From Macrostomum hystrix (Eukaryota; Animalia; Platyhelminthes): a stretch of 64,000 nt of DNA. Location of the stretch: contig CATNEN010000010.1 in the NCBI GenBank assembly GCA_950097015.1, positions 3,286,001 through 3,350,000 of the forward strand, written 5' to 3'. Shown here one piece after another: positions 1 to 64,000 of the stretch. Numbering within the stretch: position 1 is the stretch's first letter; every line of letters starts with the position of its first letter. The notes beneath the pieces are model-generated. The model made no database searches, had not been told where the DNA came from, and worked only from the letters and a program-made list of their open reading frames with translations. A program made the position numbers and the translations under genes.

Positions 1-429
1 AGTGCCCAAAGCACTCCTGCAACCAGACCGCCGAGCTAGGTGAACCGCTGGTAGCAGGCGAGCTTGGTCCTCTGCCCCGACTGTGCCGCGTGAATTTTGG
101 CCGTCACAGTCAGCACCTTTCTCGTCTCCAGCGTGTTGAAAACTTCAGGTTAAACAGAAAAGGACTGGAGGCAACAGGTTGTCGGCGTTTACGCCAGCTC
201 AGGCGCAGGCTTGTGGGCCGTGCCTCATCCATAGAGCCGAGCCTCTTGGGGTTGGCCCTTTGGGACCGTGCCGATAAGCACTGCCATCACTGAATGGCAA
301 TTCTGAGAACCTATTACAGCAAGGTGATGAACTGCTGAACTTCTAATTCCTGATTCGCAACTGTGCAGCCTGGTATGCTCAACACTTTTAAGGAGGTTCG
401 CCAGGATTACTGCACTCTGCGCCCTAATG

Positions 430-777
430 ATAATAATAATTGCAGGAGGGCTGCGGGCAATGGCACATCATTTAGTGACCCTCAGCCAGCGAGGAGGCAA
501 TCCCGCCCATTTCACTGCCTCCTGAGCACACACGCACACAGATACTGTACGCAGGCACACGCTCACACTGGTTTATACATCTGCCCTGACTTTCTCATCG
601 TCAGGCAGTTTGCACTTCACTGTGCCTTGGAGGTTGGCTCTCAAGGGCGTGAATTGCACGACAAGCCCCCAAGCCTTCTCTACGCGGCTGCGCCCCAAAT
701 AAATGTGGCCTCGCCGTGGAATCGAAACTCAGGGACCGTGGTGCGAGAGGCAAACGCGTGAACCGCTCTGCCACCGA
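430..777 (-). mobile_element. tRNA-derived SINE (family A), copy 1
   Basis: Minus strand begins TCGGTGGCAGAGCGGTTCACGCG...GAGTTTCGATTCC (Pol III A and B boxes). Body is similar to copies at 39130-39377 and 41073-41300, and it ends in CAGCCCTCCTGCAATTATTATT like the 41 kb copy. Confidence 0.8.
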
Positions 778-1330
778 CCCCCCGCACTCTGCGCCCTGAG
801 GGCAGACAATATCATTGGCTCTAGCTCTGCCTGCGCGCTGATAAGCGATCCTCCTCTAAACCCGGTCCTACCGTGAGCTCAAGAGCTCAAGAGCAATCTC
901 AGGGCTTGCCAGACTCTCTTCTTCATTTTTTTTATCTTTTTAGTCTGCTTAATCGCTGCAACTGTTTCATAACTCCGACAAATATGCAAATTCAAACAAA
1001 TTGGGTTGGTAACGAACAAAAAGTGTCAAATTTACCGCTACCAATCAATTGCCATGATTAGTGTATTTAAATATGCCCAATAGTAAACAATGTGTAAAAC
1101 TCCATAAGTACTATGCGCCACTGACAGCTTTTGTTGCTAAAATTTATTGCACATTATAGTACATAATCTATGATAATGTCTAACAGGTTAAATTTATCCA
1201 AAAATTAATTGAGGCGTAAACAAACTACTGAAACTGCTAATAAAATAAGAAGTGTAGTTCATATGAGACAAGTGATCTTCGATCTATCCAAGATAACTAG
1301 AAAAATTCATGCAGTGTGCGTCTAGTACAG

Positions 1331-2035
1331 CTACAACCAGTAGCCGATTTTATTCCAGCGACCACGGCCCTTGCTCCTCCGACCTGCGCGACCTTTGATG
1401 TTCCAGTAGCCCCCGCCATTAATGGCGGTGTTTCTACCGTTGTTCCAGGTGTTTCCGCCGTTGTTCCAGGAGTTCACGTCATTATTCCAGGTGTTTCCTC
1501 CGTTGTTCCAAGAGCCCGCGGCAGTATTCCAGGTGTTTCCTCCGTTGTTCCAAGAGCCCGCGGCAGTATTCCAGGTGTTTCCTCCGTTGTTCCAAGAGCC
1601 CGCGGCTGTATTCCAGGTGTTTCCTCCGTTGTTCCAAGAGTTCACGTCATTATTCCAGGTGTTTCCTCCGTTGTTCCAAGAACCCGCGGCAGTATTCCAG
1701 GTGTTTCCTCCGTTGTTCCAAGAGCCCGCGGCAGTATTCCAGGTGTTTCCTCCGTTGTTCCAAGAGTTCACGTCATTATTCCAGGTGTTTCCTCCGTTGT
1801 TCCAAGAACCCGCGGCAGTATTCCAGGTGTTTCCTCCGTTGTTCAGGGCATTGCCAGTATTTCTCCAGACCATTTTTCCATTTGTCCTGGTCCAGCTATT
1901 GTCCAAATCAGAATTTGAGGCCATGCTGCTTCTCCGGTAATCGTTTCTCAACGGAGTTGAATCAACAGCGACCAGGATCAGCGCCAGTGCTGCCACTTGA
2001 AGCAGGCGTCTTGTGCAGCCGACTGCTGGGGCCAT
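1331..2035 (-). CDS. Secreted Trp/Asn/Gly-rich heptad-repeat protein (234 aa, unknown family)
   Basis: ATG in good context (accATGg). Hydrophobic signal-peptide-like N-terminus ([16 protein letters not shown]), then 19 W-initiated heptads ([21 protein letters not shown]) and a basic W-containing tail. AATAAA lies on the minus strand at about 1143-1148. Confidence 0.7.
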
Positions 2036-2454
2036 GGTCGATTCTACCTTGTGGCAGGTACTTAAGGTACTTAAAAGTTTGCTTAGGGTCCAACAAGAGC
2101 TCGATATCTTATTGTGTCAGCTTGGCCAATATAAATACCCTTTGCAAGCCGAGTAGTGGGTACTTTTGGAGTGTCGGCATCAACGTGCCATCGCTGAAAC
2201 CGGATAAAACCTGATTATCTGCACGCATTAGAAGAAATTTCAGGGAAAAAAAATTCGCTGCAGCCAGGTGCAGGCTTGGCAATTAGCAAATTCGCTCTTC
2301 ACGAGGAGTCGAAGAGATTGAATCGCGAAAAGTTATTCAATAATTTGCGAACGCTCTTAACAAGCTACCAAAGCCAGCGTTTAGCGACCCTTGATTGAAA
2401 GCGAAAGGGGCGCGAGCCATTTTCCACTTCCTGGTGAAACACAGGTGAAATGCT

Positions 2455-3600
2455 TCTGTTCACTTTCCCGGTGAAATGCTTCAGTACACTTTCCCGGTGA
2501 AATCCTTCTATAAAATTTCCCGGTGAAATGCTTCTGTACACTTTCCCGATGAAATGCTTCAGTACACTTTCTCGGTGAAATGCTTCAGTACACTTTCCCG
2601 GTGAAATCCTTCTATAAAATTTCCCGGTGAAATGCTTCTGTACACTTTCCCGATGAAATGCTTCAGTACACTTTCCCGGTGAAATGCTTCAGTACACTTT
2701 CCCGGTGAAATGCTTCAGTACACTTTCCCGGTGAAATGCTTCAGTACACTTTCCCGATGAAATGCTTCAGTACACTTTCCCGGTGAAATGCTTCAGTACA
2801 CTTTCTCGGTGAAATGCTTCAGTACACTTTCCCGGTGAAATCCTTCTATAAAATTTCCCGGTGAAATGCTTCTGTACACTTTCCCGATGAAATGCTTCAG
2901 TACACTTTCCCGGTGAAATGCTTCAGTACACTTTCCCGGTGAAATGCTTCAGTACACTTTCCCGATGAAATGCTTCAGTACACTTTCCCGGTGAAATGCT
3001 TCAGTACACTTTCCCGGTGAAATGCTTCAGTACACTTTCCCGGTGAAATGCTTCAGTACACTTTCCCGGTGAAATGCTTCAGTACACTTTCCCGGTGAAA
3101 TGCTTCTGTACACTTTCCCGGTGAAATGCTTCAGTACACTTTCCCGGTGAAATGCTTCTGTACACTTTCCCGGTGAAATGCTTCAGTACACTTTCCCGGT
3201 GAAATGCTTCTGTACACTTTCCCGGTGAAATGCTTCTGTACACTTTCCCGGTGAAATGCTTCAGTACACTTTCCCGGTGAAATGCTTCAGTACACTTTCC
3301 CGGTGAAATGCTTCTGTACACTTTCCCGGTGAAATGCTTCTGTACACTTTCCCTGTTAAATCCTTCTATAAAATTTCCCGGTGAAATGCTTCTGTACACT
3401 TCAAGCATTATGTGTACAGAAGTACTCTATATGGGGTTGCGCCCCATATAGAGTACATTTGGGGCGCATACGCCTCATTCTCTCTCTCTCTCTCTTTTCT
3501 CTGTCCTGACTTCTGTACACTTTCCCTGTTAAATCCTTCTATAAAATTTCCCGGTGAAATACTCCTGTACACTTTCCCGGTAAAATCATTCCTAAGACTT
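2455..3600. repeat. 26-bp minisatellite (CCCGGTGAAATGCTTCAGTACACTTT)
   Basis: Tandem copies read directly; the ORFs at 3079-3635 are repeat artefacts. Confidence 0.95.
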
Positions 3601-4996
3601 TCACTATGAGCATTTTTCTGTTCAGTAACTGCCAAGTGATTACTTGCTACTCATCGGAAGGCAAAGTATTGGATTAATAGAATTTTCTTTTGGAGTAAAA
3701 AATACTAGCAGAAAGTCGAAATACTGAAGAAAAGATCATGCTCACAAGACTTGAGCAATCGATTTTACTGCCTACCATTCCAGGAAGTGCGCTGCGGATG
3801 CTGGGAGGGCTGCATGCTCCGGGATCCGAGATGGGATTTGGCTGATTCCCTTAGGGGAGATTCTTCCTACAGCGCTGGAGGAGGAGTCAGGAAAGTTTAT
3901 CTCTAGCTGCAGCTACGGGAATCCCTATTGACTTTTGGCCAGTGGGCTGAGCAAAGCGGCCTACAGAACACTTCGACCAGCCTGGGATCGATATTCGTTC
4001 GTGGCAATGCCTCTGCACTGCTTCGTCCCTACATCGCTGCGCCTGACTATTTTGTGCGGGCTGTAACTCGCCAATTAATCTCTCACTAAAACTTGCCCCA
4101 CGATCAAGCGCACAGACTCTGGGACATTGTCGAATGACTCACTCCGTTGAGCTGATCAGCTTTGCGACTCTCGTTAATCCGTCGCGGATTTAATAATGCT
4201 AGCACCGGCCATCCCAAAAAATGCTTGCAGGAACCCAACTTTCTCACCCACCCTCCGTGTGACTCCATAGAAACCCTCCCCCGACTAACAAGCAGAGCTC
4301 ATTGCTTTTAGAAGGGCTTTTAGAACGGCAATAATGACGTAACACGCGATATCACACAGCTCGCAATATCAACAGCATGCGGCTGTGCCCTAAAGCGATG
4401 GATCAAAGGCAATCAAGTTGCTATAGACTGAGACTGCAAGATTGCGTCAATCATCTTTACTATACCAAGCTTTAGTCTTCGGTCACCAGTTCTTCCCGGC
4501 ACCATCAGCCACACTCCCCTTCTGTGACTTCCTTCTCCCATCTCTGCCACCATGAGGCCCTTTTATCTCGCTCTGCAATATATCTTCTCACTCTCCCTTC
4601 CAGCCTCCTTCTATCCTATATATTTCCCTATCTCTATCCACCATTTCTTCCCCGCTATAATCTCTTTAATTTTGCTTTCTACTGTTCTCGTATTTTATTT
4701 ATTTCACAATTCATTATTTGATCCGTCCGTCTCAGGGCTTGAAATCCGTTTGTGATTTCTGTTCGGCAAGCATTTCCTACCAAATGCTCGTTATAAATTT
4801 CACAAGACAGACGCCTTGAATTCTTCATGGACTTAAGGACAGGCGCTGAGCTGTCTGTGTGTTGTGCAATTATGGATCCCTGTCCGTGCATGTCCCAGTC
4901 ACAGGTATGCGGCAAACAGCAAACAGAACAACAGCTGCGACAGACAACCCAACCTGGACCAAACAATAACACTGGAGCATCAGCTGCCGCTTCAGC

Positions 4997-5124
<128 letters not shown>

Positions 5125-5238
5125 CGAATGTAAAGAAACCACGCACACAGAGTAGGAATCTCTCTTAATTGCAAGTTGAATCTGTCGACCAATATTTCGG
5201 CCCTTTCTGGGCCTTCGTCAGGGTCCGTTTATTTGAAG
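5125..5238 (-). mobile_element. Penelope-like element pseudo-LTR fragment inside the (AGAT)n microsatellite
   Basis: About 115-bp unique insert splitting the AGAT array. It carries a minimal type I hammerhead motif, a hallmark of PLE terminal repeats. Confidence 0.6.
5187..5225 (-). ncRNA. Minimal type I hammerhead ribozyme
   Basis: Minus strand reads GACC-CUGACGA-A-GGCCC-AGAAA-GGGCC-GAAA-UA-U-U-GGUC: conserved core, 5-bp stem II, stem I GACC/GGUC and a palindromic AUAU in place of stem III. Confidence 0.75.
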
Positions 5239-6374
5239 AGATAGATAGATAGATAGATAGATAGATATGTAGATAGATCCATGAATTCCATGAATCATTC
5301 ACTGTTCAAAAATTTCCCGAGACTCTCGTTCGCGCTTGACAAGCAGACTCCAGCAGGCCACCTGCAATTCGCACTGCGAGCGCGCCAGTCTTTGTCCCGT
5401 CAGTGTCTTTGTTATCAGCCGGCCCTTGACAACCTGGCAACCAGAAATTCTGCTTCAGCTTGTCTTCTTGCGCTACAAATAAGTGGCAGCTAGTTTATAT
5501 CATTGGGGGCCAATGAGGTTTGGACACAAATAAATAAGCAGATTTCCTGTTCCGCTTACATGACTGCCTGAGTGCGCCAATTCAGAATGACAAATCTTTT
5601 TGAACTGCTGAGTCACTGCCGAGACGGCTCTAGAATAACTTCCAGTTCAGCCCCTTCATTAGCTTTAGGAAATGAATAGCATCAGCCAAGACAGCCGAGA
5701 ACAGGTGTGAGGCTTGGATGAATGCTTTGTACGCAGCCTTCTAGCACAAAAGGCGGCAGCAACAGCAACAGCAGCAGCGGATAGATGGGCCAGCTGATGG
5801 GAGGCTATCAGCAGGCAGCACATTGTGCACCGTCTGTCAGCTTAACAAAAAGCGGGGGCTCCATGTTAGAGGCAGTAAAACTGAGCGGAGAGGAAGGTTC
5901 TCACACGGCCTGCTCAGAGGGGGGTCGCGTAGGCCAGCCACCTCCGCGGTTCCCACTCCGCTCAGCTGGGTTCGCGTTGTTGCCGTGGGACCCGCGTTGT
6001 TGGCACCCCTGGGAAAATTTCATCGCTTAGTCCAGTTGCGATGCGAATTTACCAAGTCCACCTGCCGCCTTCCACCCTGCTTATCGAGTTAAAACTGCCT
6101 TTGCAAACCAGATGAAGCCTTGTGTTCCCATGCTGCCTTGGGGCCCAGCAACCCCCTGGAAACAGGAAATTCCACTGGCGGTGACTGACTCATGTTGCTA
6201 GCAATTTACTCCGCTTGGCGTGTCTGTGCGATAAGCAAGTTTATCTGCTCAGCAACCTCACACCTGCCTGACTGTCTACTCCTGGGTCTGCGCGTGTCTT
6301 TTTGTTTGTTTCTTCTGTGAGCTTAGAGTCCATACACCTGACAGCTTGCCACTCATTCACAAGCTTCCAATTGA

Positions 6375-6950
6375 TCTACCTCCTACTCTCACAGCTGCGC
6401 CTCCTACTCTCAAAGCTGTACCTCCTGCTCTCACAGCTGCACCTCCTGCTCTCACAGCTGTACCTCCTGCTCTCACAGCTGCGCCTCCTACTCTCAAAGC
6501 TGTACCTCCTACTCTCACAGCTGTGCCTCCTGCTCTCACAGCTGTACCTCCTGCTCTCACAGCTGCACCTCCTACTCTCAAAGCTGTACCTCCTGCTCTC
6601 ACAGCTGTACCTCCTGCTCTCACAGCTGTACCTCCTGCTCTCACAGCTGCACCTCCTACTCTCAAAGCTGTACCTCCTGCTCTCACAGCTGTGCCTCCTG
6701 CTCTCACAGCTGCACCTCCTACTCTCACAGCTGTACCTCCTGCTCTCACAGCTGCGCCTCCTGCTCTCACAGCTGCACCTCCTGCTCTCACAGCTGCACC
6801 TCCTGCTCTCACAGCTGTACCTCCTGCTCTCACAGCTGCGCCTCCTACTCTCAAAGCTGTACCTCCTGCTCTCACAGCTGTGCCTCCTGCTCTCACAGCT
6901 GCACCTCCTACTCTCACAGCTGTACCTCCTACTCTCACAGCTGTACCCCC
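6375..6950. repeat. 21-bp minisatellite (ACAGCTGTACCTCCTGCTCTC)
   Basis: Tandem copies; most units contain CAGCTG. Overlapping ORFs are artefacts. Confidence 0.95.
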
Positions 6951-7886
6951 TTACTCTCACAGCTTTATCTCTCACAGCTCCACTTTTTAACTCTCACAGA
7001 TTCACCTCTTACTTCATGTTGCCTATTTCCAGCCTGGGTATCTATCCATTAAATTGGCAAGTTGCACCTGACTCGAGCCTATGTGCAGTCCGATCCGGGT
7101 GCAAGGGTGTCGTTGTTTGCAGCTGTCAATCAATTATGCTAATTCAACAAACTTTCTTGCCATTTATCGAATTCTACAATACTTCTGTATTTATGTTTGC
7201 ACCTCCCTTTGTGGAGACGCTCGTATCGAAAGCAATGAAATTTTCTTCTTCATCACTAAATTAAATGCTTAAGTACCTTTAAATCAGCGAGTGTATATTT
7301 CTGTGCTGTGACAACTCGATGGCAAAGTTTTGTATTTACAGTGAGTGACAGTAGGCATATCAAAGCAATATATAGCAGGCTTGAGACATTAAATAGTTTT
7401 TATTGGGAAGAAAAATCAACAGCTGTGATTTCTTAACAGGAAGAATGCGTGCCAGCAGTGGGCAGTGCAGCTGTGACAGTTGAATTCTATTAGGGCAATC
7501 TGCGGATATAGCTAAACGGTTGCTATGGGCAGCTGACACGGCGATAGCAGCAGAGTTCTTCAGGTGCGGCCCGCAATCAAAGTGGCCGATAACTGAAACA
7601 CAAATCAGCCACATCGAAATAATTTTAGGGACTCAACTAGAACAAAGGAAAGATGAAATTCTAGAAGGTTGATAGACTCCCAAATTACTCACCGGTGATA
7701 GCACTGCTCAGTAGTGCCGGTCAATGCGACTTTCGACTGTAATCCTCAGATAATCCTTCGCTCAGCGAAATCTGGGCCTGCGGGTGGGACATTGTTTAGA
7801 GTTGAGAATCGAGGATTATCCGGTGATTTTGTAGATTCAAATCCCAACACCTAGTTTCTTATTTGGCGCATTTCATCTTTCATTAT

Positions 7887-8411
7887 TCACCGACAATGTC
7901 CCATAGAATTCGGCCTTCTTAGTCCCAATCTCCATGGCAACAGCCATGGCAACAGAGAAGGCAGGCAAATCCCAGCACTCACACTCAGCGTCTGGGTCTG
8001 CGCCGGCAGAAGCGACGAGGACAACAATGGCGAGGCCTGCCTGATGGGCTCAGGGCAGGAAGCTGCCGCACAGTTGACGTCGGCAAACGGCCTCCTGACT
8101 GCGGCGGAGGCCGCGGCCAGCGCAGCCGCCCGGTAGAAGTCGCCGGTGAGCTGGTCGGTGAGCTGCTCCTCCAGATCGATGATGTAATCGATGGCGGCCT
8201 GCAGGATCTGCAGCTGGCCGCGGTGGCACTCGGAGCTGACGCCGGCCTTGGCCAGCCAGGGAATCGAGCGGTGCAGCTGCTCGAAGCTCTCGACCACGTC
8301 GCACATCTCCTCCTCGTTGGCGAAGTCGGCCCGGTTGAAATTCTCGGAGTAGCAAGCCGACGGTGCCGGTGCCGCCGCCGCCTGGTCCTTGACTTTGGTC
8401 TGGGTCTCCAT
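7887..8411 (-). CDS. ID: ID/extramacrochaetae-like HLH protein lacking a basic region
   Basis: MCDVVESFEQLHRSIPW...QLQILQAAIDYIIDLEEQL matches the ID/emc HLH (helix 2 EILQHVIDYILDLQ) with an acidic rather than basic segment in front. ATG at 8411; minus-strand AATAAA at about 7399-7404. Confidence 0.8.
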   Translation of the reverse strand: METQTKVKDQAAAAPAPSACYSENFNRADFANEEEMCDVVESFEQLHRSIPWLAKAGVSSECHRGQLQILQAAIDYIIDLEEQLTDQLTGDFYRAAALAAASAAVRRPFADVNCAAASCPEPIRQASPLLSSSLLPAQTQTLSVSAGICLPSLLPWLLPWRLGLRRPNSMGHCR

Positions 8412-8624
8412 TCTGAGTTGACTGAGAGTTGCTATGCGAGATGGAAAGAGAAGGTTTGAGTAGGCCTGGGGCTTGTGGAGAAAGGTCGGGGAAATCGCAG
8501 TCAAGGCCAAACTTGTGCACGCCTCGTTTTATCCTAGGGACGGATCTGGTTGGGGAGGGCGCGAGAGGATGCGCGGGGTTGCGCCGAACGAACAGGCCCT
8601 GGGGTCTGACAGCCAATGAGAGCG

Positions 8625-9014
8625 CATCTGGCTGGCAGTGCGGTCACAGCTGCGCACCCCATTTTAGGGCGGAAGGGAAGTGAAGGAGAGGGAGGTAGGG
8701 GAGACGCGTGAGGCTGGCAGCACCTGGCACTCCAGCCAGCCCTGCAGCTTTAGGGAGAAAGTTTAGCATAAGCATGATGAGGCCGATGATTGGAACAAGG
8801 GACGCTGGCAGTTAAGCGAGGGGGATTTTGGAATCTATCGCATCCCATCCACCCCAAGCTGCACCTGCTGCCCCGCAGTCACTCCGCATCCCCACCTGCC
8901 TTGCAGGTCCTCATCACTGCTCAGTGCACTGCATGTATTATGCAGCAGCGAGGCGGGAACAGCCAGGTGCGGAGTGTGACTGGTGCCGCTCAGCTGCAGC
9001 TGACGGCACACCTG
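8625..9014. promoter_or_regulatory. E-box cluster upstream of the ID gene
   Basis: CATCTG 8625, CAGCTG 8647, CACCTG 8721, CACCTG 8862, CAGGTG about 8964, CAGCTG 8991 and 8997, CACCTG 9009. Confidence 0.4.
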
Positions 9015-9209
9015 GCCTGCGAATTCAGCATTCAAAAGACCGCACACCGGGGACACCGCTGCGTGGCAGTCAAAGAGATGAGACCCCACACTGGCAAACT
9101 CGGCCAGCGCTCTTGCATATTTGATTTTGTTACTTCTATAGAAAATGTAACCCAAATTTACTGCCATTACACCGAAACTGAGTTCCTCAACTATAACAAA
9201 ACTATAATC

Positions 9210-10600
9210 CCAAAATGACTATTCTTTGAGGTTCCTAAACAATCCCAAAATGAACATTCGTTTAGGTTCCTAAACAATCCCAAAATGACCATTCTTTAAG
9301 GTTCCTAAACAATCCAAAAATGACCATTCTTTAAGGTTCCTAAACAATCCAAAAATGACCATTCTTTTAGGTTCCTAAACAATCCAAAAATGACCATTCT
9401 TTTAGGTTCCTAAACAATCCCAAAATGACCATTCTTTAAGGTTCCTAAACAATCCAAAAATGACCATTCTTTTAGGTTCCTAAACAATCCAAAAATGACC
9501 ATTCTTTTAGGTTCCTAAACAATCCCAAAATGACCATTCTTTAAGGTTCCTAAACAATCCAAAAATGACCATTCTTTTAGGTTCCTAAACAATCCCAAAA
9601 TGAACATTCTTTTAGGTTCCTAAACAATCCCAAAAATGACCATTCTTTTAGGTTCCTAAACAATCCCAAAATGACCATTCTTTTAGGTTCCTAAACAATC
9701 CAAAAATGACCATTCTTTTAGGTTCCTAAACAATCCAAAAATGACCATTCTTTTAGGTTCCTAAACAATCCCAAAATGACCATTCTTTAAGGTTCCTAAA
9801 CAATCCAAAAATGACCATTCTTTTAGGTTCCTAAACAATCCAAAAATGACCATTCTTTTAGGTTCCTAAACAATCCCAAAATGACCATTCTTTAAGGTTC
9901 CTAAACAATCCAAAAATGACCATTCTTTTAGGTTCCTAAACAATCCCAAAATGAACATTCTTTTAGGTTCCTAAACAATCCCAAAAATGACCATTCTTTT
10001 AGGTTCCTAAACAATCCCAAAATGACCATTCTTTTAGGTTCCTAACAATCCCAAAAATGACCATTCTTTTAGGTTCCTAAACAATCCCAAAATGACCATT
10101 CTTTTAGGTTCCTAAACAATCCCAAAATGACCATTCTTTAAGGTTCCTAAACAATCCAAAAATGACCATTCTTTTAGGTTCCTAAACAATCCCAAAATGA
10201 CCATTCTTTAAGGTTCCTAAACAATCCCAAAATGACCATTCTTTAAGGTTCCTAAACAATCCAAAAATGACCATTCTTTTAGGTTCCTAAACAATCCCAA
10301 AATGAACATTCTTTTAGGTTCCTAAACAATCCCAAAAATGACCATTCTTTTAGGTTCCTAAACAATCCCAAAATGACCATTCTTTTAGGTTCCTAAACAA
10401 TCCCAAAAATGACCATTCTTTTAGGTTCCTAAACAATCCCAAAATGACCATTCTTTTAGGTTCCTAAACAATCCCAAAATGACCATTCTTTAAGGTTCCT
10501 AAACAATCCAAAAATGACCATTCTTTTAGGTTCCTAAACAATCCCAAAATGACCATTCTTTAAGGTTCCTAAACAATCCCAAAATGACCATTCTTTTAGG
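9210..10600. repeat. 35-bp minisatellite (AAATGACCATTCTTTTAGGTTCCTAAACAATCCCA)
   Basis: Tandem copies read directly. Confidence 0.95.
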
Positions 10601-11104
10601 TCCACAAAATAACACAAAAGCAACACAAAGAGCCGAAGTCGTGAGTAAAATGGTGTCTGTTGAGTCTACTATATTGATTAATTAACAATTTGTTTATAGA
10701 AAGCAATGCAACGCAGAGCAATTCGATCCGACAATGCTTCAAGCATGAGGAAATGTAGCGAGATGCTTGCGCAGGAAGGAAGCCCCGCATGCAGTCTATG
10801 TCTGGGTTGCTGCATACTTTTTCTAAATATATACATATTGTACTAACACCTGTAGGAATCTGAATTGGTTGTATGCGAAACAAAGTTTTATACTCTCCTA
10901 TTCAAACTCTCCACGTCCCACGAAGTCTGCTTGATTTAATCAGGCCCCTCCAAGTTGGTGAATTTGTGGCTGAAAAATGATACAGCAACTTAACTATAAA
11001 GTTACTTCATTGTCTGGACTGCATATGAGAGTTTATCAGACTGGAATCTGTGTACAGCTGCCCTGACCCAGTTTCTGACATTAGGCGGCTTTTCACGTGT
11101 CCTG

Positions 11105-11895
11105 GTGTCTAGAATGAGATTCTTCTAGTCTAGTATGAGATTCTTCTAGTCTAGAATGAGATTCTTCTAGTCTAGTATGAGATTCTTCTAGTCTAGAATG
11201 AGATTCTTCTAGTCTAGTATGAGATTCTTCTAGTCTAGAATGAGATTCTTCTAGTCTAGTATGAGATTCTTCTAGTCTAGAATGAGATTCTTCTAGTCTA
11301 GAATGAGATTCTTCTAGTCTAGTATGAGATTCTTCTAGTCTAGAATGAGATTCTTCTAGTCTAGTATGAGATTCTTCTAGTCTAGAATGAGATTCTTCTA
11401 GTCTAGAATGAGATTCTTCTAGTCTAGAATGAGATTCTTCTAGTCTAGAATGAGATTCTTCTAGTCTAGAATGAGATTCTTCTAGTCTAGAATGAGATTC
11501 TTCTAGTCTAGAATGAGATTCTTCTAGCCTAGTATGAGATTCTTCTAGTCTAGTATGAGATTCTTCTAGTCTAGTATGAGATTCTTCTAGTCTAGTATGA
11601 GATTCTTCTAGTCTAGTATGAGATTCTTCTAGTCTAGTATGAGATTCTTCTAGTCTAGAATGAGATTCTTCTAGTCTAGTATGAGATTCTTCTAGTCTAT
11701 TATGAGATTCTTCTAGTCTATTATCAGATTCTTCTAGTCTAGTATGAGATTCTTCTAGTAAAGTATGAGATTCTTTTTGCCTAGAATGAGATTATTCTAT
11801 CCTAGGGTGAGTTTATCTATCCTAGGGTGATATTATCTATCCTAGGGTGAGATTATTTATCCTAGGGTAAGATTATCTATCCTAGGGTGAGATTC
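11105..11895. repeat. 21-bp minisatellite (TCTAGAATGAGATTCTTCTAG)
   Basis: Tandem copies with internal dyads (AGAAT-GAG-ATTCT; CTAG-T-CTAG); the array degenerates at its right edge. Confidence 0.95.
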
Positions 11896-12734
11896 TTTTA
11901 GTCAAAAACAAGATTCGTAAAATTGATGTAAATCGAGGACAATATTCTGAAAATCGCGTCTGGCTTCGTGTTAAAGATTGAGATCAACATAGGCCATTCA
12001 AGTATATACAGTGCAGGTTCTGAGGTCATGCGTGGCCTCTCAAATCTCGCAGTCTGTCGCCCGAGTTGTCTCCAATGGCTATGCTAAAATTGGGGCTGAA
12101 TCGTCCCCATCTGACAGAGGTTGCGCAGACGGCATTCTTCATTCAGTCCGCTAATGAGCTGCCCGTATGGTCGCCTTTGATCTCCACGGGTCCACACCAT
12201 CGGAGGCTGAACTGCCGCGGCAGCTGCAGCTGACTGGCCGACTGGCTCTCGTCATCGCTCAGCGGCTCTGGCGGCGCATGTGCTAAAGAAAAACACACCA
12301 GAGACTGTAGCGCAGACCAAACTATGAAACAGACACACTCGCTCACTTAAAGAAACAGCTGGCAGCTGTGCGGATCTTTGGTTAGAAAGCGGAGCCTTTC
12401 CCAGGCGGTGGGGATAATTATCCCCCCTTCTGGTAAAATGGATTCAACAATTTTGCCCAATTCAGTCTGCTTCGCCAGCCTGTATGCTGTGGGTCAGTCT
12501 TGACAGCAGCTGGGACTGGGATATCAGGCGCGGGGATTTCAGCCGTGCAGTTGGCGCCGAGGCTCAGCGCTGCCCCGCCACAATGCTTCGATACGTTCCA
12601 TCGGCGCAAGCGCAAACGGTGAATCCCGATTGATTATTCAGCGAACAGAATAACAAATTAATTTTTATTAACAGAAACACGAGAGTTTAATGCCCATAAT
12701 CACACAATGAAGCACAGGAAAACTCCATTGGAAA

Positions 12735-13345
12735 AATCCTAGACTTCACAGATCCTAGACTTCACAGATCCTAAACTTCACAGATCCTAGACTTCACAGA
12801 TCCTAGACTTCACAGATCCTAGACTTCACAGATCCCAGACTTCACAGATCCTAGACTTCACAGATCCTAAACTTCACAGATCCTAAACTTCACAGATCCT
12901 AGACTTCACAGATCCTAGACTTCACAGATCCTAGACTTCACAGATCCTATATAGACTTCACAGATCCTAGACTTCACAGATCCTAGACTTCACAGATCCT
13001 AGACTTCACAGATCCTAGACTTCACAGATCCTAGACTTCACAGATCCTATATAGACTTCACAGATCCTAGACTTCACAGATCCTAGACTTCACAGATCCT
13101 AGACTTCACAGATCCTAGACTTCACAGATCCTAGACTTCACAGATCCTAGACTTCACAGATCCTAGACTTCACAGATCCTAGACTTCACAGATCCTAGAC
13201 TTCACAGATCCTAGACTTCACAGATCCTAGACTTCACAGATCCTAGACTTCACAGATCCTAGACTTCACAGATCCTAGACTTCACAGATCCTAGACTTCA
13301 CAGATCCTAGACTTCACAGATCCTAAACTTCACAGATCCTAAACT
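12735..13345. repeat. 16-bp minisatellite (CCTAGACTTCACAGAT)
   Basis: Tandem copies read directly. Confidence 0.95.
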
Positions 13346-14099
13346 GTCTTAAATGAAACCCAGCAGATCTGCAGAACAGGTGACCTGGTCGGTCCTTGTT
13401 AATTAAAAAGCAGTCCCGCTACCCAATAAATTTTCTGAAGCAGGCAGCTCCGGCCCCTTGGGTCGCGGCGCGTGACGTTCCGCGTTTTCTAACATCCCCG
13501 AGAGCTGCTAGTTTCCTTCGCCAGTTGCTTGGCTCTCTTATCAGCTCGGGTTAAAGACTGCGGGATCAGGCTGAAGAGAGAGACGTGACCGCAGCATTCG
13601 GATCTGACACAGCAAATTTATATTCAAATTTGAGGAGTATATAATACTTCTAAGGACTATATGCATGACCAAGCTTTCTCCCCAGCATTACAAAGCAAGC
13701 CGGTCTCTGACTGAGGAAATCTCTGGCTTCACTTTTGCCTACACAAAGTCAGACAGGAAACTGCTAATCTTCACAGTCGAGCTGTCTTCTAGGCCAAGGC
13801 TGTCCTTCTCTCAGTGGGAAATTGGAAATGCTCTATGGCCACTTCCCGGATGGTGTTAGCGGCCTGGCGCTGGTGTTGACACAGGGCAAACACTGACTGG
13901 GATTCAAATCAATCTGGAATTTTGCAGCCTATACTATGGCCTCATATTTGGCCTCACTAAAGCTCAGCTGGAGCATGGGTGCTGGGTGCGCAGGATATCT
14001 CTCTGGAATTTAATGAGGAAACTGTAGGAAGGAAGGGAGCGAAAGTTGTCAGGTGAAGACGTACGGAAGCTTATGGACATTAATAGCGACAATAGCAAG

Positions 14100-14525
14100 A
14101 GTGCTCAAATATAGGTAAAGGAAAGAAACGGAGAGAGGCGAGGAATAGAGATAGAAAAAGAGATGAGAATGAGGAGACGGACGAGAGAGGAAGAGAAAGG
14201 AGGAGACGGAAGAGAGAGGAAGAGAGAGGAAGAGAGAGGAAGAGAGAGGAGAGGAAGAGAAAGGGGGAGAAAGGAGGAGAAAGGAAGAGAGAGGAAGAGA
14301 AGGCAAGAGGGAGGAAGAGAAAGCAAGAGGGAGGAAGAGAAAGCAAGAGAGAGGAAGAGAAAGCAAGAGAGAGGAAGAGAAAGGAGGAGAAAAGAAGAGA
14401 GAGGAAGAGAGAGGAACAGAGAGGAAGAGAGAGGAAGAGAGAGGAGAGGAAGAGAAAGGAGGAGAAAGGAAGAGAGAGGAAGAGAGAGGAACAGAGAGGA
14501 AGAGAGAGGAAGAGAGAGGGGAATG
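14100..14525. repeat. GA-rich polypurine low-complexity tract
   Basis: Almost purely G/A (GAGGAAGAGA-type units); the R/E-rich and S/L/F-rich ORFs here are artefacts. Confidence 0.9.
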
Positions 14526-15727
14526 GATGAGGGGCAAGGAGAAGCATGGGCAGGTGGGTGAGACAGGGGTGCAGAGGATCAGCTGGTGTGAGGTGTCAGG
14601 CAGGTGGTGGGTGGGCTTAAAACAGGACAGGCAGACAGTTCTGAAGCAGCAATGCAAGAAATCAAAGCAATTATTATCAGGCTCAGCGGCTAACAAAATC
14701 TTCGATGGGTGGTTTTGCTGGCCACACGAGCTGCATCAGCTAATGCGGGCTGACCCAGTTGATAGCCCGGATGACACAGAGGAGTCTGCGGGAGCTGCAG
14801 GGCTGCATCATTTTTTATTGCTTTAGCGCTGAAGCAGGCCGCGCTGGCTCACTATTAGCTAAATGGGCCCAGAAACCGGACGTGTGCGGAGCGTGAGACC
14901 AGTTTGAGCGTGTTATCATCTCCTTATAATTTTGCTAAACTTGGTTCGGATTCGGATCAGCTAGCAGGGAGGTCGGTGCTAGCAGACTTAATTCTGGTCA
15001 ATTTAGGATAGCGATAGCTAATGTAAACAGTGCACCAAACAGGAAGTGAGTGATTGCATGGTTATGGCCTAATTACTACTAGTAAACCTCAATTTGCCGT
15101 CTGTTCCGCTTGTGTATATATTACAAAGACCCAGATAGCAATATAGTCTTGCTTGCCCCTGCAAGCAGCATCCATTAATGTGGCATTGGCCCCGTGTTTG
15201 GCTCCTGCAGGCTGAGCTACAAAGACCGGGGCTGGACCCCTCCGCTGTGATAATACGAGGGAGGCATTTTCGCCTTTGTGTTATTTTATAACTCCCCTAG
15301 AAAACCTAGCATTTTTAGGAAAGGTAATAAACTTTTATTACAAAGACTGCATTTCAATTAAATTTTCTATTCAATTATTGAAATGAAGGTGCTAAACTAG
15401 CTGCTAGGCGCTGGCTCCGGGTGATTGTGTATCCCGCAGGGCATAACAAAACTGAAAACGAAAACTGAATTGAAAATTCCACTGCGGGGTAAAAGCGTTT
15501 GCTTTGGTAGAAGCGACAAATGGGCCCGCGGTGCCATATTGGAACAGTATGCTTTGGCTGTTGTTGATGCGCCCAAGGGCTAGCTCGAACTCCAGTGTGC
15601 TAGCTCAGGCCCCATTTGCACTGGGTCTGTGTTGCGCAACTGTAGGCGGCAATAGCAGCTGGAAGTCTTCATTTAATTAAATTGCTTTCCAAAGCAAATT
15701 ACATCTGTTTTTCTGCCTTGCCCTTTA

Positions 15728-18560
15728 ATGGCTAGGTCTAGCTGTCCAATGGCTATGTCTAGCTGTCAAAGGGCTAGGTCTAGCTGTCAGAGGGCTAGGT
15801 TGGCTGTCAAAGGGCTAGGTCTAGCTGTCAAAGGGCTAGGTCTAGCTGTCAAAGGGCTAGGTCTAGCTGTCAAAGGGCTAGGTCTAGCTGTCAAAGGGCT
15901 AGGTCTAGCTGTCAAAGGGCTAGGTCTAGCTGTCAAAGGGCTAGGTCTAGCTGTCAAAGGGCTATGTCTAGCTGTCAAAGGGCTAGGTCTAGCTGTCAAA
16001 GGGCTAGGTTGGCTGTCAAAGGGCTAGGTCTAGCTGTCAAAGGGCTAGGTTGGCTGTCAAAGGGCTAGGTCTAGCTGTCAAAGGGCTAGGTCTAGCTGTC
16101 AAAGGGCTAGGTCTAGCTGTCAAAGGGCTATGTCTAGCTGTCAAAGGGCTAGGTCTAGCTGTCAAAGGGCTAGGTTGGCTGTCAAAGGGCTAGGTCTAGC
16201 TGTCAAAGGGCTAGGTCTAGCTGTCAAAGGGCTAGGTCTAGCTGTCAAAGGGCTGGGTTTAGCTGTCAAAGGGCTATGTCTAGCTGTCAAAGGGCTAGGT
16301 CTAGCTGTCAAAGGGCTAGGTCTAGCTGTCAAAGGGCTATGTCTAGCTGTCAAAGGGCTAGGTCTAGCTGTCAAAGGGCTAGGTTGGCTGTCAAAGGGCT
16401 AGGTCTAGCTGTCAAAGGGCTAGGTTGGCTGTCAAAGGGCTAGGTCTAGCTGTCAAAGGGCTAGGTTGGCTGTCAAAGGGCTAGGTCTAGCTGTCAAAGG
16501 GCTAGGTCTAGCTGTCAAAGGGCTAGGTCTAGCTGTCAAAGGGCTATGTCTAGCTGTCAAAGGGCTAGGTCTAGCTGTCAAAGGGCTAGGTTGGCTGTCA
16601 AAGGGCTAGGTCTAGCTGTCAAAGGGCTAGGTCTAGCTGTCAAAGGGCTAGGTCTAGCTGTCAAAGGGCTGGGTTTATCTGTCAAAGGGCTATGTCTAGC
16701 TGTCAAAGGGCTAGGTCTAGCTGTCAAAGGGCTAGGTCTAGCTGTCAAAGGGCTAGGTTGGCTGTCAAAGGGCTAGGTCTAGCTGTCAAAGGGCTAGGTC
16801 TAGCTGTCAAAGGGCTAGGTTGGCTGTCAAAGGGCTAGGTCTAGCTGTCAAAGGCTAGGTCTAGCTGTCAAAGGGCTAGGTCTAGCTGTCAAAGGGCTGG
16901 GTTTAGCTGTCAAAGGGCTATGTCTAGCTGTCAAAGGGCTAGGTCTAGCTGTCAAAGGGCTAGGTCTAGCTGTCAAAGGGCTATGTCTAGCTGTCAAAGG
17001 GCTAGGTCTAGCTGTCAAAGGGCTAGGTTGGCTGTCAAAGGGCTAGGTCTAGCTGTCAAAGGGCTAGGTTGGCTGTCAAAGGGCTAGGTCTAGCTGTCAA
17101 AGGGCTAGGTCTAGCTGTCAAAGGGCTAGGTCTAGCTGTCAAAGGGCTATGTCTAGCTGTCAAAGGGCTAGGTCTAGCTGTCAAAGGGCTAGGTTGGCTG
17201 TCAAAGGGCTAGGTCTAGCTGTCAAAGGGCTAGGTTGGCTGTCAAAGGGCTAGGTCTAGCTGTCAAAGGGCTAGGTCTAGCTGTCAAAGGGCTAGGTCTA
17301 GCTGTCAAAGGGCTATGTCTAGCTGTCAAAGGGCTAGGTCTAGCTGTCAAAGGGCTAGGTTGGCTGTCAAAGGGCTAGGTTGGCTGTCAAAGGGCTAGGT
17401 CTAGCTGTCAAAGGGCTAGGTCTAGCTGTCAAAGGGCTAGGTCTAGCTGTCAAAGGGCTGGGTTTAGCTGTCAAAGGGCTATGTCTAGCTGTCAAAGGGC
17501 TAGGTCTAGCTGTCAAAGGGCTAGGTCTAGCTGTCAAAGGGCTAGGTTGGCTGTCAAAGGGCTAGGTCTAGCTGTCAAAGGGCTAGGTCTAGCTGTCAAA
17601 GGGCTAGGTCTAGCTGTCAAAGGGCTGGGTTTAGCTGTCAAAGGGCTATGTCTAGCTGTCAAAGGGCTAGGTCTAGCTGTCAAAGGGCTAGGTCTAGCTG
17701 TCAAAGGGCTATGTCTAGCTGTCAAAGGGCTAGGTCTAGCTGTCAAAGGGCTAGGTTGGCTGTCAAAGGGCTAGGTCTAGCTGTCAAAGGGCTAGGTTGG
17801 CTGTCAAAGGGCTAGGTCTAGCTGTCAAAGGGCTAGGTCTAGCTGTCAAAGGGCTAGGTCTAGCTGTCAAAGGGCTATGTCTAGCTGTCAAAGGGCTAGG
17901 TCTAGCTGTCAAAGGGCTAGGTTGGCTGTCAAAGGGCTAGGTCTAGCTGTCAAAGGGCTAGGTTGGCTGTCAAAGGGCTAGGTCTAGCTGTCAAAGGGCT
18001 AGGTCTAGCTGTCAAAGGGCTAGGTCTAGCTGTCAAAGGGCTATGTCTAGCTGTCAAAGGGCTAGGTCTAGCTGTCAAAGGGCTAGGTTGGCTGTCAAAG
18101 GGCTAGGTTGGCTGTCAAAGGGCTAGGTCTAGCTGTCAAAGGGCTAGGTCTAGCTGTCAAAGGGCTAGGTCTAGCTGTCAAAGGGCTGGGTTTAGCTGTC
18201 AAAGGGCTATGTCTAGCTGTCAAAGGGCTAGGTCTAGCTGTCAAAGGGCTAGGTCTAGCTGTCAAAGGGCTAGGTTGGCTGTCAAAGGGCTAGGTCTAGC
18301 TGTCAAAGGGCTAGGTCTAGCTGTCAAAGGGCTAGGTCTAGCTGTCAAAGGGCTGGGTTTAGCTGTCAAAGGGCTATGTCTAGCTGTCAAAGGGCTAGGT
18401 CTAGCTGTCAAAGGGCTATGTCTAGCTGTCAAAGGGCTATGTCTAGCTGTCAAAGGGCTAGGTCTAGCTGTCAAAGGGCTATGTCTAGCTGTCAAAGGGC
18501 TAGGTCTAGCTGTCAAAGGGCTATGTCTAGCTGTCAAAGGGCTAGGTCTAGTTGTCAAAG
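15728..18560. repeat. 21/20-bp minisatellite (GTCTAGCTGTCAAAGGGCTAG), about 2.8 kb
   Basis: Tandem copies with a 20-bp GTTGGCTG variant; higher-order repetition of about 728 bp. Confidence 0.97.
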
Positions 18561-18796
18561 GGCTACTCATATCCGTCCAAGTGCTAGGTCCAGCTGTCCA
18601 GGGGCCAGGTCTAATCTGTCTAGCTACCTAACATCTGTGTGTGTTTATCAGTTTATCAGTGCTGTGTCATGTCTGATGTGTGACATGCGCATTTTATAAT
18701 AATCTTTATGCTTCGAATTCAGAGCCAAAATTCAGAAATTAATATTCACTAATTTCTAGTGAGTGATCGGATATAAAGGGCGCCATAATTAATACA

Positions 18797-18893
18797 GGGG
18801 ACTACTAAATACTTAAACAAAGTAATATTAGATCTAATACGTAATAGTAATAGTAATTCCAATAGTACTGGTTTATAGTATTTAGTAGTCCCC
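18797..18893. repeat. Short inverted repeat (MITE-like hairpin)
   Basis: GGGGACTACTAAATACT(-)TAAAC ... GTTTATAGTATTTAGTAGTCCCC, 22/23 matching. Confidence 0.55.
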
Positions 18894-19106
18894 GAAGTAA
18901 AATGTAAATTATACTCATTTGTTGCCTATGTGATAGTAGTGTGTTGTGTACTTGTCCATGATAATATACTTAACCGAATGGATAATAAACATGAAAACTT
19001 TGTCCTATTTATTTAGCACTCGCACTTACAAAAATTAAAAAACTTAATAGTTTTTTTTCTAGAATATAGGCCCTAGTATTTCAATCCTAAGTTGTCTTTG
19101 TTTCGT

Positions 19107-19189
19107 TGAGAAAGTCAGGGCAGATGTACAATGCACCTGTATGATCGTGTGCCTTGAGTACAGTAACTGTGTGCGTGGGTGCTCCCGAG
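19107..19189 (+). mobile_element. SINE family A 3' fragment
   Basis: TGAGAAAGTCAGGGCAGATGTA...GTACAGTA.CTGTGTGCGTG.GTGCTC matches the 3' half of the copy at 430-777. Confidence 0.6.
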
Positions 19190-21321
19190 TTTTTAAAAGG
19201 AGTTAAAGCATAAAAAAACAAGGCGACTTTCTCCTTAAAGCCTAACTACAGTATCTCACTGAGCAAATAGCTTCTGGCTTTGAAATGCTAAAACGTGACC
19301 AATGTGTCAAGTTAGATCGTAATAAAAATTGCTGGCCCGCGAGTTTAAATTCGGATTTATCAAAATTACTTACGATGTGACATTTTTTATAACAAAAAAA
19401 ATTTTCTTTTTGGCCTACAAGCTAACTCGCTGCTGAAGGCAAAAGTGTAAGTTTTACCGAATAAGTAAGTTAAAGTACTAAGTACCAGTAGTGGTCCTTG
19501 CTGTCGCTTTCTGAGTTCTGGGGTGAGGTAGGCCTACTTTGCTGCTCCACTATTCAGGTCCCTTCATGTATATCTGAAATGAATAGGCCCTAGGCCTAAA
19601 CTTTGTTTGAATTTCATTAGGCCTAATATTCACTTTTATCTTATGATCCCCTACACACATTTCTACACACAAGTGATTGTATTACCCTCTTTCTGCTTTT
19701 TCTTACAATCCATACCATACCTATTTCATAGGCCCTATGCTTCATAACAGTAAGGGATCGTGACACAAAGGTGAATATATAGCTCCTCTTCTTGATTTTC
19801 TCATCTATTGCTGCAATTGCTGTTGATGTTTTAGCTTTCATTAGAAATGTTTCAGAATTGAGGTGATGGCTGTTTGAATTACATTTTGAACAATACTTCT
19901 GGATCTGCATTGTTTTGTTTATTCATTTCAATAGGGATCATATGGCTTGTATAACACAATAATGCAAAACTGGGGATTGTAACACAACAATACTATAGGC
20001 ATAGGATATGCCAACTGAAACTCTTCTAGTTTACTGTAGTAAATAGTGCTTATCTTTTGATATAACATAAGGCTATATAGATTTATTAGTTTATTATTAT
20101 TCTGAGTTTAAAAGTAGGCCTAAGACATTTTTTCCTTTTAAATGTATAAGTATATTTAGGCCTACTTTAATTCAATGATCATTCATTATCTTAGCATTTT
20201 CAGTTCCAGTAACCATGAAATATAGCCATTGGCCACACAAATTACAAATAAACATGTCTTACTATTTTCAAACTCACAAACAAGATAAGAGAATTATCAA
20301 GCATTGTAACAAACCTATAAGCTTTACAAAACTATGTTGCACTTATAGAGTCAAATATAAGACACTTCTCACATGCTATCTGTGTTGCATTTATATTTTT
20401 TATTTATCATTAGTATGCTATTTTAGGAAATAGTATGCATAAAGTATGTTTTATATATAGCTGTCATTGTTTTATATATTTATAATAAAATATTTTAAAA
20501 TATTTAAATATTATTGCAATAGTGTATTTGTTTATAGCTTTAAAATTATGTTCTCAAAACCAGAGACCCAATGATGTAAAAGTATCATGAGACTAGTTAT
20601 TTGTGCTAATTTAATTGTTATACATAAAGTGTTAATTTATCCTCACTTGTCTTTAAATGAAAATTAACTATTGTCATGAAATTGCCTGTCACAAACTAAA
20701 TTTTTCTTGAGTTTGGCATTGCTTGACTCAAACTTAAACAATGCTAAAATAAGCTGTCACTGAGTTTTGTGGAAGTCTTAAGTTAGTATTTCAGATTAAA
20801 TTATACATGGGGTAAGATAAAGAAAAAAGTGCACTACAAGAGAAGACTTGAAGAGAAGTTTTAATATGTTGGCTACTTAAGTAATATATTTATATAGCAA
20901 AGAGAATACATAAGTAAATATATGACATTGCTAAATATTAAAAAGCAGAAAAATGGTTACACACCATCAAATTTGTGACAGAACATCTGATTAATTGCTT
21001 ATCATCTAGCTATAGCAGTCGAGCTTTTATAGATAAGAACAAACATAACGAAATGCAAAAAACCTTATTATGAGACTTGCTTGTGCAGCGATCAGCATCA
21101 CATTCAATAAAATATAGCACTATAAAAAGAAATATCAGAATGTTGAATAAACAACAGTCATGCAATCACACATAGTATAGTAATTTGCAGTAATTTGTGG
21201 TTATAAATTTAGTTAAGTCTCTCTTGTCAGGATGCCAGCAGTCAACACTAAACTCTGTTAACTAGATTTTGCTTTACAATTTGCAGCTCTCCAGCTGTGC
21301 ACTGCCAGCTAAAGCGAATCA

Positions 21322-24300
21322 ATGAGCGACCACAGCCTGGAAGCAGTTCTCGGCACTCCGACATCATCGTCGGCGCCAACTTGTGCTCGAACCCCCAGCT
21401 CCATCCGCACCGGCTGGTTTGTGGCCACGCCTACGCGTGTCTCCGTGCCCGGCGCCACCATCGATGTTCATGACGTGTTAGTGTTGACCCACTTCGCCAA
21501 GCAGCCGCTGGTGGACTTTGGCCGAGTGCCGATGGGCCGCCTGGCCACTCAGCGGCTGCTCATCCAGAATCCGCACGCCTACGATCAGGAGGTGCGCATC
21601 AGCCGCCTGCCCGGCGAAAAGTGTGGCATCGCCTGCGTCGAGCAGGAGTTTGTTGTCAACGCCGAGGGCGAGTACATGCTCACGCTGACCTGGACTCCGC
21701 AGCGGCCTGGTGGCATGCGCGAGCTGGCCGCATTCCGCGTTGGCGACGTCTACAATCTGCAGGCGGTGCTGCTGGGCATGGCTGTGGAGGTCCCAGCCGC
21801 CAGCCATGGCAGGAAGCGGAAGACCTGGGTGGAGCAGCGGCTGGCGGGGAAGGAGAACGATGGCGATGACAACGCAGCCGCTGTGCCATCGCCAGTGTTC
21901 AACGTGGCCAAGGCTCGCCTAGCTTCCGGTCCCGGCGGCTTATCTAGACGCCTGCAGACCTCCTTGATGCTGCCAGCGACGCCGGAGGAGGCACCGTTGG
22001 TGACGTCAACTTCGTCAGTTTCAGTTAGCGACGCTACGGTGGCGGCCAGTAAGAAGCCGCGCCTAGCCGAAGTTTCATTCAGCGGCAGCGGCGGCAGCGC
22101 GGCTTCCAGTCTGCTTTCGCATCTACTGCACTCCAGACTGGCTGCTCGGCTGCGGCCGAAGCACCATCCGGAGAGTCCGGTGGAACGATTCCGCCGGCGG
22201 CACAGTCTGCGCAGCACCCTGACTGGCCGGTTCGCGTCCTCCGCTGCTTCTGCAGCGAGAACTTCTGCCGCGGCTGCGGCGGCTTCACCGTCCGAGCAGG
22301 CGATCAGCAGCCCGCTGAGCGGTCGCATTGTTAAGCGTCGAAAGTCGAATAGAGCGCGAGTCAACGCGTCGACTGCGGCAGCGTCCGTGGCCGGATCCGC
22401 CGTTAAGTGCATTGTCGAGTCGCCCTCGGCCACCTTAGTCGACGCGTCCGATTTGAGCGGCCTGTCCATGCTGGCTCCGACAACTCCAAAGGCATCGACA
22501 GCTGCTTCGATGACCGCGGCGGAGCAGCGAAGCTGCAGCACCTACTATGATGAGCGCTGGCGGGAGAAACAGGTGAGTTGCAATTTGTGTCCTTTACCAA
22601 GACACTTAACTCTGCCTTGATTCAGTTCACCAGCTGTTAAAAGGGTACCAGCATCAGCTGGGGTAATTGAGGGTGAGTGTGGCGCCCCGAGTCCATGGAC
22701 TGAACAGCCGTACGCAGCCTTCAGATGCGCTGCGCAATAGCTGCAGCTGTGCTGTCAGCTGCACATCTGGCCCACTTAGGGCAGTTGTAATAAAAAGTGA
22801 TATTTTTATTAATTAATATTAAGTGGTGGATTGACAGTTGATGGGATTGATTTTAAAGTGGCGATCGAGAGGTGATTAAAATGAGTTGGTGGTTTGACAG
22901 TCGAGTGAGATATTTAAGTGACGGACAACAGGATCAAAGGCAAATAGGTAAATTCCACAGAAATTCCTGCGTGTTTCCTTCAGGAGTTCGGTCTGCAGCA
23001 GTGGCTGAACTACTTGCTGACGCCCGGACTGGCTCTGCGCTGCTGCCAGGGCGAGGAGCCGGCACCACCGGCGTCGACAGCCAACTCTGTCGCCGATGTG
23101 ACCGCAGTAGCCGCTGGCGCAACCACCGGGCCAGCGCCAACCAAGGAGGCCATGTCGCTGCGCGCCTATGCCGACTTTCGCGCCCTGGCAGCCCTGCGCA
23201 GCCGAGGTCGACGGCTGATCGGCTGCGAGAGCTTCGTGTCCGTGATCTGCCGCGTTGAGCGAGAGGTAATGCTTGAGCGGATTCAGAGATCCTCAGATTC
23301 TTCCGAAATTCTGATCCCATTGGCCTATTTCCAGATTAGGCCAAGCCCAGATCCAGATTCTACATTTATTCTAGATCCTCAGATTCCGCCTGATCCCACA
23401 TTTCCGCATTCTGCCTGATCCCACATTTCCAGATTCTGCCTGATCCCACATTTCCGCATTCTGTCTGATCCCTCATTTCCAGATTCTGTATGATTCCACA
23501 TTTACAGATTCCGCCTGATCCCACATTTCCGGATTCTGTCTGATCCCACATTTCCGGATTCCGCCTAATCCCACATTTCCGGATTCTGTCTGATCCCACA
23601 TTTCCGGATTCCGCCTGATCCCTCATTTCCGGATTCTGTCTGATCCCTCATTTCCGGATTCTGTCTGATCCCTCATTTCCGGATTCTGTCTGATCCCTCA
23701 TTTCCGGATTCTGTCTGATCCCACATTTCCGCATTCTGTCTGATCCCTCATTTCCAGATTCTGTCTGATCCCACATTTCCGGATTCCGCCTAATCCCAAA
23801 TTTCCGGATTCTGTCTGATCCCTCATTTCCGGATTTCGCCTGATCCCTCATTTCCGGATTCTGTCTGATCCCTCATTTCCGGATTCTGTCTGATCCCTCA
23901 TTTCCGGATTCCGCCTGATCCCAGATTTCCGGATCTGTCTGATCCCTCATTTCTGGATTCTGTCTGATCCCACATTTCCGGATTCTGTCTGATCCCACAT
24001 TTCCGGATTCTGTCTGATCCCTCATTTCCGGATTCTGTCTGATCCCTCATTTCCGGATTCTGTCTGATCCCTCATTTCCGGATTCCGCCTGACCCCACAT
24101 TTCCGGATTCCGCCTGACCCCACATTTCCGGATTCTGTCTGATCCCACATTTCCGGATTCTGTCTGATCCCTCATTTCCGGATTCCGCCTGACCCCACAT
24201 TTCCGGATTCTGCCTGATCCCACATTTCCGGATTCTGTCTGATCCCTCATTTCCGGATTCCGCCTGCTTCCTGATCCCTGATTCCCAAACGCTTTCTACG

Positions 24301-27300
24301 TCCTCATTAAGGACTACCATTTGTTTCTCTGCATTTTCCACCCCTTCCAGGTGAGCGAGGGCCGCCTTAGAGTCCGGTCTGATGTCTGCTTCCGCGCCGA
24401 CAGGGGTCTCCGGGCCCGCCTTACAGATCTGTACCTGGCCTTTCACCCGCTCTGGCTGCGCCTCGCACTCGAGTCGCTATTCGGCGAGCCAATCCTTGCC
24501 CCGGCCGCGTCTTCCTCCGCTGACACTGGCGGGGCTGCCGGGCGTCGAACTCCGCTGAGATCCTTTCTGCAGTCTCGGGTGCTGTGGAGCCCCGGCCTGG
24601 CTGACCGCTTTGCCATGCCCGGAGTCTGCAACCTGTACAGGAAGGGTTTTGACGCTGAGCTGGCCAAGTGAGTGCGCGCCTGTCTGTGTCTGTCGTCTGT
24701 CTGTCGTCTGTCTGTCGTCTGTCTGACTGTCTGTCTGTCATTGTACCGTTCATCGACCTGCCCTGTCCCCAGATACGTGCTGAACAAATTCCTGGCCATT
24801 GTGTATTTCTTGGACCGAGCAAAAACCGAGCGCGTGATCGACTTCGATCCGTGTCTGTTTGCCAAGCGCTCTCCGCATAAGTGCACGAAAGATGTAGTGA
24901 CCAGCTTCACCAGGGACTACCTGGCTGGCGAGGGCGACGTCATTAAGCACCTGGGCTACCTGGGTTACCGGTTGTGCCACGCGCAGAAGCCGTTGGACGA
25001 ATTCCAGTTCGGAGTCACTAACCTGGCTGTGGATCTACGCGACGGAATTCGCCTCTGCCGGACACTCGAGATCCTCACCGGCGGCCGGGCGGCCCTGTCC
25101 GGCCGGCTGCGATGTCCGGCCATCAGCCGGCTACAAAAGATTCGCAACTGTCAAGTGGCTTTCGAGGAGCTTCGCGGACTGGGCGTGTCGCTGGATTGGA
25201 CCTCCGGTGAGTGCCCATCTGTCGTACATTGCATTGGCTATATCATTTCAGCCATTCTATTACCTTACTTTCTTTACCTTGTATTAGTTAGGTATCCATC
25301 TGGGATCTGGAATCTGGGATCTGGGATCTAGGATCTGGGATCTAGGATCTGGGATCTAGGATCTGGAATCTGGGATCTGGGATCTAGGATCTAGGATCTG
25401 GGATCTAAGATCTAGGATCTAGGATCTAGGATCTGGGATCTAGGATCTGGGATCTAGGATCTGGGATCTAGGATCTGGGATCTAGGATCTGGGATCTAGG
25501 ATCTGGGATCTAGGATCTAGGATCTGGGATCTAGGATCTGGGAGCTAGGATCTGGGATCTAGGATCTGGTATCTAGGATCTGGGATCATGTAGTAGTTAA
25601 TTAATCAAGATAGTACATTATATATTATCTTCACCACTAAAGATTTGATAATTTTCCGAAGTTATCATGCCATTCTATTGACCTCCCTTACCTCCATGAC
25701 TTCATCCCTACTCCAGGCAACCCGATCGACCCGCGCGATATTGTTGACGGCCACAGAGAGAAAACACTAAGCCTACTCTGGCGCTGCCTGGCTCGCTTTG
25801 CCCTGGCCGAGGATCCCAAGCTAGTTGGCCGCCTCCTTTTCGAAATCCGCGCCCTTCGACGCGCCCTCCACGACCGCGGCGCCGCTTGCCCGCCGGCCCC
25901 CACCGACCCGAAACCGGCCAGCCTCCTGCCCTGCTGGGCCGCCTGCGTGGCCGCCTTCGATTGGCCAGCTGGTCTACCGCCTCCGGCCGAGGACGATAGT
26001 CGCGTTGTCATGCGGTTGCTAAGGCACTACTGCGCCGCGCCACCGGCCTCCAGCGCCGAAGAGGATCAAGATTGGCGCACCGTGTCTGAACGGTTAGCTG
26101 AGCTGGGACAGTGTCCGGCGCTCATTCTGCCGACTTCGTCAGACCGGCCGGACCGCAGCATGCTGCTCGCTCAGCTGGCCGCCCTGGCTGGCTGCCTGTT
26201 GAATCTCAACACCGAGTCCCGAGCCGCTCGCGTCATTCAGGCGGCCTGGCGCCGGCGTCGGGCACAGCGCACCGGTCCACCCGCCGCGCAGGAAGATCGC
26301 GTCGACGCGCTGCCAGCAGAAAATGCTAGCTGCTTCGTCGCTACCGTCACCGATTTCGGCATCGGCTTCTGGCCCGGCACACCTGGGCCGTCCTGCAAGC
26401 CGGCCGACACTCCGGTCCGCTGCCTGCGCGACGAGGAGGCGGCTCGACGCTCCGCGGCCGCAAGCTCCATCCAGCGCTGGTATCGGTACGGGCGGCAGAT
26501 CCGTCTGGGCCGGATTCGACGCGAGATTGAGCGGCGCCGGCGTCGGCGAGCAATCCTGGTCATCCTGACCAATTATCGGATTAGCAGGCGTAATCGGGCT
26601 TTCGCGGCGCTGCAGAGTCACGTGACAAGCTGGCTGGCTCGCAGACTGGCAGCAGCGTTGTGCATTCAAGAGGTTTGGAGGGCGCATCGATTGAGACGGA
26701 TGGAACGCGAGAGGCTTGCACGAGTGCATGCTGCTTGCACTGTACAGCGGGCATGGCGCCTGTTCTGCACTAGACGGAGGGAGCAGGAGAGGCTAGAACG
26801 ACAACGGCTTGAGCAAGAGCGGCTCGAGCAGGAAAGGTTGGAATGCGAACGGCTTGAGCACGAGCGACTTGAGAAGGAACGGCTCGAGCAGGAACGACTT
26901 GAGCAGGAATGGCTTGAGCGGGAGCGAATTGAGCAGGAACGGCTTGAGCAGGAGCGACTTGAGCAGGAACGGTTTGAGCGGGAGCGAATTGAGCAGGAAC
27001 GGCTTGAGCAGGAACGGCTTGAGCAGGAGAGGCTCGAGCAGGAACGGCTTCAGCAGGAACGGCTTGAGCAGGAACGGTTTGAGCGGGAGCGAATTGAGCA
27101 GGAACGGCTTGAGCAGGAACGGCTTGAGCAGGAGAGGCTCGAGCAGGAACGGCTCGAGCAGGAACGGCTTGAGCAGGAATGGCTTGAGCAGGAGAGGCTC
27201 GAGCAGGAACGGCTTGAGCAGGAGCGGCTTGAGCTGGAGCGACTGGAACGAGAACGGCTTGAGCAGGAGCGGCTTGAGCAGGAGCGGCTTGAGCAGGAGC

Positions 27301-29585
27301 GGCTTGAGCTGGAGCGACTGGAACGAGAACGGCTTGACCAGGAACGGCTTGAACAGAAACGGCTTGAACAAGAACGCCTTGAGCAGGAACGCCTTGAGCA
27401 GGAACGCCTTGAGCAGGAACGGATTGACAAGGAACGGATTGAGCAGGAACGCCTTGAGCAGCAACGCCTTGAGCAGCAACGCCTTAAACAAGAACGGATT
27501 GAGCAGGAACGCCTTGAGCAGCAACGCCTTAAACAAGAACGGATTGAGCAGGAACGGCTTGAACAAGAACGGATTGAGCAACAACGCATAGAACGGGAAC
27601 GCCTTGAGCAGGAGCGGCTTGAGCAGGAACGGCTTGAGCAGGAACGGCTTGAGCAGGCGCGACTTGAACAGGAACGTTTTGAGCTGGAGCGAATTGAACA
27701 GGAACGACTTGAGCAGGAGAGACTCGAGCAGGAGCAACTTGAGCAGCAGAAAAGGGATCAAGTAAGGCTGGAGCTTCAGCGTCAATCTGAGAGCCTTGCC
27801 GCCTGCCGCATCCAACGTGCCTGGCGTGGCTTAGTTGCCAGGCGACTCAGACGCCAGCAATCGGAGCAGGAGCAGCGTAGTCGGGCGGCCACGACTCTGC
27901 AGGCGGCCTTCCGCGGCTGGCGAGTTCGCGCCCGCTGCCAGGTGGCCGCCATGCCGCAGTTGCGTCGTCGAATCTCTGCGGCTTACGCCGACGCCTGTCG
28001 CTACCCGGAACGGCGCCTCCTGGCGCGCGCTCGATCGGCGCTCCGTTTCGCGCGCCAGCAACCGCCAGCGGCTGTGGCCCAGCAGCTGGCCGACCTGCGC
28101 GCCGGCACTAGCCACTCCGCCAAGCTGTGCGAACTGCTCTGCAGCCAGGTGAGACTGCGGTTGTCTTTGGGGAGAAAAGCTTATTTAATTGAAAACGTGC
28201 AAGCCTATAAAAGCTATTCACTACCGCAAACCAATCTGCGCAGGCTGGCGCAGTCTCCGCCCTGTTCGCACTGATGGCCGGCTGCAACCGGAGCCTGCCG
28301 CACCAGTACATTGTGCTGCACAGTGTGCAGGTGCTACACAATCTCATTCGGCACTCGGCCACCGCCGCCAGCGTGGCCAAAGAGTGTCCGGCCAATGCTG
28401 GCGACGTCTTGACCGACGCTTTGGTGTCCGGCGCGGTTGTTCGGGCCTCTCCGTTGCAACAGGTGAGCTGGCGTGTTCCTTGACGACTGACCTGTTGACA
28501 TGTGAGAGAGGCAAATGAGCAGTGTGAGACAGTCAAGGGATAAGGTGAGACAGAAATAGGATAAGGTGAGACAGTCAAGGGATAAGTGAGACAGAAATAG
28601 GATAAGGTGAGACAGAAATAGGATAAGGTGAGACAGAAATTGGATAAGGTGAGACAGAAATTGGATAAGTTGAGACAGAAATTTGATAAGGTGAGACAGA
28701 AATTGGATAAGGTGAGACAGAAATAGGATAAGGTGAGACAGAAATTGGATAAGGTGAGACAGAAATAGGATAAGGTGAGACAGAAATAGGATAAGGTGAG
28801 ACAGTCAAGGGATAAGTGAGACAGAAATAGGATAAGGTGAGACAGAAATAGGATAAGGTGAGACAGAAATTGGATAAGGTGAGACAGAAATTGGATAAGG
28901 TGAGACAGAAATTGGATAAGGTGAGACAGAAATTGGATAAGGTGAGACAGAAATAGGATAAGGTGAGACAGAAATTGGATAAGGTGAGACAGAAATAGGA
29001 TAAGGTGAGACAGAAATTGGATAAGGTGAGACAGAAATAGGATAAGGTGAGACAGAAATAGGATAAGGTGAGACAGAAATTGGATAAGATGAGACAGAAA
29101 TAGGATAAGGTGAGACAGAAATTGGATAAGGTGAGACAGAAATAGGATAAGGTGAGACAGAAATTGGATAAGGTGAGACAGAAATAGGATAAGGTGAGAC
29201 AGAAATAGGATAAGGTGAGACAGTCAAGGGATAAGGTGAGGCAGGAAGGCAGGATATTGTGATGGGACAGACAAGCCTAACTCCCCTCGCCCACCCCGCC
29301 ACGCCGCTGAAGGAGCTGGTGAAGGCCTGCGCCGGCCTGCTGGCTTCGCTGGTGTCCAGCGGCTTCGCCCTGTCCCGCCGGGCCACGGTCCGCCTGCGGG
29401 AGACCCGAGACGCCCTCCTGAGGCGGGCCGGCCTGGAGGAGAGCCGCCTGGTCAGCCAGTTAAAGGCCTCGGGCGCCCTGCTGGTTCGCGTGGAGCCGGA
29501 CTGGGTGATGAAACGGTCAGCCAACCAGCACATGGCCAGCCCCATCACTGCCGTTACCTACCTGTGCGAGCTGCTGCACCACTGA
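21322..29585 (+). CDS. ASPM: Abnormal spindle / ASPM homolog; exons 21322-22572, 22984-23265, 24351-24667, 24773-25206, 25717-28148, 28244-28462, 29313 (or 29271)-29585
   Basis: ASH domain (FGRVPMG...LLIQNP); [10 protein letters not shown]|[14 protein letters not shown]; [15 protein letters not shown]; [13 protein letters not shown]; [15 protein letters not shown] (CH domain); IQ motifs; C-terminal CNRSLPH. All GT-AG junctions are phase-consistent. Confidence 0.95.
22586..22760 (+). mobile_element. CORE-like SINE fragment in asp intron 1
   Basis: TGTGTCCTTTACCAAGACACTTAACTCTG...CAGTTCACCAGCTGTTAAAAGGGTACC resembles the SINE CORE domain (TGTGACCTTGGGCAAGTCACTTAACCTCT...CATCTGTAAAATGGG). Confidence 0.5.
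23380..24265. repeat. 25-bp minisatellite in asp intron 2 (TTCCGGATTCTGTCTGATCCCACAT)
   Basis: Tandem copies read directly. Confidence 0.93.
25300..25590. repeat. 7-bp repeat (GGATCTA/GGATCTG) in asp intron 4
   Basis: Read directly from the sequence. Confidence 0.93.
26780..27750 (+). repeat. Coding 15-bp repeat encoding about 65x EQERL within asp exon 5
   Basis: In frame with IQ motifs on both sides; extensive synonymous variation between units. Confidence 0.9.
28520..29240. repeat. 21-bp minisatellite in asp intron 6 (GGATAAGGTGAGACAGAAATA)
   Basis: Tandem copies; most contain AAG/GTGAGA. Confidence 0.95.
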
Positions 29586-29659
29586 CTCTAGATCCTCACT
29601 TTCTCATGCATGTTTCCATCACTCTAATTTCTCATTTTTTTGTCTGCTTTCCTTGCACC

Positions 29660-31055
29660 CTTCTCATTTCCTCACATTTCTCATGTCTCTGTCAACCATC
29701 TCTCATTTCCTCACATTTCTCATGTCTCTGTCAACCATCTCTCATTTCCTCACGTTTCTCATGTCTCTGTCAACCATCTCTCATTTCCTCACGTTTCTCA
29801 TGTCTCTGTCAACCATCTCTCATTTCCTCACGTTTCTCATGTCTCTGTCAACCATCTCTCATTTCCTCACGTTTCTCATGTCTCTGTCAACCATCTCTCA
29901 TTTCCTCACGTTTCTCATGTCTCTGTCAACCATCTCTCATTTCCTCACGTTTCTCATGTCTCTGTCAACCTTGTCTCATTTCCTCCCGTTTCTCATGTCT
30001 CTGTCAACCTTGTCTCATTTCCTTACGTTTATCATGTCTCTGTCAATCTTGTCTCATTTCCTCACGTTTCTCATGTCTCTGTCAATCTTCTCTCATTTCC
30101 TCACGTTTATCATGTCTCTGTCAACCATCTCTCATTTCCTCACGTTTCTCATGTCTCTGTCAATCTTCTCTCATTTCCTCACGTTTCTCATGTCTCTGTC
30201 AATCTTCTCTCATTTCCTCACGTTTATCATGTCTCTGTCAACCATCTCTCATTTCCTCACGTTTCTCATGTCTCTGTCAACCATCTCTCATTTCCTCACG
30301 TTTCTCATGTCTCTGTCAACCATCTCTCATTTCCTCACGTTTCTCATGTCTCTGTCAATCTTCTCTCATTTCCTCACGTTTATCATGTCTCTGTCAACCA
30401 TCTCTCATTTCCTCACGTTTCTCATGTCTCTGTCAACCATCTCTCATTTCCTCACGTTTCTCATGTCTCTGTCAACCTTGTCTCATTTCCTCACGTTTAT
30501 CATGTCTCTGTCAATCTTCTCTCATTTCCTCACGTTTCTCATGTCTCTGTCAACCTTGTCTCATTTCCTCACGTTTATCATGTCTCTGTCAATCTTCTCT
30601 CATTTCCTCACGTTTCTCATGTCTCTGTCAACCTTGTCTCATTTCCTCACGTTTATCATGTCTCTGTCAATCTTCTCTCATTTCCTCACGTTTCTCATGT
30701 CTCTGTCAACCTTGTCTCATTTCCTCACGTTTATCATGTCTCTGTCAACCATCTCTCATTTCCTCACGTTTCTCATGTCTCTGTCAACCTTGTCTCATTT
30801 CCTCCCGTTTCTCATGTCTCTGTCAACCTTGTCTCATTTCCTTACGTTTATCATGTCTCTGTCAACCTTGTCTCATTTCCTCACGTTTCTCATGTCTCTG
30901 TCAATCTTCTCTCATTTCCTCACGTTTATCATGTCTCTGTCAACCATCTCTCATTTTCTTCACGTTTCTCATGTCTCTGTCAATCTTCTCTCATTTCCTC
31001 ACGTTTCTCATGTCTCTGTCAACCATCTCTCATTTCCTCACGTTTCTCATGTCTC
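29660..31055. repeat. 37-bp minisatellite immediately downstream of the asp stop
   Basis: TCTCATTTCCTCACGTTTCTCATGTCTCTGTCAACCA units; the long ORFs in all three frames are artefacts. Confidence 0.95.
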
Positions 31056-32004
31056 GTGTGTCTTTTGCATATAATTTATCGCAGTCCGTGTTACAATCTA
31101 TTACTCTCTGTGAGTCTGTACTCAGGCGAAATTGGCTCTGATGTCTAAACAAATTATTTCTGACATTCGCGCATGCCAAACAACCCGTGTCTTTTTAATG
31201 ATATATTTACACAATTTACATTTGCAATCATTTTAGTACAAATGCAAATTCTGGCAGCGCAATTCTCTATTAATTTTAGTGTCGATCCGCCTATTTAATT
31301 TTCTCAGCTGTGCAAGTTTTGTCCATTTTTCATTTTTTTAGAGAATTTTTGCGTTGAGCATCTGCGCGATTGATTAGAGCAGGCGCTGACTATGAAGATG
31401 CCGAAGCATTTAAACCGTTGGATTTAGGTATAGTTACTCACGCCGTTTACTCGCAAGCGACACTAGCGGTAAATTCTTGGCTAGCGAGGCATTTTTAAGG
31501 CATGGTTGTACTAACTTTCGCGCAGCTGCTCAGAACATAATAAAAGCCCACACAGCTATTTGTTTATTTTGCTACTTTTTTTCGCGCTGCTTAATACCAT
31601 TTATAATCATTCATATTTTCCGTATTAAATATTCTGCCATTCAGTAATGGTCAGGAATCCTATTTTTAGGGGCTATTTTGCTATACATACTACTCGCAAT
31701 TTATTTCTAGCTACGATTGCATTCAATTAGTACGGTGTGCAATTTATTCTATTTCTACATTTAGTCTGGCATTTTCTGCTTATCTACGTCGGCGAGAGCT
31801 TAAGAAAATGTTGCTTTGATCTTACTGATCTGCTGTAAGCATTTTCGTTCTTATTAATTATGTCAATTATACACACTGACTTACTGTGAGTAGCAGTGTG
31901 AGTCTGTGACTTATTAACAATTACCAAATTGAAAAAAAATGGGTACTGATTTTTATAAAAATAATATTTCATATGTAGCTGGAATCGTAAAAGCCAAAGG
32001 TTGT

Positions 32005-32950
32005 AGTCGAAGCAGGATCTGCCAATAGAATCGAAGCAGGATCTGTCAATGGAATCGAAGCAGGATCTGCCAATAGAATCGAAGCAGAATCTGCCAATAG
32101 AATCGAAGCAGGATCTGTCAATGGAATCGAAGCAGGATCTGTCAATAGAATCGAAGCAGGATCTGTCAATTGAATCGAAGCAGGATCTGTCAATAGAATC
32201 GAAGCAGGATCTGTCAATTGAATCGAAGCAGGATCTGCCAATTGAATCGAAGCAGGATCTGTCAATTGAATCGAAGCAGGATCTGTCAATGGAATCTAAG
32301 CAAAATCTGCCAATAGAATCGAAGCAAAATCTGCCAATAGAATCGAAGCAAAATCTGCCAATAGAATCGAAGCAGGATCTGCCAATAGAATCGAAGCAGG
32401 ATCTGCCAATAGAATCGAAGCAGAATCTGCCAATAGAATCGAAGCAAAATCTGTCAATTGAATCGAAGCAGGATCTGCCAATTGAATCGAGGCAGGATCT
32501 GTCAATGGAATCGAAGCAGGATCTGCCAATAGAATCGAAGCAGAATCTGCCAATTGAATCGAAGCAGGATCTGTCAATGGAATCTAAGCAAAATCTGCCA
32601 ATAGAATCGAAGCAAAATCTGCCAATAGAATCGAAGCAAAATCTGCCAATAGAATCGAAGCAGGATCTGCCAATAGAATCGAAGCAGAATCTGCCAATAG
32701 AATCGAAGCAGGATCTGTCAATGGAATCGAAGCAGGATCTGTCAATAGAATCGAAGCAGGATCTGTCAATAGAATCGAAGCAGGATCTGTCAATTGAATC
32801 GAAGCAGGATCTGCCAATAGAATCGAAGCAAAATCTGCCAATAGAATCGAAGCAGGATCTGCCAATAGAATCGAAGCAGGATCTGTCAATAGAATCGAAG
32901 CAGGGTCTGTCAATAGAATCGCAGCAGGGTCTGTCAATGGAATCGCAGCA
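32005..32950. repeat. 24-bp minisatellite (GAATCGAAGCAGGATCTGCCAATA)
   Basis: Tandem copies read directly. Confidence 0.95.
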
Positions 32951-33573
32951 AGATGACCAATCGAATCGCATCAGGAACTGTATAGTTAGAATTTTTCTTG
33001 TGAGTCGTAGAATTTTTCGCGGCAGGAATCGCGCTAGAAAAAAAACTTAACACGAAACAACATTTTCGTTATTGTGACTCTTGTCAGTGGAGGTGAGTGC
33101 ATCTCAAATCCTCCAATCTAAATTTATTCGTTATTATATTTTTGTAAATTAAAATCTACGCGCTCTACAGCACATCGAGAGTTTTAGGCCAGTATTAAAC
33201 TAGACGCGCTCGCTACTACTCACCAGCAGTAGTGTGTTCAGAGTTTTTGATAGTGACAATTTTTATACAACAAAGTAAATACGAGTAAAAGTATTAAAGC
33301 ATAAAACTGCACCACATAGTCACAAATATATAGTTTCTAAAACATTGATCAAAATATTTTGATGGACGGATATCTCAGCAGTTTTGTAGTGGCGCACCCT
33401 TCATGCTACTCAGTAAGAAGTAGAACCGCGCGTAAAAATAAGCATAATTCTAAGAATATAAAATATGGCTTAATTGGAATCATTAGAATCAGGAAATATT
33501 TTCAGTTTCTGAGTCCTGCACAAAAAGCAAATAGCGTTTGCTCGGCTGTTCTGTTCGGGTCGTGCATCTCTGC

Positions 33574-36500
33574 TCAAGTCAGCAGCTCCGGCTTCTTCTC
33601 CTCTGGCGGCGGTGGCGCACGAGCCTCCTCCAGCTCCTTCTTCAGCGCTTCGAGCTGCAATGAGTATAATGAGCATAGTTAGCATTGTTTGATATTATGT
33701 ACTCAAGGATGATTAGAGTGAACTCAAATACCGGTTAGAGTGAACTCAAATACCGGTTAGAGTGGACTCGAATGCTGGTTAGAGTGAACTCAAATACCGG
33801 TTAGAGTGAACCCTCAAATTCTGGTGAACTCAAATTCTGGTTAGAGTGAACTCAAATGCTGATTAGAGTGACCTCAAATGCTGCTTAGAGTGAACTATTA
33901 GATGTGAAAATATAACTGAAATATTAGGAGTGGAAAGTGAGTACATTGCTCAAATTTGAGTAGGCTAAGATGAGGGGAATGCTGACCTTGGCTGCCAGAA
34001 TCGCCTCGCGCTCCTTCGACGCCTGCAGTTCCAGCTCGGCTGTCACCTGCCTGTCCTCCGCCTCCGTGGCTCGCAGCTCGGCCTCCCTGAGCTGGCCTTG
34101 CAGCTGCTGCACGGCGCCGAGGGCTTCGAAGGCTCGGCCGGCGTCAGGAGTCTGTGCTCGGACGCCCGGCTCCATGACGACGACGTCCTGCGGAGGCGAT
34201 TCCGGCGACTGCGACAGGCTGCGCGAGTGCACATTAAGGTCCGGTCCAATGGCCTGCACGGTTTCATCCAGCGGCTCCTCCTGCTGCTGCTGTTGCTGCT
34301 GGGGAAGTGGAGTCTCCGGTGCATCTGGCTCCACTGCCTCTGCTGCTTCTGGGGAAGCGAACTCAACTTTTTGCTGCTTCTGCTGCCTGAAATCGAGGTA
34401 ATTGATTGCTCAACTTGTATAATTACTAAGTTTGGACTTAAAAACTCGTGACACTCAAGTCCAACTCCACGCAAGCCAGGTGTCTTAAAAGAGCTTGTTT
34501 ACCCGTCAGCAGCCTGCTCAGCTGGCTCGGCTGCCTGACTGGCGTCCGACGTTTCGAATCGCCGACCCTGCAGAGCCAGCAGTGAGTCCTCGATCGGCAT
34601 CGTCGGCTGCGTCGCCTGGCTACTTTGCGTCGGCTGGCGCGGATCCCGTGTCAGGTTGGCCACGAGAGTGGGATCCGGGATCATGTGGTAGGGAAAGCCC
34701 AGATCCTCCAGGATGCAGGTGGCCGCGTGGCACCAGTCGCGGGCCTCACTCTGCGGATGATCGAGTCGATCGAATGGGGGAGAGAGTTAGATAGGCACAA
34801 TGTGGTTGGCGGAGTGGGCTTTGCGGAGTGGGGTTGGCGAAGTGAGGCTGGCGGAGTGGGGTTTGGCTAAGTGCGGTTGGCGGAGTGGGGCTGGCGGAGT
34901 GCATGGGGTTGGTGGAGTGCGGGGCTGGCGGAGTGGGGTTTGGCTAAGTGCGGTTGGCGGAGTGGGGCTGGCGGAGTGCATGGGGTTGGTGGAGTGCGGG
35001 GCTGGCGGAGTGGGGTCGAAGAAGTGCGGTTGGCGGAGTGGGGTTGTTGGTGGGTATGGCGGAGTGAGATTGGCAGAGATTGAGAGTCGGGTAGTGGGGC
35101 TGGGGTTGTGTGATGGGCAGGGTTGGCGGGGTGGGGTTGGCGGAGTGGGGTTGTTAAAGAAGGCTGAAAATCCGGAAGTTTTAACAAAGCTGTGAACCAA
35201 GGCGTAGTTCTGGTTTGGCATTCTAAAAATGTAATGAACTAGATAGACGTGGATCTGTGAATTGTTGTGTAGGGCATCTAAGCGGGTTTGAATCGGACTG
35301 TGGGCACAGAGAAAATAGGCAGTGCACATTTGAGCAACACTGATAGCAGAAATAGTTTATAAGTGCTGTGACTGTGGCTGTGAATACATTAACATCGCAG
35401 TGCAATATATAAATAGACTGCGCATAGCCAAGAAAGTTTATGCAGGTTGTGAAAATACAGAATAAAGCAGTTTAGCCGAACTTCAAAAGTTTTCTCTGGA
35501 GCGACTCGGTATTGTTCATACTTATGAATCTTTCAGATTTAGAAATTCGACTTTAAAAAATGTAATAATGCGACTGTTGTGACTTGTTGCTTACAATGTG
35601 CCACGATAATATCACAGTTCCAGATATTCTTAGAAATAGGTGACTGAGTGATTAATATCAATTGATGGAGCACTCGAGCTAACCTTGCTTGAAACCTGCG
35701 CATTGGAAGCTAAAGTTGAATGACCTGGAACAGGAGCGCAAAGCGATAAGAAAAACATTTTCCACGGAAGACGCACAACTTAGTGACAGGAGAACAACAG
35801 GGAAGCACTCGAACCAGCGAGTGAGTCTGTAAGCGGTTGAGAACCTTTTGGCCCTATATATTAACATTTAAAGGAATTCGAATTCTACTATGTCAAATTA
35901 TAACAGAATATAGTCGCTCTAACCTATGAGCAGTTTAAGTCTATTCATTCGAAGCCCTTAAATAACTACTTTTCATTCTTAACAAACTTTTCAAATCGTC
36001 GTTTTGGATTTTTGGCGCGATTTCAAACTTTGCTTACGACGCAAGTTGGTCCCAATAAGCAAAAAATCCGGAAATTCTAGGAAACAGAAAGCACACTCGA
36101 ATATCGCACCGTAAACTGACTTTCACTTTGATTGTCTGAGGCTGATTATCCTCTGAAAATTTTTTTTCCGCTTGACGATGCGATGACGATGCGATGACAG
36201 ATCGCTTTAAGGTATCTTGCTTTGAGAAGCCATTTCTTTGAAAACAAGAAAGTGAGGCACAGAGACAAATAAAATAGTTGTACAGTCTCGGAGTGCACGC
36301 CAGTTGCGGCACTGTTCAAACGGGTGCAGGAACTCAAAACAGGAAACTAAAATCAAATAAAAATTGTGGCTACGTTAAACAGAAATTTGAAAATATCTAA
36401 TAAGATGATGGAGATGTTGCATTTTTGTTTGTCTCTGCATTCAAGTTTTACCGGAATTTTGTTGGCCACGGACTGCAGCTCCCTAATTCGCTCCTCATCC

Positions 36501-39500
36501 CGCTGTGGCTGCCAGCGGCAAAGATCAAAAAATTGTTGGAATACGAGCATAATAAGGTGTTTTCGTGTTTCTTTTGAAACTAAGCAACTTGTTGTAGACC
36601 GTTTACTAAAACAAAAAGCGACGTGAATTCAGATATTTCCACTGTCGGCAGGGCAATGCGATGTTGATGTTCTTAAGTTCGGATGTAATTTGAGGAACAA
36701 ATACATAAGCCAGACATGCATTACAATCAGATACTGCTTGGCTCAATGTTCTCACTCACCTTCATCCTAATGAGCTCAGCCTGCTCGCTATCGAAATCCT
36801 CGTCCTTGACGGCCATTCGCTGCGCCACAATGCCGCTGACAATCACGGAGCAGGAGTCAGCCAAGTACACGGTGAACTTGGTCAGCCACTCGCCCAGCTC
36901 TTTGAACGAGGCCAGCAGTTCCTCCGGAGTGGCCGAGGCCATCAGGGCAGCCTGGTGAGCCTCCTGGCTGTTGCCGGGATAATCAGGGGCCAGGCGCAGC
37001 AGCGACTGGATCATCCAGCGAAGCATGCCTGTGTGCAGCTGCTTGGCCGACTCCGTCATGCGCGTGTCCTCACTGTCGATGCCGCTGGCCACCTTGTTGG
37101 CCCACTTGCCCACCTCAGTCACCACCATGTTGGGGTCCAGACTGGGCTCTCGCTGATTCGCTGGCAGATCCTCCTTTGCTGTGCTCCCAACCTGGAAGAG
37201 ATTCGAGTATGGGAATCAGCTTCGAGTCGCTTTCGATCCTTTATACATCTTTTAACTGAGTTCAGTCACGCGAAGAAAAGCGTTTACTCGTAAAATTGCG
37301 TCTCTAATGGCGTCTCTAATAGCATCTCTAATAGCGTCTCTAATAGCGTCTCTAATGGCGTCTCTGATAGCGTCTCTAATAGCGTCTCTGATAGCGTCTC
37401 TGATAGCGTCTCTAATGGCGTCTCTTATAGCGTCTCTAATAGCGTCTCTTATAGCGTCTCTAATAGCGTCTCTGATGGTGTCTCTAATAGTGTCTCTAAT
37501 GGCGTCTCTAATAGCATCTCTAATAGCGTCTCTAATAGCGTCTCTAATAGCGTCTCTAATAGCGTCTCTGATGGTGTCTCTAATAGCGTCTCTGATGATG
37601 TCTCTAATAGCGTCTCTAATAGCGTCTCTAATAGTGTCTCTAATAGTGTCTCTAATAGCGTCTCTAATGGCGTCTCTGATAGCGTCTCTAATGGCGTCTC
37701 TTATAGCGTCTCTAATGGCGTCTCTAATAGCATCTCTAATAGCGTCTCTAATAGCGTCTCTAATAGCGTCTCTAATAGCGTCTCTGATGGTGTCTCTAAT
37801 AGCGTCTCTGATGATGTCTCTAATAGCGTCTCTAATAGCGTCTCTAATAGTGTCTCTAATAGTGTCTCTAATAGCGTCTCTAATGGCGTCTCTGATAGCG
37901 TCTCTAATGGCGTCTCTTATAGCGTCTCTAATGGCGTCTCTAATAGCGTCTCTTATAGCGTCTCTTATTGCTTCTCTAGTAGCGTCAAAAGAGGCGTCGC
38001 TCTAAAAATTTGCATCAACTTTTTGTTATGGGTGAACACCTCCTTCGGCAAGGTGAGGGAGTGAGAAAAAGCGCTAAAAATAGCCCTTCATGACTCATTC
38101 GAGAGCCAAAAAAAACTCACTCATTGGAGAGCCAAAAAACTCACTCATTCGATTGATGCTAAAAATAGAAACAAACGTTATATACAGTGGGCAACAACCT
38201 CACTCCCAGGATGATGCTAAAAATAGCAGCCGGTGACTCACAGCCGCAATAGTCTCGTCAATGATAGCCAGCCAATCCTCGATCAGGGTGTAGAAGCGAG
38301 TCCACTCCTGCTCGGGCAGCAGCTTGCCAGTGTTGAGCACCGACTGCAGCCGAGTCGTCCAGGTCTCCAGGATGTTCTGCAGATTGATGACGCCCCTGGC
38401 GACGCCATTCTCTCCAATCAGGCGGATGTTCATCTGGCGCATCAGTTTTTCCACTAGAGAGGATACAGCGCTCATCGTTTTCTTCTCCGGAAACTCGGCG
38501 CCATCCTCTGCGCGATGCCGGGCGAACAGCGTGACGCAGGCGTCGTTCCAGGTGAGCATCAGGCGGCGCATGGAGGCCATGTTCTCCTGCAGGTCCAGCA
38601 TGATGTCGCCGCCGAATGAGTTGGCCTCCTTGTTGAGCACGGCTTCCAGTTCGCGCAGGCGAGCGAGGATCTGGGCGGTGTTCTCCGCGGTCAAGAGGCC
38701 TTTTAGACGGGCGGGAGCTTCGCTGAAAGATTTTTGGGCGGGAAAGTAGCCATGGTGAGGAGCGAAGCAAAATATAAAAGTACACGTGCTTAGGAGCAGT
38801 GCTTAAATCAATTCACAAAGCACGCGTGCAAAAGTACAAGAGGCAAGCAAAATGGCAAAAACTTTGCAGAAAGCAACGGGTGCCTGGTCAGTTAAAAAAA
38901 AGTCGAAAATCAGACAAGCACTTGAAAACTAGTTCATTTTTAACATTTTTTCACATTTTCAAATGCGGTTAATTTCATGGCACGCGAAAATCAGGATTTA
39001 CCGAATGTCATCAACGCTGCAAAATGGAGATCAATGGGCGAATTGCTTGGTACTTCATTCGCTTAAAATAAGTGATTGTACTTTAAGAAGGAATTGGCAC
39101 CCTGGAACAGCATTTCATGACAGTATGAGCACTCGCAGCCAGCTATGGGGTAATTCTGCTGATTACACTGACTCCCGAGCACACACGCACATACCCTGAC
39201 TTTCTCATCGTCAGGCACTGTACACTCTCATTGTGCCTTGGAGGTTGGCCCTTAAGGACGCAAATTGCACGGCAAGCCCCCCAAGCCTTCTCTCCCTAAA
39301 AGAATGTGGCCTCGCTGCGGAATCGAGCTCAGGGACCTTGGTGCGAGAGGCAAACACGTTAGACTGATCTGGCACTCACCCCCAACGGAAGCTCTAGGGA
39401 ATTAACAGCCTTGCCCAAGGACGCAAATTGTCTCCGTGGGCTGCGAATCGAACCGCCGACCTCGATGAAAATTTCGGAGCTCAAACTACTCAGTGACATG

Positions 39501-42465
39501 CTCCCCAGTTTATAGCATGGCAACAAACTAATTCAAAGACCGAATCCCCGATGAGTTCAATGTGTGCTCTATGACAAAATCAACAATGACCGCACTCACA
39601 GGAACTGATCCTCGAAGGTCTCCTGCAGGCTGGAGGTCAGCTGGCGCAATCGTCCCAGATTCTTTCGGCTGCTCTCGTCCCTGACGCGGAGGTGGCCAAC
39701 GAAGGCGTCAACCTTCTCCCGCCAGGTGTCCACCAGGGCCTGCACCCTGGCCAGGTCCTCCGTGTCCCGCTCGGACAGCAGGACAGCGAAATGGCCGGCC
39801 AGGTGCTGCCACGCCTTCTCGGTCGCGTGCAGCCGCTTGCACGAAACCAGCTGAGTCTCTTCCATCACCTTCAGGGCCAGACAGTAGGCCGTGTGGCTCC
39901 ACAGCTCGCGCTCCTCCGTCAGCTGGCTCACCTAGCGACGGGTTGGGGTGAAACGTGCACTTTTAGTGCCCTTTTAAAGCCTGTGATTAATGTTGATTGC
40001 AAAACCTGTATTTCTTACGATCAATGACCACCTGTATATCAATGACGACATGGGATCAATGACGACCTGTGATTAATGACCACCTGTGATTAATGACCAC
40101 CTGTGATTAATGACCACCTGTGATTAATGACCACCTGTGATAAATGAACACCTGTGATTAATGACCACCTGTGATTAATGACCACCTGTGATTAATGACC
40201 ACCTGTGATTAATGACCACCTGTGATTAATGACCACCTGTGATTAATGGACACCTGTGATTAATGACCACCTGTGTATCAGTGATCACCCGTGGCCCATG
40301 ACCAGCAGATGTAGCCAGCCGCCTTACCTGAGCCTCCAACCGGGCCCTCTGCAGCTCGTAGAGTCCGTGATATTCACCCAGCAGGTCGGCGGACCTCTTG
40401 GCCTCCTCCAGCGCCTTTCGCAGCTCATCCTGGGTGGCCCTGGCCTCGCCGCTGATCTGCCTGTCGTGCTCCTTGACGTCGGCCAGCTCTGAAGTCAGCA
40501 CCCCGATGGTCGTCTTGAATCGGAGCAGCTCCTCGGTGAGGCGCCGGTCCAGAGCTCGCTGCGCCATCACCTCGTCGTGCAGACTCTTCACCTGGGCAGG
40601 CACCTTGGACAGCAGCAGGTTGTAGCGGCCGCGTAGGGTCGACAGCAGCTGGCCGCGCTCAACGCACTCCACCGTGACCTGGCGGATGAGCTCGTGGAAC
40701 ACAATGTTGTACACATCCTGCTCTCGCTTCACCAGATCCAGCAGGCGGTGCATCTGGGTCGGGCCGGACACTTCGAAGTCTTCGTCGACACCGACGCTGG
40801 CGAGCATCTGGTCGAAGGTCTTGGATAGCTGCAGCACCTCCCAGCGGCTCGTCGGCTTCCTGGAGTGAGTCGAGTGTTCAACGATGAAGGAACAAAGTCA
40901 AGCCAAGATGGTGAAGCTTTCACTTACAGTGACGGAAACATCACCAGGTGCTTCTCGTGGTCCTCTGGCAGAGTTGAATGGTCACTGAAATGTTAGCGAG
41001 GGCTAGCTTATTGTTTTATGTAAGAAACGCAGGTGCCAAAGTGGGAAAACAATGACAATGCAGTAAGGGAACGAGTGGCAGAGCGGACTGACGCTTTTGC
41101 CTCTCGCACCAAGGTCCCTGAGCTCGATTCCGCGGCGAGGCAACATACTTGGGGGTTTGTTGTGCAATTTACGTCCTTGAGGGCCAACCTCCAAGGCACA
41201 GTGAGAGTGTGCACTGCCTGACGATGAGAATGTCAGGGCAGTGGTACACACCTGTGCAAATGTGTGCCCCACAGCCCTCCTGCAATTATTAATTATTAGT
41301 TAACAAGCGCGCAATATTATGAAGCGAGCGGTCGTCAGTTCGCTTCCACGGAATGACCACATTTACTTGACCAATTTACACTCAGATATACTCAAGCGAG
41401 TGGCGGAACAAACCTTGGATTGTACTCAAGGCCGATCACGCCTTTGTTCTTCACCACGTGAAACTCCTCCGGTATGAGCGAGTCCGGCAGGCGCGCCTCC
41501 TTGGAGTCGCCCTGCTGAGCCTGCAGTCGGCGCCGCTGCTGCTTCTGCTTTCGCGCCTGCTCCCTGATCAGCGTCGGATCCGCGGGGTCGCCGGCTGACC
41601 CGGCCGTCGCCTTCGCCTCCGTCGACTTCACCGCGCTCGGCGCGTCGTATAGGAAAGAAATGTCCCTGCGGCAAGAGGTTCAAGGATCCGTTCAATTTTG
41701 CTGCTCATTTACTCTACACTATACTCAATACTATTATAAGTAGTCAGTAACGAAAAAACATAAAAACTCACTTTCCAGCGCCACACACGCAGATTGTGGA
41801 GTCTGTGAGGTGCTTCAATTTCTCCCTCCGCTTGGGATAATTCCACACATTGGACGGCTTCGGTAGGGCGCGAGGCCGGACCAACGAGGAGGGCAGCTCA
41901 GCGCCGACAAAGTCGGGCGGCTGGGTCAGGGAGAAGATCACCTCCTCAGGTAGGTAGTCATTGTGTGACTGGTCCTGCTGCTGCGGTTGCTTTTTCTTCT
42001 GCTGGTCTTCTGTTGGCCTGTTGGCTCCCGGCTTGATTTTCGGAAGAACTGTTCGAATGAAAGTGGTCGTTCATTCCGATCTTTCACGGCTGTTGGGGGT
42101 CGAATTGAAAAGCCAGAGTAATGCCCGATTCTGATTGGCTCGTGTGCGTATGTGGTTAGGGGTAAAGGAATGGGCAGAATCAGATTTCCTCCTTTCTGAT
42201 TGGTCGGTGTTATTTAGGTTAATTTGAATGGCAGTACTGTAGTCTATTCTGATTGGTCGGTGCTGTTCAGGGTTAAATCGAAAGACAAAGTACTCGATTC
42301 TGATTGGTTGGTGCTGTTTAGGGTGGAATTAAAGGACTGAGTAGTGGTCGATTCTGATTGGCCAGTAGCTGACTCACCCTGATTCTGCACTCTCGGCGTG
42401 GGTCCTGCGCTGCCGCCAGGCGAAGCTGTGCCGCCGGCGCGAAATTCCACCAGCTGCGAAGTCAT
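33574..42465 (-). CDS. AXDND1: Axonemal dynein light chain domain-containing protein 1; exons 42465-42378, 42048-41772, 41665-41414, 40984-40928, 40859-40328, 39931-39600, 38722-38242, 37191-36760, 34750-34503, 34386-33987, 33654-33574
   Basis: GAGKDISFLYD; EFHVVKNKGVIGLEY; LVMFPSLKPTSRWEV; GPTQMHRLLDLVKREQDVYNIVFHELIRQVTVECVERGQLL match recalled AXDND1 motifs. All junction phases are consistent. Confidence 0.9.
33710..33900. repeat. 22-bp minisatellite in the last AXDND1 intron (GTTAGAGTGAACTCAAATACCG)
   Basis: Tandem copies read directly. Confidence 0.85.
34805..35150. repeat. G-rich GGCGGAGTGGGG compound repeat in an AXDND1 intron
   Basis: Repeated GGCGGAGTG(C/G)GG units. Confidence 0.8.
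37300..37985. repeat. 12-bp minisatellite (GCGTCTCTAATA) in AXDND1 intron 7
   Basis: Tandem copies; the ASLI ORF is an artefact. Confidence 0.95.
39130..39377 (-). mobile_element. SINE family A copy in AXDND1 intron 6
   Basis: Similar to 430-777 and the reverse complement of 41073-41240; tRNA-like head at the right end. Confidence 0.8.
39385..39470 (-). mobile_element. tRNA/CORE-like SINE fragment adjacent to the family A copy
   Basis: Minus strand GGCGGTTCGATTCGCAGCC (B box) followed by GCGTCCTTGGGCAAGGC (CORE-like). Confidence 0.5.
40045..40280. repeat. 17-bp minisatellite (TAATGACCACCTGTGAT) in AXDND1 intron 5
   Basis: Tandem copies read directly. Confidence 0.93.
41073..41300 (+). mobile_element. 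SINE family A copy in AXDND1 intron 3
   Basis: GAGTGGCAGAGCGG (A box)...GAGCTCGATTCC (B box-like)...CCTGACGATGAGAATGTCAGGGC...CAGCCCTCCTGCAATTATTAATT tail. Confidence 0.8.
42131..42361 (-). promoter_or_regulatory. Five CCAATCAG boxes at 51-65 bp spacing in AXDND1 intron 1
   Basis: CTGATTGG on the plus strand at 42131, 42196, 42249, 42300 and 42354, within a degenerate repeat of about 53 bp. Confidence 0.4.
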
Positions 42466-43270
42466 GTTCTGAAGCCGGCTGCTGGTTCAGCGGCTGGAAT
42501 GAGTAAAATTAGCGTAGGGCACGATCACAGGCCTCATTTTTTCTGACACTGTATCAGCTCTTTAAGTCTACCTGTCTCGATTCAGTCAAATAAACTAAAT
42601 TTGATACAGAAAAAAACAAAGACATGAGATTTGCGCAATAACCAAATGTCGCCAATTCTGGACAGTTTCTGTTACATAAAGAACACAAAGAAAGCCAAAT
42701 CCAAAGTAGATAAAACAGTTAAACAAAATATCGTGCACTGCTCCGAGTCACACAAATCAATAAATTTATAGCACTAAAAACAGTAGGATTATCAGTTGAT
42801 AACACAGGCTTGCAAGTAATTATATTTACTTTTATTGATTCGTAGAAGTTTAATATAATGCGCGGCAGAGTCAAATAAAAGTGCATCACTTCTCGCAGAA
42901 GCATTAATAATCCATTTAGATTACTGTCAGTTGTAGTAAAATATGTCGGGATGTCACTAATTAGGTTAAGACTTTTGAAAAACTCATATCAGATAATAAA
43001 GGGACTCGCCTATAACAATATTATCGCAAAGAGAAGTACAGGAAGTGATTAATCAATAAGAAGAGGAATCTATCCCTAATTTATCTACTCGAGCTAGGAT
43101 GAAGCCGAAGAAAAGGAAAAACGAACTCAGCGCACTGCTCAGCAGCTGCTCGGAGAAGCAGGCGAATTAAACAGCGGGGATTAGCGCAACAAATAAGCAT
43201 AAAAAAGCCATCCCGCACATGGAACAGTTTTCAACAGCATGAGAATATCCGCGACTTGTTCGGCGATTGC

Positions 43271-44539
43271 TCAGTAGCGCTCATCCTGAATTCGAACCCG
43301 ACGTATGCCGCGCTCGAGCCCCGCACCGCTGTCGTAGCCGTGGTCGTAGTCGTTTACACCGCGCCTAAGATAGGCATCGTACAGTCGATGCCGCAGCGGC
43401 GACTCGCCGCCAGTCCCGTGGTAGCCGTCGCGAGAGCAGCCGGACACGTAGGGCGAGGGAGCCCGGTAATCGTTCAGTTCTTCGCCGAACTCATAGCCGT
43501 AGTCTCGACCAGCGCCGGCGCCGCCGTAGGGTCCGCGGCCTGATGTCGGCATCGATCGGCGAAGGTCGGATGAGGATCGGCTGCGCCGGAGGCTGCTCGA
43601 CGACGCCGGCAGCCGGACAGGGCCGTGCGGCCCGCCCAGGCGCGTCAGCGTGTCGTGAAGTACCGGCTTCCGGCCGACCAAACTCTTGTCCACGTGTCGA
43701 ACGACGAACGGAGGCCGGCCGTCGACACGCACAGGAGCTGCCGGTGTCACTGGCGGTTGCCTTCGACGTAGACGAATCGCTCGGCGCTCCTCGGCTTCGA
43801 GATCGTCGCCATTGGCGCGCAGGGCGGCGGCCGCAGCGGCGGAGGCGAAGCGGCCTGGTGAGCGGCAGCGCATGACGGCTGCCAGAGTCTGCCGGCTGTA
43901 GCCAGGGCGCACGCGTCTTTGGCGTCGACGTCGGAGGCGTCGAGTAGGCGACAGCGTCGGTCCAGGGTCCGCATCTTCGTCATCTTCGTCGTCGTAATAG
44001 TCGTCGTCGTCGAGGCCGTCGCTGTCACCTCCGAGCAGATCAACTTCACAAGCCTGCGGTGTTGTCTGCTCAATGACGGCTCGAGTGCTGAACTCGAAGC
44101 GGGGCCCGGGACCAATGAAATCTACGGTGCGAATCAGCTGAGCCTGCCGGCTGCCGCGGTGGACAGCACAGCCGCTGGCCAGAGCCGCCGCAGTGCCGCC
44201 GGCCGGGTAGAGAAAATCTCTAGCACCGGCATCAAAATAGGCAAGCAGGCAGCCGCCCAGGTAGACATCCGTGACCTGGCGCAGCTCCACTGTCACTGGC
44301 AGCTCGTCCAGCATCTCCAATACGTCCTGAGGGTCGGCAGCCGGCCAGAACAGCTTTTCGAATACGAATCTCTCGTGCAGGCAGAGAGGAAATGCCGGCT
44401 CAACTAGTCGAGTTCGCTTGGCCTGGCCGAACATTTCGACCGTGAGGTAGAGCGGGTCTCGGTTGGGCAGCCATGTCGATGGCGAGGCAACGGACTCGAT
44501 GCTCACCTCCACGGTGCACTTGAAGCCTCTGGGCGGCAT
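43271..44539 (-). CDS. SPATA6: SPATA6 family protein, intronless CDS
   Basis: MPPRGFKCTVEVSIESVASP...LYLTVEMFGQAKRTRLVEPAFPLCLHERFVFEKLF...DPQDVLEML...ARDFLYP and PFVVRHVD match the SPATA6 N-terminal domain and conserved motif. Confidence 0.9.
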   Translation of the reverse strand: MPPRGFKCTVEVSIESVASPSTWLPNRDPLYLTVEMFGQAKRTRLVEPAFPLCLHERFVFEKLFWPAADPQDVLEMLDELPVTVELRQVTDVYLGGCLLAYFDAGARDFLYPAGGTAAALASGCAVHRGSRQAQLIRTVDFIGPGPRFEFSTRAVIEQTTPQACEVDLLGGDSDGLDDDDYYDDEDDEDADPGPTLSPTRRLRRRRQRRVRPGYSRQTLAAVMRCRSPGRFASAAAAAALRANGDDLEAEERRAIRLRRRQPPVTPAAPVRVDGRPPFVVRHVDKSLVGRKPVLHDTLTRLGGPHGPVRLPASSSSLRRSRSSSDLRRSMPTSGRGPYGGAGAGRDYGYEFGEELNDYRAPSPYVSGCSRDGYHGTGGESPLRHRLYDAYLRRGVNDYDHGYDSGAGLERGIRRVRIQDERY

Positions 44540-47500
44540 CGCTCTGGTCTTGTAGGGTAACTGCAAGCATGTACCATTGCAGCTGTTTTAGAATAGCTAT
44601 AGAATGTAATATAGAATATAGAGCTAGGTAGAAGAACATATAGTGACTCCAAAGTTATATAATAATAATTTAAACAAGAACAACTATAATAATATGACCA
44701 TTAGATACAGAGTACATTAGTAACTCTTAAAATAAGTCAGAAAAGTGTGTACTATGCAACAAAATTCCATCATTCAATCAGTCAAAACATTTTACTGATG
44801 CACTAGCAATATGAGTAGTTTAATGTTTAGTGCACCTCTACCACCTACTGATAATATAGAACTTCGTACTTCAAAAGCAGGATATACTTCAGTATTTAAG
44901 TATTTTTTGAAATTTTACAATGTCTGACAAAAAGCTAAGCTAACATTCACATTTCCACTAATTAACTGATGAAAGGCCAAATATCACTTACGATACATAG
45001 AGAGAGATGCTTTAATCAAAGATAATTCTAACACACCAGCATCAAAGGCAATGCTAAGAAAATCAATCACTCAGTTATTTTGTGAGATATAATCTAATTG
45101 ATATCTACAACAAACAGATAGACCTGTGTGCTTAAAAAATCCAGCAATTTTCAAACAGAAAATAGTGTGTTCGCTTTCTTATGGCCACAGATTTGTGGCC
45201 TATGAGTCCTATGGCTTACTGGTATGATACTTAAGTTGTATTCAACTTTGAGTTGAAGTTTTATAAAATGTGTATTACTCAGAAAAATATAAGAAGTGGA
45301 AAGAATATTTTAACATCAACAATAAAAATTATAATAGCAGATATAAACTATAATTTAGCTATTATTATTTACTATTAGTCCCGTGCTCGTTTACACTTCT
45401 GTAATTCTATCGACAAAAACACATAATGTAAACGAATTTAAAAAGGCGCTAAAATTCTCATGAACTCTATACGTTGTCTTAGTTATTTGTTTTAATAGTT
45501 GAATTTTGAACGTCAGAAATAACCATGTTTTCTGGAAACGCCCCTTTTTACAAATTCGCACGTGACGTTATTCATGTGTTTTAGATTCTGCAACTACTTA
45601 AAGAAACTCGTATATTTTAAGCTTAAGAATTTTTTAACCTGGAGTGCAAAATTGTATACTTATAAATATTTATGTTTCTATGCGTCGTCATTACACAATC
45701 TGAACTCTTTTTGCTATCAATATTTATACTGCTAATTTCAATATCAATTATGTCAGTCTGACTTCAATTCAATGTCAGGAGCTCAGGACTGACTCAAGCA
45801 TTATGTGCTTACCTGATTCAGTAGGTAACTTCTTACACAATAGTTTCAGGGCCTACTTGTCTTGGATGATAAATTTTTAATAAGATAATTAGCTGAATGG
45901 GCAATGTTCCTGCATTCCTGCATTCCTGCATTATATTATTTCGATCCGAATTGTAAGCAAGCAAACAAAAGCAAGTTTATTAAAGCAGTAAAGCAGGTCA
46001 TGGCGCTTGAGAACCAGTAATACACAGCATAGTAATGGGTCAGTCAGCCAGTACAGAAAGTGGCCAGAACTTGAGTCGGTGCCAGAGGAACTTGCTGAGG
46101 TAGGCCCTAGGAGTCAAAAGGTATCTGGACACTTCGTCATCTTAAAACTTTGTCATCCAGATGACGATCTGTCCAATATCTCAGAGGGTGGATGGCAAAG
46201 AGATTTAGACTTGTGGACACTTCATCATCTATAAAACAAAAGTTTTCAAAGTTAGAACAGAACTACCCCTCCCTCCTCACATTGTGTTGGCACCTGGCAT
46301 GTGTCAAAAAAGTTGTCTCTGGCCATTGGCCAACCTCTGTGACCTTGAGATCACTTACTGCGAGCTGTGCTACTGAAAATGATGCTGAGTCAAATATTCA
46401 TTTTCATGGATTGTCAAATAGTCAGCATGGTACCAGTGATTCAGATGATTTAGACATTTCCCAATCAGACACTACCATAAGCTGGCTAAGGAGTGCAGAA
46501 TTTTTACTTAGTTCAAAATTTTCCTAAACAAGCCTACTAATATTGAAGAAAGGCAGAGAGCTTTTTATTTATTTATATAGAATAGAACCTACATTCCCTT
46601 CCCTATTTGAATAGACTGTGGTATTATCATGGACACCACCAAGCCTCCGTTTGCTTGTTGTCATGGCATAGCATTTAGGCAATGCCATGTATAGTGGCCA
46701 GTGCAATCCCAAGCAAGGATATGAAGTATGTAAATGGAGGAAGTCAACCCCAGTGCAATGTCCCTTAGGATTTGAAGATTGCTATGATGTACCATCTATG
46801 CCCTACCTTTAAGTAAAACTATTTTGTCACAATTTTTGGGATCAAAATGTTTCTAAAGTATATGGATTTTAGTGATTTAGATCATAATTAATATGTTTTT
46901 GAACCTATATAAATATATGTAATTATACATAGTTATTTTTGTGCACTTTTTGGAGCTTACTAGGCCTATAATTAATGTTTTTTAATGCTGTAAATATACC
47001 CATAAGCTATTCCTTTTAGGATGTGGTAAACTGCTTTTGTGTTTGTAATTTTCTGGAGTTCTTTATAATATATGAACTATAATATACTTTCAAATATACT
47101 CGTATATACTGTTATTCTACCTCTGTCAACTCAGTGTAAGGTTACTAGTTATATTCAAGACTAGCTTGAGCCTGTAATTTCTATTTTTCAGAAGGCTAAT
47201 TGGAATCAGTTAAATTCTAAGTGTACCAAAAGTTATTACAACTTATTATTACACAAATTTCAATAAATAATGGTAAAAAATAAGTTTATTATTCCAATCT
47301 ATGTACAATAGTTCATATCCATGTTTTTTGTTCTGATTAATAATATCCTAGACCTAATTTAAGCCTAGTTGACCAATCTACCATCCAGGGGCTAGCAGAA
47401 TGGGCGGCAACACCTCCCCGCTGCATCCAAAGGATGCCCCTGCAGCTAAGCTAAGTCAAAGACCAATCTACCATAGCAAGGTGTTGTATTTAATTTACAA

Positions 47501-47854
47501 TAGTATTAACAGATAGCTAAATAATCAAGCTACTAACTAATATAGCTTAAGGTAAATAAAGCGGTGTATAACAATAAAGTCTATTAGTTATGTTTAAAGC
47601 TTTAAGCATGCCAACTGATAATCTAAGTAAGCAGTGGATACAGTTGGATAAGAATAGCACTTGCATTTCAAGTTGACTTTGAAAGTGACTTCAGCATATA
47701 ATTTTATAGGCCTTAGTATAGCTATATTTCAAGGCTTTGTAAGGGTAGTTGATAGGTTATGCCTAAGTGAATAGCAAAAAATATCTAATTTAATATTAAA
47801 AGTTTACTTCTTCAAACATAAAAGAATTTATTATTCGTTTGTTAGTAGTATGTA

Positions 47855-47875
47855 ACGCACATATTGCTCTTTCAG
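47855..47875 (+). promoter_or_regulatory. Candidate trans-splice acceptor of ACAA2
   Basis: ATATTGCTCTTTCAG precedes the first coding codon, below a long AT-rich stretch; no convincing upstream ATG exon was found. Confidence 0.55.
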
Positions 47876-50790
47876 GCTGCCCTATCCAAAACCGGCGTCT
47901 TTATTGTCGCCGCTAAGCGCACGCCATTTGGCGCATTCGGCGGCTCATTGAAGGACCACTCGGCCACTGACCTGGCCGAGGCCGCCTCCAGAGCCGCTCT
48001 GGAGGCCAGCGGAGGCGCCCAAGGACGCCGTCAGCTCCGTTGTGTTTGGCAACGTCATCCAGAGCCAGCGAGACACCGCCTTCCTATCCCGCCATGTGGC
48101 CGTCCGCCTTGGCCTGCCAATCTCCACGCCGGCCTTCAACGTGAACCGACTGTGCGGCTCCGGCTTCCAGTCCATTGTCAGCGGCACCAACGAGATTCTA
48201 GTTGGCGACAGCAGTATTGTGATCGCCGGCGGAGCCGAGAGCATGAGCGGCACGCCCTACGCTGTCTGGGGCGTCCGGTTTGGCACCAAACTGGGCACGG
48301 ACTACCAGCTAGTGGACCTGCTCTGGCACGGACTCATCGATCAGCAGATCAAGACGCCAATGGGTGTGACCGCGGAGAACTTGGCCGAAAAGTACAAACT
48401 GACCAGGCAGCAGTGCGACGAATTCGCCGTGCTGAGCCAGAGCCGCTGGCGAAAGGCGAACGCCGACGGCGCCTTCAAAGCCGAAATCGTGCCGATGCAG
48501 GTAAAACTGTTCTTATTTAAAATAAACAGTTTCTTTTTTGGAAACCCAAATTCAGCACTTTGTCCTGAATTCAAAGATCCTAATCCGTAGTCCAAGATTT
48601 GGATCCTTAACTCCTAGATAATGATCCGTAACGATATTTCGATCTCTAAAGTCAAAGATCCCGATTTTTATATTCCAGATCCCGATCCATTAAGACTAAA
48701 ATCCCGATCCATAACTCCAAGATCCCTAATGCTTAACTCCAACATCCCGAATCCTTAACTCCAAGATCCCTATTGCTTAACTCCAAGATCCCTAATGCTT
48801 AACTCCAAGATTCCTAATGCTTAACTCCAAGATCCCTAATGCTTAACTCCAAGATCCCTAATGCTTAACTCCAAGATCCCTATGCTGAACTCCAAGATCC
48901 CGATCCTTAACTCCAAGATCCCTAATGCTTAACTCCAAGATCCCGAATCCTTAACTCCAAGATCCCTATGCTGAACTCCAAGATCCCGATCCATAACTCC
49001 AAGATCCCTAATGCTTAACTCCAAGATCCCGAATCCTTAACTCCAAGATCCCTATTGCTTAACTCCAAGATCCCTAATGCTTAACTCCAAGATCCCTAAT
49101 GCTTAACTCCAAGATCCCGAATCCTTAACTCCAAAATCCCGAATCCTTAACTCCAAGATCCCTAATGCTTAACTCCAAGATCCCTATGCTTAACTCCAAG
49201 ATCCCTATGCTTAACTCCAAGATCCTTAATGCTTAACTCCAAGATCCCTAATGCTTAACTCCAAGATCCCTAATGCTTAACTCCAAGATCCCGAATCCTT
49301 AACTCCAAAATCCCGAATCCTTAACTCCAAGATCCCTAATGCTTAACTCCAAGATCCCTATGCTTAACTCCAAGATCCCTATGCTTAACTCCAAGATCCC
49401 GATCCATATCTCCAAGATCCCGAATCTTTAACTCCAAGATCCCTAATGCTTAACTCCAAGATCCCGATCCATAACTCCAAGATCCCTATGCTTAACTCCA
49501 AGATCCTTAATGCTTAACTCCAAGATCCCTAATGCTTAACTCCAAGATCCCTAATGCTTAACTCCAAGATCCCGAATCCTTAACTCCAAAATCCCGAATC
49601 CTTAACTCCAAGATCCCTAATGCTTAACTCCAAGATCCCTATGCTTAACTCCAAGATCCCTATGCTTAACTCCAAGATCCCGATCCATATCTCCAAGATC
49701 CCGAATCTTTAACTCCAAGATCCCTAATGCTTAACTCCAAGATCCCTATGCTTAACTCCAAGTTCCCGATCCATAACTCCAAGATCCCTAATGCTCAACT
49801 CCAAGATCCCGATCCTTAACTCCAAGATCCCTAATGCTTAACTCCAAGATCCCGAATCCTAAAACTCCAAGATCCCGATCCATAACTCCAAGATCCCGAT
49901 CCATAACTCCAAGATCCTGGATCCATAATTTCAAAATCCTGATCATTAACTCCAACTTCCTGATATTCTTCCTTTCGATTCTGGTCCTTAACTCCCAAGC
50001 TCTCTTGATTCTGATCTTCTAAATCCCGGTCCTAAATTCCATGATTACAAAATCCGAAACTTCAAGATCGAGAATCCCAAGTTTCGAATCTTAAATACTT
50101 ACATCGACCCGATCTAAGCTTTAGAGATTTCTGTACTAATCCTTAGGATCTTGATCCCCATCTCCCTTGCCAACAAGCTCGATTCCCATAATCGAACAGA
50201 AATAAACTTGCCGTTGCTGCCAGGTGAAGGGCAAGAAGGGCCCGGTGGAGTTCGCCACAGACGAGCATCCGCGCGAGGCCACGGCGGAGGCCATGGCCAA
50301 GCTGCCGCCTGTGTTCAAGAAGAATGGCGTTGTCAACGCCGGCAACGCCTCCGGCATCTGCGACGGCGCCGCAGCCGTTGTCCTGGCCTCCGAGTCGGCC
50401 GTCAAGCAGCACAAGCTGAAGCCGCTGGCCCGCCTGGTTGGCTACCACTTTGTCGGCTGCGACCCCAGCATCATGGGCATCGGGCCGGTGCCCGCCGTGC
50501 AGGGCCTGCTGGCCAAGACCAACCGCAGCCTGGCCCAAATCGACCTGGTCGAAGTGAACGAAGCCTTCGCTTCGCAGTACCTGGCCGTTGAACAGGAGCT
50601 GGGACTTGACCGCGCCGTTACCAATGTCAACGGTGGCGCCATCGCTCTGGGCCACCCGGTTGGCGCCAGCGGCAGCCGCATTATGGGCCATCTGGCACAC
50701 GAGCTGCACAGGCGCAATAAGAAGCTGGCCATTGGCACGGCCTGCATTGGCGGCGGTCAGGGCATCGCCATCATGATTGAGCGCTGCTAG
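47876..50790 (+). CDS. ACAA2: Mitochondrial 3-ketoacyl-CoA thiolase; exons 47876-48500 and 50224-50790; apparent +1 frameshift at about 48014; no genomic ATG at the start of the first exon
   Basis: GVFIVAAKRTPFG, NRLCGSGFQS (catalytic Cys), EVNEAFA, GAIALGHPVGASG, CIGGGQGIA. The intron joins PMQ|VKGKKG. Confidence 0.93.
48690..49920. repeat. About 22-bp minisatellite in the ACAA2 intron (TTAACTCCAAGATCCCTAATGC)
   Basis: Tandem copies with degenerate edges. Confidence 0.93.
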
Positions 50791-51204
50791 CAATAACTGC
50801 GTCTGGAATTATTGTCCATCTTTTAGAATTTATACCTTCGAAAGGTTCCGAAAGTCTATTTCTGGTGAATGATTTTGATAACAAAGTTTTATTCTACCAT
50901 GGTCGCTTGACAAAATCTAGTTTCGCATTATCTTAGGAAAGTTCATAATTTTTGGTGAAGCGGAAATGATCATATTCTTAAATAATTTTGACTGCAGTTT
51001 TTTGTCAAAATTGTTTTGCAACATAAAAAATTTTATATTCGTTATAAATTCGTTTGTTGATTCGTTTGCTTGTTTAATTGTACGAAAATAGAATAATTTA
51101 CAATTGAATAAATGATGCAATTTAAACGATAATGAGATATTACTGTTGTTTTCCTCTCCTTATAAAAATAACGCCAGAGTAGGTTTCATTTATTACGCAC
51201 GTCT

Positions 51205-53040
51205 GGGTTAGATTTATCACACCTGAGCTTGAATTATCACCCCTGAGCTAGATTCATCACACCTGAGCTAGATTTATCACACCTGAGCTAGATTTATCAC
51301 ACCTGAGCTAGATTTATCACACCTGAGCTAGATTTATCACACCTGAGCTAGATTTATCACACCTGAGCTTGATTTATCAAACCTGAGCTAGATTTATCAC
51401 ACCTGAGCTAGATTTATCACGCCTGAGCTAGATTTATCACACCTGAGCTAGATTTATCACACCTGAGCTAGATTTATCACACCTGAGCTAGATTTATCAC
51501 ACCTGAGCTAGATTTATCACACCTGAGCTAGATTTATCACACCTAAGCTAGATTCATCACACCTGAGCTAGATTTATCACGCCTGAGCTAGATTTATCAC
51601 ACCTGAGCTAGATTTATCACATTTGAGCTAGATTTATCACGCCTGAGCTAGATTTATCACCCCTGAGCTAGATTTATCACGCCTGAGCTAGATCCATCAC
51701 ATCTGAGCTAGATTTATCACATCTGAGCTAGATTTATCACACCTGAGCTTGATTTATCAAACCTGAGCTATATTAATCACACCTGAGCTAGATTTATCAC
51801 ACCTGAGCTAGATTTATCACGCCTGAGCTAGATTCATCACACCTGAGCAAGATTTATCACGCCTGAGCTAGATTTATCACGCCTGAGCTAGATTTATCAC
51901 ACCTGAGCTAGATTTATCACATTTGAGCTAGATTTATCACGCCTGAGCTAGATTTATCACCCCTGAGCTAGATTTATCACGCCTGAGCTAGATCCATCAC
52001 ATCTGAGCTAGATTTATCACATCTGAGCTAGATTTATCACACCTGAGCTTGATTTATCAAACCTGAGCTATATTAATCACACCTGAGCTAGATTTATCAC
52101 ACCTGAGCTAGATTTATCACGCCTGAGCTAGATTCATCACACCTGAGCAAGATTTATCACGCCTGAGCTAGATTCATCACACCTGAGCTAGATTTATCAC
52201 ACCTGAGCTAGATTTATCACACCTGAGCTAGATTTATCACACCTGAGCTAGATTTATCACACCTGAGCTAGATTTATCACACCTAAGCTAGATTCATCAC
52301 ACCTGAGCTAGATTTATCACGCCTGAGCTAGATTTATCACACCTGAGCTAGATTTATCACATTTGAGCTAGATTTATCACGCCTGAGCTAGATTTATCAC
52401 CCCTGAGCTAGATTTATCACGCCTGAGCTAGATTCATCACATCTGAGCTAGATTTATCACATCTGAGCTAGATTTATCACACCTGAGCTTGATTTATCAA
52501 ACCTGAGCTATATTAATCAAACCTGAGTTAGATTTATCACGCCTGAGCTAGATTCATCACCCCTGAGCTAGATTCATCACACCTTGAGCTAGATTTATCA
52601 CGCCTGAGCTAGATTCATCACATCTGAGCTAGATTTATCACATCTGAGCTAGATTTATCACGCCTGAGCTTGATTTATTACGCAAATCTGGGTTAGATTA
52701 TCACGCCTGAGCTAGATTTATCCACCTGAGCTAGATTTATCACGCCTGAGCTAGATTTATCACGCCTGAGCTAGATTTATTACGCACGTCTGGTTTAGAT
52801 TTATCACACCTGAGCTAGATTTATCATACCTGAGCTTGATTTATCACACCTGAGCTAGATTTATCACGCCCGAGCTAGATTTATCACGCCTGAGCTACAT
52901 TTATTACGCATGAGCTAGATTAATCACAGCTGAGTAGATTCATCAGGCCTGAGATAGATTCATCACACCGGAGTGAGTTTATTGCTCCTGAGCAATATTT
53001 ATTACGCCACTGCTAGTTTTTTTTTCACACCTGAGCTAGA
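51205..53040. repeat. 20-bp minisatellite (CTGAGCTAGATTTATCACAC) between ACAA2 and TOPBP1
   Basis: Tandem copies; a 300-bp higher-order duplication is visible at 51691 and 51991. Confidence 0.96.
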
Positions 53041-53189
53041 TTTATGATGCATAAGCTAGTGTTTTTCATACCCTAACAAGATTTTTCACTCAGTCTATCT
53101 TTTTACACCTGAAGTAGATTTTTTCATTACCTTAACAAAATTTTAATATTTCATTGTTTCACCTGAGCAAAATTTTTCACGTCCGGTCT

Positions 53190-53221
53190 AGTTATTTACT
53201 ATTTCTTTTCATTACTTTCAG
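53190..53221 (+). promoter_or_regulatory. Candidate trans-splice acceptor of TOPBP1
   Basis: U-rich tract TTATTTACTATTTCTTTTCATTACTTTCAG ending 45 nt before the ATG. Confidence 0.5.
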
Positions 53222-53266
53222 CGCACGGATAGCAACCCAAATACCTGTGATCCAGCACTTGCGAAA

Positions 53267-56200
53267 ATGGGCTTGTCAGGCCAGCAGCAGCAGAAGCAGC
53301 AGCCGCCTTCATCCTCGTCGTCAGTGTCAACGTCATCCTCAACAACCGCCGCCAGTCTGGGCACTGTGTACTTTGTTGAGCCAATCGGCGGCAGCCTGTA
53401 CGGCCTGCTGCGCGAAGCCTTCGGCCTCATCGAAGGCGAGGCCAGCTGCCTGGCCGCCTGGCTGCCGGAAAGTCAGCTGCCAGCCGCCCTGGCCAAACTG
53501 CAGCAGCGTGGCGGCTCCAACAGCCGGGCCTACTTTGTGTTCGAAGAATTTCAGGGCGCCGCCTACGAGAAGGCGGCCGCGGCGCCCGGCTGCCGCCTGT
53601 TTGGTGCCCAGCTGCTGCTGAACTACCTTCGCGAAGACCTGCCGCTGCCCAAATGGGAAGTGCCGCTGTTCTCGGCTGCGCTCAAGGATTTACAGGCTAG
53701 TGCAGATTTTGTGTCAGTTTGTTTTACTGATTACCTGTAGGTCTTACAAGTAGTTCCTCCTTTTTCTCTAGTGTCTCTTATGTCACAGTTCTATCTCTCC
53801 CCTGTAGCAGGTGTCTCCCCTGTCAACGGTGTCTCCCCTGTCTCCGGTGTCTCCCCTATCACAGGTGTCTCCCCAGATCACAGGTGTCTCCCCTGTCACC
53901 GGTGTCTCCCCAATTACAGGTGTCTTCCTTGTCACAAGTGTCTCCCCTGTCACAGGTGTCTCCCCTATCACAGGTGTCTCCCCTGTCACCGGTGTCTCCC
54001 CTATCACAGGTGTCTTCCTTGTCACAAGTGTCTCCCCTGTCACAGGTGTCTCCCCTGTCTCCGGTGTCTCCCCTATCACAGGTGTCTCCCCTGTCTCCGG
54101 TGTCTCCCCTATCACAGGTGTCTCCCCTATCACAGGTGTCTCCCCTATCACAGGTGTCTCCCCTATCACAGGTGTCTCGCCTATCACTATCTATCTATCT
54201 ATTTGCAGGGGGGCCCGGGGCACTTGTCGCACAAGCGACGGAGCGGCACGCCCCCAGACCGGCGAACTAGGCGCTTTTGCGCCCATCGCGCCGCCTCCCC
54301 TGAGCAGGCACCACACACAGCAGCACAGACCAGCCGGGGAGGGCAGGAGGCACCCAGAATAGGCAGCAGTGTCCCCCACCCCAGCCCCACACGCACATAG
54401 CAGACCAAGCCGGAAGGCTGATAAGAAATCAGTCCTCTGGGGGGGCCGGGTGATGAGTGTACACTTATCCAATCGCGCTGACGGAAGTCCAGAAAGCGCG
54501 CGGCGGTGTACACCCGCACTCCAGCCACCCCCCGCAAGGTCTCACGCCCCAGCGCCAACGCACACAACTCACACAACGCAGAACAGGCACACAGAAAGGT
54601 AGGAGCGAAGCTATTATTTCAAGCTTTGATTGCACGAAATATGGTGCACCTCCGCCGGTCGCTACTGTCCAAACCCCCCAACAAGTCCCGAAATTAATCG
54701 TGACTTAAAGGGTGAATCGAACTAGCGTCCTTTGGAGTGCGAGGCAGCGACGTTAGCCGCTGACCCACTCGCCCCCTTCTCGCCTATCACACGTGTCTCC
54801 CCTTTCACAGGTGTCTCCCTTGTCACTGGTGCTTCCCACCTTTCGGACATGTCCCTTGTTTCTAGTCTGTAGACACGGCTAATACATGTATATTAATACA
54901 GGTAAAACATGTATGAATGTATGACAGGTGTTGTCAATTTTGGCTGGTGTGATACTTAAAGCGTATGTTTATCCTTGTGTTAGCCTAATGCGCCACCCGC
55001 CACTCGCTCACCCGCAGATCTCTGTGTCGGGCATCGAAGATCGGTCCGCTGTGAAACGCAAAATACTCATGCTTCACGGCAACTTTCAGCCCGACCTCAC
55101 CGACGATGTCAACGTGCTGATCACCACCTGCACCAATTCCAAGAAATACCTGGTTGCTAAGCAGTTCAATATTCGAGTCCTGCTGCCCGAATGGCTTGAC
55201 GCCCTGCTGGTCTGGTCCCGGAACCACAGCCCGGTTGAGCCCTTTGGCCTGCCGGACTTCAGCAAGTACGTTGTGCCACCATTTCACAATGTCACAGCTA
55301 CCACAACCAATTTTGAGCCGGCCGAGAAGAATTTGATCCAGCGCCTGATTGAGAAGAACGGCGGCCGCTACAACCGGCTCATTGGTTATTGGCGAGTGCA
55401 CCCACCTCATTGTGAGCCGGCCCACCGGACAGAAGTTCCAGTACGCTCGCAACTGGAAAGTGAACTGCGTCAGCATGCAATGGGTGGTGGACAGCGACCG
55501 CAAGCAGTGCTGCCTGGACATTGCCGACTACCTGGTCACGGAGGACGCCAAGGCTGGCGCCAAGCCCAGCAACAGTTCCACTCCGGACAAGCAGCGAATG
55601 CCGCTGACTGGCAAGGCCGCGCCCGATGTCAGCTGCCTGCTGGACCCGGACCGGACTCGCGTCAACGAGACGGTGTCCGTCGGCGCTGGGGAGCGCTCCG
55701 TCTGCTATCCGTCATCCACTTCTGTGGCCGCTGTCGGACCTGTCGACAAGGAGAACAACTTCAGGGTGCCGGAGCCACCGCCACAGCCGCTTCGAGAGCT
55801 TCGCCTGCTGATCGCTTGCGGTCAGCCGGCTGAAATCCAACGCCTAGCGCTGATTGCGCGTCAACTCGGTGCCCAAGTTGCTTCAGCTGCCGCCGCGGCT
55901 TCCAATGTCGACGGCGAGGTAGACGTTGCCGTTGTGCTGGAAGCTGACCGGCTGGACGAGTTGCCGTCGGCCTTTCGATCCGGTGTCTTGGTGTCCAAGC
56001 AGTGGCTGCTGGATTGCTCCGAGAAGCAGCGACGCTTGGCCTGCGAGTCCTATGCGTTGCTATGGCGACAGCAGCAGTCGGCCACCGATGTGAATGATGT
56101 CAGTCAGAACCGGGACGCTGACGAGACCACGGTGAATCGCACGGCGATTGCCGCGAACGCAGCTGCGGCTGAAATGCTGGAGGAAAGCCTTAACATTCTG

Positions 56201-59147
56201 TGCGACTATGTCCGAGAGGAGGAGGCGCAGCGGCAGCAGCAGCAACAAGAGGCTGATTGTGAAGAGGCAGATGAGGAGACCCAGCTGCCGCAGGCGCAAA
56301 TGTCTGTAGCTGAAATGTCCACAGCTGCAGGCGTCATACCGGAGACGGAGCCCGCTGACGAGGCCGAAAATGGCGCTCCAGACACCCAGACATTCCTGGC
56401 CGGCCGTCGGGTTGGCATCCTCGGCCTGGAGCCGGCGGCTGCCTCAGCGGCTGCCCGAACCATCGCCCGGCTTGGCGGTCAGCTTGCCTCAGATTCCGAC
56501 TCCGCTGCCGAGCTGGACGTTGCTGTACTGCCTGTTGTCTATCAACGAGGCAGCGGCGGAGCCAGTGAGGCCTGCCTACTCGCGGCTGACGAGCTCGTGA
56601 CGGACGCTTGGCTAGCGGACTGCATTGAAGGTCCCGCAGTGCTGCTCGTGGATCCGGACTCAGAACCCTGGTACCGGCCCAGTGTCCTGCCTGCTGGCGC
56701 CTCTTCTAGGCCGCTGTCCGGCGTTGTACTGTGCGTCAGCGGCTTCGAAGTTCGAGATCGGGAGCGCGTGGCGGCTCTGGGCCGCGGCCTGGGCGCCATT
56801 GTACAGGACAATCTGAGCAGGGTGAGCAAGCCAGACAGACAGCTTCGCATCACCACCCACCTGGTGCTGGCAGCCGCGAACGGGCAGAAATACTCTGCCG
56901 CCATGAGCTGGGGCAGCGTCCAGTGCGTCAGCAAGCACTGGCTGGGCGAGTGCGGCCGGCTCGGACGACGCGCGCCGGAGATCGAATTTCACATCGACTC
57001 GCTGGCCGCCTACGAGGAACGAAAGCGTCGGGAGGCCGCCGCTGCTGCAGCAATGTCCGCAAACTCAATGTCATCAGCGGCTGCGGCAACAACAACGGCT
57101 GTTGCTATGGCAACGTCTACGATGGCTTCCGACTGCGTCCTGCCCGCAACCCAGCCATCTCCGATGCAGCAGCATCGGCAGGCCCAGCCGGTCAATCCTA
57201 ATCGAGCAGCCATGGACAGCCCCAGTGTGTTCCTCCACAGCGGCTACCGGCCTCGCTTCGATCTGCAGGCCCTGAGCGCCGCCCTGCGCAGCCCGGCGCC
57301 CGGACCTCCTGCCGGCACGCCAGACTCGGTGCAATACGCCCGAGCCAGAAGAAACATTCGCCAGACCTGCCGGGCCCAGGGCAAGCGGGAGCTGCTGGCC
57401 CTGCTACCGCCTCAGTCATCGGCTGCGGGCAACGCAGCTTCGTCAGCCGCTTCGTCTGTAGCCGAAGCCAACGGCGGCTTCGCCACGCCGCAGACGCCGC
57501 AGCAGGCGGCCGGCCTCCTGTCCGGGGTCACTGTCTACCTGAGCACTCGCCTGGGCGTCCAGAGATCCCGACTTGCCCAGATCGCCGAGTCCTTGGGCGC
57601 CCGGTCTCGCTGGCAGTGGGATCCGCGCTCTTGCACCCACTTCGTCTCCGAAGGTCCGCCAGCCCAGGATGCCGAGCTTCGCCGGGCGATGCAGCCAACG
57701 TCGCCGTCGTCAGCGTCACCCCGTCTAGTCAGCCCGGCCTGGCTGCTGCAGTGCAAACGGCTGCGGCGGCGACTTGACGAGCGCGACTTCCAGCCAACGA
57801 CCGATTCAGCGACCACGCCGCAGACTGGACAGACTCCGGTGCAGAGCCGGCACAACCGCCACCGCCACCACCACAACCCACCTCATTCCAATGCGCCTCA
57901 GCTAGAGAGACGAGAGTCGCGAGCCAGCCTTCAAGAGCTCAGCAGCAAACTCGACTGCTTTGGTGGAGTCGGAGGCGACAGGGGCGTCACAGATGATGCT
58001 GATGCGTTTGATGGTGCTGGTTCGCATCTGCTGCCGCACCCGCCGGTGCTGCAGCAGCCCCCGCTGCCGACAGTCGCCTGGCTCAGAATCGCGCGCGCCA
58101 GCTGCTGGACACTGAGCCCGATGACCCAGCCATCGGCGGTCCCGAGCTCGCCGGCTCAATCGCCCCAGCCTCGTCGGCTGTTGGAGTCGCAACCGCTACA
58201 GTCGCCTCCGCCAGCGCATCGGCTGCATCCGCCGCTGCCGCCGCTGCTGTTCGACCTCACGAGCCACTGCTAGTTGGTTGGCGCTACACCGACTCGGATG
58301 GCGCCGCCCCCCGCCGCAGCCGCCTCCGCCCTGCCTGCTCAAGCCGCCGCCGCAGCCGCCTCCGACCGAACCGCCTCGCCTCTTCCAGCTGACCGGCCTG
58401 AGCGGCCCCGAGCGCGACCGACTGGTCAGCCAGATTGCCTGCCTCGGTGGCTCCCTGGTCTCGGCCGAGTCTGACGATCCCACTCACCTTGTCTGCGGTC
58501 GCCTATCGCGCAACGAGAAGCTGCTCCGCTGCGCCGCTGCTGGCCGCTGGGTTCTCCGCTCCGGCTACGTGGAAGCCTCGGCCAGAGCCGGCCGCTGGCT
58601 GCCAGAGGAGCCCTACGAGTGGGGCAGCGGCGCCTCCGCTGACGCCACCGCTGATGCTGAGACCCGCGCCCTGGCGTCTGCCTGCCGTCGCTGGCGCCAG
58701 CGCGGCGGTCGGGCATTTCGCGACTGGCGCGTCGCCCTGCTCTGCCCGCCGGACAAGCTGGCCAGCTTTCGCCGACTGCTGGAGGCTGGCGGCGGCCGGG
58801 TCATCTTCGAGGGCCCGAATTACCAGCTGGCCGCCTCCTCCGGTCTCACCCACGCCTTCTGCCAGCGCGGCAACTACGCCGGCTGCGCAGACACGCTGGC
58901 CGGCACCGGCGCCCACCTGGCCTGGCTGCGCATCGACTTTATCGCCGCCCACCTCGTTGACGAGAAGCCGCCGGATGCGGCGTCCTACCGACTGCCGACT
59001 GTCAGGAAGCGGCAGGGCGGAGGCGGCGGCAGCGGCGGTGGAGCCGACGATGACGAGCTGAGCGACTCGACATCGACGACTTCCAGTGCTCGAGACGGCG
59101 GCGGTTCCGTGGCCACCCGAGCGTCGAAACGAATTCGTCGGCGTTAA
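53267..59147 (+). CDS. TOPBP1: TOPBP1 homolog; exon 53267-53695 (GC donor) and exon 55018-59147 with apparent 1-bp indels at about 55375, 58058-58062 and 58307-58312
   Basis: Ordered BRCT0-8: GCRLFGAQLL; LKDLQ|ISVSG; PPFHNVTATTTN; LSGVVLCVSGFEVRDRERV...THLV; DSPSVFL..YRPRFD; LSGVTVYLSTRL; FQLTGLSG...THLVCGRLSRNEKLL...EEPYEWG; AFRDWRV. Confidence 0.93.
53795..54187. repeat. 18-bp minisatellite (CAGGTGTCTCCCCTGTCA) in the TOPBP1 intron, resuming at 54778-54830
   Basis: Tandem copies interrupted by the SINE B insertion. Confidence 0.93.
54188..54777 (-). mobile_element. Full-length 590-bp tRNA-derived SINE (family B) with a 13-bp target-site duplication
   Basis: Minus 5' end AGGGGGCGAGTGGGTCAGCGGCTAACG...CTAGTTCGATTC (A and B boxes); 3' (ATAG)n tail. 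The direct repeat TCTCGCCTATCAC lies at 54175-54187 and 54778-54790. Confidence 0.85.
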
Positions 59148-60069
59148 TCATATCGTACAAAAAATGCGCGCTACTTACTACTTACTGCGCTACTTGTAGG
59201 TCAGTAGTGTCGATGCGCATTTTCTTTAATTTTTGCAGAAGATTTTAACCTTAAATTAGAGACTCATTCTAATATTGAAATCCTATTTTAAAATGCGCAA
59301 GCATGCCTGTATTTGACTATTTTATTTTGTACTTGTATTTTATTTTTAACTGTGCTGTCATGTGTTTGGACAGCGCAGTTGACTTCCAATGCCCTCTGCC
59401 TTCGATAGTAAATCTAAGAAGCTATTTCTAATAGCTCTATTTTTAAGTTGAAAATATTTTTGTTCACAATGGCTCAGTTTCGCAGTTTAGCTTAGCATAT
59501 TACTACAAGTAATATAGTTTACAGCATAGTTTGCAACATTCTAACCAGTCTATTTGAATGGCATTTTCAGTTTTTTATCTTGTTATTTGAGACTGTGAGG
59601 GGGCTAAATTTTCATGAATACTTTTCCATTGTTGGTCAGTTATTTATTTTTCTATTCCCATTTTCTTTTTTGTGCACTCTAAACTGTATTGAATAGTTTC
59701 AACTGGTGTTTTACTGCTAAAAAATTGTGCTTTTATTTGCTCTCTTTGGGTGCTCGCCAGAAGATTTCAGGCCAATGTGTCAATCTCTTCTTATATTTGT
59801 GCAATTTTCACTTTCTCGCGTATTGCTGCGTTTAAATGAAATTAAATAATCTCCTGAACCACACCCTCTACACCCGGTTTGTCTATCATTTTACAATTCC
59901 CCTTAAGAGTAACAAAATATGCGTTTTCTAAGCTTGTCATTTTTTTTCTCTAGATATTTTGCAATCAAAATCATAAACTCTTTAATCAAACCCTGCCTTG
60001 GCCACCGAAATTCGCTTTTCCTATTTTTTTTCTTACCGTAACATGGCTCAGTAAAAATTAATTGATCCT

Positions 60070-61270
60070 GGCATTAGTAGTGCTGATATCAGGGATTAGT
60101 AGTGCTGAGATCAGGGATTAGTAGTGCTGAGATCAGGGATTAGTAGTGCTGAGATCAGGGATTAGTAGTGCTGAGATCCAGGGATTAGTAGTGCTGAGAT
60201 CAGGGATTAGTAGTACTGAGATCAGGGATTAGTAGTGCTGAGATCAGGGATTAGTAGTGCTGAGATCAGTGATTAGTAGTGCTGAGATCAGTGATTAGTA
60301 GTGCTGAGATCAGGGATTAGTAGTGCTGATATCAGGGATTAGTAGTGCTGAGATCAGGGATTAGTAGTGCTGAGATCAGGGATTAGTAGTGCTGATATCA
60401 GGGATTAGTAGGTGCTGAGATCAGGGATTAGTAGTGCTGAGATCAGGGATTAGTAGTGCTGAGATCAGGGATTAGTAGTGCTGAGATCAGGGATTAGTAG
60501 TGCTGAGATCAGGGATTAGTAGTGCTGAGATCAGGGATTAGTAGTGCTGAGATCAGGGATTAGTAGTACTGAGATCAGGGATTAGTAGTGCTGAGATCAG
60601 GGATTAGTAGTGCTGAGATCAGTGATTAGTAGTGCTGAGATCAGTGATTAGTAGTGCTGAGATCAGGGATTAGTAGTGCTGATATCAGGGATTAGTAGTG
60701 CTGAGATCAGGGAATTAGTAGTGCTGAGATCAGGGATTAGTAGTGCTGATATCAGGGATTAGTAGTGCTGAGATCAGGGATTAGTAGTGCTGAGATCAGG
60801 GATTAGTAGTGCTGAGATCAGGGATTAGTAGTGCTGATATCAGGGATTAGTAGTGCTGAGATCAGGGATTAGTAGTGCTGAGATCAGGGATTAGTAATGC
60901 TGAGATCAGGGATTAGTAGTGCTGAGATCAGGGATTAGTAGTGCTGAGATCAGGGATTAGTAGTGCTGAGATCAGTGATTAGTAGTGCTGAGATCAGGGA
61001 TTAGTAGTGCTGAGATCAGGGATTAGTAGTGCTGAGATCAGGGATTAGTAGTGCTGATATCAGGGATTAGTAGTGCTGAGATCAGGGATTAGTAGTGCTG
61101 AGATCAGGGATTAGTAATGCTGAGATCAGGGATTAGTAGTGCTGAGATCAGGGATTAGTAGTGCTGAGATCAGGGATTAGTAGTGCTGAGATCAGTGATT
61201 AGTAGTGCTGAGATCAGGGATTAGTAGTGCTGAGATCAGGGATTAGTGGTGCTGAGATCAGGGATTAGAG
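60070..61270. repeat. 22-bp minisatellite (GGGATTAGTAGTGCTGAGATCA) between TOPBP1 and CCM2
   Basis: Tandem copies read directly. Confidence 0.96.
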
Positions 61271-61375
61271 TACTCGGGAGTTATCAGGACCAGGGAATAG
61301 GAGTATTAACATCATTCAATAGGTCCTAGTCATTGCGATCCATTGATTATTATGTTTTCTAAAAACCCAGCATTA

Positions 61376-61392
61376 ATCTCTAACTGTTTCAG
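61376..61392 (+). promoter_or_regulatory. Candidate trans-splice acceptor of CCM2
   Basis: CTAAC branch-like motif plus TGTTTCAG ending 18 nt before ATG 61411. Confidence 0.45.
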
Positions 61393-61410
61393 TCTATCCG
61401 TCACAACTCG

Positions 61411-63214
61411 ATGCTGAACCGCCTCTGGCCAGCGGGTCCTGACAGGCGGCGGCAGCGGCGGAGGCAGCAGCGCCGGCTTCTTCAGGGCTGCCAGAATCGT
61501 TTCTGGCGCCGCCAGACTTTCAGGTAGAAAAAAGGATGCCACGGAGGCCACTGTATTACTGGCAGTAGTATGCTAGTAGCATATCTGTCAAACCAACGCA
61601 TCATCCAATTCTCCCATTCCCGACGCAACAGGTCAATCCAAGCGTGCTAATCGACTCCTACCTGGAGTGGCCGGTCCGCCTGCTGGGCTCCCTGTCTGGT
61701 GTGCGCAGCAATCGGGACATCAGCAACCGGGCCTACCTGCTCAGCTTGGTAGACTCAATCGAGCGCGGTGTCCGCGGCTCCAGAGCTCCGCCAGTTGACG
61801 CCCTGCTCAGCCTCAGCGTGTCGGGCGTGAGGCTTGAGCGCCGGCCGCCGCCGACGCCGCCGCAACAGCAACAGCAAGCTGCAGCAGCCGTCCCAGCCAG
61901 ATGTGCTGCTCAGGGTGCCTGTCTCCCAGCTACTCGCTGTCGCCTACGTTCGAGACTCCGACAGGCACCTGCTGGCTCTGCACTTCAGCCCTGACGCTGC
62001 GGGTACTAGCCAGCTCTGCGCAATGGCTGTCTATGCCAGGATTCACGCTCAGGTTAGTCTGTGAAAGGAAATGCTCTTAACCAGGCTAACCGGTGTTTGT
62101 GGATGTCAACCAGGCTAACCGGTGTTGGGGTTGTCAGCCAGGCTAACCGGTGTTTGTGGATGTCAACCAGGCTAACCGGTGTTGTGGATGTCAACCAGGC
62201 TAACCGGTGTTGGGGTTGTCAGCCAGGCTAACCGGTGTTGTGGATGTCAACCAGGCTAAACGGTGTTGTGGATGTCAACCAGGCTAAACGGTGTTGTGGA
62301 TGTCAACGAGGCTAATCGGTGTTCTGGATGTCAACCAGGCTAACCGGTGTTGTGGATGTCAACCAGGCTAACCGGTGTTGGGGTTGTCAGCCAGGCTAAC
62401 CGGTGTTGTGGATGTCAACCAGGCTAAACGGTGTTGTGGATGTCAACCAGGCTAAACGGTGTTGTGGATGTCAACGAGGCTAATCGGTGTTCTGGATGTC
62501 AGCCAGGCTAACCGGTGTTGTGGATGTGACCAGGCTAACCGGTGTTGGGGTTGTCAACCGTAAATGACGTGCTGAGGCCAAGCCGTTAATCAATTTCAGC
62601 AAGTTACTCCTTGTTTGTGCCTTTGTCTAGGAGGCCTGCGCGGTGGCCCGTCAGCTGCTGCAGCTGGCCTACACGGAGGCCACTCTGGAATTCTTCGACC
62701 GGGCTCTGGGCGGCGCCGCTTCAACAACTTCCGGCGCTCCGTCAGCTTCAGGCGCTTCAATCCTCGGCGTGCCCGGCGCTGGCAGCGGGGAGTCAAACGC
62801 CACCCCTGTGACATCGGACAACCAGCAGTCCGGTGTTCAACAGGCGGGACAGTCCCCAGGAGGCGGTCAGCAGCCTAGCTGGCAGCCTGGCCTCAAGCCT
62901 CACCAAGCAGGAGCTGGTACTGTTCGGTCAGCTGTTCAGTCCTGGTCCTCCGGCGCCTCCTCCTTCTCTGGCAGTGTCAGGCCCCAGCTGGAGCGCCTGT
63001 TCCCGGCCGAGCGCAGCCACCTCCTGCTAGGCCTCCGGCCCTTCATTCCAGCCAGGGACCAGGCGGCTTTCGACGACTTCCTGCACGACAGGGGGCTGCG
63101 ACCGTCCGGCTACAGCCGCTCGGTCAGCATCGGCAGCACCGCCAGCAGCGGTCCGCAGTCGCGACTCCAGCGAGATCGACATGGATCAGGCCCTCGGCTC
63201 CATCGTATGCTCAG
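61411..63214 (+). CDS. CCM2: CCM2/malcavernin-family PTB+HHD protein; exons about 61411-61523, 61632-62052, 62631-about 63214, with several apparent 1-bp indels; 3' end uncertain
   Basis: LAPPDFQ|VNPSVLIDSYLEWPVRLLG; DALLSLSVSGVRL; VLLRVPVSQLLAVAYVRDSDRHLL; LLQLAYTEATLEFFDRA; HLLLGLRPFIPARDQAAFDDFL match CCM2/CCM2L motifs. Confidence 0.88.
62075..62560. repeat. 28-bp minisatellite in CCM2 intron 2 (CAACCAGGCTAACCGGTGTTGTGGATGT)
   Basis: Tandem copies; most contain CTAAC. Confidence 0.93.
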
Positions 63215-63249
63215 GTGCGCTGGTGTACTGCCGTGTAGTCTAGCCAATG

Positions 63250-64000
63250 CCCACATCCCCACACCCATCAAGCTCATCCCACACCCAGCTAGCCTCATCC
63301 TACACCCAGCTAGCCTCATCCAACATCCATCAAGCCTCATCCCACACCCAGCTAGCCTCATCCACACCCAGCTAGCCTCATCCCACACCCATCAAGCCTC
63401 ATCCCACACCCAGCTAGCCTCATCCCACACCATCAAGCTCATCCCACACCCAGCTAGCCTCATCCCACACCCATCAAGCCTCATCCCACACCCAGCTAGT
63501 CTCATCCCACACCCAGCTAGCCTCATCCCACACCCAGCTAGCCTCATCCCATACCCAGCTAGCCTCATCCCACACCCATCAAGCCTCATCCCACATCCAG
63601 CTAGCCTCATCCAACATCCATCAAGCCTCATCCCACACCCAGCTAGCCTCATCCCACACCCAGCTAGCCTCATCCCACACCCATCAAGCCTCATCCCACA
63701 CCCAGCTAGCCTCATCCCACACCCATCAAGCCTCTCCCACACCCAGCTAGTCTCATCCCACACCCAGCTAGCCTCATCCCACACCCAGCTAGCCTCATCC
63801 CATACCCAGCTAGCCTCATCCCACACCCATCAAGCCTCATCCCACATCCAGCTAGCCTCATCCCACGTCCAGCTAGCCTCATCCCACACCCATCAAGCCT
63901 CATCCCACACCCAGCTAGCCTCATCTTACACCCAGCTAGCCTCATCCCACACCCAGCTAGCCTCATCCACACCCAGCTAGCCTCATCCCACACCCATCAA
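63250..64000. repeat. 21-bp minisatellite (CCCACACCCAGCTAGCCTCAT), running off the window end
   Basis: Tandem copies read directly. Confidence 0.93.

Follow-up and report, generated by a model that had tools for sequence, protein, structure and literature searches.

A candidate gene for a putative secreted tryptophan-heptad protein, and its convergent sister gene, in the minisatellite-rich genome of Macrostomum hystrix

Sticker-and-spacer proteins form a functional class, not a homology class, and include FUS-type proteins and the N-rich prion domains of yeast; secreted coacervating materials, such as the foot proteins of mussels and the cement proteins of sandcastle worms, are comparable. 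The features compared are richness in Asn, Gly, Ser and Thr, a nearly uncharged chain, evenly spaced aromatic residues, and a basic partner or tail for cation-pi contacts. The predicted product of the gene described here (gene A) has all of these properties; it differs from these systems in that its aromatic residue is Trp and not Tyr, Phe or DOPA, its spacing is exactly seven residues, it is putatively extracellular, and it has no sequence homology to them. Two further systems with periodic or Trp-rich chains are relevant. The ice-binding protein of Lolium perenne is built from heptads of the form x-x-N-x-V-x-[GS] with 14–15 residues in each coil, and the combination of Trp with Arg or Lys is a signature of indolicidin-type peptides.

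The nearest analogues of A, recovered with the profile described below, are the sea-anemone proteins XP_031555061.1 from Actinia tenebrosa and KXJ07981.1 from Exaiptasia, in which a signal peptide, as is also predicted for A, is followed by approximately 15–40 heptads that start with W. These heptads are of the form W-K/N-x-D-P-Q-A, with N or K after the W, and their sequence is unlike that of the A heptads. In XP_031555061.1 they constitute an N-terminal module ahead of a pair of SRCR domains and a SUEL lectin domain, whereas A has no globular domain. We rejected the assignment of A to this W-K-x-D-P-Q-A/SRCR/SUEL type, as no Pfam domain is present in A and the flanks are dissimilar; the likeness is one of design only, and homology is not demonstrable from the sequences. 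This W-heptad module from a different phylum is itself uncharacterised, and the database names of the Exaiptasia diaphana entries (P0119/P0152) look unreliable.

Gene A and its predicted protein

Gene A lies on the reverse strand at positions 1331–2035 of the window (the whole 64-kb stretch of DNA that was analysed), where the list of open reading frames gives a single exon of 234 codons and a TAG stop (1331–1333), with the frame unbroken over all 234 residues. Residues 1–26 (1958–2035) resemble a signal peptide, with a basic n-region containing RR at residues 9–10, a 12-residue hydrophobic core with a mean Kyte-Doolittle value of 2.82, and a small-residue site, V-D-S followed by T-P, that is compatible with cleavage after residue 26. 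The assignment follows rule-based heuristics for charge, hydrophobic core and small residues at −3 and −1 and not a trained predictor; the N-termini of both A and its sister protein B have the n-, h- and c-regions that these heuristics describe. A non-repetitive spacer at residues 27–63 (1847–1957) contains an RR pair at residues 34–35 and two decayed W units, SWTRTNG and VWRNTGN.

The repeat array spans residues 64–203 (1427–1846) and begins with a single unit lacking W, LNNGGNT, followed by 19 W-initiated heptads (residues 71–203) in which W recurs at a spacing of exactly seven from residue 71 to residue 197. Nine heptads are WNNGGNT, six are WNTAAGS, three are WNNDVNS and one is WNNGRNT, and they alternate to give a 14-residue superperiod that matches the 42-bp tandem repeat in the DNA (TRF: 1443–1844, period 42, 9.6 copies, 91% matches, score 664). 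The array is followed by a basic C-terminal tail at residues 204–234 (1334–1426) with five R, three K and three W, which includes GRWNK, the unit of gene B. Degenerate units in the flanks are SWTRTNG and VWRNTGN, already mentioned, together with YWNIKG and RWNKIGYW. The first-pass annotation had reported a signal-peptide-like N-terminus, a spacer with an RR pair, 19 heptads with W every seven residues in a 14-residue superperiod, degenerate W-N units in the flanks, an R/K-rich tail and a downstream AATAAA, and we located each of these.

Mature A would consist of 27% N, 18% G, 10% T and 11.5% W, with no Cys and a pI of 11.2, and protein A has a mass of approximately 22.6 kDa. Only four charged residues occur within the 140-residue array. 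Dibasic pairs are restricted to residues 9, 34 and 219, with none between the units. The protein is thus predicted to be secreted, cysteine-free, unglycosylated, basic (pI ~11) and of low complexity.

Signals expected of a gene flank the reading frame on both sides. A TATA-box-like TATTTATAT at 2129–2137 on the reverse strand lies 102 nt upstream of the ATG, and no other ATG intervenes between the motif and this start codon of gene A; the corresponding positions of the motif are −102 in gene A and −71 in gene B. The start codons are in the contexts ACCATGG and GCAATGG respectively. Poly(A) signals are at +183 in gene A (AATAAA at 1143–1148 on the reverse strand, 183 nt past the stop) and +163 in gene B. 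TATTTATAT occurs five times in the 128 kb comprising both strands of the window (at 2129, 20887, 35407, 46570 and 46907), as compared with 0.3 expected from shuffled sequence; the other four sites are in AT-rich DNA and have neither an adjacent signal-peptide ORF nor an obvious downstream ORF.

Two features of the sequence are suggestive of constraint on the encoded protein, although both statistics are based on few observations and were in part selected once the data had been inspected. All four point variants among the interior units of gene A are synonymous third-position changes (P ~0.012), and mature A contains no N-x-S/T sequons where 3.8 are expected on non-redundant sequence (P ~0.009), despite the presence of nine N-S or N-T dipeptides. 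The repeat variants of gene B show no third-position bias.

The sister gene and a second copy of the locus

Gene B is located 686 bases before the start of the window on the forward strand, at C10:3284512-3285315 (L023:1512-2315), such that A and B are convergent on opposite strands and approximately 2 kb apart. It too is intronless, and it encodes a signal-peptide-like N-terminus followed by 28 heptads, most of which are W-N-K-D-G-D-R; the hydrophobic cores of the two N-termini have Kyte-Doolittle values of 2.8 (A) and 3.1 (B). Protein B combines the Trp spacing of A with Lys or Arg alternating with Asp, and has 62 basic and 48 acidic residues, a pI of 9.8 and no Cys. B therefore resembles A in its W-N-initiated heptads, absence of Cys, basic character, lack of introns, TATTTATAT motif and poly(A) signal, and differs from it in that its heptads are charged and its period is 7 residues (21 bp) rather than the 14 residues of A.

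The two proteins are paralogous, with 40% identity (BLASTP 1e-31), and the alignment is not confined to the arrays but also spans the N-terminus, a W-R-x-x-G motif that precedes the arrays, and GRWNK near the C-terminus. By a hand count the 21-bp units of the two genes agree at only about 12 of 21 positions, and so the W-N frame has been kept while the DNA has diverged. The first-pass annotation had named relatives that keep the DNA repeat without the reading frame as an outcome that would speak against its proposal, and B presents the opposite case. We found no further paralogues in the genome using the non-repeat N-terminal parts of A and B, and the repeat DNA of gene A is present only at the two copies of the locus described below. 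An ORF fragment with a LAPGDYHRFHSP motif, which we take to be typical of phosphatidylserine decarboxylase, lies about 4 kb upstream of gene B on the reverse strand (C10:3280449-3280883; L021:2449-2883).

Variants in repeat number had been proposed as something to look for, and the genome protein search recovered them: both genes are also present, inverted, on contig C33, where they differ only in the number of repeats. Outside of the repeats the two contigs are 99.5–100% identical, including the intergenic DNA, and C33 also has an essentially identical copy of a SPATA6 exon located 40 kb from the pair. A has 19 heptads on C10 and 27 on C33, a difference of four 14-residue units, and B has 28 and 23 respectively; the arrays are therefore length-polymorphic. 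In view of the near-identity of the two copies, including intergenic DNA and the SPATA6 exon, C33 most likely represents the other haplotype, with duplication in the very recent past as the alternative; because they are so similar, their comparison has no power to measure selection. At least the last 65 kb of contig C10 is inverted on C33 (C33:5005776-5048454 versus C10:3284512-3330566), with differing tandem copy numbers. Other genes in the window are ASPM and SPATA6, at some 20–40 kb from the pair, and a BRCT-repeat gene. The best database match of the SPATA6 exon is from M. lignano, at 78% identity, which places this animal DNA in a Macrostomum species distinct from M. lignano.

Minisatellite background and searches for relatives

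The periodicity of W in protein A is imposed mechanically by the tandem DNA repeat, and the genome has an abundance of such repeats. In the 64-kb window there are about 30 minisatellite arrays, most with periods of 15–42 bp and with 21 bp the commonest, and several unrelated arrays (window 1–64000, loci L004–L047) have a CTGTTAGAT-like core in common. Three of the six reading frames run through the gene A array without a stop codon. In such a minisatellite-rich genome, and with half of the frames open, periodicity and an open frame are weak evidence when taken by themselves; both are within what chance can provide, and the case for a gene must therefore rest on other evidence. What does go beyond chance is the presence of gene signals in the flanks and of a sister gene.

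The extent of the background is illustrated by a genome-wide search for a DNA pattern in which three W-N codon pairs recur at intervals of 21 bp, which gave about 3000 matches as compared with about 700 for a control. The approximately 100 matches that were listed, all on contig C1, are in noncoding-looking arrays, and the pattern is of no use for finding members of the family. A protein search of the genome with A and B gave about 100–135 matches, among which the only true ones are the C33 copy and the cross-match between A and B. About 40 of the other loci were inspected and rejected as kin, being unrelated 21-bp minisatellites translated in one frame or another; their repeat ORFs begin inside the repeat and have no unique signal peptide, with a single exception that is a clearly different SPFW/APFW peptide-precursor gene, described below. 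Many arrays in the genome thus yield accidental long W-heptad ORFs, and since they do so in several frames, findings of heptad proteins here have a high false-positive rate.

It is against this background that we consider whether gene A is itself such an accident, a 42-bp minisatellite that fortuitously lacks stops in this frame and has an ATG and hydrophobic codons beside it, with no functional protein. The roughly 30 minisatellites of the window with 21 bp as the commonest period, the ~3000 genomic pattern matches, the many arrays with long W-heptad ORFs, the three open frames of six and the failure to find a homologue are all in keeping with this. However, A and B both have a unique signal-peptide-like N-terminus, TATTTATAT, a first ATG in a favourable context and a poly(A) signal, whereas the chance ORFs elsewhere start inside their own repeat and lack such signals; the sister gene retains the W-N frame with diverged DNA; and the interior variants of A are synonymous and sequons are avoided. 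A chance origin consequently seems to us unlikely. The proposal of the first-pass annotation that this is a real secreted repeat protein and not a mere minisatellite ORF is supported at the level of sequence, both by the TATA box, Kozak-like ATG, signal-peptide-like N-terminus and poly(A) signal of gene A, and by the diverged neighbouring paralogue with its W-N frame, the synonymous-only interior variants and the avoidance of sequons. Gene A is on these grounds a well-formed candidate gene.

Searches for relatives in other organisms were performed with several methods. No Pfam family matches A at E<=10, and phmmer against PDB sequences gave no matches for A at E<=10 and only sub-threshold noise for B. 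A word-indexed search of 5.8 billion proteins returned one chance match only, and the exact A and B sequences are absent from a collection of 15 billion proteins. A profile constructed from the A and B proteins of both copies of the locus gave 648 matches when run against the full set of 1.84 billion representatives; none of the best 150 has the units or flanks of A or B, and these 150 are a mixture of unrelated heptad or low-complexity proteins, which come from frog, crayfish, snail, sea-anemone and metagenome sequences. The best score in the ESM Atlas, 0.79, is below the useful range and is to arthropod low-complexity clusters. We found no M. lignano homologue of A or B in a database that contains M. 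lignano proteins, and either none is annotated in that species or its annotation has missed the gene. The literature gave no paper containing the A or B heptad strings and nothing specific for Macrostomum. The authors of the first reading did not recognise the family, and this is borne out, with no true relatives in Pfam, in the PDB, or in the word and profile searches.

The product of gene A and competing readings

On balance we favour the interpretation that gene A is a real, intronless, lineage-restricted Macrostomum gene encoding a putative secreted Trp-heptad low-complexity protein of the sticker-and-spacer kind, a reading we regard as probable on the sequence evidence. The composition of A, with a polar low-charge spacer and aromatic residues at a fixed seven-residue spacing, is that of a sticker-and-spacer chain, and it is from composition that we infer a polymer-like action. 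The protein would be exported from the cell, and its evenly spaced Trp residues could act as stickers, making pi-pi contacts as well as cation-pi contacts to the tail of A itself and to Lys and Arg of B; the polar Asn/Gly spacers would leave the chain flexible and rich in turns. The arrays of both genes may grow and shrink by slippage of units, which would account for repeat numbers that differ between genome copies. Given an almost uncharged N/G/T/S/A chain, fixed Trp spacing and a cationic tail, a self-associating secreted gland product is favoured, and it may form a granule matrix, mucus or rhabdite material, or a seminal or egg-coat component, possibly together with B.

The first-pass annotation had suggested a different architecture, a beta-solenoid or amyloid-like stack of the 14-residue superperiod with ladders of Trp and Asn and a rigid structural, ice-binding or mineral-binding role. 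Mucus or rhabdites, adhesion and eggshell were among the other roles that it put forward, and all of these roles are guesses. The strict superperiod would suit such a stack, as would N-G-G, a strong turn former that is flanked by W, and the three WNNDVNS units fit the ice-binding heptad of Lolium perenne. The AlphaFold2 model of A from the single sequence, run on the monomer as that annotation had proposed, has short paired hairpin-like strands around the N-G-G turns every 14 residues and no helix outside of the signal peptide. However, confidence in the model is poor (mean pLDDT 47.8, pTM 0.22, with no residue at or above 90), and protein B alone is predicted to form long helices (pLDDT 70), despite a helix-poor composition with much N, D and G; the predictions for the two sisters are thus opposite, and both were made with no alignment depth. 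We take the strands in A as a hint of hairpins and not as a confident solenoid. The N-x-V pattern occurs in only three of the 19 heptads, there is no PDB or Pfam match, and two Trp residues in each 14-residue coil would be hard to bury. The model gives the solenoid no support, nor is the proposal of Trp/Asn ladders supported, and we consider this reading unlikely. In sequence A does not conform to the heptads of a Lolium perenne-type beta-solenoid ice-binding protein, since 16 of its heptads have no Val. A classical heptad coiled coil was rejected, since position 1 (W) alone is hydrophobic, with G, A or D at position 4, Asn and Gly make up 45% of the chain, and no helix is predicted outside of the signal peptide. 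A and B are probably flexible, turn-rich low-complexity chains.

A further explanation is that A is not a material at all but a cationic Trp-rich antimicrobial, or a fast-evolving seminal-fluid protein that acts on microbes or on the mating partner. Mature A and B are both basic (pI 11.2 and 9.8) with 11–13% Trp, a combination of Trp with Arg and Lys that is generally associated with indolicidin-type peptides, and the difference in repeat number between the two copies fits fast evolution. The prostate of M. lignano offers a possible context, in that 31 of 76 prostate-limited transcripts have no BLAST match and 38 of 65 predicted proteins have signal peptides (PMC5977470), so that orphan secreted genes are typical of that gland. 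The distribution of charge is less accommodating, because the 140-residue repeat core of A is near-uncharged and only the 31-residue tail is cationic; moreover, the repeats of A have no dibasic processing sites that could free short peptides, unlike the SPFW-KKR gene. We accordingly view a role in defence or in seminal fluid as rather improbable.

Returning to the favoured reading of a self-associating secreted protein, an extension of it would have A and B co-expressed as a two-component extracellular material that condenses through pi-pi and cation-pi contacts, with repeat number tuning its mechanical or adhesive properties. Here the uncharged W-N polymer, whose tail is cationic, would come from A and the W-bearing polyampholyte from B, and the allele-varying repeat number would be generated by the minisatellite machinery of the genome. 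We offer this as a speculative elaboration with a small chance of being correct.

Secreted tandem-repeat proteins confined to a single lineage are well known, and A is unusual among them for its 11–13% Trp, its exact heptads and its convergent sister pair. If expressed, A and B are compact proteins (~210–240 residues each) with 11–13% Trp and exact periodicity, and no other protein with their repeat units or flanks was found in the public protein sets searched. They should be easy to make recombinantly and could be used to probe how aromatic spacing relates to self-association in extracellular materials. The locus also illustrates how coding repeats can be built and resized where ~21-bp minisatellites saturate a genome, and it is a caution that minisatellite mutation has produced most of the heptad ORFs here as artefacts.

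We also excluded the possibility that A is a repeated-peptide (neuropeptide-like) precursor, because it has no basic residues between its units. The one other heptad gene that stood apart from the chance ORFs does look like such a precursor, neuropeptide-like or pheromone-like, as judged from its sequence. It is a 416-residue ORF at C38:26159861-26161111 (L028:1862-3112, forward strand) with a clear signal peptide, no Pfam match and a 21-bp coding repeat that gives about 50 tetrapeptides separated by KKR, 30 of which are SPFW, 15 APFW and four SLFW. It is similar to gene A in combining a predicted signal peptide with a W-containing seven-residue (21-bp) coding repeat in the same genome, and differs from it in having tribasic cleavage sites between the units, where A has none.

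What the first reader, a model, noticed from the sequence alone, without database searches (positions are those of the whole stretch)
47860..47920. ACAA2 has no start codon of its own; the spliced-leader AUG may supply it
Seen: after the acceptor TTTCAG (47875) the exon starts in phase 0 with GCT GCC CTA TCC AAA ACC GGC GTC TTT (AALSKTGVFIVAAKRTPFG). Adding one Met gives MAALSKTGVFIV, matching the ACAA2 N-terminus (MALLRGVFVV). No in-frame ATG occurs before the catalytic region and no convincing upstream exon was found. Established: flatworm spliced leaders end in AUG, which can serve as initiator Met. Inference: translation of this enzyme depends on trans-splicing.
Basis: partly seen in the sequence, partly recalled or inferred. 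Interest (0 to 1): 0.8.

Follow-up and report, generated by a model that had tools for sequence, protein, structure and literature searches.

The report
Spliced leader supplies thiolase start codon
In this Macrostomum flatworm the mitochondrial fat-burning enzyme ACAA2 has no start codon in its own gene, and RNA assemblies show the AUG-ending trans-spliced leader joined in frame just before its first codon, which is a solid new example of a mechanism already known in flatworms.

Summary
A two-exon thiolase gene (exon 1 47876-48500, exon 2 50224-50790, + strand) begins directly after the acceptor TTTCAG (47870-47875). It has no ATG of its own. An in-frame TAG lies 30 nt upstream, and the next in-frame Met is residue 124, past the catalytic Cys94.

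RNA-derived contigs from four public runs (two studies) all carry ...GCGAAGACTCAATTTATTGCATG joined to GCTGCC at 47876. These 23 letters are the 3' end of the published Macrostomum spliced leader, and its last 18 letters are absent from the window. The leader's ATG is in frame and gives a 397-aa protein. Its N-terminus lines up with residue 1-5 of human ACAA2, the best solved-structure match for all three coding pieces.

No contig joins an upstream cis exon to exon 1, including the ATG|GTAAAA at 47270.

The window has one G too many at 48014/48015, which breaks the frame. All four runs lack it, so it is probably an assembly error.

The mechanism is known (Cheng et al. 2006, Schistosoma). This scan has already noted about 42 such cases on other DNA of this genome, several confirmed. 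This is a new member of a known kind, of low-to-moderate interest.

The parts
44567..47869 (+). Upper bound of the outron and promoter region. AT-rich spacer between the divergent SPATA6 gene and the ACAA2 acceptor. It holds no exon joined to ACAA2.
   Evidence: GC is 0.33. Depth is zero in all 4 runs except two repeat-like patches (46120-46273, 47400-47459), which are 90-95% alike with loose ends on both sides. No tRNA or Rfam hit.
47270..47275 (+). Not used.
   Evidence: The site is present. No contig covers it or joins it to 47876 in any of 4 runs.
47846..47848 (+). In-frame TAG in the outron, 30 nt before exon 1.
   Evidence: There is no ATG between this stop and the acceptor.
47870..47875 (+). 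Trans-splice acceptor TTTCAG.
   Evidence: It fits the published M. lignano trans-splice acceptor motif [T/C]TNCAG (PMC8629364). The SL-to-exon junction lies here in contigs of 4 runs.
47876..48500 (+). Exon 1, coding from its first base (codon 2, Ala, onward). Encodes the N-terminal targeting region and the catalytic Cys of the thiolase.
   Evidence: Pfam Thiolase_N hits at 4e-8 and 9e-45. Human ACAA2 4c2j is the best match. Contigs run 47875-48497 with 0 other letters in X6.
48014..48015 (+). GG in the window where transcripts have a single G. The one extra base breaks the frame in the assembly.
   Evidence: table 4: 1 letter is left out at 48014 in all 4 runs; a gapless alignment to human ACAA2 needs 13 codons where the window has 13 codons plus 1 nt; removing one base gives a single 397-codon frame.
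48501..50223 (+). The only cis intron (GT..AG, phase 0). It holds a 22-nt tandem array.
   Evidence: A joint skipping 1723 nt is seen in all 4 runs (table 5). Donor CAG|GTAAAA and acceptor GCCAG|GTG. Tandem array at 48677-49917.
50224..50790 (+). Exon 2 coding part, with stop TAG at 50788-50790. Covers the end of Thiolase_N plus Thiolase_C, with the catalytic His and Cys region.
   Evidence: Pfam Thiolase_C 1.9e-46. 4c2j match at 1.3e-75. ORF listing.
50791..50964 (+). 3' UTR, as far as the contigs reach.
   Evidence: Contigs end between 50891 and 50964 (table 8).

Best explanation
The gene encodes the flatworm orthologue of mitochondrial 3-ketoacyl-CoA thiolase (ACAA2). Its genomic coding sequence starts at codon 2.

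The primary transcript begins somewhere in the AT-rich region upstream, which forms the outron. The spliceosome joins the roughly 35-nt Macrostomum spliced leader, which ends in AUG and is encoded elsewhere in the genome, to the acceptor TTTCAG at 47875/47876.

This places the leader's terminal AUG directly in frame before GCU GCC CUA. The mature mRNA then reads M-AALSKTGVFIVAAKRTPFG... and encodes a 397-aa enzyme.

Without trans-splicing, no AUG is available before residue 124, beyond the catalytic cysteine. Production of active enzyme therefore depends on trans-splicing.

Shown here: the SL-to-exon junction, its reading phase, the lack of any other start codon, and the completeness of the N-terminus by homology. 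Inferred: that ribosomes initiate at the SL AUG. This rests on experiments in Schistosoma mansoni (Cheng et al. 2006, as cited in PMC12582326 and PMC9851317).
For:: in four runs the exon 1 contig carries the SL 3' end (up to 22 nt plus G) joined at 47876. The same contigs skip the GT..AG intron. Nothing covers 47637-47835.

the loose letters equal the published Macrostomum SL, which ends in ATG.

the SL 3' 18-mer is absent from the 64-kb window at up to 2 mismatches, so the leader comes from another locus.

there is an in-frame TAG at 47846 and no ATG before the acceptor.

SL ATG plus exon 1 (minus one base) plus exon 2 gives 397 codons in one frame. The next Met is at residue 124, after Cys94.

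the product is a thiolase and human ACAA2 is the best solved relative for all three coding pieces (48.9, 181.7 and 256.6 bits). The human N-terminus aligns to the exon start within 2 residues.

the acceptor fits the [T/C]TNCAG trans-splice motif.

the SL AUG is documented as an initiator for more than 40 S. mansoni cDNAs.
Against: There is no ribosome profiling, proteomic or reporter evidence for initiation at the SL AUG in this species or for this gene.

The evidence is assembled contigs, not raw reads. A rare cis-spliced or unspliced isoform would not be seen, and relative usage cannot be measured.

Position -3 of the SL AUG is U, a weak Kozak context, although +4 is G here.

The window copy itself carries a frameshifting extra base. 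If that base is real, this copy is not the one that makes the enzyme.
Confidence: 0.88

Rival explanations
1. A cis-spliced upstream micro-exon, such as ATG|GTAAAA at 47270 or ATG|GT at 46427, supplies the start codon in the main mRNA. The SL form would then be a minor by-product.
For: Two ATG|GT[AG] sites exist within 3.3 kb upstream. Contigs cannot exclude rare isoforms (notes).
Against: In all four runs the only sequence found joined to 47876 is the SL. The SL-bearing contig in X6 has depth 150. There is no coverage at 47270 or 46427 joined to exon 1. The patches at 46120-46273 and 47400-47459 are 90-95% alike with unrelated loose ends on both sides.
Confidence: 0.04
2. The window copy is a freshly broken duplicate in which the extra G at 48014/48015 is real. 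The transcripts would then come from an intact, almost identical paralogue elsewhere, which is plausible in a genus known for duplicated genomes. The SL-AUG mechanism would still apply, but to the other copy.
For: The frameshift is present in the window. All four runs also differ from the window at 50837 (T>A). M. lignano is a hidden polyploid with many duplicated genes (PMC10468722).
Against: Apart from the one base, exon 1 is identical to the X6 contig over 623 nt. The change is a GG/G run-length difference, typical of long-read assembly errors. No DNA run was laid, so this rival is not excluded.
Confidence: 0.1
3. Translation starts inside the gene (Met124) or at a non-AUG codon of an unspliced transcript, such as TTG at 47864. 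The SL AUG would then be irrelevant.
For: An ORF from TTG 47864 is listed mechanically.
Against: A start at Met124 would remove the targeting N-terminus and the catalytic Cys94. No contig covers the outron next to the acceptor. A scanning ribosome meets the in-frame SL AUG first.
Confidence: 0.02

Closest known systems
SL 3'-terminal AUG used as initiator methionine in Schistosoma mansoni (Cheng, Cohen, Ndegwa and Davis, J Biol Chem 2006; cited in PMC12582326 and PMC9851317)
   Same: The spliced leader ends in AUG. The acceptor lies exactly at codon 2 of a conserved protein. The recipient gene has no start codon of its own.
   Different: The species is a free-living, early-branching rhabditophoran flatworm (Macrostomum) rather than a parasite. 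The gene, ACAA2, was not found named in the accessible literature. Initiation was not tested experimentally here.
Macrostomum SL trans-splicing as annotated genome-wide (Wudarski 2017, PMC5730564; Ustyantsev and Berezikov 2021, PMC8629364; Wiberg 2023, PMC10468722)
   Same: Identical SL sequence, the same acceptor motif [T/C]TNCAG, and a conserved housekeeping gene as recipient.
   Different: Those papers count trans-spliced genes and operons. The passages I searched mention the terminal ATG only as a likely start codon (a figure legend in PMC10468722) and do not list genes that depend on it.
Human mitochondrial 3-ketoacyl-CoA thiolase ACAA2 (PDB 4c2j)
   Same: Same length (397 aa). The alignment is gapless across the repaired frameshift. 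The NRLCGSG catalytic Cys and the C-terminal GHP and CIGGGQG motifs are conserved. The N-terminus has the same form (G-V-F-[IV]-V-A-A-K-R-T-P-F-G).
   Different: The flatworm N-terminus is 2 residues longer, and its Met is not genomically encoded at the locus.
slORFs, open reading frames created by SL addition in nematodes, ascidians and euglenozoa (slORFfinder, PMC9851317)
   Same: The start codon is donated by the leader.
   Different: In those cases the start is mostly a non-AUG NUG codon and the ORF is often new or alternative. Here a canonical AUG completes an ancient conserved ORF.

Membership tests
Flatworm mRNAs that take their initiator Met from the SL 3' AUG (Cheng et al. 2006 class) | A spliced leader ending in AUG is joined to the mRNA 5' end. 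| tested here: met
   table 7: the loose 5' letters in 4 runs, plus G at 47875, equal the published SL 3' end.
Flatworm mRNAs that take their initiator Met from the SL 3' AUG (Cheng et al. 2006 class) | The SL AUG is in frame with the conserved ORF, with no stop between them. | tested here: met
   The junction is ATG|GCT GCC. It gives a single 397-codon frame after dropping the base that the transcripts lack.
Flatworm mRNAs that take their initiator Met from the SL 3' AUG (Cheng et al. 2006 class) | The mature mRNA has no other in-frame AUG that could give a functional protein. | tested here: met
   The next Met is residue 124, after the catalytic Cys94. The outron has an in-frame TAG and no ATG.
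Flatworm mRNAs that take their initiator Met from the SL 3' AUG (Cheng et al. 2006 class) | Homology shows the protein is complete once one Met is added. | tested here: met
   Exon residue 6 aligns to native residue 5 of human ACAA2. Pfam Thiolase_N position 1 falls at exon residue 8. Total length is 397 aa.
Flatworm mRNAs that take their initiator Met from the SL 3' AUG (Cheng et al. 2006 class) | Ribosomes initiate at the SL AUG. | not testable with these tools
   This needs Ribo-seq, N-terminal proteomics or a reporter assay.
Thiolase family, ACAA2 subfamily | Thiolase_N and Thiolase_C domains with the catalytic Cys, His and Cys. | tested here: met
   Pfam hits above the curated cut-offs. 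NRLCGSG, GHP and CIGGGQG are present in the translation.
Thiolase family, ACAA2 subfamily | Closer to ACAA2 than to the ACAT or ACAA1 thiolases. | tested here: met
   Among solved structures, human ACAA2 4c2j is first for all three pieces by wide margins: 48.9 vs 30.3, 181.7 vs 120.5 and 256.6 vs 203.6 bits. No tree was built.
Thiolase family, ACAA2 subfamily | Mitochondrial location through an uncleaved N-terminal signal. | not testable with these tools
   Only the resemblance of the N-terminus to human ACAA2 is seen.
Macrostomum spliced leader | Sequence identity to the published SL, and the leader is encoded away from the recipient gene. | tested here: met
   23 of 23 letters are identical. 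The 18-mer is absent from the window at up to 2 mismatches. The species cannot be told from the SL, because three Macrostomum species share it.

The most novel reading that the evidence does not exclude
ACAA2 may be one of many conserved housekeeping genes in Macrostomum that have lost their own start codon. The scan has about 42 such notes in this genome. In that case dependence on the SL AUG would already have been extensive in an early-branching free-living flatworm. That would explain why the 3' AUG is kept in nearly every flatworm spliced leader, and it would make trans-splicing an obligatory, possibly regulated, step for translating core metabolism.
Probability: 0.4. Interest if true: 0.45.

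Novelty: new member of a known kind. Interest (0 to 1): 0.25.

Why it matters
Gene finders that require a genomic ATG will truncate or mis-start this enzyme, for example by starting at Met124 and losing the catalytic cysteine and the mitochondrial targeting end. Annotation of Macrostomum genomes therefore needs to add the SL ATG.

Biologically, the finding adds a core beta-oxidation enzyme to the set of genes whose translation is coupled to trans-splicing. It also extends a mechanism demonstrated in schistosomes to a free-living model flatworm in which transgenesis allows a direct test.

It does not reveal a new mechanism.

Tried and rejected
Upstream cis exon. I looked for ATG|GT sites and found them at 46427 and 47270. 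I also looked for contigs joining upstream sequence to 47876 and found none. Rejected as the main form.

SL gene or SL-like exon in the window. There was no match to the SL 3' 18-mer at up to 2 mismatches.

Small RNA or tRNA in the GC-rich island at 47385-47460 or elsewhere in 44500-51500. ARAGORN and Rfam at E<=0.1 found nothing.

Species identification from the SL. This is not possible, because M. lignano, M. hystrix and M. cliftonense share the last 35 nt.

Prior mention of thiolase among SL-AUG genes. A paper search for spliced leader + thiolase + Schistosoma found nothing. Cheng et al. 2006 itself is not held.

Searches left out. The joined (spliced) protein model was translated only in a local script, to count residues and Met positions. 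The costly protein searches were not used because the family was already clear.

Full report
**Observation.** The window has TTTCAG at 47870-47875, followed from 47876 by GCT GCC CTA TCC AAA ACC GGC GTC TTT, which reads AALSKTGVFIVAAKRTPFG. Reading the same frame backwards from the acceptor gives TAG (47846) TAT GTA ACG CAC ATA TTG CTC TTT CAG. That is a stop with no ATG after it. GC content jumps from 0.22 to 0.60 exactly at 47876. Exon 1 is 63% GC, and the 3.3 kb between it and the neighbouring gene is 33% GC.

**The gene.**
- Pfam finds Thiolase_N in 47876-48010 (profile positions 1-37, starting at exon residue 8).
- Pfam finds Thiolase_N again in 48042-48500 (positions 50-201).
- Exon 2 (50224-50790) holds the end of Thiolase_N plus all of Thiolase_C.
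- Human mitochondrial 3-ketoacyl-CoA thiolase ACAA2 (PDB 4c2j) is the best solved relative of all three pieces by wide margins: 48.9, 181.7 and 256.6 bits.
- The 4c2j chain carries 20 extra residues, so its residue 25, aligned to exon residue 6, is native residue 5. The flatworm gene therefore lacks essentially only the initiator Met.
- One cis intron (48501-50223, GT..AG, phase 0) separates the two exons.

In the window, exon 1 is not one open frame. The thiolase reading moves to another frame between 48010 and 48042. Two independent lines show that the window has one base too many.
- All four RNA runs leave out one letter at 48014, which is GG in the window and G in the transcripts (table 4).
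- Exon residue 44 (48005-48007) aligns to chain residue 63 of 4c2j, and the Phe at 48045-48047 aligns to chain residue 76. That is 13 codons of protein for 13 codons plus 1 nt of window DNA.

With that base dropped, SL-ATG plus exon 1 plus exon 2 make a single frame of 397 codons, the length of human ACAA2. The only Met before residue 124 is then the added one, and the catalytic Cys is residue 94 (local script only). The most likely cause is a run-length error of the assembly. A real, recent frameshift in a duplicated copy is not excluded, because no DNA run was laid.

**RNA evidence.** One search for runs found nine holders in three studies. The shares of sampled words in the best runs (0.69-0.73) are close to the exon fraction of the query. 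This already suggested RNA that lacks the upstream 176 nt.

I laid the contigs of four runs (X1, X2 and X3 from one study, X6 from another; coded organisms A, B, C) on 45050-51000.
- Every run skips 48501-50223 at GT..AG, so the contigs derive from spliced RNA.
- No run covers 47637-47835.
- In every run the contig covering exon 1 starts at 47875 and is preceded by letters that do not lie on the window. These are GCGAAGACTCAATTTATTGCAT (X3, X6), AATTTATTGCAT (X1) and TTATTGCAT (X2).
- With the G at 47875 this reads ...TTGCATG|GCTGCC.

The published 35-nt spliced leader of M. lignano is CGGTCTCTTACTGCGAAGACTCAATTTATTGCATG (PMC8629364). The leaders assembled for M. hystrix and M. cliftonense end in the same letters (PMC10468722, Table S3). 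The last 18 letters of the leader do not occur in the 64-kb window even with two mismatches, so the leader comes from another locus. The acceptor TTTCAG fits the motif [T/C]TNCAG reported for M. lignano trans-splice acceptors. The organism is therefore a Macrostomum species, but the leader cannot tell which one.

ATG|GTAAAA at 47270 is real, and a second ATG|GT lies at 46427. No contig covers either site or joins it to 47876. The only upstream patches with any coverage are 46120-46273 and 47400-47459. They are only 90-95% alike and run on into unrelated letters on both sides, differently in different runs. That is the signature of dispersed repeats transcribed elsewhere. Contigs drop rare variants, so a minor cis isoform cannot be excluded. 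The SL form is the one assembled in all runs, at depth 150 in X6.

**Mechanism.** The pre-mRNA starts somewhere in the AT-rich spacer shared with the divergently oriented SPATA6 gene. Its 5' part is discarded as an outron, and the leader is joined at 47876. The leader's terminal AUG, about 33 nt from the cap, is the first AUG a scanning ribosome meets. It is in frame with the thiolase and has G at +4.
- Shown here: the junction, its phase, the lack of any alternative start, and N-terminal completeness.
- Inferred: actual initiation at that AUG. This rests on S. mansoni, where the SL AUG is in frame in 28% of trans-spliced transcripts and more than 40 cDNAs need it (Cheng et al. 2006, as summarised in PMC9851317, and PMC12582326). 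I could not read the 2006 paper itself.

**Novelty.** The mechanism is textbook for parasitic flatworms. For Macrostomum, the searched passages of these papers describe the leader, its acceptors and operons. They mention the terminal ATG only as a likely start codon and give no list of dependent genes. I found no mention of a thiolase among such genes. Within this scan the same pattern has been noted about 42 times on other DNA of this genome, and several cases (CHMP6, NDUFA5, SFMBT, PPP2R3C) were confirmed by follow-up agents. I did not re-test those. One of them names the species as M. hystrix, which I could not verify. This finding is thus a well-supported new member of a known kind. Its main practical value is for annotation, because gene finders need to add the SL ATG.

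**Limits.**
- The joined spliced model was not sent to any search tool. The exons were searched apart by reference, so full-length relatives in the large protein collections were not examined and conservation of the missing ATG in other flatworms is unknown.
- No raw reads were available, so isoform proportions, transcript starts and strand were not measured.

Noticed in passing
window 48014-48015: The assembly has GG where the transcripts of four runs have a single G. This breaks the ACAA2 frame. A gapless alignment to human ACAA2 also needs one base fewer. It is probably an assembly run-length error, and automated annotation would call a pseudogene or a split gene here.
   Followed up: partly
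window 50837 and 50643: All four RNA runs read A instead of T at 50837 (3' UTR). Three runs read T instead of C at 50643, a synonymous change (Ile ATC to ATT). These are strain differences or assembly errors.
   Followed up: partly
window 48677-49917: The ACAA2 intron holds a tandem array of a 22-nt unit (TAACTCCAAGATCCCTAATGCT), about 55 copies, with an 86-nt higher-order period. It accounts for most of the intron's length.
   Followed up: no
window 51209-51500 (may run on): A second tandem array with a 20-nt unit (TAGATTTATCACACCTGAGC), at least 14 copies at 94% match, lies just downstream of the ACAA2 3' end.
   Followed up: no
window 46120-46273 and 47400-47459: These are short patches in the AT-rich spacer, the second a GC-rich island. 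RNA contigs match them at only 90-95%, and the contigs continue into unrelated sequence on both sides. They are probably fragments of dispersed repeats expressed elsewhere. No tRNA or Rfam match.
   Followed up: partly
window 43271-44566 (- strand): A SPATA6-family gene (Pfam PF14909, E 6e-33) is oriented head-to-head with ACAA2. The two may share the 3.3-kb AT-rich spacer as a bidirectional promoter region.
   Followed up: no
window 53267-58270 (+ strand): A TopBP1-like gene with several BRCT domains (PTCB-BRCT, BRCT, and a weak BRCT0 hit) lies downstream of ACAA2 on the same strand. Between its parts, 53771-54400 is a long array of short repeats that is open in several frames (CLPCHR / GVSPVT-like).
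   Followed up: no
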